In this document: piece by piece, positions 1-45,075 of the stretch
Numbering within the stretch: position 1 is the stretch's first letter
How the letters are laid out: every line of letters begins with the position of its first letter
Assembly (NCBI GenBank): GCA_003660925.1
Contig: QMVD01000001.1
Span: forward strand, 1-45,075
Reading direction: 5' to 3'
Source: Nanobdellota archaeon
GTDB lineage: Archaea > Nanobdellota > Nanobdellia > B33-G15
DNA: 45,075 nt
Notes under the pieces: generated by a model
What the model saw: the letters and a program-made list of their open reading frames with translations, nothing else
Told to the model about the DNA's origin: nothing
The model's database searches: none
Position numbers and translations under genes: made by a program

Positions 1-1
1 G

Positions 2-280
2 AAGCCCAGGTTGACGAGGGTACAGAAAGAGAAGCTTAAGAGGTACATGAAAGGAGACCTGACTTACGAGTGCGTGGTGGGCGGGATGAAGGAACTCACG
101 TTCGCCTACTTCCTCTCCGGGGACTACTTCTTGGAAGAAAAGGTGGAGAAAGTGTTGGTCGCTAAGGTCTTGCAGGGGAGGAGCTGGCCGGAGATCGAGA
201 AGCTCACGGGAGAGAGGTTTTCCGTCTGGTTCGAGCGCATGCACGAAATCGCCTCTCAGCTCCAGGCCTTTATCTCATAA
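2..280 (+). CDS. tmcA: C-terminal fragment of probable tRNA(Met) cytidine acetyltransferase TmcA (5' truncated by window edge)
   Basis: Frame is open from base 2. KLKRYMKGDLTYECV...AYFL...EKVLVAKVLQGRSWPEI resembles the C-terminus of archaeal TmcA. Catalytic domains lie outside the window. Confidence 0.6.
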   Translation, partial: KPRLTRVQKEKLKRYMKGDLTYECVVGGMKELTFAYFLSGDYFLEEKVEKVLVAKVLQGRSWPEIEKLTGERFSVWFERMHEIASQLQAFIS

Positions 281-2796
281 TCCCCTTCCACGTGGGAGTA
301 CCTCTTCTTCAAAGAGTTCCTCGCCCTCTCCCCGAAGCCATATCCCACCCTTTCCCCAAATAGAGTCAATCCGTCCTTCCTGTATTTCTTTCCTAATTTT
401 ATCAGCAATCCCATATCGTTGGTAGGGATTTCTATTTCCAATTCTCCTTTTTCCACCAATCTCTTGACGAGTTGCTCTGCCAGCCTCTCGATGAGCTTCC
501 TCTGGAGCTTCCACTCCTTGAAGAATCTCTCCGCGGTCTTAGGGACGAGCTCCTTACTCACCCCCCACAAGTCAGAGACCTGCCTCAACAGCTCCTCATC
601 CCTCCACAGGTGCTCCAATGCCCTTTCCCCTGCCACGAAGTTTATCCTCACCACCCCATCCTGGATCCTCTCCACGTTGAGTATCTTTATCAATCCCACC
701 TCCCCAGTGCTCTCGCAATGCAATCCACCGCACGCCTCCACGTCCCAGCCTTCAATCTCGACTATCCTCAGGAACTTCCCAGGGGCAGCCCCCCCTTGAT
801 ATATCCTCATCCCATACTTTCTCTCCGCCTCCCCCCTTTCCATCCACCTCACCTTTATCCTCCTATTTTCCATCACCACCCTGTTCGCCGACTCTTCTAT
901 CTCCCTCACTTCTTCTTTTGTCAGGGATTTGTAATGGGTTATGTCCAACCTCGACTTCTCTGGGGTCTTTTCGGCGCCGTGTTGCCACACATGGGGACCC
1001 AACAACTTCCTACACGCGGCATTCAGTATGTGAGTGGCCGTGTGCATCTTTTCCAACATCTTCCTCCTTTCCCTGTCCACCACCCCGTGGACCTTCTTTC
1101 CCCTCAGGGGTCTCTGAAGCTTGTGAAGGATGGCTTTTCCTTCTTGGACCACTTCCAACACTTTGATCCCATTGATCTCCCCCGTATCGTGTAACTGGCC
1201 ACCAGCAGTGGGATAAAAGAGGGTCTTGTCCAAAACCACCCAGTTCCCCTTCCTCCAAATCACATTGGCGTCGAATTCGTACTCTCTTTGCTTCTCGTAG
1301 AACAAAGGTTTCGTCTCCAACTCTTTTTCCAAGATCCTACTCTTTTTCCTCGGCTTCGGCTCCTCCCTCCTCAATTCATTGTATACCTCTCTCCTTATAT
1401 CAACCCTGACCCCCAATTCCTCCGCCACTTGTCTTATGGTTTCAGGCATCACCCCATAGCTCTGGTAGAGGGTTATCACGTCCTTCTCCGTGAGCCCCTT
1501 CTCCAACGCCTTCACCACGGCCTTCCTTGCCCTCGTTATGCTGGAGATGTATCTCTCCCTCTCCACTTGAATGATATCGAAGAGTTTCCCCACTTCCTTC
1601 AACTCCTCAAACCAGGAACCGAACTCCTTTATGTGCCACTCAAACACCTTCTCCAACTCCAGATCCAAGTTGTACCTATCGATCAGGCTCCAACACCTTC
1701 TCAAGATATTCCTCAGGTTGTAACCTCCCGACACGTTGCTCGGGAGTCCCCCATCGTGTATGGCTACTAAAAGAGTCCTGGTGTGGTCCGCTATGGAGTA
1801 GATCGCTGCCTGCCTAGATATCTCTTCCCTCAAGACGGATTCTTCCATCCCCAAGAGTTCGGATATCTCCCTCCACCTCTCCTTCTTCTCTAAGAGGGTG
1901 GAGTAAGGGGCAAACGCCTTCATGAGCTTCCTATCGGGTTTGAGTCCCACCTCCTTGTAAATTCGTTTGAGCACGTAAGGGAAGGTGACGTCGTAACTCA
2001 TGGGAACCCCTTGAGTGAACCAGGCCCACCTCTCCAATCCCGCCCCCATATCTATAACCTTTGTCTTAAGCTCCCTGTAACTCCCATCAGGAAGGAGTTC
2101 GTATTGCATGTAAACTTGGTTCCCCAGTTCCAGTCCTCTCGAGAAAAACTCTATACAAGGTCCGAAGTTTCCCCCTCCTGCCCACATGTCCTCATGGAAG
2201 ACTATCTCCTCCTTCGGGATCTTCAAGCCCTTGGTGAGGAACTCGTATATTTGTTGGATCCCCTCCTCCTTGAAGTAGACATATCTCTCGGGGGTGTTGA
2301 AGGTGTGTTGCCCCACCATGATGAAGCCCGTATAGTGCCTCCCCGTGAACCCAACATTAGGGATGTCGTTGAACCTCAAGCAAAACTGGGGTTCCAAAGT
2401 GGCTGGAGCAGGGGGCTCCACCTCACCCGAAACCACGTAGGGCTGGAATATGTTTACCCCAGCATCCACGAAATACAACTCATCGTACCACCTGGCCACT
2501 ACAGGATATCTCTTTATGGGGACGTATCCCCACTTCTTGAAGATCTTCACGAAGACCTCCCACCCTTCCCTGTAACTCACTTTTCTCTTCGCGGGACTCT
2601 TCCCTATGAAGTCGTATTTTCCGGTGCAGTCGTCGCAGAACTCCCTAAAATGGGTGCTCCAAAATCCTATCCCGCACCTCTTGCACACGTACCTGTTATA
2701 ACCCAATTCCTTCAGGGTCTTCGCTGGATAGAATTTCTTATAGTTCTGGAAGAAGATGGGCCTGAACTTCTCCTTGATCTCCCTATCGGAGAGCAT
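256..2796 (-). CDS. alaS: Alanyl-tRNA synthetase (archaeal type, short C-terminus)
   Basis: CKRCGIGFWS Zn knuckle, YPVVARW, QFCLRFNDI, IDMGAGLER, IADHTR, editing motifs HTATH and CGGLH. Start moved to the ATG at 2796 (MLSDREIK) because the upstream extension is antisense to the holin-like gene. Confidence 0.97.
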   Translation of the reverse strand: MLSDREIKEKFRPIFFQNYKKFYPAKTLKELGYNRYVCKRCGIGFWSTHFREFCDDCTGKYDFIGKSPAKRKVSYREGWEVFVKIFKKWGYVPIKRYPVVARWYDELYFVDAGVNIFQPYVVSGEVEPPAPATLEPQFCLRFNDIPNVGFTGRHYTGFIMVGQHTFNTPERYVYFKEEGIQQIYEFLTKGLKIPKEEIVFHEDMWAGGGNFGPCIEFFSRGLELGNQVYMQYELLPDGSYRELKTKVIDMGAGLERWAWFTQGVPMSYDVTFPYVLKRIYKEVGLKPDRKLMKAFAPYSTLLEKKERWREISELLGMEESVLREEISRQAAIYSIADHTRTLLVAIHDGGLPSNVSGGYNLRNILRRCWSLIDRYNLDLELEKVFEWHIKEFGSWFEELKEVGKLFDIIQVERERYISSITRARKAVVKALEKGLTEKDVITLYQSYGVMPETIRQVAEELGVRVDIRREVYNELRREEPKPRKKSRILEKELETKPLFYEKQREYEFDANVIWRKGNWVVLDKTLFYPTAGGQLHDTGEINGIKVLEVVQEGKAILHKLQRPLRGKKVHGVVDRERRKMLEKMHTATHILNAACRKLLGPHVWQHGAEKTPEKSRLDITHYKSLTKEEVREIEESANRVVMENRRIKVRWMERGEAERKYGMRIYQGGAAPGKFLRIVEIEGWDVEACGGLHCESTGEVGLIKILNVERIQDGVVRINFVAGERALEHLWRDEELLRQVSDLWGVSKELVPKTAERFFKEWKLQRKLIERLAEQLVKRLVEKGELEIEIPTNDMGLLIKLGKKYRKDGLTLFGERVGYGFGERARNSLKKRYSHVEGDYEIKAWS

Positions 2797-2847
2797 GGGA
2801 AATCTAACAAGGAGAGGATATTTAAATTTAAAGAAAGTAAGAAAAGC

Positions 2848-3123
2848 ATGGCAGTGGAGAAGCTCAACCCCATGAGGGTTGGCATCGCAATTGGGGTTCT
2901 CTGGGGCGTGTGCACCTTCTTGGCAGCGGTCTATGGGATTTACACCAACCAAACGGATTTCATTGGGGTCTTCGATGACTTCTACATGGGATACGAGGCT
3001 TCCTGGATGGGGAGCTTCATCGGGCTCGTGTGGGGCTTCATAGACGGTTTCCTCTGCGGCTTCTTCGCGGTCATCATCTACAACTGCCTTGAAAAACAGG
3101 AATGGCTCAAGCAATGGGATTGA
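2848..3123 (+). CDS. Small two-TM membrane protein of the 'bacteriophage holin'-like family
   Basis: The last 91 aa of the 2011..3123 ORF: KLNPMRVGIAIGVLWG...YMGYEASWMGSFIGLVWGFIDGFLCGFFAVIIYN. ATG follows an AT-rich divergent promoter. Confidence 0.65.
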   Translation: MAVEKLNPMRVGIAIGVLWGVCTFLAAVYGIYTNQTDFIGVFDDFYMGYEASWMGSFIGLVWGFIDGFLCGFFAVIIYNCLEKQEWLKQWD

Positions 3124-3180
3124 AACCTTTCTTCTTTTTTTCTCGTAATGCTTTTAAGGCTAGAGAAGGTTTATAAAGAG

Positions 3181-4626
3181 ATGTCTGAACAGGAAGGGGT
3201 CACCGTCAAAAAATCCGAAGATTTCTCGGAGTGGTATACCCAAGTCGTCCTAAAATCCGGTCTGGCTGATTACGCGCCCGTGAAGGGTTGTATGATCATA
3301 AGACCCTACGGGTATTCTATTTGGGAGAAGATACGGGAGATATTTGACGGGATGATAAAGGAAACTGGGGTGAGGAACGCGTACTTCCCCCTCTTCATCC
3401 CGGAGAGGTTGCTGAAGAAGGAGGCAGAGCACTTCGAGGGGTTCACCCCAGAGGTGGCATGGGTCACTATGGGAGGAAAGAGGAAGTTGGAGGAGAAATT
3501 GGCGGTAAGGCCAACCAGTGAGACCATCATGTACGAGACCTTCTCCAAGTGGATAAGGAGTTGGAGGGACCTGCCTTTTAGGGTGAATCAATGGTGCAAC
3601 ATAGTGAGGTGGGAGACGAAGGCCACCAAGCTATTCCTCAGGACCAGGGAGTTCCTCTGGCAGGAGGGGCACACTTGTCACGCTACTAAAGAAGAAGCGG
3701 ATGAAGAGGTGAGGCTCAGATTGGAGCAATATGAGAAGCTGGTAGAGGAGTACCTGGCGATACCCGTGATCGCCGGCAAGAAGTCAGAGGGAGAAAAGTT
3801 CGCTGGTGCCCTCTACACTACAACTCTCGAGGCCATGATGCCGGACGGGAGGGCGTTACAGATGGCCACCTCTCACCACCTTGGACAGAACTTTTCTAAG
3901 GCCTTCGGCATAAAGTTCTTGGACAAGGATGGAAAGGGGAAGCACGTCTGGCAGACATCCTGGGGCCTCTCCACCAGGACGATAGGAGCCTTGGTGATGG
4001 TTCACGGGGATGATAAAGGGTTGGTACTGCCCCCGAGAGTCGCTCCTTATCAAGTGGTCATAGTGCCCATCTACTATGAGAAAGGCGAGAAGAAGGTGGT
4101 CTTGAAAAAAGCGAAGGAAATCTCCAAGAGGTTGAGAAAGGAAGACATCAGGAGCGTGCTCGACGATAGGGAAGAATACACCCCAGGTTGGAAGTTCAAC
4201 GAATGGGAGTTGAAAGGCGTGCCCTTGAGGATAGAAATAGGTCCAAAGGACGTGAAGAACGAACAGGTGGTTCTCGCGAGGAGGGATAACTCGGAGAAGA
4301 AGGTGATAAAGGAGAAGGAATTAATAAGGGTGGTCAAGAGGACTCTGGAGGATATCCAAAAAAACCTGTTCAAGAAGGCGAAGAAGTGCTTGGAAGAACA
4401 CATAACCTTGGTCAATGATTTCGAAGAGTTCAAGGAGGTCTTGGAGAAGAAGAGGGGGTTCTTGAAGGCACCTTGGTGCGGGGAACTCAAGTGTGAGGAG
4501 AAAATAAAGGAGGAGACAGGGGCGACCGTCAGGGTGATACCTTTCGAGGAGAAGGTGAAGTCGTCCAAGTGTTTCTTCTGCGGGAAAAAAGCGAAGTGTG
4601 TGGCCTACTTTGCCAAGGCCTACTAA
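3181..4626 (+). CDS. proS: Prolyl-tRNA synthetase (archaeal/eukaryotic type)
   Basis: FSEWYTQV, AVRPTSET, NQWCNIVRWE, FLRTREFLWQEGH, QTSWGLSTR, C-terminal Zn Cys residues and terminal AKAY. Confidence 0.97.
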   Translation: MSEQEGVTVKKSEDFSEWYTQVVLKSGLADYAPVKGCMIIRPYGYSIWEKIREIFDGMIKETGVRNAYFPLFIPERLLKKEAEHFEGFTPEVAWVTMGGKRKLEEKLAVRPTSETIMYETFSKWIRSWRDLPFRVNQWCNIVRWETKATKLFLRTREFLWQEGHTCHATKEEADEEVRLRLEQYEKLVEEYLAIPVIAGKKSEGEKFAGALYTTTLEAMMPDGRALQMATSHHLGQNFSKAFGIKFLDKDGKGKHVWQTSWGLSTRTIGALVMVHGDDKGLVLPPRVAPYQVVIVPIYYEKGEKKVVLKKAKEISKRLRKEDIRSVLDDREEYTPGWKFNEWELKGVPLRIEIGPKDVKNEQVVLARRDNSEKKVIKEKELIRVVKRTLEDIQKNLFKKAKKCLEEHITLVNDFEEFKEVLEKKRGFLKAPWCGELKCEEKIKEETGATVRVIPFEEKVKSSKCFFCGKKAKCVAYFAKAY

Positions 4627-4627
4627 C

Positions 4628-4714
4628 ATGATGAAGGACGTAATTAAAGAGACCGTAGAAACCTACGAGAAGAAAATCCTCGATGTCGGTTGTGGTCTCG
4701 CGAGGAAGGACTAA
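4628..4714 (+). pseudogene. Remnant of a class I SAM-dependent methyltransferase (28 codons)
   Basis: Translates MMKDVIKETVETYEKKILDVGCGLARKD*. Contains SAM motif I (ILDVGCG) and a typical N-terminal ETVETYEK helix, then stops against the mtaB stop. Confidence 0.5.
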
Positions 4715-5943
4715 ATAGCTTCTCCTATGAGGGTGGATGGCGTCACTTCGACGATCTTGACATTTAACCAATCCCCTTCCCCTCTCCCCACATAGACGCG
4801 TTTGTACCAGTTGTTCCTCCCCTTCTTCCCCTCGTCCACCAGGACTTCTCCCTCCCAGCCAATCCACTTCTTATTCCTCTCCAAAGCAATCTCATCGAAC
4901 AATTTGCTCAATTCCCTACTCCTCTCCTTGACGATTTGGGTAGGGAGGAGCTTCAACTTCGAAGCCCTCGTGTTGGGTCTCGGGTAAAATTTGGAGATGT
5001 TCAAGACATCTGGTTCCAACCACTTGGTGAGCTTCAACGTCTTCTTCCAATCCTCCTCACTCTCGGTAGGGAACCCGCAGATTACATCCGTGGAGATCGT
5101 TATGTTTGGTATCTTCCTCCTAAACGCCTTAATCACGCGCTTGAACTCTTTCACCGTGTACTTTCTATTCATCTCCCTCAGGACGTCATCGCTCCCCGAT
5201 TGGACCGGGACATGAATGAACTTGAAGAGTTTGGGGTGTCTATAAATACCAACCAACTCGTCCAGGATTTCCAAGACGTGGTCCGGGTTCATCATCCCGT
5301 TCCTCACCCAGAATTTCCCTTCCAAGGAGAGGACTTCCTCCAACAACTCCGCCAAGTTTCCTCCGAAGTCGAAGCCATAACAGGCGTTGTCTTGGCTCGT
5401 CAACCATATCTCCTTCACGCCTTCCTTTATTGCCCTCTCCGCCCTCTTAACTATCTCCCCGACCCTATAGGACCTCAGATGCCCTCTAGCGAACTTGGTG
5501 GCGCAGTAGGAACAACCTCCTAGACAACCCTGAGAGATGGGGATTATCTCGACGATGGGATTAAATCTGAATGACTTCATTCCTAACCTCATCTCTTCCC
5601 TCTTGAGTTCCACCACTCTCTCCCCCTTCGAGATCCTGTCCACGATCTCCCCCACCTTTTCTACTTGGTCTGGGCCCATCATGGAATGGCCGAACCCCTT
5701 CAACCTCTCAAAATTTATCCATGGGAGGCACCCGGCTATCAGTATCCTCTTCCCGTTCAGGGAGCTTATCCTCCTCACGATCTTCTCCTCAGTGGGTCCT
5801 TTGACTCCACACGTGTTGATTATCACCAAATCCGCCTCCTTCCAATCCCAAACGATCTCATGTCTTCTTCGAAGTATCTCTATCATGTACTCACTATCAG
5901 CCTTGTTGGCTGAACATCCATATGTTTCCACGTATATCCTCAT
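4711..5943 (-). CDS. mtaB: Radical SAM tRNA methylthiotransferase (MtaB/e-MtaB, ms2t6A37)
   Basis: ETYGCSAN UPF0004 N-terminus, INTCGVK, GCLP, CLGGCSYC radical SAM motif, HVPVQSGS, TDVICGFPTE, short TRAM domain. Confidence 0.92.
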   Translation of the reverse strand: MRIYVETYGCSANKADSEYMIEILRRRHEIVWDWKEADLVIINTCGVKGPTEEKIVRRISSLNGKRILIAGCLPWINFERLKGFGHSMMGPDQVEKVGEIVDRISKGERVVELKREEMRLGMKSFRFNPIVEIIPISQGCLGGCSYCATKFARGHLRSYRVGEIVKRAERAIKEGVKEIWLTSQDNACYGFDFGGNLAELLEEVLSLEGKFWVRNGMMNPDHVLEILDELVGIYRHPKLFKFIHVPVQSGSDDVLREMNRKYTVKEFKRVIKAFRRKIPNITISTDVICGFPTESEEDWKKTLKLTKWLEPDVLNISKFYPRPNTRASKLKLLPTQIVKERSRELSKLFDEIALERNKKWIGWEGEVLVDEGKKGRNNWYKRVYVGRGEGDWLNVKIVEVTPSTLIGEAI

Positions 5944-5965
5944 GAAAAGGAGCGGAAAAGAAGTC

Positions 5966-6315
5966 TTAAAATGTTTTTTGGAGGAAGGAAAGGTAGGCTT
6001 TTTTGTAGGAATTCAACTCCTCCCTTAACTCCTCCACCTTCTCCTTCGAGAGCATGCCCGCTTCCTTCAAAGCGATGACCTTATTCACCATGTACCTCAC
6101 CGCTCGAGGGATCTCTAGCCTGAAATACTTTCTCCTGAGTTCTCGCGAGTCCTCATCCAAGTCTCTCAGCGCCTCATCGAAATCCCCAACATCTTCCTAA
6201 TTAGGGATGGGAAAGTCCTCGCCAAGTTGTCCAAGTCTTCTTTGATGAACCTCTCCAACGTGTCCCCCTCTAATCTCTTCTCAATGTAATCCTCCAAAAC
6301 CTTTGAGAGATTCAT
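5966..6315 (-). pseudogene. Helical hypothetical protein interrupted by a one-base frameshift near 6196
   Basis: ATG at 6315 overlaps the tyrS stop (ATGA). Frame 0 MNLSKVLEDYIEKRL...FPSLIR stops at 6166. The -1 frame continues EDVGDFDEALRDLDEDSRELRRKYF... to TAA at 5966. Span 350 nt = 3n+2. Confidence 0.6.
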
Positions 6316-7409
6316 CTGGTCACCTCGAAGGACTTCACTTCCTCATACAACCTCTTCCCCTTCCCCTTCTCGAAGTGCTTCCTTATAGGGGACACTATCT
6401 CGTCTAAGTAATCAGCTATCGCGTTCTTGAGGTCCAAGGGATGGATTCCTCCCTCCGCGAAGTCCCTCTCCAGAGAGGCATAATTACGGTACACCACATC
6501 CCCTCCGTACTTCCTCGGCCTCTCCACCTTCACTTCCTTGTAAACCCTGAACACTATCTCCTTCGCATAATCCAACACGGGATTATTCTTGACATCTTTA
6601 GCTGGACAATACGCCTTCCTCATCTTGGCGAAGATCTCCTCCCTGGAATCGTGGACGAATATGGCACTCTTGGGCTTGCTCTTGCTCATCTTGGAACTTA
6701 TCGCTAGGTCTATCTCCTTGTTCTCGTCATATCCCCCCATCTTCTTGGGGCCCTCCAGGCCCATCAAGAGATGATGGTGAACTGCCACGGGTTTCCAGAG
6801 GCCCAATTTAGGTCCCACCTCTCTAGCGAGCATGTTGATCTTCCTCTGGTCCATTCCTAACTGACATATATCAACCCCCAACATGAAGATGTCGGCGCAT
6901 TGCATCATGGGGTAGAAGAATTGGGCTACTTCGTTCATCTCTCCCTCTTTCCTTCCCATTATGGTTAGCGCCCTCAGGGTCCTCCTCACGGTCGTGTGCT
7001 TGGCTACCCTTATGACCATCTTCCAATACTCCCTCTCCATTACTAGGTCGGACGCCCAGACGTACCTCACCCCCCTCTTGAAGGGGACCCCTGCTGCCTT
7101 CCACACCTCGAGGAAATACTTCCCCACTTTCTGTATCTTTTCCAGATCTCCTCCGTACTTCCTGTTTATCCAAGCGAACCAGTCCGCTAAGTATATCTTG
7201 AAGCCTATCCCCGCTCTTAGGAGCTCTTTTATCAACAAAGGTCTATAAACCCCAAAAGGGAGGTGGGCCAACCCTGAAGGCTCGAAACCATCGTAGGCGA
7301 TGGGGTGTTTCTTCTCTTCCAAGAGCCTCCTCAGATCTTCCTCAGTGATTATCTCCTCTGCGATCCCCTTCACGACCCTGACCCTTTCCTCCACGTCCAT
7401 GTTCCTCAT
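6312..7409 (-). CDS. tyrS: Tyrosyl-tRNA synthetase
   Basis: YDGFEPSGLAH (HIGH-like), YPMMQCADI, QLGMDQRK, KMSKSKP (KMSKS). GGAGG upstream of the ATG. Confidence 0.96.
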   Translation of the reverse strand: MRNMDVEERVRVVKGIAEEIITEEDLRRLLEEKKHPIAYDGFEPSGLAHLPFGVYRPLLIKELLRAGIGFKIYLADWFAWINRKYGGDLEKIQKVGKYFLEVWKAAGVPFKRGVRYVWASDLVMEREYWKMVIRVAKHTTVRRTLRALTIMGRKEGEMNEVAQFFYPMMQCADIFMLGVDICQLGMDQRKINMLAREVGPKLGLWKPVAVHHHLLMGLEGPKKMGGYDENKEIDLAISSKMSKSKPKSAIFVHDSREEIFAKMRKAYCPAKDVKNNPVLDYAKEIVFRVYKEVKVERPRKYGGDVVYRNYASLERDFAEGGIHPLDLKNAIADYLDEIVSPIRKHFEKGKGKRLYEEVKSFEVTR

Positions 7410-7432
7410 GAGCTTCCTCCCCTTAATTAATT

Positions 7433-8686
7433 TTATGGGGTCACCCTCTCAACGTCTCTCGGGAAGAGACAAGCTTCTCTTATGTTCTGAAGGCCCAATA
7501 ATTGCATGACCAATCTCTCTATCCCCAAAGCGAACCCACCGTGAGGTGGGGCGCCGTACTTGAAGAACTTGGTAAACCACTCCACCCCCTTCGGGTCTAA
7601 ACCCTTCTCCTTCACGTTCCTCATCAACTCCCCATATCTATGTTCCCTCTGTCCCCCGGAACTCAGCTCCAATCCCTTGTACAAGAGGTCCACGCTCCTG
7701 GCGTATGTCTCATCGTCCTTCATGACGTAGAAGGGTTTCACGGCAAAAGGGAACTTGTTCACGAAAAAGAAATCGCTCCCGTATTTCTCCTTGACGTGCT
7801 TCCAGAGGAGGACCTCGCTCTCCCTGTCGTAGTCTTCACCGATCTCGAACTTCTTCCCGAGCTTCTCCAGGATGTTGTAAACCTTCGGGAATTCTAAGAT
7901 GGGGAACTTGCCAGGCTTCTTCGCTTTCACTCCGAGGAGCTTTAAGTCTTCTTTCATTTCTTTCCCTAGCTTTGAGATGGCATATCTCACCAGTTCTTCT
8001 TCCACCTTCATGACGTCATACTCGTTTTCTATGTAAGCCATTTCCACCGCGCAAGAGTGGTATTCGGTAACGTGTCTGGTGGTGTGGCTTGGTTCTGCCC
8101 TCCAGTTGGGTCCCAAATCATATATTTTCTCGAAACCTCCCAAGATGGTCAACTGCCTGTGAAGTTGGGGATCTTGTCTCAGGAAGGCTTGCCTGTCGAA
8201 GTATAACAAAGGGAAGACTTCTGCTCCTCCCTCAGAGGGAGTTCCCATTATGCAGGGGGTGAAGACTTCTAGGAATCCGTGGTCGTCCAAGAATTCCCTC
8301 ATGTACCTAACTAAGGAGGCCTCTATCCTGAAGATGGCCTGGTTTCTAAGGGTCCTCAGGTCTATGCTCCTCCAATCCAATCTAGCATCCAACCCCGACT
8401 CTATCTTCCCGGAGATGTCCAAAGGGACGGGTTGTTCGGCTTTGCTTAACAAGATTATCTCGTTTGGTATTAACTCCCAACCGTTTCTCGCCTTCTCCGA
8501 TTTCCTTTTTCTCCCTTCTGCTATGATCACGCTCTCCTTGGTGAGCTCGTCGAACTTATTAAAGACCTCTTTGCTCACCTCTTCCTTCTTAAGGGTTATC
8601 TGGTAAAACCCCTCAGAATTCCTTAAGATGATGAACCTGAGCTTCCCAAAATCCCTTAACTCCGACACGAAGCCGGCGAGCCTCAT
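7433..8686 (-). CDS. aspS: Aspartyl-tRNA synthetase (archaeal type)
   Basis: OB fold ELRDFG, LDARLDWRSIDLR, EGGAEVF, WRAE, ELSSGGQREH, GAPPHGGFALGIER. Confidence 0.95.
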   Translation of the reverse strand: MRLAGFVSELRDFGKLRFIILRNSEGFYQITLKKEEVSKEVFNKFDELTKESVIIAEGRKRKSEKARNGWELIPNEIILLSKAEQPVPLDISGKIESGLDARLDWRSIDLRTLRNQAIFRIEASLVRYMREFLDDHGFLEVFTPCIMGTPSEGGAEVFPLLYFDRQAFLRQDPQLHRQLTILGGFEKIYDLGPNWRAEPSHTTRHVTEYHSCAVEMAYIENEYDVMKVEEELVRYAISKLGKEMKEDLKLLGVKAKKPGKFPILEFPKVYNILEKLGKKFEIGEDYDRESEVLLWKHVKEKYGSDFFFVNKFPFAVKPFYVMKDDETYARSVDLLYKGLELSSGGQREHRYGELMRNVKEKGLDPKGVEWFTKFFKYGAPPHGGFALGIERLVMQLLGLQNIREACLFPRDVERVTP

Positions 8687-8723
8687 GGGAGCAAGAAGCC
8701 CTCCAGTTTTTTATGCTTTCCGA

Positions 8724-9184
8724 CTAACCGAAATAGGTTTCTATCTCCCGAGTGCTCTCCTCTTCCATCCACTTCCTCGCCTGCTCCTTCAGGAAATCCT
8801 TAGCGAACTTCTTCACCTCCTTCTTGTAGAAGGAATAAGCTTTGAGGAAGGCCTTTGCTCTCTCCTTCTCCCCCTCGTACAAGGAAGCGACGAGGAGGTG
8901 GAGGTGATGCATGAGCCTCTGCATGAACTTGAGGAATTCCTCCTTCTCCTCATCCGAATAGAACTTCGCCTCTATCATTTGATCGAGCCTGTTGGGTTGT
9001 ATCACGCTCGCCATATGGGAGGCGAGGCCATTAAACCTGTCTAAGAGGTGAGAGATGAATTCTCCCAAGAAGTTGACGGGCTCCCTTATGAGTATGCCAA
9101 ACTCCTCTTCGATCTCCTCTAAAGAGGTAACTTATACTTCCTCGCCAGTTTCCTATACTCTGTTAAGACCTTCTTCCTTTCCAT
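8724..9184 (-). pseudogene. DPANN-type conserved hypothetical protein with a one-base frameshift near 9125
   Basis: ATG at 9184 lies about 25 nt after a TTAAATA box and gives MERKKVLTEYRKLARKYKLPL*. The -1 frame continues LEEIEEEFGILIREPVNFLGEF... into the 8724..9068 ORF. The join restores a KYKLPxLEEIEEEF motif recalled from DPANN hypotheticals. Confidence 0.65.
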
Positions 9185-9214
9185 GGAGGAGAGAAGAAGC
9201 CTTCGTATTTAACT

Positions 9215-10516
9215 TTATCTCAAGGGGAAACTAGCAATCTCGTTCCAATCCTCCCCGAACGTCCTGAAACTCTTCTCCAAGAGGTCCGTCAAGTTGGGAT
9301 ATCTCTTCCTATTGAGTTCTTTAAACTTGTCATAGAACTCCTTTACGTCCTTCTGTTCCCATTCCTCAGCTTCCCCACCGTTCCACGGGAACTCCTTCGA
9401 CAGATAAGCGCTCTCATCCCTGATCATCTCTTGAAGCTCTTTCCTCGGGATCTTCCTCACGAACCTCCAGCCGATGTAATGGGAGAGGACGGGGTGAACA
9501 GCTATCTCCGGAGCGTGAAGGAGGAGGTAGGTGGACACGGGGGTCATCTCTATGGCTTCCTTAATAGCAATCTCAGCTATTCTTTCAGCCTTCTCTTCCC
9601 TCATTCCATGTACTCTGTAATAGTGTTTATGACACCTCTCAGATATGGTGGTGGCCACCCCCTCTTCCCAGCACCACCGCTTGAGGAATTCCCTCCTTCC
9701 CTTTTGAGTCTGTAAGTGACGAGCTCTCGCTCCCTCGCCACCCATCAACAGGTGAGGAAGCTCGTTTGACAAAGCATTAAAGAAACTTCCCTCGGAGTCC
9801 AGAGAGGATTTCGAGAGGACTATTTCCTTTTTCGTGGTAAAGGGGAGCATCCCCAGTGACATCTTCAGCTCGTACTTCGGGATTTCCTCCACGCCCATTT
9901 CGAACCTCACGAAATCTTCGACCATCTCCCTCAGATGAGGGAAGGGGTCAAACCTCACCTCGGGCTTCTTTACCTCACCAAATCTCCTGAGATAGGCCCT
10001 CTTGAGGATCTTCATGCAAGTCTTGGTACCCTTGGGCCAGAAGGAGGAGGAAAAGCCGCTTGGCGTGAAAGCGCATTGCTCGAACAACTCATTTATCTCC
10101 TCCTCTCTCATCTTGAGCAGTTCTTCTAAGCCTCCCTCGCGTCCTTTTGGGATTTCCTCTCCTTTCCTCTCCAATTCCTCAGCAAGGCCTCTGCCCCACT
10201 CCCCTAGGAAAGGTATCAGGAGCAAGAAATTAGCCACTGGTTGATGCATGTTCATGTTTACTTCGTAGACGGTCTGTAAGATGGCTGAAACCACATGAGG
10301 GTCCTCTGACTTCGCCTTTTCCTTCACGTAGAGGAGCCTACTCCCGGAATCTAAAATATAAAGCACTGGGTCCTCGGCCAACTTCTTGGCCAAGGAGGCC
10401 TCCTTCCTCAATTCCTCTAAGGCAGGGGAATAACGAGAAGTGAGCCATCTTAGGAATTTCTTCTCCTTTTGTATCCTCAGCAAACCCGAAAGGTATTCCA
10501 TCATCATGTCCTTCAT
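9215..10516 (-). CDS. Zincin-like (gluzincin/DUF2268-like) protein with degenerate HExxH (NELPH)
   Basis: 433-aa ORF with NELPH...WCWEEGVAT...HYIGWRFV, matching the spacing of the HExxH / EGxA / Y-G-x-x-F-V signature. Confidence 0.55.
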   Translation of the reverse strand: MKDMMMEYLSGLLRIQKEKKFLRWLTSRYSPALEELRKEASLAKKLAEDPVLYILDSGSRLLYVKEKAKSEDPHVVSAILQTVYEVNMNMHQPVANFLLLIPFLGEWGRGLAEELERKGEEIPKGREGGLEELLKMREEEINELFEQCAFTPSGFSSSFWPKGTKTCMKILKRAYLRRFGEVKKPEVRFDPFPHLREMVEDFVRFEMGVEEIPKYELKMSLGMLPFTTKKEIVLSKSSLDSEGSFFNALSNELPHLLMGGEGARARHLQTQKGRREFLKRWCWEEGVATTISERCHKHYYRVHGMREEKAERIAEIAIKEAIEMTPVSTYLLLHAPEIAVHPVLSHYIGWRFVRKIPRKELQEMIRDESAYLSKEFPWNGGEAEEWEQKDVKEFYDKFKELNRKRYPNLTDLLEKSFRTFGEDWNEIASFPLR

Positions 10517-10597
10517 TGTGTTATTACTCTCCAGCGTAAACTTGAAATAAATTTCGCAGGCAGCACCTTTAAATAGGAAGGCCAGTTCATTCCTTTC

Positions 10598-10798
10598 ATG
10601 AGGGTCTTGAGGGAGTGGGATAAGAGGCAGATCGAGGTCAAGATAAAGGGAAGGAGGATGATAAGAAGGGTGTTAGAGGAGATGGGGATAAACCCAGAGG
10701 AATACGTGATCATAAAGAACAAGCGCATAGTGGGGGAGTGGGAAGAAGTTAAGGATTCTGATGAACTGGTGATAATCCCGGTGGTCTCAGGTGGTTAA
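10598..10798 (+). CDS. Ubiquitin-like sulfur carrier (SAMP/TtuB/ThiS-MoaD family)
   Basis: 66 aa beta-grasp pattern ending IIPVVSGG. Overlaps the TtuA start. Confidence 0.9.
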   Translation: MRVLREWDKRQIEVKIKGRRMIRRVLEEMGINPEEYVIIKNKRIVGEWEEVKDSDELVIIPVVSGG

Positions 10799-11702
10799 GT
10801 GTTCTTGTGGAAAGAGGGCCATCATATATGTGAAGGTGAAGGGAAAATACATGTGCGAGGACTGTTTCTTGAGGTATTTCGAGAGGACGGCGTTGAACAC
10901 CATAAGGAGACACAAGTTGATAGATAAGAGGGATAAAATAGCTGTTGGTGTCTCTGGAGGGAAGGACTCCTTAGCGTTGCTCTACTTCCTCAACGAACAT
11001 TTCGACAACGAGATCTTCGGGATCTTCATAAACGAGGGGATCAAGGGGTACAGGGAAATAACTTCTAAGGACTTGAGGAAGTATTGCAAGAGGTTCGGGG
11101 TCGAATGCTATGAGTTCAGTTTTAAGGAAGAGATAGGCATGACCCTGGATGAGATGGTTAAGAGGGGGAGGTTGAAGCCTTGTTCTTACTGTGGCGTCTT
11201 CAGGAGGTATTTGTTAAATAAAAAAGCGAGAGGACTGGGGGCAACTAAGTTGGCCATGGCCCATAATTTGGATGATGAGGCCCAAACCATCTTGATGAAC
11301 TTGTTCACCAATGACGTGAAGAGGTTCATGAGGTTAGGTTACATGACTGGGATCAAGACCCACCCAAAATTCGTCCCGAGGATAAAGCCCTTCAGGTTGT
11401 TGTACGAGAAGGAAGTCTTAGTTTACGGACTGCTGAAAGGGATAAGGGTCACTTACATCCAATGCCCTTACGCCGAGCAGGCTTATAGGGTGAGGATCGC
11501 CCACGTCTTATGGAAACTCGAAAGGAAGTATCCCTTGTTGAAGTATAATGTCGTTAAGGTGTTCGACCCCAAGTTAAGAGAACTCAAGGAAAGGGCAAAG
11601 GATGAGGAGTTGAGGGAGTGCAAGATATGTGGGGAAGTGACGAATAGGGACATATGCAAGGCCTGTGAGTTCAAGAGAGAACTCAAAATTCCAATCTCTT
11701 AA
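10791..11702 (+). CDS. ttuA: tRNA 2-thiolation enzyme TtuA/Ncs6
   Basis: PP-loop SGGKDS, N-terminal CxC...CxxC, PCSYCGVFRR, AHNLDDEAQT, CPYA, C-terminal CKICG...CKAC. Confidence 0.92.
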   Translation: MVKCSCGKRAIIYVKVKGKYMCEDCFLRYFERTALNTIRRHKLIDKRDKIAVGVSGGKDSLALLYFLNEHFDNEIFGIFINEGIKGYREITSKDLRKYCKRFGVECYEFSFKEEIGMTLDEMVKRGRLKPCSYCGVFRRYLLNKKARGLGATKLAMAHNLDDEAQTILMNLFTNDVKRFMRLGYMTGIKTHPKFVPRIKPFRLLYEKEVLVYGLLKGIRVTYIQCPYAEQAYRVRIAHVLWKLERKYPLLKYNVVKVFDPKLRELKERAKDEELRECKICGEVTNRDICKACEFKRELKIPIS

Positions 11703-12327
11703 ATTCTCCTTTCTCCAAGTTCATCGTCATGAAGAACTCTTTCTTGAGTTGTCCGAGCAAATATCTCAGGCAAATCGTTGCTTGGAGGGAGCCGACTAAC
11801 CCCACCGGAGGGGATAGGACAGCTGTACAAGCCAACCCCACTTTCTTCACCTTATCAATGTTCTCCTTCAGGAAGCCAACCTGTCCCCTCCACCCCTCAA
11901 CCGCTCCGTGAACCAATGGTTTCTTAGCCTTCTTTACCTCCTCAAACAACTTCCACCTGGTCTTCCAATCATCTAAACAATCCACCACCAAATCGCAATC
12001 CTTGATGAGCTTATCTATCTTCATCTTCATCAGGTCCCCGTAAATCGGCTCGATCACCACATCCGGATTGATTTCTCTCAACCTTCTAGCGGCCACTAAT
12101 ACTTTCTTCTTCCCCACATCTTTCTCCTCATACAAGAATTGCCTGTTCAAATCCGAAAGGGAAACCACGTCCTTATCTACTAGGGTTATCTTGCCAACAC
12201 CAGAGAGGGTTAATTCGAGTGAAACAAAGTTCCCAAGCCCCCCTAAACCAAAAATAATCACCTTCGCTCTTCTCAGCTTTTCCTGTCCCCTCTTTCCTAT
12301 CAAGTTCAACTGCCTCGCGTACCTCAC
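11683..12327 (-). CDS. ubaA: E1-like ThiF/MoeB/UbaA ubiquitin-like protein activating enzyme
   Basis: RYARQ, GLGGLG, VDKDVVSLSDLNRQFLY, DLVVDCLD. GTG start. Confidence 0.88.
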   Translation of the reverse strand: MRYARQLNLIGKRGQEKLRRAKVIIFGLGGLGNFVSLELTLSGVGKITLVDKDVVSLSDLNRQFLYEEKDVGKKKVLVAARRLREINPDVVIEPIYGDLMKMKIDKLIKDCDLVVDCLDDWKTRWKLFEEVKKAKKPLVHGAVEGWRGQVGFLKENIDKVKKVGLACTAVLSPPVGLVGSLQATICLRYLLGQLKKEFFMTMNLEKGEFKRLEF

Positions 12328-12377
12328 GATAGGTAAAGGATAAAAACGTTTATAAAATAATAACTAGTGGTGGGTTC

Positions 12378-13346
12378 ATGGCAAAGAGGAGAAAGAGTGC
12401 CACTTTAAAGGAGAAACATTATCAGCTGATCATCGTCATCCTCAGCGTGGCCCTGGCGACTTCTATAGGGTTCATCTTAACAGGCCCCATAACAGGGATG
12501 GCGGTAGCTGACCCTAATTACGTGGGGAAGAAAGTAATCAGCTATATTAATGAGAAATTGGTAAATCCAGGAACCTTCGCTTCTTTGGTAAAAATTGAAG
12601 ATGCTGGAAAGTATTACATCGTGACTATAGAGTACATGGGAAATAGAATGGGTATCTCTGTTTCAAAGGATGGTAACACTCTGTTTTTCAGTAGACCCGT
12701 GGACATAACAAATTATGAACCAAATGCCAGCTACATACCAGGAAACAAAACAAAAGTAGAATGTTGGGTTGCTGCAGCGAACTCCGTAGGGATAGATACA
12801 AACAAAGTAGTCCAGTGTGTAGAAAAGGAAGGATTAGATTTGATGAGAGCGGAAGCACAGATAACTTCTCAATACAAAGTTTTTGGTTCACCAACATTGA
12901 TAGTAAATGATGTTGTCTATCAGGGTATGAGAACGCCAGAGGCCTATAAGCAAGCGATATGTTCCGGATTTGTAGAACCTCCAGAGGAATGTAATCAAAC
13001 ATTAAGTGGTTCTAACGAAACAGATGGATTCGATGCTCCTGACAGAGATGTCCCTGACGTAAAGCTATTCGTCATGAGTTTCTGCCCGTATGGCAACATG
13101 GCTGAGAGAGCCATGTATCCTGTGGTAAAGTTGCTTGGGAGCAAAGCGAACATAGAGGTACACTACATTGTATCAGTTTCAGGAGATCAGGTACGGGCGC
13201 TTCATGGGGAAAAGGAGGTTCAGGAAAATATGAGGGAAGCATGTATACAGAAGTATATGCCGGATAAATTTTGGGACTTCTTAATAAGGTATCTCAATTG
13301 TCGCTCTGGAGGTTCAGCAACTTCTTCAGCGAGCGGTCAGTGCTAA
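12378..13346 (+). CDS. Membrane-anchored DsbA/thioredoxin-like protein with swapped halves
   Basis: N-terminal TM, SKDGNTLF module, GIDTNK...GSPTLIVN...PEEC, then LFVMSFCPYG...HGEKE...CIQ...KFW, ending SGQC. Visibly AT-richer than its neighbours. Confidence 0.75.
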   Translation: MAKRRKSATLKEKHYQLIIVILSVALATSIGFILTGPITGMAVADPNYVGKKVISYINEKLVNPGTFASLVKIEDAGKYYIVTIEYMGNRMGISVSKDGNTLFFSRPVDITNYEPNASYIPGNKTKVECWVAAANSVGIDTNKVVQCVEKEGLDLMRAEAQITSQYKVFGSPTLIVNDVVYQGMRTPEAYKQAICSGFVEPPEECNQTLSGSNETDGFDAPDRDVPDVKLFVMSFCPYGNMAERAMYPVVKLLGSKANIEVHYIVSVSGDQVRALHGEKEVQENMREACIQKYMPDKFWDFLIRYLNCRSGGSATSSASGQC

Positions 13347-13377
13347 GGTTTTTAACTTCTTTTCCTTTTCAATTCTC

Positions 13378-14145
13378 ATGGAGTTGGATTTCTCTAAGTT
13401 GAGGGAGAGACCGGCTCAGGCGATCCTCCTCTTAGCCTTCTTCTGCATCTCCCTCCTCCATTCCTTCCTCTTCCACTTCTACGTCCTCTTCGTCTTCCCA
13501 GTCGTGATTTCCTACTTCTTCACACCTTATCTAGCAGAATTCGTCTTCCTTTTGCACAGGAGGATATTCTTCAAGATAAGGATAAAGGCCAGGTCCAATA
13601 GGTTCTATTACAGGTTCCTCATCTCCAACATCACTTTGCCCAAGATAGTCGAGTACTCCTTCTATCCCTTCCTCTTCTTCCTCAGCATCTTGTTGCAAAC
13701 GGCAGAACCCACTTTGGATTACTTACTCGGGATGAAGGCCTTCTTCACCACTTTATCCTTCCCCTTCATCTTCCTCCTCTCCTCTGTCATGTGGGTCCTA
13801 GATCAATCTGGGCTGAGGTATGTGGATGAAAAGAACCAATACATAGAACGAATAGGGAATTGGTTCGGGACCAAGTTCAGGGGATTCGCCAGCTTCTTCG
13901 TGGTGATCTCCCTCACCTTCAAGCTCCTCCAACAAGAGCCCTCTCTTTCTCTCCTAAAAGAGATCTTGACAATAGGAGGGGCAGTCTACTTGCAAGTCCT
14001 ATTAGCGACCTTCGTCTACTTGAAGTTTGGCATGAGGAGGGACCTGGAGAAGTTCGAATCCATCTTGGTCAAGAAGTACGAGATGGAACCTGAGAGGGTG
14101 GAGTTCTCCCTAAAAAAGACGCCTTTTTACTTCAAGCCCTATTAG
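13378..14145 (+). CDS. Multi-pass membrane protein, unknown function
   Basis: 255-aa ORF with about 6 hydrophobic segments and host-like codon usage. Confidence 0.7.
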   Translation: MELDFSKLRERPAQAILLLAFFCISLLHSFLFHFYVLFVFPVVISYFFTPYLAEFVFLLHRRIFFKIRIKARSNRFYYRFLISNITLPKIVEYSFYPFLFFLSILLQTAEPTLDYLLGMKAFFTTLSFPFIFLLSSVMWVLDQSGLRYVDEKNQYIERIGNWFGTKFRGFASFFVVISLTFKLLQQEPSLSLLKEILTIGGAVYLQVLLATFVYLKFGMRRDLEKFESILVKKYEMEPERVEFSLKKTPFYFKPY

Positions 14146-14451
14146 GAAACCTAAGAGGGTTCCGGCGAAGTTGAAGCCTAGATCTATCAGGTCAAAGGTC
14201 TTCCAGGGGAGACCTATCTGGATTAGCTCGCTGTAAAGGGGGACCCCCAAGGATAGGAGGACATCGTTGATCACGAAGGGGAAGAGGAAACCGTAGGGCA
14301 AGAAGGTGAGAAAGTGGATGAATCTATCCCAACCTCCTGGGACTCCCTCGGCACTTAGGGTCGAAAAAAGGGCGACGAGTAGCATCCAACCTAACAAGAG
14401 CCAGTTGGAACGCGCCAAGATAGTCCTAAAGTCCAAGCTTCCTCCTAGCAT
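14110..14451 (-). CDS. VanZ-like membrane protein
   Basis: DRFIHF...Y...SELIQ...P.K...D...N..G pattern of the VanZ family. Confidence 0.65.
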   Translation of the reverse strand: MLGGSLDFRTILARSNWLLLGWMLLVALFSTLSAEGVPGGWDRFIHFLTFLPYGFLFPFVINDVLLSLGVPLYSELIQIGLPWKTFDLIDLGFNFAGTLLGFLIGLEVKRRLF

Positions 14452-14722
14452 CTTCGCTCATCCTCTCTGGGCTCCATGGTTCGTCGAAGGTCAACTCCAC
14501 ATCCACGTCCTTGACACCTTTCAGTTCCAAAACCTTATTTTTAATCTGTTCCAAGAACATGCCAGCCAAGGGGCAAAAAGGCGTGGTGAAAGTCATCCTT
14601 ATCCTCACGTATCCCTTCTCGATCTCCACATCACATATCAGGCCCAAGTCCACTATGTTAATCCCTAATTCGGGGTCGATCACCTCTTTCAACGCTTCGA
14701 GAACTTCCTCTTTCTCCACCAT
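14426..14722 (-). CDS. DUF59/SufT-like metal-sulfur cluster assembly protein
   Basis: LKEVIDPELGINIVDLGL, MTFTTPFCP, TFDEPWSPERMS. Confidence 0.9.
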   Translation of the reverse strand: MVEKEEVLEALKEVIDPELGINIVDLGLICDVEIEKGYVRIRMTFTTPFCPLAGMFLEQIKNKVLELKGVKDVDVELTFDEPWSPERMSEDARRKLGL

Positions 14723-14754
14723 GAGACGTGAAGGAACCAACTTCTTAAAAAGAT

Positions 14755-15150
14755 TTAGGTGAAGTATTCCCTTCCATCTCTCAACTCTCTCTCCAATGAC
14801 TCAAGGGGCACCTTCTTGGAGGCCCCTTTAATGACTTCCTCTAACCCACCCACAGATTGGCTGTGAGGGTCATAGTAGCTTAGCTTTACCTCCACGACAT
14901 AGATCTCTCGCTCGAATATCTTGATAGGCCTCATCTTCCCGAACTCCACCAAGATGGAAGAGCCCTCTTTATCCGTGTACACCGCTATCACTTTGTTCTT
15001 ATCCATCACACAGGAGAAAAACTTGAATCCCAAGCCCTGAATGAAAGCCTCAAAATCCCCGTAAAGCTTGTAGGCCTCCAGCTCTTTTCCTTTCTTCATC
15101 AAGAAGTACATTTGGGGTTTATACGAAAACTTCGTCACAAATGTTGCCAT
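14755..15150 (-). CDS. Hypothetical protein
   Basis: Open frame with host-like codons between co-oriented genes. Start choice (MATF) is uncertain. Confidence 0.6.
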   Translation of the reverse strand: MATFVTKFSYKPQMYFLMKKGKELEAYKLYGDFEAFIQGLGFKFFSCVMDKNKVIAVYTDKEGSSILVEFGKMRPIKIFEREIYVVEVKLSYYDPHSQSVGGLEEVIKGASKKVPLESLERELRDGREYFT

Positions 15151-15189
15151 TGGTGAGAAATTACAAAAAGATGACATAAATACTTTTCC

Positions 15190-15669
15190 TCAACCCCGTC
15201 TTTCACGCATTCGCCTGACGATTCCAGCCAACACGTTTATTCTCGGTACTCTCCTCATATAATCCCTGTATGCATCGCCGAACTTTTCAACGTTCCTTTT
15301 CTCCTCCTCTACCATGGCGAGGGATAAAAGAACGATTAAGGCCATTCCTATGATTGCGCTAATAAGATGTTGGCTCATGAGAATCAATGAGGAGGAGATC
15401 AACATGTGGGCTAGAAACTCGGGATGACGAACAAGAGCGTATAAACCATCTTCCACGAGGATTTCCCTGTTGCCTTTCGACGACCTTCCCTTACGAGACA
15501 AATTTGAAATCAGTAGGAGGAGTACCCCAAATATCAAGATCACCCACCCAAAGTACGACAATTCCACCAACTTAAGCGAGTCATAGAAGAGAAAGCAAGA
15601 CATCACTAATAAAGCATACAAAATGACATATACCAAATGAGCGATCGAATGGACAATTTTCTGATGCAT
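15190..15669 (-). CDS. ICMT/PEMT-family membrane methyltransferase
   Basis: LVEDGLYALVRHPEF, EEEKRN..KFGDAYRDYMRRVPR, 4 TM segments. Confidence 0.8.
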   Translation of the reverse strand: MHQKIVHSIAHLVYVILYALLVMSCFLFYDSLKLVELSYFGWVILIFGVLLLLISNLSRKGRSSKGNREILVEDGLYALVRHPEFLAHMLISSSLILMSQHLISAIIGMALIVLLSLAMVEEEKRNVEKFGDAYRDYMRRVPRINVLAGIVRRMRERRG

Positions 15670-15681
15670 TTTCTCACCAAT

Positions 15682-15915
15682 CTAATATTTCCTTATCTTA
15701 TCCCTCCCCATGATGTCCACGGCGAACTTCTTCGCCTCTCTCAGTTTCAGGAAGGATTGGGCGAAGAGCCTAGCCTTATAAGTAGGGGATTTCCTGAAGG
15801 TCTCCACCAAGTAATCCCCCCTCTTCTTCCAGATGATGATCTGATACTTCTCACTCTCGTAAACTATCTGCTTCCCGTTCTCCTTCTTGAGCTTCCAGCC
15901 TTTCGGGAGCTTCAT
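15682..15915 (-). CDS. Small basic hypothetical protein
   Basis: 77-aa ORF with an AT-rich box upstream. Confidence 0.6.
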   Translation of the reverse strand: MKLPKGWKLKKENGKQIVYESEKYQIIIWKKRGDYLVETFRKSPTYKARLFAQSFLKLREAKKFAVDIMGRDKIRKY

Positions 15916-15975
15916 ACTTTACTTATAACAAGTTCTGGAATTAAAACTTATTGCTGGCTTTTCAAAATAAGTTGC

Positions 15976-16284
15976 TCACTCAACGATCTCCATCTCTACG
16001 TGAACATCTTTAGAGATGGGAATCCTCATGATGAGTCTCAAAACTCTTTCATCAACCCCCAAATCTATCAACCTCTTGTGAATCCTCATCTCCCATGTCT
16101 CATAAGTCTCCCTCCCAGAACCACATGGGGACCTCCTGACGGGGACCTTGAGCCTCTTGGTCGGGAGGGGAATGGGCCCTCTCATGTCCACCCCCACCTT
16201 TTCAGCGATTTCCTTTATCTGCCTACATATCTCTTCCAACTTCTCCTTGTCCGTGGACATGAGCTTTATCCTCGCCCTTTGCAT
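15976..16284 (-). CDS. rps10: 30S ribosomal protein S10 (uS10)
   Basis: RARIKL, GPIPLPTKRL, RRSPCGSG, WEMRIHKRLIDL. Confidence 0.98.
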   Translation of the reverse strand: MQRARIKLMSTDKEKLEEICRQIKEIAEKVGVDMRGPIPLPTKRLKVPVRRSPCGSGRETYETWEMRIHKRLIDLGVDERVLRLIMRIPISKDVHVEMEIVE

Positions 16285-16337
16285 AGTAGCATGAAATGGG
16301 TGGAATGTTTTAAAAGTTTTTGGGGATTTTTATTGGT

Positions 16338-16673
16338 ATGAGCGAGGAGGGGATCACTTGGGAGAAGGTGAAGAGCTTCGATGACATAGTCCTCCCTGAG
16401 GAGAGGAGGATAATCTCTGACCTGGAAAGAGAGGTGAGAATGGGGGAGAGGAAGAAGTGCCCTTTCCTGGGGAAGGAAGGGAACTTCTTCTATTTCTGCC
16501 AGCTTCGGGTAGAGCAATACAAGAGGTTCGGCTACACCGACGAGGAATTGAGCTCATCAAACCCTACCTATCTCGCCAAAGTGGACGTGGCCGAGCTCCA
16601 ACTGTGCTGCCTTGACAACCCTAAAAAGTGCGATGACTACGCCAAGAAAATAAATGTAAAGAAAGAAGGCTGA
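16338..16673 (+). CDS. Cys-containing hypothetical protein (possible Zn binding)
   Basis: CPFL-x8-FYFC...CCLDNPKKC, host-like codons, antisense to the flanking operon genes. Confidence 0.65.
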   Translation: MSEEGITWEKVKSFDDIVLPEERRIISDLEREVRMGERKKCPFLGKEGNFFYFCQLRVEQYKRFGYTDEELSSSNPTYLAKVDVAELQLCCLDNPKKCDDYAKKINVKKEG

Positions 16674-16679
16674 GAAAGT

Positions 16680-17951
16680 TTACTGGGTTTGAGTGACTTC
16701 CAAGCAGACGCCTGCTCCGATGGTCTGACCCATGTCCCTTATAGCGAACCTCGCCAGCTGAGGTATCTTCTTCACCGGCTCTATGACCAATGGCTTCGTT
16801 GGTTCGATGAGGACCAGTGCAGCGTCTCCCTTCTTCAAGTACTCTGGGTTTTCTTGTACTACTGATCCCGTCTTGGGGTCCAACTTTGCCAGGAGTTTCT
16901 TGAACCTGCAAGCCACCTGTGCGGTTGCTACGTGGAACACCGGGGTGTACCCTTCGGTGATGACTGTTGGGTGGTTTATCACTATGATCTGTGCCTTGAA
17001 CTCCTTCGCCACAGTTGGAGGATTGTCTGGATGTCCGACCACGTCTCCCCTCTTGATCTCGTTCTTGCTGATTCCCTTCACGTTGAACCCTATGTTGTCC
17101 CCTGGCTCTGCCTGCTGCATCTGCTCGTGGTGCATCTCTATGCTCTTCACCTCTCCCGTGGCCCCAGAAGGTTGGACTATGATCTTATCCCCGACCTTGA
17201 GCACCCCTGTCTCCACCCTCCCTACAGGGACGGTCCCCACCCCGGTTATGGAGTAAACGTCTTGGACGGGGATCCTGAGGGGGAGATCTATGGGTTTCTC
17301 AGGGACTTCGAAGGTGTCCAGTGCCTCCAAGAAGGTGGGTCCCTTGTACCATGGCATCTTGGTAGGCTTCTTGGTGACGTTCTCGCCCTCTAGCGCTGAA
17401 ACTGGGATGAATAGTATCTTGGAAGTATCATAACCCACTCCCTTGAGGTACTTCTCGACATCCTCCTTAACCTCATTAAACCTCTTCTCATCGTACTTCA
17501 CTGTGTCCATCTTGTTTATCGCTACCACGAGTTGATTTATGCCCATGACCTTGGCGAGGTAGATGTGTTCCTTGGTCTGGGGCATCACTCCGTCATTGGC
17601 TGCTACCACCAAGACAGCCGCGTCCGCCTGAGAAGCTCCCGTGATCATGTTCTTCACGAAGTCCCTGTGCCCTGGAGCGTCTATGATGGAGAAGTAGTAC
17701 TTGGGCGTCTCGAACTTCTTCACCGCGATGTCTATGGTCAGACCCCTCTGCCTCTCCTCTTTTCTAACGTCCACTGCGTAGGCGAACTCCCAAGTGACCT
17801 TTCCCATCTCCTCTGCCATCTTCTTGTACTTCTCGAGCTCCTGTGGGGTCAATACCCCTGTCTCGTAAAATACCCTTCCGATTAGCGTTGACTTCCCGTG
17901 ATCCACGTGTCCTATGAACACCAAGTTGAGGTGTGGTTTTTCCTTAGGCAT
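16680..17951 (-). CDS. tuf: Translation elongation factor EF-1alpha
   Basis: [46 protein letters not shown]. Confidence 0.99.
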
Positions 17952-17959
17952 ATTCCATT

Positions 17960-17994
17960 ACCTCCAGGAAGCAATAAAAGGCAAGCATTTAAAT
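17960..17994 (-). promoter_or_regulatory. Own TATA box (ATTTAAAT) and Shine-Dalgarno site (GGAGGT) of tuf
   Basis: ATTTAAAT at 17987-17994 and GGAGGT at 17960-17965, upstream of the ATG at 17951. Confidence 0.6.
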
Positions 17995-18025
17995 AGATTA
18001 CCTTGGAAGGAGAAAAGAAAAGGGT

Positions 18026-19231
18026 TTAAGAGGCCGCTGGCAAGCCGAACCCTGTAGCCATATCATCTCCTGGCTCCCAGATGTCCTTGGCTATCTCGTG
18101 CAAATGGTCCCTAGTAGCGCCCGCAGAACCCTGCCAGAGCTTCGCCGCTAGCCCAGAGACGTGGGGTGTTGCCATGGAAGTCCCCGAGAGGTATTTGTAA
18201 CAACCATCGTTCCACGTGGATTCTATCGAGACACCAGGTGTCCCGAACTCCACCTCCCTCTCCTCCACGACATAGTCCCCATCGTTCACTCCTCTGGAAG
18301 ACCAGTCGGGGACGTTCTCGCTCGCGTCTATCGCTCCCACAGCTATCACCTTGACGTAAGCCCCTGGATAGTCTATGCTCCCTTCTTCTGGGCCATCGTT
18401 TCCCGCTGCTGCTATCACTAGGACTCCGTTCTCCACAGCATAATCTATGGCTGCCAAGATCTGTGGATCAGGGGTGTCTCCTCCCAGGCTCATGGATATG
18501 ATGTTTGCCCCGTTGTCCGCGGCATACCTTATCCCCTCAGCAATGTCATCTGCCCAACAGAACCCTGAGTTCCCGCACACCTTTATCTCCATCAACTTGG
18601 CCTCTGGTGCCACCCCATAGATCCCTAAACCATCTGGCCCTCCGTTCGCCGCTATGATGCCAGAAACATGGGTCCCATGTCCATTCCCATCCGCGCATCC
18701 CCTCTTGATGCCCCTCTTGGTGGTGTCCTTACAGTCGATGATGTTCTCCTTCAAGTCCGGGTGATCCACATCAACACCCGTATCCAGAACCGCGACCTTA
18801 ATCCCAGTTCCTCCCGACCCCCCTCCCACCTTCCTGATGCCCCATGGAAATTGCTCATCCGGATAACACGTCCTCTCCTCCGGAGTCACGCACCTACAAT
18901 CCTCACACACCTGTCCCTCGGGACACTCTGGCAATCCTGGTTCTCCACACTGTTCGGAAGGATGAATCACCCCGTCCCCACATATGGGCCTCGCTGTGAT
19001 CTCGTACAATCCTACTGGCTCTACCTTTACCCCTAACAGCCTCAAGATGCCTACTTGTTCGTCCGTCAATTCCGTGGAGAAGACCCCTTTAAACTCGTGC
19101 CTAACTCCAAGAACGGATTTCAGCACGGGATTGTCAGAGATGTAATAGGGCCTCGCTACTCCCCTCGAAGAGTAGGCCACTGTGCCCAGCAACGCTGATA
19201 TCAGCAATAAAGACAAAAGCTTTTTGTTCAT
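18026..19231 (-). CDS. Secreted subtilisin-like S8 serine protease with Cys-rich insert
   Basis: Signal peptide, propeptide, triad VLDTG / HGTHVSG / GTSMATP, oxyanion AAAGN. Confidence 0.95.
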   Translation of the reverse strand: MNKKLLSLLLISALLGTVAYSSRGVARPYYISDNPVLKSVLGVRHEFKGVFSTELTDEQVGILRLLGVKVEPVGLYEITARPICGDGVIHPSEQCGEPGLPECPEGQVCEDCRCVTPEERTCYPDEQFPWGIRKVGGGSGGTGIKVAVLDTGVDVDHPDLKENIIDCKDTTKRGIKRGCADGNGHGTHVSGIIAANGGPDGLGIYGVAPEAKLMEIKVCGNSGFCWADDIAEGIRYAADNGANIISMSLGGDTPDPQILAAIDYAVENGVLVIAAAGNDGPEEGSIDYPGAYVKVIAVGAIDASENVPDWSSRGVNDGDYVVEEREVEFGTPGVSIESTWNDGCYKYLSGTSMATPHVSGLAAKLWQGSAGATRDHLHEIAKDIWEPGDDMATGFGLPAAS

Positions 19232-19266
19232 CGGTTGAAATTAACAATTCGAGAATATGAATGTTT

Positions 19267-21444
19267 CTATTCCATCCCCTTTCTCTTCCTTATGCTCTTT
19301 ACCACCTTCTCCTCTAATTCCTTTGGAAGCTTCTGGAACTTGGAGTCCACCAAAGACCAGAATCCCCTCCCCTCGGTGGCACTCCTCAATTCGCTAGTGA
19401 AGCCGAAGGATTCCGCCACCGGGAGCTTGGCCATCACCACCAAATGCTCTCCCTCCTGTTCCATGCTCAAGAGTTGGCCCCTCCTGGACTGGATTATCTT
19501 AGAGATGGCACCCATATATCTTATAGGGGCATCTATCCTGATGGTCTGAACTGGCTCTAATAATAATGGGTCAGCGTCCATGATCGCCTGCTTTATCGCA
19601 TCCCTGACAGCGGGTATCACTTGGGCGGGTCCCCTGTGTATGGAGTCTTCGTGGAGTTTGGCATCCATGAGCTTCACCTTGACCTTCGAGACGGGTTCCT
19701 TAGCTATGGGTCCCTCCTTCATGACATCCCTAAACGCGTTCACCACCATCTCTATGACCTCTCCTATGTGAACCACTCCAGAGGTCATGTCTAGGAGGAT
19801 GTTAGAACCGAAGATGTCGGCAACCCTCCTCGCCTCTTCTTTCGGGAGACCCAACTCCACGAGCTTGTTTATCAAGTCCAAGTCTTTCTTCTTCACTCTC
19901 CCCTCAGAAATATCCCCGGATACGATGGCTTGGTAGACCTTGTCCTCGAGGGGTTCCACCATGATGTAGAATTTGTTGTGCTTATTCGGGCTCTTCCCCT
20001 CCTTGACATCGCTGGGCTTCGAGACGCTCTCTCTATAAACCACTATGGGTGGAGAAGTGATTATGGGGATGCCCCTGTCCCTCTCGATCTTGTGCTCCAC
20101 GATCTCCAAGTGCAACTCTCCTAAGCCCGAGAGGAGGTGTTCTCCCGTCTCCTCATTTATCTTCGCCCTCAAGGTGGGGTCTTCTTTTGTGAGATCCCTT
20201 AGGACCTGAATGAGTTTTGGGAGGTCCCTCGGGTTCTTGGCCTCCACGGCCTTGGTGACCACGGGCTCAAATATGTGTTTGATTTCCTCGAAGGGTTCCA
20301 CCTCGTGGGTGCTTATGGTCTCCCCGGAGCTAGCTCCTTTTATCCCCCCAATACCCACTATGTTCCCGGCTGGAACTTCTTCTATTGGGTACTTGTGTGG
20401 GCCCTTATATATATAGATCTGTTGGATCCTCCCTTCCCTATTCGCGAGGACGAGCTTGACATCTTGTCCCCTCTTCAGAGTTCCAGAGAATATCCTCCCC
20501 ACAATTATCTCTCCTGCCTGGGGATCCACTACCACCTTGGTCACGCAGAAGACCATAGGCCCCCTTTCGTCGCAGTTCAAAAGGGCCTTTCCCACATCGG
20601 ACTCCAAGTCCCCTCTCCATATCTTCGGGATCCTGTACTTTTGGGCCTCTAGAGGATTTGGAAGGTGTCTCACCACCATGTCCAGTACGACCTCGTGAAG
20701 CGGGGCGAGTTCCCTCAAGCGCTTCAAAGCTTCTTCCCTCTCCTCCCCCTCCAACATGTAAGCGTTGTAAACATCCTTGAAGGTTATGCCCTTCTTTTGC
20801 ATGATAGGGAAGGAGAGAGCCCATTTGTCCACCGCTGAACCAAAAGCCACGGTCCCCTTATCAACCCTTATTTGCCAATCCGGGAGGAATTCTTTAGGAG
20901 CATAACTGGCGATGATCTTATTCACCTCTTCGATGATCTTGGTGAACCTCTCCTGGATCTTCTCAGGGGTGAGTTTCAACTCATTTATCAACCTGTCCAC
21001 CTTGTTTATGAAGAGAATGGGTTTCACCCTCTCCCTCAGGGCCTGTCTCAACACGGTCTCGGTCTGGGGCATCGCTCCTTCTACCGCACAGACCAGAACC
21101 AAGGCCCCATCCACAGCCCTCATAGCCCTGGTCACGTCCCCCCCGAAGTCCACGTGTCCCGGAGTGTCTATCAAGTTGATCAAATATTCCTCTCCTTCAT
21201 ACTCGTGGACCATGTTCACGTTGGCCGCCTGTATGGTTATTCCTCTTTTCTGCTCCTCCTCCAAGAAATCCAAATATCTCTGTTCCCCGGCCAGTTCCGC
21301 GGAGAGCATGCCCGCTCCAGCTAACAAGGAATCAGAGAGAGTAGTTTTTCCGTGATCTATGTGGGCCACTATGCCCATGTTCCTTATGTTCTTTTGCTTG
21401 TGGATGAGCCTCTTGACCTTATCCAGCATGGTCTCCTTTGCCAT
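19267..21444 (-). CDS. fusA: Translation elongation factor EF-2
   Basis: AHIDHGKTT, RGITI, DTPGHVDFGG, NKVD, diphthamide loop HEDSIHRG. Start moved to MAKETM. Confidence 0.99.
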   Translation of the reverse strand: MAKETMLDKVKRLIHKQKNIRNMGIVAHIDHGKTTLSDSLLAGAGMLSAELAGEQRYLDFLEEEQKRGITIQAANVNMVHEYEGEEYLINLIDTPGHVDFGGDVTRAMRAVDGALVLVCAVEGAMPQTETVLRQALRERVKPILFINKVDRLINELKLTPEKIQERFTKIIEEVNKIIASYAPKEFLPDWQIRVDKGTVAFGSAVDKWALSFPIMQKKGITFKDVYNAYMLEGEEREEALKRLRELAPLHEVVLDMVVRHLPNPLEAQKYRIPKIWRGDLESDVGKALLNCDERGPMVFCVTKVVVDPQAGEIIVGRIFSGTLKRGQDVKLVLANREGRIQQIYIYKGPHKYPIEEVPAGNIVGIGGIKGASSGETISTHEVEPFEEIKHIFEPVVTKAVEAKNPRDLPKLIQVLRDLTKEDPTLRAKINEETGEHLLSGLGELHLEIVEHKIERDRGIPIITSPPIVVYRESVSKPSDVKEGKSPNKHNKFYIMVEPLEDKVYQAIVSGDISEGRVKKKDLDLINKLVELGLPKEEARRVADIFGSNILLDMTSGVVHIGEVIEMVVNAFRDVMKEGPIAKEPVSKVKVKLMDAKLHEDSIHRGPAQVIPAVRDAIKQAIMDADPLLLEPVQTIRIDAPIRYMGAISKIIQSRRGQLLSMEQEGEHLVVMAKLPVAESFGFTSELRSATEGRGFWSLVDSKFQKLPKELEEKVVKSIRKRKGME

Positions 21445-21534
21445 GTTCCTTGAGAAAGAGAGAACGTTTTTTAAGTTTTTGCCCTCTGTTTTGCTAAATA
21501 TTGTCTGCAAGTCGTTTGTTGTTAAAGTGAATTT

Positions 21535-22335
21535 TTATTTTATCGCTACGATGAATCCCTCTCGGGCGTAATAAACTTTTTTGAATCCTGCTTCTTTCAG
21601 TACTTTGTAATAATCTCTATATGTCCACTTAATGCGTGGGTTCATTATGGGAGCGATTTCAACTCGAAACTTGCCTTTTTCTTCTATTAAAAAGATGTTG
21701 TTCTCAAGGATGCCTTCTGATGTTTTTTCGTTAACCTCAACACGTGTTACCCTTATACCACCTTTCTCGTAAGGAGGTTCTTCAATGCTAAAATGTTTTC
21801 GTTTCTTCCACACTTTTTCTATTTCTCTTTTCAAATCTTTTCTCGTTAATTTGGGCTGGATGCCAGAAAAAATCAATTTCCCGCCTTCATTGAGTACGGC
21901 ATGGACATTTTTAGCCGCTATTTTCATGCCTTCACGTGTAGAGATTTCATCGATGTTGTCAGAGAGGACGCAATCATATTTCCTTTTACACCTCTCACTC
22001 AACTCGTTATAAAGTGAAGTAAAAAACCTAATTTTGAGCCCATTCTCCTCAGCGAGCAAAGGTGCAAACCTAATCGCTACTGGGCTACCATCGGAGCCCT
22101 CGACTTCATAACCAGCTTTAGCTACCAGAACGGTCTTGTAGCCCAATCCGCATGAACAATCCAGTACTGATTTTACTTTTAATTTGCGAAGTAAAGAGAG
22201 AAGTGGTTTTACAGCGATTCGCTCCTCTTTCCAATACTTGGATTCCCAAGAGTCTCTTGTGAACCACATCCACCTCCAAAGAGTGTTCCAAGATTCTAAT
22301 TCGTTGGGGCACACATAGACCCTCACTTTGGCCAT
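21535..22335 (-). CDS. Class I SAM methyltransferase, glycine/sarcosine N-methyltransferase-like
   Basis: VLDCSCGLG, SDGSPVAI, YDCVLS, LNEGGKLIFSG. AT-rich codons. Confidence 0.85.
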   Translation of the reverse strand: MAKVRVYVCPNELESWNTLWRWMWFTRDSWESKYWKEERIAVKPLLSLLRKLKVKSVLDCSCGLGYKTVLVAKAGYEVEGSDGSPVAIRFAPLLAEENGLKIRFFTSLYNELSERCKRKYDCVLSDNIDEISTREGMKIAAKNVHAVLNEGGKLIFSGIQPKLTRKDLKREIEKVWKKRKHFSIEEPPYEKGGIRVTRVEVNEKTSEGILENNIFLIEEKGKFRVEIAPIMNPRIKWTYRDYYKVLKEAGFKKVYYAREGFIVAIK

Positions 22336-22374
22336 AATTTGAGGTTTAGCTCTTTCTTTATTTAATTTTTCTCG

Positions 22375-23313
22375 TTAAGCGCTGTTAAAAATGTTTGATA
22401 GCTTTTCAGGAATTTTGTCAAACATCTCAAGACGTTTCTGTATCCAAGAGTCAGGATGTTTGTTAACTAAGTCCGTTATCTTCCAAATATAGGTGAATTT
22501 TACAAAATCAACAAATGCTCTTTTTTCCTCAAGTGTTAGTGGCCTGTACTTTTGATATTCTCGCAAAAAGACGTTGAGCAATTCACGATTAAAGGCGGTA
22601 CCGGAGCTGAGGCAAAATTCATAAGCCCCCCGAGCAACATCGATCAGAAGAATACCATATAAGGAGTCTCCAAAATCGATCAAAGCCCGTAATTTGTCAT
22701 CTCGGAAAATAAAATTCTGGGGATCTATATCCATGTGAATTGCGCCTTGTGGCAAGTGAGAATATCTCATCCCGTACATGAACTTGGATTTTTTCACGAT
22801 TTCCTGTTTGAGCCTTTTGTTTTTATATCCCGGCAAAACTTCTTTAATGAGAATCCGGTACAGTATTCTTGGTGTAAATCTGCCCCTGGTCGTTCTATAC
22901 TTGCATTTATATCCTCTCACTACCCTGTGAAATTTGCCTAGAAAGGCTCCAACTTGGCCGACAGTAGCAGAATTTAAAGGGTATTTTATTGATCCGTCAA
23001 CGACTTCATAAATCGTGCAGAACCTGCCTTTATACTTAACATAAAGAGAACCGTCTTTGGTTTTGATGATGTTGGGAACTTTTATTCCTTTTTTGCTCAG
23101 ATAGTCTGTCAATATAAGTTCGTACAATAACCAATTTTTTCTCTCCGAATTTTCTTGGATAAAATATTTCACGTGATATTTTCCTTTAGTCGTTTGAATT
23201 TGTATGTTAATGTTTTCTCCTTTCGGCATTTTTGAGTAAGATTTCAAATTACCAAGATCGTAGTGAGAAAGAACTCTCTTCAAGTCTTCCTCACCAAATT
23301 CTTTTTTGATCAT
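22375..23313 (-). CDS. APH / type II homoserine kinase-like phosphotransferase
   Basis: GENIN, LGKFH, Brenner motif IHMDIDPQN, LIDFGD. AT-rich codons. Confidence 0.85.
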   Translation of the reverse strand: MIKKEFGEEDLKRVLSHYDLGNLKSYSKMPKGENINIQIQTTKGKYHVKYFIQENSERKNWLLYELILTDYLSKKGIKVPNIIKTKDGSLYVKYKGRFCTIYEVVDGSIKYPLNSATVGQVGAFLGKFHRVVRGYKCKYRTTRGRFTPRILYRILIKEVLPGYKNKRLKQEIVKKSKFMYGMRYSHLPQGAIHMDIDPQNFIFRDDKLRALIDFGDSLYGILLIDVARGAYEFCLSSGTAFNRELLNVFLREYQKYRPLTLEEKRAFVDFVKFTYIWKITDLVNKHPDSWIQKRLEMFDKIPEKLSNIFNSA

Positions 23314-23420
23314 GTTGAACTTTTGATGAAAAGATTCTTATAAAGTTAATGCGTGGATGGTAGGGGGTTGAGGAAGTCGACGAAGCCCATTTCTAAAAGC
23401 ACAGGATACGCGGATGAGCC

Positions 23421-24014
23421 TTATCTACTGGCCGCGGCCTGCCTTTCCATCTCTATCTTCTTGCTCACCGAGAAGCACTTCTCATTCCTCGATGCAGCGA
23501 TTATCTCCTCTGCCAGGGCTTCCTCTATCCTTTTCTTGTTCTTTATGGACCTCTGATTCGCCCCCTGGGTTATCCATCTCAAAGCAAGATCTACCCTTCT
23601 TTGAGGGGAGGTATCCACCGCCTTGGGGTGTCTTATCCCCCCGTGCTCTATCACGGTTATCTCCTCCCTTGGGGCGGAGTTCTCAATAGCCTCAACCAAG
23701 ACCTGGATGGGGTTTCGCTTCGTCCTCTCCTCTATGATCTCAAAGGCCCTCTTGACTATGTTCATGGCCTTCATGGACTTCCCCACGTTCCTCCCACTGG
23801 TGAACTTGTGCTCCTTCCCCCTATGACCCGAGACCCCTATCTTATTCACCAATCTCTCAACTATGTTCAGCTCGCTCTTCCCGAACCTCTTGTATTGCAC
23901 CCTCCCAAAACTTCTGGGGAGGAACACAGGCCTCAGGTTGATGTACCTCTTAAGGCCAGCATCCCTGATAACAACTTCCCTAGTGTCCCACTTCCCAAAT
24001 AGCTTGATATCCAA
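23421..24014 (-). CDS. rps7: 30S ribosomal protein S7 (uS7)
   Basis: KLFGKWD, IVERLVNK, NPIQVLVEAIENSAPREE, VDTSPQRRVDLAL. TTG start with GGTGA SD. Confidence 0.98.
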   Translation of the reverse strand: MDIKLFGKWDTREVVIRDAGLKRYINLRPVFLPRSFGRVQYKRFGKSELNIVERLVNKIGVSGHRGKEHKFTSGRNVGKSMKAMNIVKRAFEIIEERTKRNPIQVLVEAIENSAPREEITVIEHGGIRHPKAVDTSPQRRVDLALRWITQGANQRSIKNKKRIEEALAEEIIAASRNEKCFSVSKKIEMERQAAASR

Positions 24015-24015
24015 C

Positions 24016-24456
24016 TCACCTCACCGGCTTTTGTTTCTTTCCCCTCACCAATTCCTTGAGACTTATCCCTGCGACCTTTATCACCCTGAACTTGACCCCA
24101 GGCATGTCTCCTAGCGCTCCTCTTTGTGGGGCACCAGCCCTTTCTATGATGACCTCGTCGTGTTCGTTTATGAACTTAATCCCACCAGGGAACGGGACGT
24201 GGGCGGTCACTGCCCTCCCATTTTTTATCAACTGGACTCTGACGCACTTCCTCAACCCGGAGTGGGGCTGCTTCACTTCTATCTCCCTCTTCTCCAAAAC
24301 TATGCCCCTGGCCATGGGGGCTCCTTCCAAGGGATCATACTTTATGTATAACTTGAACCTCCTACTCCTCTCCCCCTTCTTCGCGAACCTGAACTTCTTC
24401 CTTCTTAGCAGTAGCTTCCTCCCAGCAAATAATCCCCTCGTCTTCTTGACCACCAT
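24016..24456 (-). CDS. rps12: 30S ribosomal protein S12 (uS12)
   Basis: [37 protein letters not shown]. Confidence 0.98.
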
Positions 24457-24481
24457 ATCCCATTCAACTTATCCTCCTTTT

Positions 24482-24709
24482 TTAAAGCTTTTCCGACACC
24501 TTGTTGTAGAAGTCAAACATCTCCTTTCGTCTCCTGTCATATTCCCTCAAAGTGATCTCCCCTTCCTTCCGCAGTTCCTCCAACCTCTCCGCATATTCCA
24601 CGTATCCTGGATTCAAGAGGAGTGGCATGCTGGGATTTGCCTCGATGCCTTTCTTCGCCTCTTCTCTCAACTTATCGAGCTCCTCTTTGATCTTCTCATC
24701 CACGCCCAT
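24482..24709 (-). CDS. Small hypothetical protein with SHOCT-like C-terminus
   Basis: LEELRKEGEITLREYDRRRKEM matches the SHOCT pattern. ATATAAAA box upstream. Confidence 0.55.
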   Translation of the reverse strand: MGVDEKIKEELDKLREEAKKGIEANPSMPLLLNPGYVEYAERLEELRKEGEITLREYDRRRKEMFDFYNKVSEKL

Positions 24710-24846
24710 GAGATTTAGAGTAAGTGAACATTTTTATATTTTCTCAGAGGCATCTGTACATGGAGTTGCCCTACCCCTTGGTGCTCACTGCTCCTTGGAT
24801 GACCCTGTTCGTCTAATCTTTCTCTCCTCTTCTTTGATAGTCTCAC

Positions 24847-25257
24847 TCAAACCAAACTGACACCATCTATGCCGAAATATTTGGAAAGGAGGAACTTCGC
24901 CTTCTTCAGTTTCGAGAGCAGAAGGGGGTTCCTCCTAGAAGAAGAGAAATATAATACCTTCTTTCCATCGCTCCTCTCGGAGATGTAGGCATTCTTGACG
25001 TCCAGAGGCCTCATTATGTTCTGGAGGAACTTCACGGGCTCCTTGGAGAACTCTATGATCTCTATTTTTTTCTTCAAGACCTTCTCTAAGTTCTTTATGT
25101 TGGCCCCGTTCCTCCCAATGGCAATGCCTGCCTGTCCCTCCCTCACGATAAACAACAACTTCCCATCCGAGACTATGCAGTCCTTTACTAATGCCCCTGT
25201 CATGCTCTCGAAGAGGGTGATGAACCTTATGCTCTCCGTGTTCAGCTTTATCTTCAT
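24847..25257 (-). CDS. nusA: Archaeal NusA (KH domains)
   Basis: FESMTGALVKDC, GIAIGRNGANIK, position after L30e. Confidence 0.93.
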   Translation of the reverse strand: MKIKLNTESIRFITLFESMTGALVKDCIVSDGKLLFIVREGQAGIAIGRNGANIKNLEKVLKKKIEIIEFSKEPVKFLQNIMRPLDVKNAYISERSDGKKVLYFSSSRRNPLLLSKLKKAKFLLSKYFGIDGVSLV

Positions 25258-25517
25258 TTCCTGATCCCCACTACTAGCACGTTGAAGCTCTTCTTGCAGA
25301 GGACTCCTAAGGAGGTGCTATCTCCCCTGAAAACCTCCACAGGGACCCCGCCGATTTCTCCGTAGTGAAGCATCCGCTCCCTTATCTCTAAGGGACAGTT
25401 CTTCGCTAGGATGACCTTCTTCACCTTTCCAGCCATCAGCCCCTTCCTCACGGAGTTAAATCCGATAAGGAGCTTCCCCTTCTCTAGGGCGGATTTCACT
25501 TCACTCCTTATCCCCAC
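25254..25517 (-). CDS. rpl30e: 50S ribosomal protein L30e
   Basis: [22 protein letters not shown], conserved synteny. Confidence 0.93.
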
Positions 25518-26655
25518 TGCGCTTCACCTTGTAGATTAGCTTAGGTATCCCAGTACCCACCGGAACCGGCTGGTTTATCATGACGTTCTCCACGACTCCT
25601 TGAAGGGGATCAACCTCATTCTTAACAGCAGCGGAGAAGATGTGTTTCAGGGGGATCTCAAAGGAAGCCCTCGCTAGGATGGAGGACTTCTGAGAGGTGA
25701 TTCCGTACCTAGTTATCCCCCTTATCTTACCATCAAAAGTCATGGTGTCCGCGATGAGCATGAGGTGGCGTATATCGACCTCTATCCCTTGGCGGTCGAG
25801 GACCTCCTTCACCTCATTTATTATAGCGTTCCTCGCTGCCTCTATTCCCAAGACTTTAGCGATCTCGAATATGTCGTTGGAGATTGTCCTCTCGGGGTCC
25901 ACGTAAGGGAGCTCCAAGACTTTCTTCAGGTTGGTCCCCGCGGTCTTTATGATCCACTCCTTCTTGTCCCTAATGGGTAAGACATGGGTTACCCCGGGCA
26001 CGCCTTTTATGTAGGTGTCCAAGACCTTGCTCTTAAGTTTGTACATCTCTCCTACATCCTCCGTCTTTAACTTCACCCTTATCCTTCCATCCTTCAGGAG
26101 CTTGACGTCCGCATTCTTATAAACTTTCTTCAACATTTCTTCCACTTGTTTGGGCTTCACGTTATAATTCCTCAAGGCCCCTTTATCTAAAGTAAACAAC
26201 AACCTAGTGTTCAAGAGGTCCATGACAGTATCACTTATGAGGTCGTTGAGCTTCACCTCTATGAGCTCAGCAGCTATCCTCCTCACTTCCTTCTCGTCCT
26301 TGGCGTACTCCTTTTTCAAGTAAATGGTCATGCTTGGGGTTGATGGAGTCCTCCTGGCATCCAGGACCTCTATCACCCTAGGAAGGCCTATGGTCACGTT
26401 CATCTCAGCCACCCCAGCGAAGTGGAAGACGTTCAGGGTCATTTGGGTCCCGGGCTCCCCTATGGATTGAGCGGTCACGACCCCAACAGCCTCTCCAGGG
26501 GTCTGTTGCACCCTCTCGTACTCCTTTATCACTTCCCTCGCCACTTTGTTCGCCAACTTCCCTTTAATGTTGTATCTTTTCAGCCTCTCTAGTAATTTCT
26601 CGTACAACTTCTTCGGAAGGACTTGTTCCGCTCTCTTCAGGTCATCCAACCCCAA
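25501..26655 (-). CDS. rpoA2: RNA polymerase subunit A'' (Rpo1C)
   Basis: [51 protein letters not shown]. Confidence 0.98.
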
Positions 26656-29233
26656 TCACCCTCTCTATGATCATGTCGATGTCTATATCGCCGTGGTCGG
26701 ACTTGCTCACATCTATCCCATCCTCCCCGTACTTGAATTGGATTATTACTCCCGAACTGTCCCTCACTGTCCCGTCGTATAGCACTTTCACGTCTTGCAA
26801 GGCATTCACCAACCTCCTCTGGAGATATCCTGACTTGGGAGTTCTCATTCCCTTGTTCACTAAGGAATCCCTCCCAGCCACTGCATGGAAGAAGAACTCC
26901 ACGGGATCTAACCCTTTCTTATAACCGTGCATCACGAAACCTCCAGCCCTCACTCCAATATCTCCCTTCTTAAACAAGGAAAGGGTCCTTTCCTTGAAGC
27001 CCCTGTTTATCCTCTCCCCCCTCAAGGACTGTTGTCCCAGACAAGCCACCATCAGGATAAGGTTCAGGGTTGAACCCTTTGCCCCCGACCTTATCATGGT
27101 AAAGGTGCCCGTGTTCTTCTTCAAGTACTTCCTCAACACCTTGCTCGTATCGTCCCTAGCTTGATTCAAGATCCCCATCATGGCTCCTTCCAAGGTCTCT
27201 CTCGGGGTCCTTCCGGGATACGGTTCCAACTTCCCCTCCTTGTAGAGTTTGATGAGTTTTTCCACCTCTTCTTCCGCCTTCTTCAGCCTCTCCACGATCT
27301 TCTCGTAGGCGCCTTCGGGCAGGTCGGTATCCGCCAAGGAGATGCTAGCTCCTTCGTGCATGAGGAACTCAACGCCCAACAAAGCCACTTTATGCATGAG
27401 GTCCAAGGTCTTCTCCGGACCGTACAACTTGTAATATTCTTGGAACAACTTCCCTTTTCCTCCTCCTATGAGTTTCTTAGTCACCGCCCCGCATATGAGC
27501 TGTCCATTCTTTATAAGGACGCAGGCATCCGAGCCCTTCTGCTTACATCCCTTGCACTTCTCCGGGTCCTCCACGTAGTTGAAGTCCTTTGGCAAGAGGA
27601 TGGAAAATATTTCCTTACCCGTGAACTCCTTCTTGTCCGGGATTTCCTCCACCCCTATGGAGAACATGAGTTGTTCCACGAAGCTCCTTGGGAACTTCCT
27701 CTTTCCCAAAGTGAGGAGGTAACATCCCAAGATGTAGTCTTGTTTTCCTCCCACTATTGGCAGGCCATATCTCGGAGTCACCAGGTGGTGTTTCACCTCC
27801 ATCAGGACTTCTGCCTCCGCCCTCGCTTCCTCGGTTTGAGGGACATGGAGGTTCATCTCGTCCCCATCGAAGTCCGCGTTGTAAGGAGCGGTCACCACAG
27901 GGCTTATCCTAAACGTTTTATAAGGAAGAACCCTCACCCTGTGGGCCATTATATTCATCCTGTGCAAGCTGGGTTGTCTGTTGAAGAGAACCAAGTCTCC
28001 ATCCAAGAGGTGCCTCTCCACTATGTGCCCTGGCATGAGTTCCTGAAGTATGACTTCCTTAGTCTCCTTCGTTATCCTCTTCCTCCCTTGAGGAGTTATC
28101 ACGTAGTTAGCTCCAGGATATTTATCTGGCCCGTTCTCCACGAACTTCCTCAGCCACTCTATGTTCCACTCCGTCACCCTTTCTGGAATGGTCAACTCCA
28201 TGGCGACCTCGTAAGGGACTCCCACCTCATCAGGCTTTATGTAAGAATCCGGGGATATGACGGTCCTCGCCGAGAAGTCCACCCTCTTTCCTGCCAGATT
28301 GTGCCTGAACCTCCCTTCCTTCCCCCTTATCCTGTCGGCCAAGGTCTTCAGGATCCTCCCGCTCCTATGTCTCGCTGGAGGAACCTGGGAGACGCTGTTA
28401 TTGAAGAAAGTGGTGACGTGGTATTGTAATAGTTCCCAGAGGTCATCTATGATTATCTGGGGGGCTCCTGCCATTATGTTCTCCGCCAGCCTCTGATTGG
28501 TCCTCACGATGTCCCCCAACTTATGGGTCAAATCGTCCTCGCTCCTCTCCCCAGTTTCCAAAGTTATGCTGGGCCTCACAGTGACGGGGGGTATGGGAAG
28601 GAGGGTTAAGACCATCCACTCAGGCCTTCCCGCTTGGGGGTTCATCCCTAAGAGAGGTAGGTCATCATCAGGGATCCTCTCCAACCTTTCCCTCACATCT
28701 ATGGGTGTGAGGTTGACTCCATCCTCTATGAAGGTGGTGGGCTTCTTGAGCCTTATCTTCCCCTGTTTCTCCCCACAATGTGGACAGACAGAGGTGGCCT
28801 TAGCTCTCTTGAGGATCTCGTCCAGCACGTTGCTCCTCACCAAGCTCTCCTCTTTAGAAGCCATCTCTAACCTCTCCTTGAACTTCTCTATCTCCTTCTC
28901 GCTCAGCAAGATCCTCCCGCACTTCCTGCAAGTAGCTCGGAGGAAGTTGTAGATGTAATCCACGAACTCTACGTGTATCACTGGCCTCGCGAGCTCTATG
29001 TAACCGAAGTGACCGGGGCAGTCCCTAACCTTAGAGCCGCAAGTCCTGCATCTCAATCCAGGGTCTATCACCCCCATCCTCAGGTCCATCAGTCCCCCAT
29101 CCATTGGGTAACCATCCGCGTCGTATAGTTCTGGAGTGAGGACCTTAACGGCTGCCATCTTCTTTATGAGTTTAGGAGAGAGTAGCCTAAACTCAATGGC
29201 CCCGATCTTGTCCTTGATTATCTGTTCGTTCAT
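26642..29233 (-). CDS. rpoA1: RNA polymerase subunit A' (Rpo1N)
   Basis: [29 protein letters not shown], catalytic [19 protein letters not shown]. Confidence 0.99.
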
Positions 29234-29237
29234 TTCC

Positions 29238-31040
29238 TCACCCTTTCGGCGTGATGATGAGCTTGGGGTAAATGCAAAGGCTCTTCAACTCGTCCAAGAG
29301 CAGCTTGAACGCGTAGCTCATCTCCACGAAGGTTATGGGTGCCTCTTCCCCGCAGATGGGGCAGATCCCTATGTCCCTGTATCGGTTGTAAACCGCCACT
29401 ATCCCGCAGTTCTTGCAGACGGGCACCACTACTTTGTCTGAATCAAATCTCTCCTTCAAGGCTAATGCCGCGCCATGGGCTATGAAGCAGTCCTTCTCCA
29501 TCTCTCCCAGCCTCAACCCTCCTTCCTTACTCCTCCCTTCCGTAGGTTGCCTCGTCAACAACTGGACCGGTCCCCTCGAACGAGCGTGCAACTTATTAGC
29601 CACCATGTACTTCAGCTTCAGGTAGTACATGTTTCCCACGAATATCCTGGCCTTGAATTCCTCTCCCGTCATACCATTATACATGGTCTCCAGCCCATCA
29701 TCCCTGAATCCCAACTTCAAGAGCTCCTTCCTCAGGTCAAACTCTTTCTCTCCGGCGAAAGGGGTCCCATCCACGTACCTTCCTGCCAAGGCTCCGACCT
29801 TTCCCGCCAGGATCTCCAGGAGGTGGTTTATGGTCATCCTGGAGGGGATGCTGTGGGGGTTGAAGATTATGTCCGGGATCACTCCACTGGCGGTGAAGGG
29901 CATGTCCTCCTGGGGGACTAGCATCCCTATCACTCCCTTCTGACCGTGCCTGGAGGCGAACTTATCCCCCAATTCGGGAGGCCTCAAGTCCCTCACCTTC
30001 ACCTTGACGTACTTATTCCCGTCTTCGGTCTCTGTTATGAGGACTGTTTCCACCACTCCCTTCTCGCCGAACCTGACAGCCTCGCTCGTCTCCTTGTTCG
30101 CCTCTATCCCCGCTGTGAACTCGTCTAGGCTCGTGAGGAACCTGGGAGGGCTCACCTTCCCTATCAGCACGTCCCCTCCCTTTACTTCAGCAGATGGGTA
30201 AATTATGCCATCTTCTTCCAAATACCTATACTCCTCCTCCGTCCTGTAGCCAACCACGTCCTTATCGGGGATGGTTATGCGATCCTTTTGACCTCCAGGG
30301 TACCTGAGCTCCTCAGCCACATAAGGCCTGTAATAACTCGACCTGAAGAGCCCTCTCTCCGTGCTCGATTTGTTCATCACGATGGCGTCGTCCATGTTGT
30401 ATCCTTGGAAGGGCATGACCGCGATCACCACATTCTGGCCAGCAGGACAAGAGTCGTAGTTTATGTATTTGTACATCAGGGTCTGAACTATGGGTTTCTG
30501 AGGATAGTGTAGAAGGGAAGAATCGGTGTCCATCCTTTGGGTGAAGTTCTTGGTGTAGAGGGCTATGCCCTGCTTTATCATCTTCGCTCCTATCAGGACC
30601 TTGGGGCTTAGTGCGTGTTGGGCGAAGGGGAGCATGTTGGCTTGGGTCCCGAAGATCACCATGGGACTTATCTCTAAGTGAGTGTGTTCCTTCGTGAGGT
30701 CCTCTGGATAGAGGGCAACGTAGGCGTTCTCCTCCTCGTTAGCGTCTAAGTATTCGATGACCCCTTGCCTCACCAAATCGCTCCACTTCATCTCTCCCTT
30801 CTCCAGCTTCTCCAACATCTCATCGGTCAAGAGGGGCTTTCCGTCCTTCACCACTATCAGGGGTCTCCTCACCCTGCCGTGATTGGAGAAGATGTAAACC
30901 GTGTCTTCCTCTTCGCTGTAATACACGTTCACGTAGTAGGGGATCTCCCCCTTCCTCCTCCTCTCCTTCACGAGCTCCGCTAGCCCCCTCCCATTCTCGT
31001 GGTACCCTATGAATTTCCCGTTGAGGAACACGTCGCTCAT
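29238..31040 (-). CDS. rpoB1: RNA polymerase subunit B' (Rpo2C)
   Basis: GYNMDDA, GDKFASRHGQKG, KLHARSRGP, GGLRLGEMEKD, Zn-finger CKNC...CPIC. Confidence 0.98.
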   Translation of the reverse strand: MSDVFLNGKFIGYHENGRGLAELVKERRRKGEIPYYVNVYYSEEEDTVYIFSNHGRVRRPLIVVKDGKPLLTDEMLEKLEKGEMKWSDLVRQGVIEYLDANEEENAYVALYPEDLTKEHTHLEISPMVIFGTQANMLPFAQHALSPKVLIGAKMIKQGIALYTKNFTQRMDTDSSLLHYPQKPIVQTLMYKYINYDSCPAGQNVVIAVMPFQGYNMDDAIVMNKSSTERGLFRSSYYRPYVAEELRYPGGQKDRITIPDKDVVGYRTEEEYRYLEEDGIIYPSAEVKGGDVLIGKVSPPRFLTSLDEFTAGIEANKETSEAVRFGEKGVVETVLITETEDGNKYVKVKVRDLRPPELGDKFASRHGQKGVIGMLVPQEDMPFTASGVIPDIIFNPHSIPSRMTINHLLEILAGKVGALAGRYVDGTPFAGEKEFDLRKELLKLGFRDDGLETMYNGMTGEEFKARIFVGNMYYLKLKYMVANKLHARSRGPVQLLTRQPTEGRSKEGGLRLGEMEKDCFIAHGAALALKERFDSDKVVVPVCKNCGIVAVYNRYRDIGICPICGEEAPITFVEMSYAFKLLLDELKSLCIYPKLIITPKG

Positions 31041-32530
31041 TTGATCACCCTCACTCCCATCTCCTTGAGAACCTTCACCAACTTCTCGTCGGGAACATCC
31101 GGCCTCGGGGCAGCCTCCGCCATTATGGCGAGGTTCTTCCTCAGACCGATGGGTGGTCCCTCTGGAGTCTCAACAGCGCATAACCTTCCCCAATGGGTCG
31201 GATGCAGGTCCCTCGCCTCGAAGGCCTCCCTGCTCATCTTGAGGGGAGAGACAACCCTCCTTAAGTGGGAGATGGTGGCGAACATGTTCTGCCTGTCCAA
31301 GTGTTGGCTCACACCATGTCTCCCTCCCACCCATTCTCCAGTGGCGAGCATGCTCCTTATCCTCGAAGTCAACAACTTCGCCCTGGTCGCCCTCAGCAAA
31401 GAGGGAGCCTTCCCCCTCTTTATGAACCTCTCGAAGTTGTACTTTATGTCTCCGACTAACATCCTGAAGGCGAACCTGAAGGCGGACTCCATCAAATCTC
31501 CAGCGAGTTGAAGCCTCTTGTTGGAGTAATGATCCTTATCGTCCGGTCCCAACTTCCCATAAGAGACCATGAGGAGCTTCTTGATGTACTTGGCCAAGGT
31601 GTACGCCTTCTCCAACCTCGACCTCTCGTCGTGCCCTATGTGGGGGAGGAAGAAGTTATCCACTGTATCTATCGCCCTCTTCTTCCTCAACAACTCCTGA
31701 GTTATGCCCATCTTCTTCCCTATGTAATCGAAGGCCTGTTCCCAGTTCTCTATCTCCGCGGTCTGATAGAAGTTTATGTACATGTCCGCCTCCATGTCCT
31801 TATCTGGGGAGACAGCCTCCATGATCTCTTGCTCGCTCTTCATCCCCAAGGCCTTCATCAAGACCACAAAGGGAACCCTGTTTATCCTAGTGAAAGAGAC
31901 GTAGATCGTCCCGTCCCTCGCCTTCTCTATGGTGTGAGGTATCTTGTACTGGCCATCATCGCTGAAGACCTTAGCGACCCATGGATATTGGGAACTCCCT
32001 TTCTCCACGAAGAGCTTGTTAGGGGCCAGATCCTCCACGGAAACTAACACCCTCTCAGTTCCATTTATGATGAAATACCCTCCGGGGTCATCCGGATCCT
32101 CTCCGAGCTCTATCAACTCCTCTCTGCTCTTCCCGTGAAGCACGCAGTACTTGGACTTAACCATCACTGGGACGTTCCCTATGTTTATTACCTGTTTCTC
32201 CTCGTCCACCCCATCCTTACATACCCACATCTCCAGCATCACTGGAGCTTCGTAAGTGAGATCTCTGAGCCTCGCCTCCATGGGAGTTATCCTCCTCCTG
32301 ACCCCATCAGCTTCCCTAACCACCGGTCTCTCCATCCACACCTTCCCAAACTTTATCTCCAAGCTCCCTACCCCTTCGGGGATGATGTCAGAATAAATGC
32401 TTTTGACCTCATCCACCACCTTCTGCATCCCTTGCTCCACGAACTGATTGAAGGAATTCAGCTGATGCTGAACTAGAGAGTTCTCCCTAAAGTAGGCATC
32501 GAGCAATATCTCTTGATATTTTTTATTCAA
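31037..32530 (-). CDS. rpoB2: RNA polymerase subunit B'' (Rpo2N)
   Basis: [53 protein letters not shown] overlap with B'. Confidence 0.98.
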
Positions 32531-32753
32531 TCACAACCACCCTATAATATTTTGTCTCTCCGCTCGTCGGGCTCTTCCTGATGATCTCCACGACATCTCC
32601 TACCTTTGGCTTCAATTCCTTAATTGCTGGGTCGTTTATAAGTATTTTGGGTAGTTGATGCAATTTTATGTTTTTCCCCTTCAAGAGCTCCTCCTTCTCC
32701 TTCTCGCTCAGGATTCTGTGACTTGGGACCAACACGTGCTTCATGAGAATCAC
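32523..32753 (-). CDS. rpoH: RNA polymerase subunit H (Rpo5)
   Basis: [38 protein letters not shown]. Start is GTG 32753 or ATG 32744. Confidence 0.97.
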
Positions 32754-32772
32754 CTTAATGGGCCGGGCGGGA

Positions 32773-32801
32773 CTTCCACCCCTTCTACTGCGAGAAGGTG
32801 C
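32773..32801 (-). other. 29-nt tRNA intron at position 59/60 (T-loop)
   Basis: Strict BHB: T-stem outer helix, central TTCA/TGGA, bulges AA^G and AG^T, inner helix CACCTTCT/AGAAGGGG with one A-G mismatch. Confidence 0.87.
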
Positions 32802-32846
32802 TTTGAACCCGCGACCACCCGGTTAAAAGCCGGGTGCTCTACCAAA

Positions 32847-32877
32847 TGGCTCGCCCCCACAAAGCTTGTGAAGGGCT
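32847..32877 (-). other. 31-nt tRNA intron at position 15/16 (D-loop)
   Basis: Helix GCTC/GAGC with 3-nt bulges AG^A and CA^T, plus an internal hairpin GCCCTTCACAAGCTTTGTGGGGGC. The outer helix is weak (relaxed BHB). Confidence 0.85.
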
Positions 32878-33041
32878 CTGAGCTACCGGCCCGAACCTGC
32901 TTTAATTCTTCAGAAATAAAAATTTTTTCAAACATCTAGAACTTCAACTTCGCATCCTTTTTTAAATGTTTTGCTTTTCTGGGCCAAAAATAAAGGAAAA
33001 CTCGTCAAAATTGTTTTTAATTTTAAAGCCTCCTTCAAGGC

Positions 33042-33725
33042 ATGGTGGACTTCGACGAGCTCATAGATCAGTATCTCATGAAGGAAACTAAGGGGAAGAA
33101 GATAGGCATTTACTATCCCTCCGAGGTGGGGAAGTGTTTGAGGAAGATATGGTACTCTTACAAATATCCCATGGAGGTGAAGCCAGAACTCAGGAAGATA
33201 TTCAAGATGGGGGAGATCCTGCACGATTTCATCGCGGAGGTCCTGAGCAGCGAGAAGACGCCTGGGGTGGAATTGCTTGGGGTGGAGGTCCCCGTCAAGA
33301 TGGAGATGAAGGACTTCGTGGTTTCGGGGAGGGTGGACGACCTCATGCTGATAAAGGAGAGTGGAAAGGAGATCTTAGTTGAGGTGAAGTCTACCAAGGA
33401 CGTGGACAGGGTGAAGAAGCCTGGCGAACATCATGAGGCCCAGATCCAGTTCTACATGTACGCTAAAGGAATTCACGATGGGATGCTCGTCTACGTGGAC
33501 AGGAGAGACCTGAGGACCAAGTCCTTCCCGATCCCTTATGATGAAGAGAAGGCGAAGGAAGTCATGGAGAGGTTCAAAAAACTTCATCATCACCTGACCA
33601 ACGACACCCCTCCAGAACCAGAGGCTAAAAAGGTCTTATGGATGAATTGGATGTGTAAGTATTGCGAGTACGCTGATAGATGTGAAAGAGATTTAAATGA
33701 TGAATGCCAAATCAATACCACATGA
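33042..33725 (+). CDS. Stand-alone Cas4-like PD-(D/E)xK nuclease with 4-Cys Fe-S ligands
   Basis: YPSEVGKC, SGRVDD, VEVKS, AQIQFY, CKYCEYADRC. No array or other cas genes in the window. Confidence 0.88.
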   Translation: MVDFDELIDQYLMKETKGKKIGIYYPSEVGKCLRKIWYSYKYPMEVKPELRKIFKMGEILHDFIAEVLSSEKTPGVELLGVEVPVKMEMKDFVVSGRVDDLMLIKESGKEILVEVKSTKDVDRVKKPGEHHEAQIQFYMYAKGIHDGMLVYVDRRDLRTKSFPIPYDEEKAKEVMERFKKLHHHLTNDTPPEPEAKKVLWMNWMCKYCEYADRCERDLNDECQINTT

Positions 33726-34309
33726 GGTGGCTTTCAGTATTGGTCTTTTTTCTCGTCTTGGGATGCGTGCAAAAAGGAGGTGATGAAATGAACCTGACCG
33801 GGAAAAAGGTCGTGATGATAATAGCCCCGGAGAACTTCAGGGACGAGGAGCTCATGAGGCCGAAGGAGATACTCCAGGGATACGGGGCGAAGGTGGTGAT
33901 CGCCTCCAAAGGGGTGGAAGTTGCTACTGGGATGTTGGGGGCTTCCGTGCCAGTCGACTTGGACATAAGCGACGTGAACGTGGACGACTATGATGCTGTC
34001 ATCTTCGTGGGAGGGAGCGGAGCATCAACCTATTTCAACGACACCACGGCCCACGAGATAGCCAAGACTGCCTATGAGAAGGGGAGGGTGATAGGAGCGA
34101 TATGCATAGCCCCAAGCACCTTGGCGAATGCAGGGGTCCTAAATGGAAAAAGGGCGACGTCTTGGCCCTCTGAGAGGAAGAACTTGGAATCTAAAGGAGC
34201 CACTTACGTGGAACAACCCGTAGTGGTAGATGGAAAGATAGTGACTGCGAACGGGCCTTCTGCAGCCAGCGAATTCGGTAAAAAAATAGCAGAATTGCTG
34301 GGAAGCTAA
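33722..34309 (+). CDS. DJ-1/PfpI family protein with optional N-terminal lipoprotein-like signal
   Basis: FRDEE, FVGGSG, nucleophile-elbow AICIAP, DGKIVTANGP. Starts at 33722 and 33788. Confidence 0.9.
   Translation: MRWLSVLVFFLVLGCVQKGGDEMNLTGKKVVMIIAPENFRDEELMRPKEILQGYGAKVVIASKGVEVATGMLGASVPVDLDISDVNVDDYDAVIFVGGSGASTYFNDTTAHEIAKTAYEKGRVIGAICIAPSTLANAGVLNGKRATSWPSERKNLESKGATYVEQPVVVDGKIVTANGPSAASEFGKKIAELLGS
33776..33783 (+). promoter_or_regulatory. Strong internal Shine-Dalgarno GGAGGTGA before ATG 33788
   Basis: Read directly: GGAGGTGATGAAATG. Confidence 0.7.
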
Positions 34310-34313
34310 AGGT

Positions 34314-34418
34314 TTATTCTTCTTCCCAATCCTCCCCTTCCCCCCACTCCTCGTCCCTTTCCCAGTCCTCGTCCTCAAAATCTTCCTCGTCGAATTCCTC
34401 ATCCATCTCCCAGTCCAT
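34314..34418 (-). CDS. 34-aa hyper-acidic, Trp-rich micro-protein
   Basis: MDWEMDEEFDEEDFEDEDWERDEEWGEGEDWEEE*, with AAGGTGA SD upstream and host-like codons. Fills an otherwise intergenic gap. Confidence 0.7.
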   Translation of the reverse strand: MDWEMDEEFDEEDFEDEDWERDEEWGEGEDWEEE

Positions 34419-34545
34419 AACTCTCACCTTGCCCGAACAGGACCTCTTCCATTTAAAAGCGTTTCTCTTGAGAAAAAATTCACCATGTTTTGGAGATGAT
34501 TATGGAAGAGGAAATGTTAAAAAAGATGGAAGTGAAGGAAAAGAG

Positions 34546-35283
34546 ATGAGGAGGGCTTATCCTGCGCTCTTCTTGATCTCTGGGGCGCTGATAACTTATT
34601 CCATTGGGGTGGAAACCAACTCCGTCTTCGCTGCTTCCTTGGTTGGATTTATCTTCGGCTTCCTATTCCCTTCTTATTCCGCCCCAGCCTATTGTGGCGC
34701 GTTCATTGGGATGTCCTCTGTGGAGATACTTCCTTCGGGCCTTCTCGTCCTCCTCGCTTCTTTGGTGTCAGGATTCATATGGGTTTACTTCTCCAAGCAA
34801 ATACCTGCTTTCGGTGGAAAAGCTGGATTCATAGCCTTTCTTGGGGTCTTAGCCATAAACTTGCCGACGATATGGGAAGTAGAACCAAGCCTGCCCTTGG
34901 AATTAGAGGTAGAGATGATCCTTGGGGTTATAGTTACTGCAGTGATCGCGACGAGCGCCACTTTCCTCGTGAGGGAGAAGATAAGGGAAAGGTTCAAAAG
35001 CGACGCGGTGATAGGTTCGGCCTTAGTGGGTTTCCCCCTAGGGTTCCTCAGGCTCTTCTTCCCTGGGGTCTCTATCTATTCTGAAGTCGCCTTCGCCTCT
35101 TCCTTCGCTGGCATGACCTCCTTCAAGTTCGTGAGGAAGCCCTTCTACTACTTACTCATAGGCCTCGTGGTTGGGGTTGTCTTCCTCCTCTCTACTCCCT
35201 TCTTCCAGGGGTTTGGCGGAAAATTAGGGACCATCGCCTTCCTCTCCGTGATGTTATTCCTCTCCCTCAAGTCCCTCCACTGA
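34546..35283 (+). CDS. Integral membrane protein with internal two-fold repeat
   Basis: About 8 TM segments. Repeats YCGAFIGMSS..FGGKAGFIAF and FASSFAGMTS..FGGKLGTIAF. Confidence 0.75.
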   Translation: MRRAYPALFLISGALITYSIGVETNSVFAASLVGFIFGFLFPSYSAPAYCGAFIGMSSVEILPSGLLVLLASLVSGFIWVYFSKQIPAFGGKAGFIAFLGVLAINLPTIWEVEPSLPLELEVEMILGVIVTAVIATSATFLVREKIRERFKSDAVIGSALVGFPLGFLRLFFPGVSIYSEVAFASSFAGMTSFKFVRKPFYYLLIGLVVGVVFLLSTPFFQGFGGKLGTIAFLSVMLFLSLKSLH

Positions 35284-35646
35284 GACCTCAAAGAACCCCA
35301 ATTTTCCCTTAACCCTAATTGCTCTCTCAAATCTTCTTACGTCTTCTAACAAGAAGCCGAACATGGGGCTCTTTGGAAAATTTTTGGAGAGGTGTTTCTC
35401 ATAATCCCTCTCGAACTCCTCCTTGGTGTTGTAGATGATAACGTCCTTGAGGATCGCGGAGCCGACTATCGCCCCTCTCACTAGATCATCCTTATCGATC
35501 CCTTCGAAGGAAATGTCATCTACCTTCTTGGACGCGTGAAGGAGGAACCTCCCCCTAAATCTCGTATTCCACTTCCTAACTTCTATCGTCTTCCTCCCCC
35601 TTAAGATCAATTCCACCCAAGGTTGCCTTATTGAGAGGGCTTTCAC
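35254..35646 (-). CDS. ASCH domain protein
   Basis: KALSIRQPWVELILRGRKTIEVR, LLHAS, GAIVG, KGKLGFF. Confidence 0.92.
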   Translation of the reverse strand: MKALSIRQPWVELILRGRKTIEVRKWNTRFRGRFLLHASKKVDDISFEGIDKDDLVRGAIVGSAILKDVIIYNTKEEFERDYEKHLSKNFPKSPMFGFLLEDVRRFERAIRVKGKLGFFEVSVEGLEGEE

Positions 35647-35669
35647 GTCCTTAAAAGGCTTGGAGGGAA

Positions 35670-36410
35670 TTAAAATGTTTCCAAGAACTCGAGGATTATC
35701 TTCGACAGCTTATCTGCTTTGTTGTGGAAGACATGATTTTCCCCTTCCAAGATTTCCAACCTTTTTGGGGCGTTGATCAAGCGATAGAATTCCTCGCATT
35801 TCTCCACGCTTACCACCCCGTCCCTTCCACCAATTACGAGTAAGGTTGGAACATCCAGATTTTCGGCTTCTTTCAAGAAGTCACACTTCCTCCTCACTTC
35901 AAAATATTTCCTCCTCAATCTCCTCTTTCCTCCCCAAGAATCCGTGAACTCTATGCAACCTCTTTGTTCTAGTTCTTTCATGTCTTCCTCCGTGAAGAGT
36001 TTCTTCGTCAATTTTATCCCTGGCGCTAACAAGACGAGGTGATTGAAATTCTTATACTTCGAATATTCAAGTATCGCGATGTTTCCTCCCATGCTGTGAC
36101 CTATCACACAGACCTTCTCGACTTCGTTCCTCAGGTAATCGATCGCGGACTTCAGATCTTCAACATAATCCAAGTAAGTCCTGTCCTCAAAGGAGCCCTC
36201 ACTCTCCCCATTCCCTGAGAAATCAAACCTCAACGTCAAGAAGTCATTTTCTTCCAAACTCTTGGCCAACTCCGGGATGAAATTCTTGTCCTTGCTCCCC
36301 GTGAAGCCGTGACATATGATTACTCCTTCCTCCCTCTTGGACTTAGGGACGTGCAGTATGCCGACGAGCTTCAAGCCCTCGCTGTTCCTGAAATACACTT
36401 TCTCTTCCAT
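35670..36410 (-). CDS. Alpha/beta hydrolase
   Basis: HGFTG, RFDFSGNGESEG, GHSMGG nucleophile, GRDGVV Asp, ENHVF His. Confidence 0.92.
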   Translation of the reverse strand: MEEKVYFRNSEGLKLVGILHVPKSKREEGVIICHGFTGSKDKNFIPELAKSLEENDFLTLRFDFSGNGESEGSFEDRTYLDYVEDLKSAIDYLRNEVEKVCVIGHSMGGNIAILEYSKYKNFNHLVLLAPGIKLTKKLFTEEDMKELEQRGCIEFTDSWGGKRRLRRKYFEVRRKCDFLKEAENLDVPTLLVIGGRDGVVSVEKCEEFYRLINAPKRLEILEGENHVFHNKADKLSKIILEFLETF

Positions 36411-36434
36411 CGTTATGGATTGAACTCCTCTCCC

Positions 36435-36872
36435 CTAATAAACTTTCTTCACATCTCCCCTTATGATGATGGGTTTCATGGTCATTATTTCCTCGTAGTA
36501 AGGCAGGTCCTTTGAAGGTTCCTTCCAAAGGAAGATCTTTTTACCGAGGTAAAAGGCGATCGCGATTTCCATGAAGGTGTTTCCACCTATGTAACCCTCC
36601 TTCCCTTTCTTATCGAGGTTCAATACGAGTATGGCATCGCTTCTCTCAATTCTCTTGATGTGCTCTTCAATCAGCCTGGCTTTCACTTCCAAAAGCCCCT
36701 CTGTGAGTTCCTTTTTCCTCATTTCATAAAACTCTTCGATCGGGACCGACCTTCCACTTATCTCAACTTCTTTGGGATAGATGAAAACTACATGACCCTC
36801 CTCTTCCAATTTCTTTTTAAGTTCGTAGGACTCCCTCGCGAAAAAAGCCGATGAGCATATGGTGATTTTCAT
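36435..36872 (-). CDS. Nucleoside 2-deoxyribosyltransferase-like protein
   Basis: ITICSS, IERSDAILVLN, YIGGNTFMEIAIAFYLGKKIFL. Confidence 0.75.
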   Translation of the reverse strand: MKITICSSAFFARESYELKKKLEEEGHVVFIYPKEVEISGRSVPIEEFYEMRKKELTEGLLEVKARLIEEHIKRIERSDAILVLNLDKKGKEGYIGGNTFMEIAIAFYLGKKIFLWKEPSKDLPYYEEIMTMKPIIIRGDVKKVY

Positions 36873-36951
36873 CGTGATCAGGTGTGTCCCTCTGTTTAAA
36901 TTGTTTTTCAGAAAAATTTTAAGTATTCTTTTTCATTGTTAAGTAGGAAAA

Positions 36952-37398
36952 ATGAGATATTCGTACCTAAATGAGTGGGCCAGGAAGAAGGGTTTCAGGA
37001 ACTTCGGCCATTACATCTCTTACAGGAGGGGACAGAGGAAAAGACTTGAACCCGATCTGGAGTGGTTGGAGAGGCTCGTGAAAGGAATGGAAAGAAAGGG
37101 GATAGAGGCCGTGCTCGAAGGGACAAATGGAGGGGAGGTGAGTGACTCCACCTGGGAGGGACCATATGTGCGTATCCTCCTGTACTTGAACGACCCGAAG
37201 TACGGTGCTGGTAAGACCCACAAGAAGATAAAGGCCCACTTCGGGAATAGGAGGGTCGCTCATTACTTGAAGACGCTCGAGGGGATGGGTTTGGTGGGTC
37301 ACGTGAACGGGTCGAAGAGGAGGTATTTCCTGACGGAAAAGGGGAAGGAAATAGTCTCTCGTCTCATGAACTTAGGGAAAGTTAAAAGCTTGGGTTGA
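36952..37398 (+). CDS. Winged-helix DNA-binding protein
   Basis: C-terminal HYLKTLEGMGLV...YFLTEKGKEIV wing motif. Confidence 0.7.
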   Translation: MRYSYLNEWARKKGFRNFGHYISYRRGQRKRLEPDLEWLERLVKGMERKGIEAVLEGTNGGEVSDSTWEGPYVRILLYLNDPKYGAGKTHKKIKAHFGNRRVAHYLKTLEGMGLVGHVNGSKRRYFLTEKGKEIVSRLMNLGKVKSLG

Positions 37399-37898
37399 TG
37401 AGGGCATTGATGAAGAAGGAAGTCATCGAAGCTTTGAAGCTGATAGGTCGAAAGCTGAATGACAAAGGGATAAAATGGATGGTGGTCGGGGGGACCTCAT
37501 TGGCCTTACAAGGGGTTGATGTCGAATCCCACGACATCGACATCCTCACCGACAAAAAGGGAGCGTTCAAGATAGCCGAGTTATTGAAGGAATATGAAGT
37601 AGGGCCCGCGAGGTTCAAGCGTTCCAAGCTCTTCAGGTCCTACCTGAGCGAGTTCGAGATCAAAGGGGTGAAGGTGGAGGTCATGGGAGACCTGGAGGCG
37701 AAGATGGGTGGTAAATGGGTGCGCGTGAAAGTAATCCCCCACGAAAGTGTGGAGGTGGAAGGGGTGGAGATCCCCGTCTCCCCTCTCCGAGAACAGTTAA
37801 AGGCCTACGAGATGCTGGGGAGGGAGAAAGATGAGGAAAAGATCAGAAAGATCAGGGAAAAGTTGGAGAAGTGTCCTCACGAATCCTGGCCGGAGTAA
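37398..37898 (+). CDS. Pol-beta superfamily nucleotidyltransferase
   Basis: VVGGTSLALQG...HDIDIL, KVEVMGD. TGATG overlap with the wHTH gene. Confidence 0.82.
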   Translation: MRALMKKEVIEALKLIGRKLNDKGIKWMVVGGTSLALQGVDVESHDIDILTDKKGAFKIAELLKEYEVGPARFKRSKLFRSYLSEFEIKGVKVEVMGDLEAKMGGKWVRVKVIPHESVEVEGVEIPVSPLREQLKAYEMLGREKDEEKIRKIREKLEKCPHESWPE

Positions 37899-38491
37899 GG
37901 AACTCTTCCACAAAAACTCACGTGTCGGTACGAGGGGAGGTGCTCCTTTAACCTCTCGGCGTGTGCCCCTCCTATGATGACCATGTCAGGTTGCTCCTTG
38001 AGGATCTTCTCCAACATGTGGGACTCCCTCTCCCTGTTGCATTCCTCCCACAATTCCATCACTTCTTCCAAGCTTTTTCTCCTCCTCAGGATGTCAAATG
38101 CCTCCTCGCACCTCTTGATGAATAAAATAGCACTGTATAGCATCTCGGGCGGTGAGTATGGATTGACCATCCTCTTCAAATCATTATACTTCACTCTTAA
38201 ATCTTCCTCCCCTATTTTCCCCTCTCTGACGGCCTTCGCCAACTCTATCGCGTGACAGCGGTCCCACGTCTCCGGGTTTTCCAGGAGAATGATCTCTATG
38301 CCATCCTCCTTCAAGTACTGAGCTATTTCTCCGAAGAACAGAGTCATCACGCCACGGGAAGCTCTCTCCCAGTAGTCCTCTGGTAGCTCCAATCCCACAC
38401 TCGAGGGACGATGCTCCTTTATCCAACGGATGACCTCGTCCAGTTCCCCCTCTTCCTTGTGGGCGACACCGATCAGTAACTTCTCCTTCAT
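37877..38491 (-). CDS. TraB/GumN/Tiki-like fold protein
   Basis: LIGVAH, VGLELP, RESHM, IIGGAH metal-ligand pattern. GGTGA SD. Confidence 0.55.
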   Translation of the reverse strand: MKEKLLIGVAHKEEGELDEVIRWIKEHRPSSVGLELPEDYWERASRGVMTLFFGEIAQYLKEDGIEIILLENPETWDRCHAIELAKAVREGKIGEEDLRVKYNDLKRMVNPYSPPEMLYSAILFIKRCEEAFDILRRRKSLEEVMELWEECNRERESHMLEKILKEQPDMVIIGGAHAERLKEHLPSYRHVSFCGRVPYSGQDS

Positions 38492-38706
38492 GTCACCATC
38501 TTTTAGTCATAACCTACTAAAAATGTTTCGGTCAATAAAGGAATATGGGAAAAAGATGGGACTTCTCTTCTTGAAATCATTCCCGTCTCCAAAAGGGTAT
38601 TCTTTCTAAGAAACTGTGATATCGGCCGGACGTATCCGAGATTTGGCCGAGATGTAAACTTATTGTTGGTAATATTTTTAAAATTCCTAGTAGGATTACG
38701 TATAGT

Positions 38707-40296
38707 TTGAGTCCAAAAGAAGTTTATCAATTTAGGGGACTAGGAGCAAGCCCAGGGAAGATTATCGGCAAAGCTAAATTAGTATTTGAGCTTAAAGACT
38801 TAGAAAGAGTCGAAAGAGGAGACATAATTGTTGCCCCTATGACAAACCCGGATATGACAGTTGCATTAGGGAAAGCAAGCGCCGTTATTACTGATGCTGG
38901 AGGCTTAAGTAGTCATGCCGCAATAATCGCAAGGGAATTAAAAATTCCAGCAGTAGTGGGAACTGAGATAGCTACTAAAATTCTTCAGGATGGTATGATT
39001 GTCGAGGTTGACGGGATCAAAGGTGAGGTGAAGATACTTTCTAAAGAAGATGTGGAAATCCCAACATACCTAGAAAAAACAAAAGACACATATACAATCT
39101 TCGGAAATCGCTGCCCCATAACTACTATCAAAACCCCGCGAAAAGAACCTTTTTTCAAAAGGGTTTCGGATATAACATGGGAAAATCCTCCAAATAAAAT
39201 AAATGTCATAGCACCACGTCCGGAGATCAGAAACACGCCCTTCACGGGCTCGCTCATAATTCCTGCAATTGAAAGGCTCCCTTTCGCTTTAGGTTTCGAT
39301 GATGTAGGGCCCATGTACGCCTATGTCATGAATCACCTGCTCTACATATCATATGAAAAGATATCAGAAGTGATGGAAAGAAGTAAATCGATGCTTCTCA
39401 ATGAAAGGAGATGGAAATCTTACTTGAAAAATCTGTATGAAAAATATGATCTCTTCACCAAGGTCACGCGAGAGATTAATGAAGTGGAAGAAGTAAAAGA
39501 CTTCGAACATTTGTTAGAGGGCGCTTTCATAGAGTGGTGGAAGGCCCACAATTCGTTTTTCTCTCAAACTTTTTTAATTCAAGCATGGGGGGACGAAATA
39601 ATTTGGCCGTTGATTAAACAAATTTTAGAGAAATACTACACCCGAGAGCAAGCACTCGAACTTTTATCAAAATTATCCAAATTACCGGAGCCCATACCTT
39701 CTGTGGAATTTTATTCCGACTTCCAAAAGTTAGTTTCCATGATACCAGTCAAAGTGTTGGAGAAACTAATTCATGGCAAAGGGGAGGAGAAAAAGAAGGT
39801 CTTCGAAGACCTCAAAAAGAATGTTCTTTTTACGGAATTCATGAAGAAATGGTACTGGGTAAGGGACAGAGATTTCTATTATGGGGATATAAGAGATGTG
39901 GACATATTCTCTCACTTCGTGAAGTTATTAGGTGAATCAAAACGGATTGAAAACGAACCACCTGAACCTCTAGGTAAAATTGCAGAGAAAATTGGAAAAG
40001 AGGATAAAGAGAGATTGGAATACCTGATAGAGGTGGGGAGGATATTGAAAAAAGAACGGGATTACCATCATTTTCTTTGGCTTAAAAACACTTCAGTTAT
40101 TAGGGATCTCTTCCTAAATTACGGTTCCACTTTAAAGGAAAAAGGTATTTCAGAAGAACCGAGGGATATATTCTTTCTTTGGATACCTGAGATTTATGAC
40201 CTTCTGGAAGGAAAGTTGAGACAGGAAGAGATTAGAGAATTGGTAAAAATCAGGAAGAAAAATTTTATGAGGCAAGTGCAATGGAAGAGCAAATAA
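38707..40296 (+). CDS. PEP-utilizer protein: N-terminal phospho-His swivel domain plus RPH-like helical domain, no ATP-grasp
   Basis: GLGASPG, IVAPMTNPD, TDAGGLSSHAAIIARELKIPAVVG (His at 38914). C-terminal ERDYHH...G..L.EKG....DIFFL..EI. TTG start. Confidence 0.8.
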   Translation: MSPKEVYQFRGLGASPGKIIGKAKLVFELKDLERVERGDIIVAPMTNPDMTVALGKASAVITDAGGLSSHAAIIARELKIPAVVGTEIATKILQDGMIVEVDGIKGEVKILSKEDVEIPTYLEKTKDTYTIFGNRCPITTIKTPRKEPFFKRVSDITWENPPNKINVIAPRPEIRNTPFTGSLIIPAIERLPFALGFDDVGPMYAYVMNHLLYISYEKISEVMERSKSMLLNERRWKSYLKNLYEKYDLFTKVTREINEVEEVKDFEHLLEGAFIEWWKAHNSFFSQTFLIQAWGDEIIWPLIKQILEKYYTREQALELLSKLSKLPEPIPSVEFYSDFQKLVSMIPVKVLEKLIHGKGEEKKKVFEDLKKNVLFTEFMKKWYWVRDRDFYYGDIRDVDIFSHFVKLLGESKRIENEPPEPLGKIAEKIGKEDKERLEYLIEVGRILKKERDYHHFLWLKNTSVIRDLFLNYGSTLKEKGISEEPRDIFFLWIPEIYDLLEGKLRQEEIRELVKIRKKNFMRQVQWKSK

Positions 40297-41354
40297 AGAC
40301 GTGCAAAGAAGTCATGGAAGACGCGCATCCACAAGATGTACTAATCCTATCTCACGCCGACCATGACGGACTCACTTCGGTTTCTTTGATAGATCTAATC
40401 TATTCTGACCTCTATGACTCACTTACCAAGAAATTACACCCCTCGAAAACACGAAGTTACTACAAGATCTTAAACGAAGTTTTGAGACTAAAACCAGCAT
40501 ATTTTCTGATCGTGGACGCATTGGTAAAGCCCTACGAAAGACTCATTGAGAAAATTGCAAAACAAGGAACAAAAGTGATTAATCTGGACCATCATGATAT
40601 GCTTTCTGTCAGTCATGAAAATTATTTGGATCTAAATCCACACAAGTGGAAGATGGAGTTCATGAATTCTTCTGGGCTGTGCTGGTTAATTGCAAGAGAA
40701 TTTAACAGGAATTATTTTGAAAAAAGATGTTGGGTAGCTGGAATAGGGGCAATTCAAGATTATTGTATCGAAGATAACAAAGAATTGATGAAAGAATTGG
40801 CAAAAAGACACTATATTAGGGAAACTACTCTTGCTTCAACTCTTGACTCGAAATTACTTGAAATTGCAAAAGCCATCAATTCTGCGAGCAGATTGTATCC
40901 TGTAAATACAGTTTATCAAATAATTTTTCAAGCAGCAGCCAGAAACGACGTGAAGATGCTGGAAACGAATGAAAAACTCGTTAAAGCTTTGGAGAGTTAC
41001 AGGAAAAAACTGGAAGGCTTATATGATCAAATCAAGAAGAAAGAAATCAGTGTTGGGAGTTTAAAAGTTAAGTTTTATGATCTAAAAGGGAACAACATTT
41101 CATTGATTTCAGAAATTTGTGAAAAGGAAAGAGAAAACGCGATCTATGTTGGTTATAGCAATGGGTTATTAGGTTTTCGTAGTCTTTTTTATGAGTATGA
41201 TGTTAGAGAATTGGCAAAATTGTTTAATGGGGGAGGACCCCACCCAAGAGTTGGAGGTGCTCGAACAGGAAAAACATTTGAGGAGGTAATTAATGAAGTA
41301 GTAAATCATCTCAAAGGAAGAAAATCTCAAAGGACACTCAACGAGTTCAGATAG
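40281..41354 (+). CDS. DHH family phosphoesterase
   Basis: HADHDG, LIVD, NLDHH, C-terminal GGGPHPRVGG. Overlaps the upstream gene. Confidence 0.82.
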   Translation: MEEQIKTCKEVMEDAHPQDVLILSHADHDGLTSVSLIDLIYSDLYDSLTKKLHPSKTRSYYKILNEVLRLKPAYFLIVDALVKPYERLIEKIAKQGTKVINLDHHDMLSVSHENYLDLNPHKWKMEFMNSSGLCWLIAREFNRNYFEKRCWVAGIGAIQDYCIEDNKELMKELAKRHYIRETTLASTLDSKLLEIAKAINSASRLYPVNTVYQIIFQAAARNDVKMLETNEKLVKALESYRKKLEGLYDQIKKKEISVGSLKVKFYDLKGNNISLISEICEKERENAIYVGYSNGLLGFRSLFYEYDVRELAKLFNGGGPHPRVGGARTGKTFEEVINEVVNHLKGRKSQRTLNEFR

Positions 41355-41601
41355 ATTTGTCTTAAGTCAAAATTTAAGTCTTCGAATAAGACTAGGAAAC
41401 TCGTCAGAACTGATTATAGAGTCATCGCAGCAAGGTTAGTTTAAAGAAGCTGAAAAGTAGAAAGAATCTATTTCTTATCTTTTGCCGGGCAGTGGATATG
41501 TTTGAAATACTTGTATAACCGCAAGTACATTCATGACCACTCACATCTTAACTATATCCTAGCAGAGTATTTAATTAAAGGGCGTTTGACGGCGGAGAAA
41601 A

Positions 41602-41674
41602 CGCCCCGGCCGGGATTTGAACCCGGGTCCCAGGCTCGACAGGCCTGGATCCTAGGCCGCTAGACTACCGGGGC
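41602..41674 (-). tRNA. tRNA-Asp(GUC), intronless
   Basis: GCCCCGGTAGTCTAGCGGCCTAGGATCCAGGCCTGTCGAGCCTGGGACCCGGGTTCAAATCCCGGCCGGGGCG, with all four stems pairing. Confidence 0.96.
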
Positions 41675-41748
41675 TCGGTAAAGCATTGAAGTCATCCTTT
41701 TTTAAGGTTTTACGTGCATTTTTTAAGTTAAGGCTCTCCCTTAACCCT

Positions 41749-42132
41749 ATGAGACCAGAAGATTATTTCAAGAACGGAAAGGTCTACGTGTGGAAGGAAA
41801 AGTTCTCCATCGTCAAGTCGAAGAGGCCAATACGAGACGCTTTCGCAGTAATCCGAGACAAGAACGAAATCACGGTCATCGCGGAGGAGTCAAAGATTGA
41901 CCCGGAAGATGTCATAGAAAGGGAAGATGATTGGAGGATCATCACCTTCGACATGGTCCTGCCCTTCGAGTTGGTGGGTTTCTTGGCAAAAGTCTCCCAA
42001 GCTTTAGCTGAAGAGGGAATAAGCATCTTCGCTGTCTCCGCCTATTCCACCGATCACATCCTGGTAAAAGAAGAAGACCTGAAAAAGGCGGTCAAGAAGT
42101 TGGAAGAGCTCGGATGCGTTGTGGAGGAGTAG
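41749..42132 (+). CDS. ACT domain protein (ACT_7/CASTOR-like)
   Basis: DKNEITVI, LPFELVGFLAKVSQALAEEGISIFAVSAYSTDHILVK. Confidence 0.9.
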   Translation: MRPEDYFKNGKVYVWKEKFSIVKSKRPIRDAFAVIRDKNEITVIAEESKIDPEDVIEREDDWRIITFDMVLPFELVGFLAKVSQALAEEGISIFAVSAYSTDHILVKEEDLKKAVKKLEELGCVVEE

Positions 42133-43863
42133 TCAACCGAAGACCAAGAAGGACCACCAAGGCTTCTTTCTATAAAGAACTTTCTCCTCGTCGAATTCTA
42201 TCTCCTCCTCCATCTTCATGGGCAATAATCCCAAAAGCTTGACGGGCCTCGTGATCCTCAACTTTGCCACACTTTCGTTCACTGGGAGGAGGTCCATGAT
42301 GTCGGACTCCGAGACTTCCTCCTTGAGTTCTTCTGGAACGAAGTCCAAGAGGAACTCCTTCCTTGAGATTAATTTTCTGATACCTTCCTCCACCAGACCT
42401 CTTATGAGTTCCCTCCTGACCTCCACATCTTGCAGGAACGTCTCTTCAGAAAGGGCTCTCTCTAGGAGAGTGAGGTTCCCCTTCAAGGTGTTCACCACTT
42501 GGGTCTTAACCTCTGGGAGGGACATGGCCTCTCTCAGATACTCCTCCCATGCCTCCCCTCTTTCTTCCCTCACCCTCTCCACCAGGCTTTCGGGTTCCTC
42601 TTGAGCCAAGTATCTCGCCCTCATCTTCTCCCTGACACAACTTTCGTTCAGGTATGGCTTATATCTCATCCAGTAATAGGTCATGTTCTCCAACACTTCC
42701 TGGAATTGGCTCTCATTGAGGGAGGACGCCTTCCAGAAGGCCTCTCTCCTCCACCTCACCAATTCCCTGAACCTGGAGGCCAAATCCTGAAACGACTCCT
42801 CCATCCCCTCTACTTCCAAGCATTCTATGTAGAGGGGATCGATGTAAACGGGCTTCAAGGACCCGAGCCTCCAAGATTCCTGGAGGGGTAAGAGCAGATA
42901 AGTAGGCACGAAAGGAATGTCTGTTATGTTAAAAGTCGCGCTCACGCTCCTCTCCTCTATCACTTGGATGCACACGTCTGATGTCCTGTTATAGGTGAGT
43001 CTAACCTCATAACACTCAGGACAATCCAATTCCTCTAAGGTGAGGTTGAGCTCATAGCAAGGGTTTGGGAGGGTCACGTTGCACGTGACGTTGATGATGA
43101 TATACCCATCCGCCTTGTCATAATCCCAATAACAAGAGCCCTCGAAGGGGAATCCCTTCCCTTCTGGAGGATGAGCACAGGAGTAACCAATCAAGCATCC
43201 GTCCGCGTCGAACTCTGGTTCCAAGTAACCATCACAACCCTCCGGGTCTGGAATTTCAACTGGAAGGCACTCGTCCTGTCTCGCCACCAACTCGAGGCAC
43301 TTCTCCTCCAACACGCGGAAGGGAATGATCTCTTCCTCCAAGAAAATGGCCATGCACCTATACACTTTGTCGTATTCGCTCTTCAGGGTAAGGAGCCTTC
43401 CTTTCCTCAAGCTTTCATTGCCTAAGAAGTAACATATCCGGGAGATGGCATCCAAGCTCGCGTTCCCGTCGTTGAACTCACTTTCATACAGGAAGCTCTC
43501 GCAATCCTCTTGGGAGAGCTCTATCAAGGGCAAATCCGGATGAGGTGCCCTCACTTCAAGGGTCCACGCCTTCAAGAAAGGAGTTCCTGTCTTGGGAATT
43601 AGTTGCAAAGAGAAGGAGTAAGCCTCTAAAGAAAGGTTGTTCTCCAACGAGATTTCCTCGTCTCCTTGAACGTTTTTTGAATATTGGAGCACTAGTTCTC
43701 CTCCCTTGGAGCGAGCTTCCAGGACGAGGAGGGCCCCTTCCGGAGAGCTCACCTTTATGGATATCTGCTTCCCGAGCGTGACTAGTTCTGGAACTTGAAC
43801 GCTCATGGCAAAAGATGTCGAGACGAGGAAGAGAAAGGACAAGAGGGAGAACCACCTACCCAT
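42133..43863 (-). CDS. Secreted/surface protein with Cys-rich modules
   Basis: Signal peptide, DADGCLIGYSC, PNPCY...CIQVI, several NxT/S sites, C-terminal KLLGLLP...KKPWWSFL. Confidence 0.75.
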   Translation of the reverse strand: MGRWFSLLSFLFLVSTSFAMSVQVPELVTLGKQISIKVSSPEGALLVLEARSKGGELVLQYSKNVQGDEEISLENNLSLEAYSFSLQLIPKTGTPFLKAWTLEVRAPHPDLPLIELSQEDCESFLYESEFNDGNASLDAISRICYFLGNESLRKGRLLTLKSEYDKVYRCMAIFLEEEIIPFRVLEEKCLELVARQDECLPVEIPDPEGCDGYLEPEFDADGCLIGYSCAHPPEGKGFPFEGSCYWDYDKADGYIIINVTCNVTLPNPCYELNLTLEELDCPECYEVRLTYNRTSDVCIQVIEERSVSATFNITDIPFVPTYLLLPLQESWRLGSLKPVYIDPLYIECLEVEGMEESFQDLASRFRELVRWRREAFWKASSLNESQFQEVLENMTYYWMRYKPYLNESCVREKMRARYLAQEEPESLVERVREERGEAWEEYLREAMSLPEVKTQVVNTLKGNLTLLERALSEETFLQDVEVRRELIRGLVEEGIRKLISRKEFLLDFVPEELKEEVSESDIMDLLPVNESVAKLRITRPVKLLGLLPMKMEEEIEFDEEKVLYRKKPWWSFLVFG

Positions 43864-43915
43864 GTTCTATCAGCTCGGCCACAATTAATAAATTTGTCTA
43901 TCCTCCCTTGAACTT

Positions 43916-44650
43916 ATGAAGAGGCAGGAAAGATTGAAAATCGCGGAAGAAGTCGCTGAGGATGTTCTAAAGAAGTATGGTGATATCGTGTTAGCTATCG
44001 GAGTGTGCGGTTCCGTGGCGAGAGGGGAGGATACGGAATACTCGGATTTGGACATGTTAGCAATAGTCAGAAGGAAGGGTAAGAAAATTTACGATCGCTT
44101 TTTCATCTACAAAGGGCTCCCGATCCTCGTGGAGTTTTGGACCCCCGAGGAGGCGAAAAAGTGCATCAGAAACATGTGGTTCAAGTGGCCCATTGAAGTG
44201 GGCACCTTCCTCCACGTGCTCCCTCTGTTCGATCCCGAGGGCGTTTTCGAGGGGCTCAAAAAAGAACGCGAGAGTTTGAAGGAAGAAGATTTCAAGGAAG
44301 GGGCGACTAATGCGCTGGAACACATCTATGAGTCCTTTCTCTCCGTGAAGAACGCTTTCATCAATAAGAGGAAGGAAATCGTGTTGTTACAGGCGAGAGT
44401 ACTTGCCCAAAACGTGGCCAGTTTCTTGGCGTTAATTAACCGCACTCACTTCGAGTCAGGAAAGCGGGTTTTCGACAAAGAGTTCAAGGAGCGTCCAGAA
44501 GATTACGATGAGTTGATCAGAGTAGTAGCGGGGCTCGTTTCTCTGGATCACGAGGAAGTTTACCGAGCTTCTGAAAAACTGTTCAAGGTGATCGTGAGCT
44601 TCGCGAAAAGAAAGGGGACCTCCATCGATGATTCAAGGATAAGGGTCTAA
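43916..44650 (+). CDS. Kanamycin nucleotidyltransferase ANT(4')-like protein
   Basis: ERLKIAEEV..DVLKKYGD.VLAIGVCGSVARGEDTEYSDLDM and WP...G.F..VLPLFD follow the ANT(4')-Ia N-terminal domain, followed by a helical KNTase_C-like region. Confidence 0.75.
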   Translation: MKRQERLKIAEEVAEDVLKKYGDIVLAIGVCGSVARGEDTEYSDLDMLAIVRRKGKKIYDRFFIYKGLPILVEFWTPEEAKKCIRNMWFKWPIEVGTFLHVLPLFDPEGVFEGLKKERESLKEEDFKEGATNALEHIYESFLSVKNAFINKRKEIVLLQARVLAQNVASFLALINRTHFESGKRVFDKEFKERPEDYDELIRVVAGLVSLDHEEVYRASEKLFKVIVSFAKRKGTSIDDSRIRV

Positions 44651-45033
44651 GGCAGCTTTACGAGTTTCCATCTCACCCTCTTCCTCTCCACCGCTCTCTT
44701 TATCCTCTCCTCATCCTTGGTGAGCTTGGAACTGCCGTGCTTCACTTCCAAGAAGATTATGTCCACGTCTCCTTCACCCGAGTAACCGTCGAACACTATG
44801 TAATCTATGGGGCTCCCCAAGAACCTGGCATCAGATGGCTTGTACTCGAATTCTGGGAGTAAAGGGGCGATTTGCTCGCTTATCTTCCCCTTCAAGACCA
44901 CTCTACTCCTCTCCAGGGCGTCCCTCCTTATCTTTTGCTCGAACTTAAGCTGCCAGTAGGGGAAGATCAGGAACTTGAGGAGGAGAAAGGAGAGCACCAT
45001 CCCAATTACCACACCCAGCAGGAGTTGGAACAT
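44647..45033 (-). CDS. Holliday junction resolvase-like endonuclease (Endonuc_Holl)
   Basis: N-terminal TM, KGKISEQIAP, RFLGSPIDYIVFDG, FLEVKHG. Confidence 0.9.
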   Translation of the reverse strand: MFQLLLGVVIGMVLSFLLLKFLIFPYWQLKFEQKIRRDALERSRVVLKGKISEQIAPLLPEFEYKPSDARFLGSPIDYIVFDGYSGEGDVDIIFLEVKHGSSKLTKDEERIKRAVERKRVRWKLVKLP

Positions 45034-45075
45034 GAAGAAATCTAAGCGGAGGGGGTTTATTACCTTTATGAGAAC

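Follow-up and report, generated by a model that had tools for sequence, protein, structure and literature searches.

The window analysed here (the whole 45,075-nucleotide stretch of DNA) carries on its minus strand an interrupted gene for tRNA-Lys(UUU) (32892..32759), 134 nt long as encoded and 74 nt long once spliced, which was delimited with ARAGORN (run on the spliced form) and by alignment to a paralogue. Exon 1 (32892-32878; 15 nt, tRNA positions 1-15) comprises the 5' strand of the acceptor stem, U8 and A9, the 5' strand of the D-stem (GCUC), and A14 and G15, and is followed by an intron of 31 nt at site 15/16 (32877-32847). Exon 2 (32846-32802; 45 nt, positions 16-59) contains the remainder of the D-loop with G18G19, the 3' strand of the D-stem, the anticodon arm, the variable loop, the 5' strand of the T-stem, and U54-A59; the anticodon UUU lies at 32825..32827 (minus strand; aaa on the plus strand). 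A second intron, of 29 nt at site 59/60 (32801-32773), separates it from exon 3 (32772-32759; 14 nt, positions 60-73), which supplies U60, the 3' strands of the T-stem and acceptor stem, and the discriminator A. From exon 1 to exon 3 the minus strand reads GGGCCGGTAGCTCAG / AGCCCTTCACAAGCTTTGTGGGGGCGAGCCA / TTTGGTAGAGCACCCGGCTTTTAACCGGGTGGTCGCGGGTTCAAA / GCACCTTCTCGCAGTAGAAGGGGTGGAAG / TCCCGCCCGGCCCA; the gene ends at the discriminator and CCA is not encoded. The anticodon loop is uninterrupted, and the canonical site 37/38 has no intron.

Removal of both inserts in silico yields a 74-mer that ARAGORN calls as tRNA-Lys(ttt). Only then does a canonical cloverleaf form, with stems of 7, 4, 5, and 5 bp (21 Watson-Crick pairs, no G-U pairs, no mismatches) and a 7-nt anticodon loop with U33; the conserved residues U8, A14, G18G19, G53, U54U55C56, A58, and C61 are all present. 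An earlier reading made from the letters alone (the sequence-only reading) had described two noncanonical introns of the bulge-helix-bulge (BHB) type, one at 15/16 and one at 59/60, in a gene for tRNA-Lys(UUU) that has no intron at 37/38. Our analysis bears this out: the coordinates, insert lengths, and sites are all correct, the strand is minus, and the cuts given by the BHB motif match the junctions that restore the perfect cloverleaf.

The genome also encodes an intronless tRNA-Lys(CUU) (C10:5256-5329), to which the spliced tRNA-Lys(UUU) is identical at 68 of 74 positions with no gaps; the two differ only at position 16, in the anticodon, and in the anticodon stem, where the changes compensate each other. 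The paralogue has the same sequence on either side of each junction except for position 16, which is U in tRNA-Lys(UUU) and C in tRNA-Lys(CUU). Because the alignment is free of gaps, it fixes both junctions to the nucleotide independently of structure, and it supports the predicted junctions of the sequence-only reading, GCTCAG|TTTGG and TTCAAA|TCCC.

A promoter-like element of archaeal type, consisting of an A-rich BRE-like run and then TTTTTATTT, is located upstream (32914..32928, minus strand; -36 to -22 relative to tRNA position 1). Similar A/T-rich boxes are found at the same distance from other tRNA genes of the genome, and the element may act as the promoter. The gene for RNA polymerase subunit H (rpoH; Rpb5 C-terminal domain) lies immediately downstream on the same strand (32523..32744) and is followed by rpoB; its ATG is 14 nt past the tRNA 3' end, and the sequence between (32744-32758) contains GGTGA and leaves no space for a separate promoter. 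With the rpoH start so close behind the tRNA and behind GGTGA, cotranscription with the RNA polymerase operon is plausible, and this configuration suggests a joint tRNA-mRNA transcript.

A tRNA-Lys(UUU) gene stands upstream of rpoH-rpoB in the related genomes G002 and G025, in many Woesearchaeota and Nanoarchaeota metagenome-assembled genomes (MAGs), and in Undinarchaeales, Hadarchaeota, and Methanosarcinales; as this position is shared across many archaeal phyla, it anchors the orthology of the gene. The order tRNA-Lys(UUU)-rpoH-rpoB, often with tRNA-Asp ahead of it, reappears in groups that range from DPANN to Asgard archaea and Methanosarcinales. On the other side of the tRNA, upstream and divergently oriented, is a gene for a Cas4-like PD-(D/E)XK nuclease (33042-33725, plus strand; PF01930/PF12705). 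The suggestion that introns shield the arms of tRNA genes from integration is a published speculation (Randau and Soll, cited in PMC3488258); neither an integrase nor an att-like repeat was seen at the tRNA-Lys(UUU) locus.

Geometry of the two introns

Both introns have four of four central pairs, 3-nt bulges on opposite strands, and a cut after the second nucleotide of each bulge. At 59/60 the central helix pairs U54U55C56A57 with UGGA and is flanked by the bulges AA|G and AG|U; the 5-bp T-stem is the outer helix, and the inner helix has 1+6 bp (C-G, then CCUUCU/AGAAGG). This motif is strict hBHBh'. At 15/16 the central helix pairs G10C11U12C13 of the D-stem with GAGC of the intron, and AG|A and CA|U form the bulges; the inner helix has 6 bp, and the intron contains the inner pairing GCCC/GGGC and the hairpin CACAA-GCU-UUGUG. 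Here at most one outer pair (A9-U17) is possible, and G002 and G003 have none, so that the 3' cut is expected to lie within the multiloop that joins the acceptor stem to the anticodon stem; since no outer helix stands beside the 3' bulge, the motif is classed as relaxed HBh'/BHL. The sequence-only reading was thus right to see BHB geometry in both inserts, but the two are not equivalent: the one at 59/60 is strict, and the one at 15/16 is without an outer helix.

The unconstrained minimum-free-energy fold holds the entire helix-bulge-helix at 15/16 and the inner hairpin of the second intron; the 4-bp central helix at 59/60 is absent from this fold at 37 °C. A hand-built fold with both BHB motifs lies 8.6-13.7 kcal/mol above the minimum between 37 and 80 °C, in a nearest-neighbour model that penalises BHB bulges and with some pairs omitted, and no weight was given to this difference. 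A scanner found about 80 BHB-like candidates within the 134 nt, which means that such geometry is common by chance, and it was therefore rejected as evidence standing by itself; it gains significance because it coincides with the junctions that the paralogue alignment sets and because relatives conserve it.

Introns in the host genome and its relatives

The host is a MAG of 0.67 Mb (88.5% complete, 0.79% estimated contamination). Homologues of its RpoB and of its splicing endonuclease (EndA) carry the labels Woesearchaeota, Nanoarchaeota, or Ca. Nanoarchaeia, and its class consists of genomes of 0.4-2 Mb, among them one like that of N. equitans. These labels and the class membership place the host in DPANN (class Nanoarchaeia, Woesearchaeota-like), and the Thermoproteales or ARMAN setting that the sequence-only reading had evoked does not apply.

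In the nearest lineages the number of introns in orthologues of tRNA-Lys(UUU) ranges from 0 to 3, and five sites are used. The 15/16 intron is present in the window gene and in G002, and also in the Lys-CUU gene of G003; a D-loop intron after G19 occurs in L044, L045, L046, L048, and L069, an intron at 30/31 in L040, and one at 37/38 in many loci. The 59/60 intron is shared by the window gene, G025, L041, L045, L046, L047, L048, L051, and L069. Among relatives, therefore, the 59/60 intron is frequent and the 15/16 intron is rare. An apparently intact tRNA-Lys in L044 (ARAGORN, 1141-1215) proved false; the real gene (1097-1215) begins near 1097 and is interrupted in the D-loop, after G19, by an intron of 44 nt. 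Putative 59/60 introns in Thorarchaeota and Methanotrichaceae (pattern GGTTCAAA..TCCC) were rejected as chance matches, these genes having on reading only anticodon-loop introns.

All 13 of the 59/60 introns examined, which include those of two tRNA-Asp genes and of the Arg-UCU and Arg-GCG genes of the host, use the T-stem as outer helix and have a central helix of the UUCA x UGAA type. Their inner strands differ as much as random sequences do (23% identity), but pairing with the strand's own partner extends to 3.9 of 5 positions, as against 1.97 when partners are swapped. The design of the 15/16 intron (TAGCTCAG|A...GAGCNA|N) was found in 5 of the 401 genomes of the class (a reversed-pattern control gave 0 matches): in the host and in G002, G003, G194, and G272. 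Three of the five carriers belong to the window's own family and have the intron in a Lys gene; the other two represent two further families and have it in tRNA-Phe(GAA). The inner helices of all five pair completely with their own partners (5/5, versus 2.95 when swapped), and a proper outer helix is absent from every one. The two tRNA-Phe(GAA) introns follow the GAGCAA| design (L133, G194:C1:205122-205170; L134, G272:C1:107901-107941), and the G194 gene has more inserts downstream.

Two other tRNA genes of the host have 59/60 BHB introns of the same design and are missed by ARAGORN: Arg(UCU) (C6:9530-9635, minus strand; intron 31 nt, Rfam score 36.1 bits) and Arg(GCG) (C43:3143-3236, plus strand; intron 20 nt, 19.6 bits). 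The 59/60 intron of tRNA-Lys(UUU) (32773-32801) aligns to that of Arg(UCU) with a score of 5, above all 500 shuffles (-6.5 +/- 3.5); this likeness may reflect transposition between tRNA genes or merely a shared constraint on the 3' end.

By the BHB rule, C30:2830-2920 (minus strand) reads as a tRNA-Ile(UAU) gene with a canonical intron of 17 nt, which ARAGORN reports as Ala(tgc); ATA codons are frequent in the genome. A tRNA-Ile(UAU) is unusual in archaea and is known from N. equitans and Korarchaeum. The ARAGORN list for the host also contains duplicates (His-GTG, Asn-GTT, Ser-CGA, Leu-CAG, Ala-TGC, and Thr-GGT), and these doubled isoacceptors may be true duplicates, miscalls of intron-bearing genes, or the contribution of a second strain in the bin. 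The genome-wide intron scan was anchored on a 7-bp acceptor stem, U8, C61, and TTCR, and it left several known intron-bearing genes (Tyr, Trp, Ser) unassigned, so it gives less than a full catalogue of the host's introns.

The splicing endonuclease and the relaxed 15/16 motif

There is ample documentation of noncanonical and multiple BHB introns, those at 59/60 included, for Crenarchaeota, Nanoarchaeota, and ARMAN (PMC4090602, PMC3239211), and with the further DPANN cases described below these introns make the two-intron tRNA-Lys(UUU) gene a known kind of structure. In Thermoproteales and other Crenarchaeota, where up to three such introns occur per gene, simple tRNA finders likewise miss the genes, and the motifs are often relaxed (HBh' or hBH), as at 15/16 here; the noncanonical sites include 20/21, 22/23, 25/26, 29/30, 30/31, 45/46, 53/54, 56/57, and 59/60, and 15/16 is not named in the text of the review (PMC4090602). 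A eukaryotic nuclear tRNA gene with D-arm and T-arm introns resembles the present one in the BHB-dependent removal of both from a single precursor; the endonuclease there is the eukaryotic one and the introns are unrelated.

The sequence-only reading had called for an endonuclease of broad specificity. The host has one EndA gene (C6:6665-7210; PF01974 and PF02778); counted from its likely start, the predicted product is 170 aa long and has both the N-terminal and the catalytic domain, with an intact Tyr/His/Lys triad. The protein is collinear with the alpha4 enzyme of M. jannaschii (1a79; E 1.6e-37, residues 2-170 aligned to 3-171, the only gap being of 1 residue). NEQ205, the catalytic subunit of N. 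equitans, has a lysine-rich loop of 6 residues between the catalytic Tyr and His that is absent from the host protein: this spacing is 10 residues in the host, in the EndA of 13 relatives, and in M. jannaschii, and 16 in NEQ205. The alignment places no CSL or ASL insertion at the loop sites. Neither PF01974 nor PF02778 revealed a second subunit in the host. The enzyme is accordingly a single alpha-type protein without inserts, and none of the marks of a broad-specificity EndA (two subunit genes, a three-unit protein of about 390 aa, or a lysine-bearing insert) was found in it, contrary to the expectation of the sequence-only reading. A single gene of about 175-240 aa is also the form of EndA in 33 of 38 matching genomes of the class. 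The RtcB ligase is present in the host as well (PF01139; C9:15212-16516, 574 bits).

The host differs in this respect from Crenarchaeota and from ARMAN-2. Crenarchaeota have a heterotetrameric (alpha-beta)2 EndA with a Crenarchaea-specific loop, and the host has one alpha-type gene in which this loop is absent. ARMAN-2, also a DPANN archaeon, has a T-loop intron at exactly 59/60 in tRNA-Cys, and its own EndA cleaves this intron in vitro; excision depends on the BHB motif there and, to judge from sequence, would do so here. That enzyme is a three-unit epsilon2 protein with an ASL loop, in contrast to the single 170-aa alpha-type gene of the host; the Cys intron is relaxed hBH, as opposed to the strict hBHBh' at 59/60 here, and no 15/16 intron was reported from ARMAN-2 (PMC3239211). 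The DPANN lineages of Kaneta et al. 2018 show the association seen in the host: that paper describes an alpha4-type EndA in Pacearchaeota, Woesearchaeota, and others together with a marked rise in noncanonical and multiple tRNA introns, and notes that some tRNAs in such genomes stay unpredicted (PMC5829648). The authors credit the breadth of these enzymes to an 'L3' loop of the N. equitans/ARMAN-2 type (PMC5829648), and no such insert appears in the alignment of EndA from the host and 13 relatives.

According to two of these sources, the strict 3-4-3 hBHBh' motif is a requirement of alpha4 enzymes, and the ability to cleave relaxed motifs goes with an (alpha-beta)2 or epsilon2 enzyme or with specific loops (PMC3239211, PMC5829648). 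The co-occurrence in five genomes of the relaxed 15/16 motif and a predicted alpha4-like EndA without inserts is a misfit with this rule, and it is the only unusual point of the locus. In at least five Nanoarchaeia genomes from three families a conserved 15/16 intron interrupts an essential Lys or Phe tRNA; we tentatively propose, at somewhat less than even confidence, that it is removed by a lone, insert-free, alpha4-like EndA.

The published restriction itself speaks for a different explanation, in which the 15/16 intron requires a second subunit or a cofactor that was missed, either because it falls in the unassembled 11.5% of the host genome (88.5% complete) or because it is too divergent, or in which the precursor refolds so as to close the 3' site. 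We consider this unlikely, though it is the most serious of the competing accounts. As regards a missed partner, exactly one PF01974 match was found in each of the five genomes with a 15/16 intron, including ones that are 93% and 97% complete; in the two from other families (97% complete) this search gave no second homologue, and the Tyr-His spacing is equally short. In the window's own family (four genomes searched) there is one PF02778 match each, in the same reading frame. In G013 and G029, whose genomes resemble that of N. equitans, the PF01974 profile does pick up the second subunit, and a phmmer search of all host ORFs with the alpha protein as query returned nothing below E = 0.4. As regards refolding, a 2-bp closure (A9-U17a / U8-G18) with a 4-nt bulge can be drawn by hand in four of the five 15/16 introns, but it fails in G002.

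Authenticity, proposed processing, and significance of the gene

The concern that standard annotation may miss the gene is justified. ARAGORN calls nothing in the unspliced 134 nt, the Rfam tRNA model scores the gene at 21.8 bits (gathering score 29), and JGI gene calls place a hypothetical ORF of 61 aa over it in four assemblies (loci L125, L126, L128, and L129). The interrupted locus is not an assembly artefact, since six independent metagenome assemblies share, at 100% identity, a 201-nt region that takes in the promoter-like element, both introns, and the beginning of rpoH. The locus is present in SRR6823440, JGI 3300005099, 3300010332, 3300025163, and 3300022552, and ERZ27245482. No second tRNA-Lys(UUU) was found in the 88.5%-complete genome by ARAGORN, the Rfam model, or the intron-aware scan, and AAA codons occur at 22.5 per 1000 in its long ORFs.

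The subthreshold scores of the standard tRNA models are what would be expected of a decaying pseudogene in which the inserts stay in place and AAA is read by a tRNA that escaped detection. This is very improbable: removal of exactly two inserts leaves every stem pair and conserved nucleotide intact, the BHB geometry of both inserts is kept in relatives by compensatory change, the locus is invariant over six samples, the promoter-like box is at the usual distance, and AAA, for which no other tRNA-Lys(UUU) gene was found, is heavily used. Still harder to credit is the idea that the region encodes the 61-aa protein (32935..32750, minus strand) and resembles a tRNA incidentally, for the ORF, despite its listing by JGI in the four assemblies, has no Pfam match and runs across promoter, exons, and introns, and G002, G003, and G025 keep the tRNA exons with wholly different intron parts.

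The locus is therefore, with high confidence, a functional gene for tRNA-Lys(UUU), the only one found in the assembly of this small DPANN archaeon, with introns that would be spliced by EndA and RtcB. Transcription would start from the TATA/BRE-like box about 26 nt upstream, possibly jointly with the downstream rpoH-rpoB operon. In the precursor, mimics within the introns may pair with parts of the mature tRNA, GAGC with the 5' strand of the D-stem and UGGA with U54-A57 of the T-loop, each pairing forming a 4-bp helix with 3-nt bulges on either side. EndA, presumably the lone alpha-type enzyme at the relaxed 15/16 motif too, would cleave all four sites after the second bulge nucleotide, RtcB would join the three exons, and end-trimming and CCA addition would give the finished 74-nt tRNA.

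The sole decoder of AAA found in this genome is thus invisible to ARAGORN and Rfam and is overwritten by a hypothetical ORF in public assemblies; the tRNA complements and completeness estimates of DPANN MAGs of this kind are therefore understated. The rpoH-anchored orthologue, with its zero to three introns, also provides a clean series for the study of intron gain and loss.

If the insert-free enzyme alone removes the 15/16 intron, a broad substrate range in archaeal EndA would need neither the CSL, ASL, or N. equitans loops nor a heteromeric architecture, and the rule that alpha4 enzymes accept strict BHB motifs only would be wrong for a large part of DPANN. The relaxed 15/16 motif and the insert-free alpha-type EndA together offer a cheap and direct test of the model in which architecture and loops account for this breadth.

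Follow-up and report, generated by a model that had tools for sequence, protein, structure and literature searches.

The genome of a Nanobdellota archaeon (GCA_003660925.1; a 672-kb assembly, 88.5% complete) encodes a protein that combines a phosphohistidine swivel domain with a domain resembling the substrate domain of rifampin phosphotransferase (RPH), without an ATP-grasp domain, and its gene runs into that of a DHH phosphoesterase. The locus raises the question of what such a protein is, how its histidine could be phosphorylated, and what the adjoining phosphoesterase would do. We approached this by computational analysis of positions 1 to 45,075 of contig QMVD01000001.1 (hereafter, the window) and of homologous loci in other genomes. 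The two genes are designated gene A (38707..40296, + strand; a 529-aa open reading frame with a TTG start, annotated with Pfam and NCBIfam) and gene B (40281..41354, + strand; 357 aa). Our preferred reading, to which we assign a probability of roughly 0.55, is that A and B constitute an acquired phosphoryl-transfer cassette, in which A, having lost its ATP-grasp domain, would be charged in trans and would transfer phosphate to an acceptor, with B acting in the same pathway.

Domain composition and affiliation of gene A

The swivel domain occupies the N-terminus of A and its catalytic histidine is intact, both as read in the original prediction: the Pfam PEP-utilizers mobile (swivel) domain (PF00391) matches aa 36-106 (38812..39024, + strand; E 3.7e-24, 84.6 bits against a cut-off of 23.1), and His70 (38914-38916, + strand) lies within the sequence GGLSSHAAI, of which SHAAI spans 38911-38925. 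This histidine shows no variation across the family alignment. A swivel with the GGxxxHAA catalytic histidine is shared with PEP synthase (PpsA) and PPDK, and the swivel of A aligns to the P. furiosus-type PEP synthase 8A8E at E 1e-26.

The C-terminal domain of A is mostly helical and ~400 aa long (39082..40293, + strand). The AF2 model of the whole protein (pLDDT 83, pTM 0.82) is helical beyond the swivel. Foldseek matches to this full-length model were confined to the swivel domain; when the C-terminal domain was modeled alone, the only significant matches in the PDB were five entries for RPH of Listeria (RPH-Lm; E 9e-6 to 5e-4), with a TM-score (query) of 0.45-0.55 and ~13-15% identity over the fold alignment. 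A profile of the C-terminal domain also retrieved RPH from the PDB (E 6e-6), and the last ~100 aa match positions 658-756 of the 891 positions in the RPH-like NCBIfam model NF004878 (E 4.5e-12). Against the NCBIfam RPH-type models, A scores 76-122 bits, with cut-offs of 866-999 (best NF004878, 121.6 bits against 945; NF041857, 76 against 999). Within the C-terminal domain, HMMER alignments of the ERDYHH motif (aa 450-455; 40054..40071, + strand) place R451, D452, and H455 opposite Arg666, Glu667, and Lys670 of RPH-Lm, with Lys replaced by His in A; in RPH-Lm these are residues of the second phosphotransfer site (PMC4844700). R451 is invariant and H454 nearly so among 17 diverse family members. 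The DIFFL motif common to RPH-type dikinases is found close to the C-terminus, where it had been noticed originally (aa 487-491; 40165..40179, + strand), within RDIFFLWIPEI (aa 486-496). Judged by the agreement of profile and modeled fold, the C-terminal domain is a true homolog of the RPH rifampin-binding domain, which bears out the relation to RPH first proposed for this helical region.

RPH (RPH-Lm; PDB 5FBS/5HV1; NF041857, PRK06241 group) and A both have a phosphohistidine swivel; their large substrate domains are helical and alike in fold, and each contains a conserved Arg-acid-basic phosphotransfer motif along with a DIFFL segment. They differ in that RPH has an N-terminal ATP-grasp domain, whereas A has none; in that RPH is ordered ATP-grasp, substrate domain, swivel, whereas the A family is ordered (ATP-grasp), swivel, substrate domain; and in the DHH partner gene, which is a feature of the A family. 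The resemblance suggests an alternative in which A is an RPH-like phosphotransferase modifying a xenobiotic or antibiotic, and so inactivating a toxin of hosts or competitors, with B an unrelated or accessory hydrolase. RPH is the closest characterized homolog of the substrate domain, the phosphotransfer residues are conserved, and the literature describes the relatives of RPH as a broad group of dikinases that act on small molecules (PMC4844700; PMC12167813). However, the low identity to RPH over the fold alignment implies that the substrate pocket is not conserved, and a protein without an ATP-grasp domain is no stand-alone resistance enzyme; we regard this alternative as rather improbable, also in light of the gene pairing discussed below.

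As originally reported, neither gene A nor the window contains an ATP-grasp domain. Gene A has no Pfam match to PPDK_N (PF01326), the open frame reaches only 29 aa upstream of its start, and tblastn with five ATP-grasp domains found no ATP-grasp coding sequence in the 45-kb window, nor an ATP-grasp gene at any other locus encoding a homolog of the same short architecture (short form). The sole PPDK_N match in the assembly is a canonical PEP synthase on another contig; given that the assembly is only 88.5% complete, a separate ATP-grasp gene elsewhere could have been missed.

A family HMM search over 1.84 billion representatives gave 97 matches, including proteins of 843-1072 aa (long forms) in which PPDK_N is followed by the PEP-utilizers domain and then by an A-type C-terminal domain. 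[quoted passage not shown] On these domain assignments, the long forms have the order of PEP synthase and PPDK with an RPH-like substrate domain replacing the TIM barrel, and A represents the version without ATP-grasp within a rare branch of the PEP-synthase/RPH dikinase superfamily that has not been described before. In RPH-type proteins the segment that matches NF004878 sits just before the swivel (profile positions 789-890), whereas in A it follows the swivel, so that the order of A is reversed relative to RPH; many independent contigs share this histidine-first order, which is no artifact of assembly. The proposal that A is a rearranged RPH was therefore correct in that its order differs from that of RPH, but A is no private permutation, since its long relatives run ATP-grasp, swivel, RPH-like domain. 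Two layouts of RPH-like dikinases are known, one fused (ATP-grasp, substrate domain, swivel) and one split, with an adjacent ATP-grasp subunit; the A family represents a third, in which the PEP-synthase order is combined with an RPH-like substrate domain.

A profile scan of genome contigs with a close-family alignment gave no match, and a scan with a seven-sequence alignment gave one true relative, a 1052-aa long form in Rubricoccaceae (locus L011). The 18 other matches of the seven-sequence scan were rejected as relatives; they are ordinary RPH-type proteins in which the similarity is limited to the DIFFL segment. A 518-aa protein with a C-terminal swivel, encoded at the same Rubricoccaceae locus, has no relation to the family profile detectable by hhalign.

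Long and short forms are interleaved on the family tree, and the ATP-grasp state has changed, by loss or gain, at least three times. Both A and B are under purifying selection, with dN/dS of ~0.1 for each gene among orthologs and of 0.08-0.14 for short forms in unsaturated pairs. The short architecture persists in clades with identities of 31-65%, and the promoter-side upstream context is particular to each clade. These data bear on the alternative that A is a decaying, functionless remnant of a full-length dikinase gene, as might be surmised from the missing ATP-grasp domain of its full-length relatives, from an internally deleted 298-aa version of A at one locus (L049), and from an A gene split over two frames on one contig (L040). 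The low dN/dS among short-form orthologs and the invariance of the histidine and the catalytic Arg rule against decay, as do the retention of the short architecture, the intact frame of A, and its confidently predicted fold; we therefore consider the remnant alternative largely refuted.

The DHH partner gene and its pairing with gene A

Gene B encodes a predicted stand-alone DHH-DHHA1 phosphoesterase. Its Pfam DHH match (E 1.3e-05, 26 bits) is just below the cut-off of 28.1; B carries the complete set of DHH motifs I-IV (DxD, D, DHH, D) and the DHHA1 Gly-rich motif, with motif I (HADHDG) at 40353-40370, the DHH motif at 40587-40595, and the DHHA1 motif GGGPH at 41229-41243 (all + strand). Residues H25, D27, H28, D29, D79, D103, H104, H105, D160, G317, and G319 are invariant among 20 homologs. 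The closest solved relatives are M. jannaschii RecJ2 (6TVV; E 2e-7) and, for the DHHA1 part, Thermotoga TmPDE (5O25); with these and with NrnA, B has in common DHH motifs I-IV and the DHHA1 GGGxH motif, and its size is NrnA/TmPDE-like. Scores against archaeal RecJ/GAN equivalogs are far under their cut-offs and involve only the N-terminal ~150 aa (NF053576, 45.4 bits against 360; NF040701, 45.4 against 550), and B belongs to a small subfamily of its own, consisting of ~20 clusters nearly always placed after a gene A homolog.

The stop of A and the start of B overlap by 16 nt, as read directly from the sequence (ATGGAAGAGCAAATAA; 40281..40296, + strand), which, together with the invariant motifs of B, upholds the original description of the next gene as an overlapping one that encodes a DHH enzyme. 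The overlap makes translational coupling of the two genes likely, and a comparable overlap recurs at loci L005-L007, L031-L037, and L043. An AT-rich TATA-like box (TTTTAAAATT; 38676..38690, + strand), ~20-30 nt 5' of the TTG start, is a putative archaeal promoter for the cassette of A and B.

The linkage of A to a DHH gene, which the original prediction had singled out for checking, is conserved well beyond close relatives. A DHH gene lies directly 3' of the A homolog in the clade of the window, at two long-form loci (L041 and L050), and at two short-form loci (L043 and L048, the latter in Bathyarchaeia). The pairing thus spans both forms and a number of archaeal lineages, Aenigmarchaeota and Bathyarchaeia among them, and the genes flanking the pair differ from lineage to lineage. 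A DHH gene is missing from one clade (L008/L009) and from the bacterial branch (L011), and one Nanopusillaceae contig has a DHH gene without an A homolog. We found no paper in the literature that ties dikinase or swivel proteins to DHH partners; the A-DHH pairing is conserved and undescribed, and it newly associates the dikinase superfamily with a coupled DHH partner. If A were a xenobiotic-modifying phosphotransferase, this tight, overlapping, and widespread pairing would be left unexplained, and a phosphatase would reverse the inactivation.

A horizontally acquired two-gene cassette

The GC3 values of the two cassette genes (0.40 and 0.35) are below the range of host genes (0.62-0.74), and the family is present in only one of the 401 genomes of the phylum; on both grounds, A and B are a horizontally acquired two-gene cassette of foreign origin. 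The cassette is a clear case of recent acquisition by a 0.67-Mb DPANN genome, in which each accessory gene that is kept is informative. The low-GC islet that holds A and B is bounded on the right by a tRNA-Asp(GTC) gene (41602..41674, - strand; ARAGORN; Rfam RF00005, 59 bits), a neighbor without a functional part. A search for att-like repeats from this tRNA gene to the left end of the islet, and for flanking repeats, gave nothing above chance.

The genomic contexts of the family are mixed. Defense-like or mobile neighbors include a short pAgo and a Ymh protein (L004), a DUF4062 protein (L041), a serine recombinase and an HD protein (L043), and, in the window itself, nucleotidyltransferase/wHTH pairs; housekeeping neighbors include ribosomal protein S11 and a GAN-like RecJ (L036), and L16 and NurA (L049). 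None of the cassette neighbors points to a substrate.

Resistance genes typically have such a patchy distribution shaped by horizontal transfer, which is in keeping with a xenobiotic target; the same distribution also invites the reading that the cassette is a mobile archaeal defense or conflict module. Such a module would write and remove phosphate on the end of a nucleotide or nucleic acid, with the target modified or degraded on infection; the long forms might instead drain the cell of ATP by a cycle of phosphorylation and dephosphorylation (ATP -> AMP + 2 Pi), and the short forms would draw on the host PEP synthase. Beyond the very patchy distribution and the foreign GC3, the movement of the pair as a two-gene unit among unrelated contexts and the partly defense-like or mobile neighbors are consistent with this. 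Against it, PADLOC-DB 2.0 contains no family matching A or B at E <= 0.01, no relatives of the family were found on viral contigs, on plasmids, or in the BFVD library of viral structure predictions, the other neighborhoods are of a housekeeping character, and a short form without an ATP-grasp domain cannot burn ATP alone. We consider a role in conflict unlikely; if it were true, short forms fed by PEP synthase would tie the module to the PEP/ATP state of the cell.

Proposed phosphoryl transfer by A and possible role of B

The most likely function of the cassette is that of a trans-charged phosphohistidine transferase with a coupled phosphoesterase. His70 of A would be phosphorylated in trans, as had been proposed originally. 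The most plausible donor would be the PEP synthase encoded in the same genome, through its ATP-grasp or PEP site, given that the swivel of this enzyme is 53% identical to that of A; for comparison, the swivel of A is 53-59% identical to those of archaeal PpsA proteins and 48-53% identical to those of its own long-form relatives. Another donor might serve in its place, possibly a phosphorylated metabolite, considering that the related HpeH subunit alone can transfer phosphate from one substrate to another (PMC12167813). The charged swivel would dock on the C-terminal domain of A, where R451, D452, and H455 would orient the phosphate so that it passes to a hydroxyl group of the acceptor bound there, probably a small or nucleotide-like molecule. 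B, probably translationally coupled to A and predicted to be active, would act in the pathway of A, either by stripping the phosphate that A adds or by cleaving a phosphodiester bond of either the substrate or the product. The original prediction cast B as an eraser in a candidate system acting on a small molecule, nucleotide, or glycan; if a phosphatase removed the very group that a kinase adds, the outcome would be a futile cycle, so that B may have a different role. The clade of the window is without the acidic-aromatic C-terminal tail present in most other family members, and its mechanism may therefore differ from theirs.

Split dikinases, and transfer by the histidine subunit alone, have precedent in the two-component small-molecule dikinases HpeHI, CreHI, and PpsAB (phenylphosphate synthase) (PMC12167813). 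In these systems, as in A, the ATP-grasp domain is unfused to the protein that bears the histidine and the substrate domain (PMC12167813). However, their histidine subunit joins an RPH-like substrate domain to a C-terminal swivel (PMC12167813), whereas the swivel of A is N-terminal, and their ATP-grasp subunit is encoded next door, whereas neither the window nor any short-form locus has such a gene; A differs further in its DHH phosphoesterase partner, its archaeal host, and the lack of an aromatic-catabolism context. Traits that define the two-component class also include an essential catalytic histidine and the phosphorylation, at the expense of ATP, of a phenolic substrate. The repeated loss of ATP-grasp with selection kept on the rest of the protein suggests that swivel proteins can be charged in trans, and not only by a dedicated neighboring subunit. 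M. tuberculosis VadK was considered as an analog of A and rejected because it retains its ATP-binding domain.

The similarity of the A swivel to that of the host PEP synthase, as close as to its long-form relatives, would also fit a phospho-carrier or regulator that operates on PEP synthase: the phosphohistidine of A would report PEP/ATP status, and its C-terminal domain would pass the phosphate to B or control B, as a RecJ/NrnA-like nuclease that is switched on or off. Translational coupling suggests a stoichiometric A-B complex, and the genome encodes two further DHH proteins besides B, which suggests that B is an extra, specialized copy. We find this regulatory alternative very doubtful, as the homologous RPH-type domain binds a small molecule rather than a protein, the long forms have a DHH partner in addition to their own ATP-grasp domain, so that dependence on PEP synthase is not general, and a phospho-acceptor site on B is not in evidence.

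For the trans-charged transferase that we prefer, B offers a concrete handle on the substrate, since DHH-DHHA1 enzymes act mostly on nucleotides and short nucleic acids.

Domain composition of gene A

The phospho-His swivel protein (gene A; window 38707–40296, + strand; TTG start, 529 aa) and the DHH-DHHA1 phosphoesterase (gene B; 40281–41354, + strand; 357 aa) are two open reading frames as originally predicted, with 16 nt (ATGGAAGAGCAAATAA) common to the end of gene A and the start of gene B. An AT-rich, TATA-like box can be read from the sequence ~20–30 nt ahead of gene A; the frame is open for just 29 codons upstream of the start codon, and thus no N-terminal domain is hidden. GC3 is 0.40 in gene A and 0.35 in gene B, compared with 0.62–0.74 in the surrounding genes, and a tRNA-Asp(GTC) gene (41602–41674, − strand) sits at the border of this low-GC islet, ~250 nt beyond the end of gene B; neither an att-like repeat nor an integrase was found. 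Two further genes (21535–23313, − strand; GC3 0.41 and 0.40) are as foreign to the host as the A-B cassette, and look like a second horizontally acquired islet of the window.

Residues 36–106 of gene A match the PEP-utilizers mobile domain (Pfam PF00391, E 3.7e-24), with the catalytic residue, His70, intact within GGLSSHAAI; among solved structures this swivel is closest to archaeal PEP synthases (8A8E, E 1e-26) and, in second place, to the Listeria rifampin phosphotransferase (RPH-Lm; E 2e-20). No Pfam family covers residues 115–529. The last ~100 aa match PRK06241-group RPH-like NCBIfam models (NF004878, E 4.5e-12, profile positions 658–756 of 891), a segment that in the PRK06241-group proteins directly precedes a C-terminal swivel (positions 789–890), and a profile built from 17 diverse family members matches RPH-Lm (E 6e-6). 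AlphaFold2 modeled the whole protein confidently (pLDDT 83, pTM 0.82), and the C-domain alone with pLDDT 72.6; when the C-domain model was compared with the PDB, the only significant matches were five RPH-Lm structures (E 9e-6 to 5e-4, probability 1.00; query TM-score 0.45–0.55 over 380–474 columns), so that the whole domain, rather than its DIFFL tail alone, is homologous to the rifampin-binding domain of RPH. In HMMER alignments ERDYHH (residues 450–455) aligns with Y665-R666-E667-Y-P-K670 of RPH-Lm; mutagenesis and structure have shown that Arg666, Glu667, and Lys670 perform the second phosphotransfer in RPH (PMC4844700). Across the family R451 is invariant and H454 nearly so, and further polar and aromatic positions are fully or nearly conserved (PRPE, WWKxH, KWxWxRxRD, and QxxxDD). 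An acidic-aromatic C-terminal tail (..EDDYY, ..DNEYY, ..NDVF) is conserved in most members outside the window clade (e.g., relatives P0122, P0133, and P0138, and those at loci L008 and L009) and is lacking from the window clade in the family alignment; could it be a docking tail or an autophosphorylation site?

Family architecture and phosphate source

A word-based search retrieved no more than seven close relatives, each of them swivel-first and about 520–580 aa in length. Searching 1.84 billion cluster representatives exhaustively with an HMM of the C-domain alone retrieved 97 proteins (24 below 1e-30), including short forms of ~550–580 aa as well as proteins of 843–877 aa and about 970–1070 aa. 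These longer relatives encode PPDK_N (ATP-grasp), then PEP-utilizers (both Pfam), with the gene-A-type domain at the C-terminus; the complete family architecture is thus ATP-grasp, swivel, and RPH-like substrate domain, of which gene A is the ATP-grasp-less version. This is the domain order of PEP synthase and PPDK, except that the family replaces their TIM barrel; it differs from that of RPH (ATP-grasp, substrate domain, swivel) and from that of the split HpeH/PpsA-alpha proteins (substrate domain, swivel) (PMC12167813). The original prediction is partly right: gene A is an RPH relative with rearranged domains and no ATP-grasp, and it is coupled to a DHH enzyme, but the rearrangement is not private to gene A: it is a trait of a family with full-length dikinase members. 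We file the gene A cassette as a variant of the RPH/PEP-synthase dikinase kind, outside the RPH, HpeHI, and PpsA families because, for each of these, at least one defining feature tested was found to be absent.

In a maximum-likelihood tree built on the swivel and C-domain, long and short forms interleave (for example, short P0006 is sister to the long form at L041, and short P0126 to that at L050), and the ATP-grasp state changed at least three times, counting only loci with inspectable upstream DNA. The bacterial branch consists entirely of long forms, which makes repeated ATP-grasp loss the simpler reading. The short forms show no sign of decay: dN/dS is 0.08–0.14 in unsaturated comparisons, and the His and catalytic Arg are invariant. 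The 552-aa NCBI protein P0009 has the swivel alone in common with gene A, and an apparent second swivel-like segment at its C-terminus in the alignment. On a metagenome contig (L040:2034–3253), a gene A orthologue lies in two overlapping frames (288 and 126 aa), a frameshift or sequencing error.

No ATP-grasp coding sequence is present in the 45-kb window or at any short-form locus (L004–L007, L031–L040, 13 kb at L043, 17 kb at L048, and L049), unlike HpeHI-type split dikinases, in which an ATP-grasp subunit adjoins. The 672-kb, 88.5%-complete assembly encodes one PPDK_N and one other PEP-utilizers domain, both belonging to a canonical PEP synthase whose gene is cut by a contig end. The gene A swivel is as close to that of this PEP synthase (53% identity) as to those of its long-form relatives (48–53%), so that charging of gene A in trans by PEP synthase, in keeping with the trans donor originally proposed, is plausible from sequence. 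Alternatively, given that HpeH by itself shuttles phosphate between two substrates (PMC12167813), gene A could by analogy act as a donor-independent transphosphorylase.

Gene B and its pairing with gene A

Gene B carries DHH motifs I–IV and the DHHA1 GGGxH motif, with all catalytic residues invariant in 20 homologues. Among solved structures, its DHH domain is nearest to Methanocaldococcus jannaschii RecJ2 (E 2e-7) and its DHHA1 part to Thermotoga TmPDE; gene B scores far below the cut-offs for RecJ equivalogs. The genome has two other DHH genes, and the gene B subfamily comprises just 21 clusters in 5.8 billion. Homologues with at least 37% identity are nearly always directly 3′ of a gene A homologue: on many contigs of the window clade; after long forms of 854 aa (L041) and 843 aa (L050); overlapping a 577-aa short form (L043); and after a 561-aa short form on a 2.35-Mb Bathyarchaeia contig (L048). 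At L049 (7095–7991), the DHH gene directly follows a 298-aa, internally deleted "mini" gene A that retains, in one frame, only the swivel (aa 11–84) and the last ~140 aa (the ERDxHH and DIFFL region). Flanking genes differ in every lineage, and thus A and B travel as a unit. The exceptions are a DHH gene without gene A on a Nanopusillaceae contig, the bacterial locus L011, where no DHH partner was found, and the L008/L009 clade, in which a type I dehydroquinase-like gene takes the place of DHH.

The likeliest mechanism, to which we give a probability of about 0.55, is that gene A is a phospho-His transferase charged in trans, with a possibly nucleotide-like acceptor, coupled to a DHH-DHHA1 phosphoesterase step; gene B may act as the eraser of the original prediction.

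Gene A of the DHH-less clade precedes the 3-dehydroquinase-like gene (PF01487, E 1e-53) and a gene for a 449–471-aa protein (L008:9769–12015 and L009:2943–5280); these neighbors could be a hint of a cyclitol or shikimate-type substrate in these lineages. At L036 (268–8302), three DHH-family genes share an 8-kb stretch: one is GAN-like (DHH and DHH_CID, 460 aa), one is an NrnA-like DHH-DHHA1 type (357 aa), and the third is a gene B homologue after gene A.

Distribution and gene neighborhoods

The RNA polymerase A′ subunit encoded in the window shares a cluster (at least 90% identity) with a protein recorded under Candidatus Aenigmarchaeota archaeon. Of the 401 phylum genomes sampled (281 genera, one of the same family among them), the gene A domain is present in the source genome only. 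The most interesting reading of the A-B cassette, less likely than the mechanism above, is a possible role in defence or conflict, consistent with defence-like or mobile neighbors at some loci (pAgo with Ymh, DUF4062, recombinase with HD, and nucleotidyltransferase pairs); against this, neighborhoods at other loci are housekeeping, no relatives were found on viruses or plasmids, and PADLOC returned no match. At L004 (1203–3703), a short Piwi-domain (pAgo-like) gene and a Hypoth_Ymh-domain gene are just upstream of the A-B pair. Co-oriented genes upstream of gene A at L008 (53–7788, − strand) include those for ThiF (E1-like), a Prok-JAB protein (weak match), and an RNase T-like exonuclease, and the run resembles a cluster for ubiquitin-like conjugation or one of defence type. 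In a Rubricoccaceae MAG (L011:5165–8518, − strand), a 1052-aa long form has as neighbors an NTP_transf_5 nucleotidyltransferase gene and a gene for a 518-aa protein whose swivel is C-terminal, so that this locus has two different His-swivel proteins.
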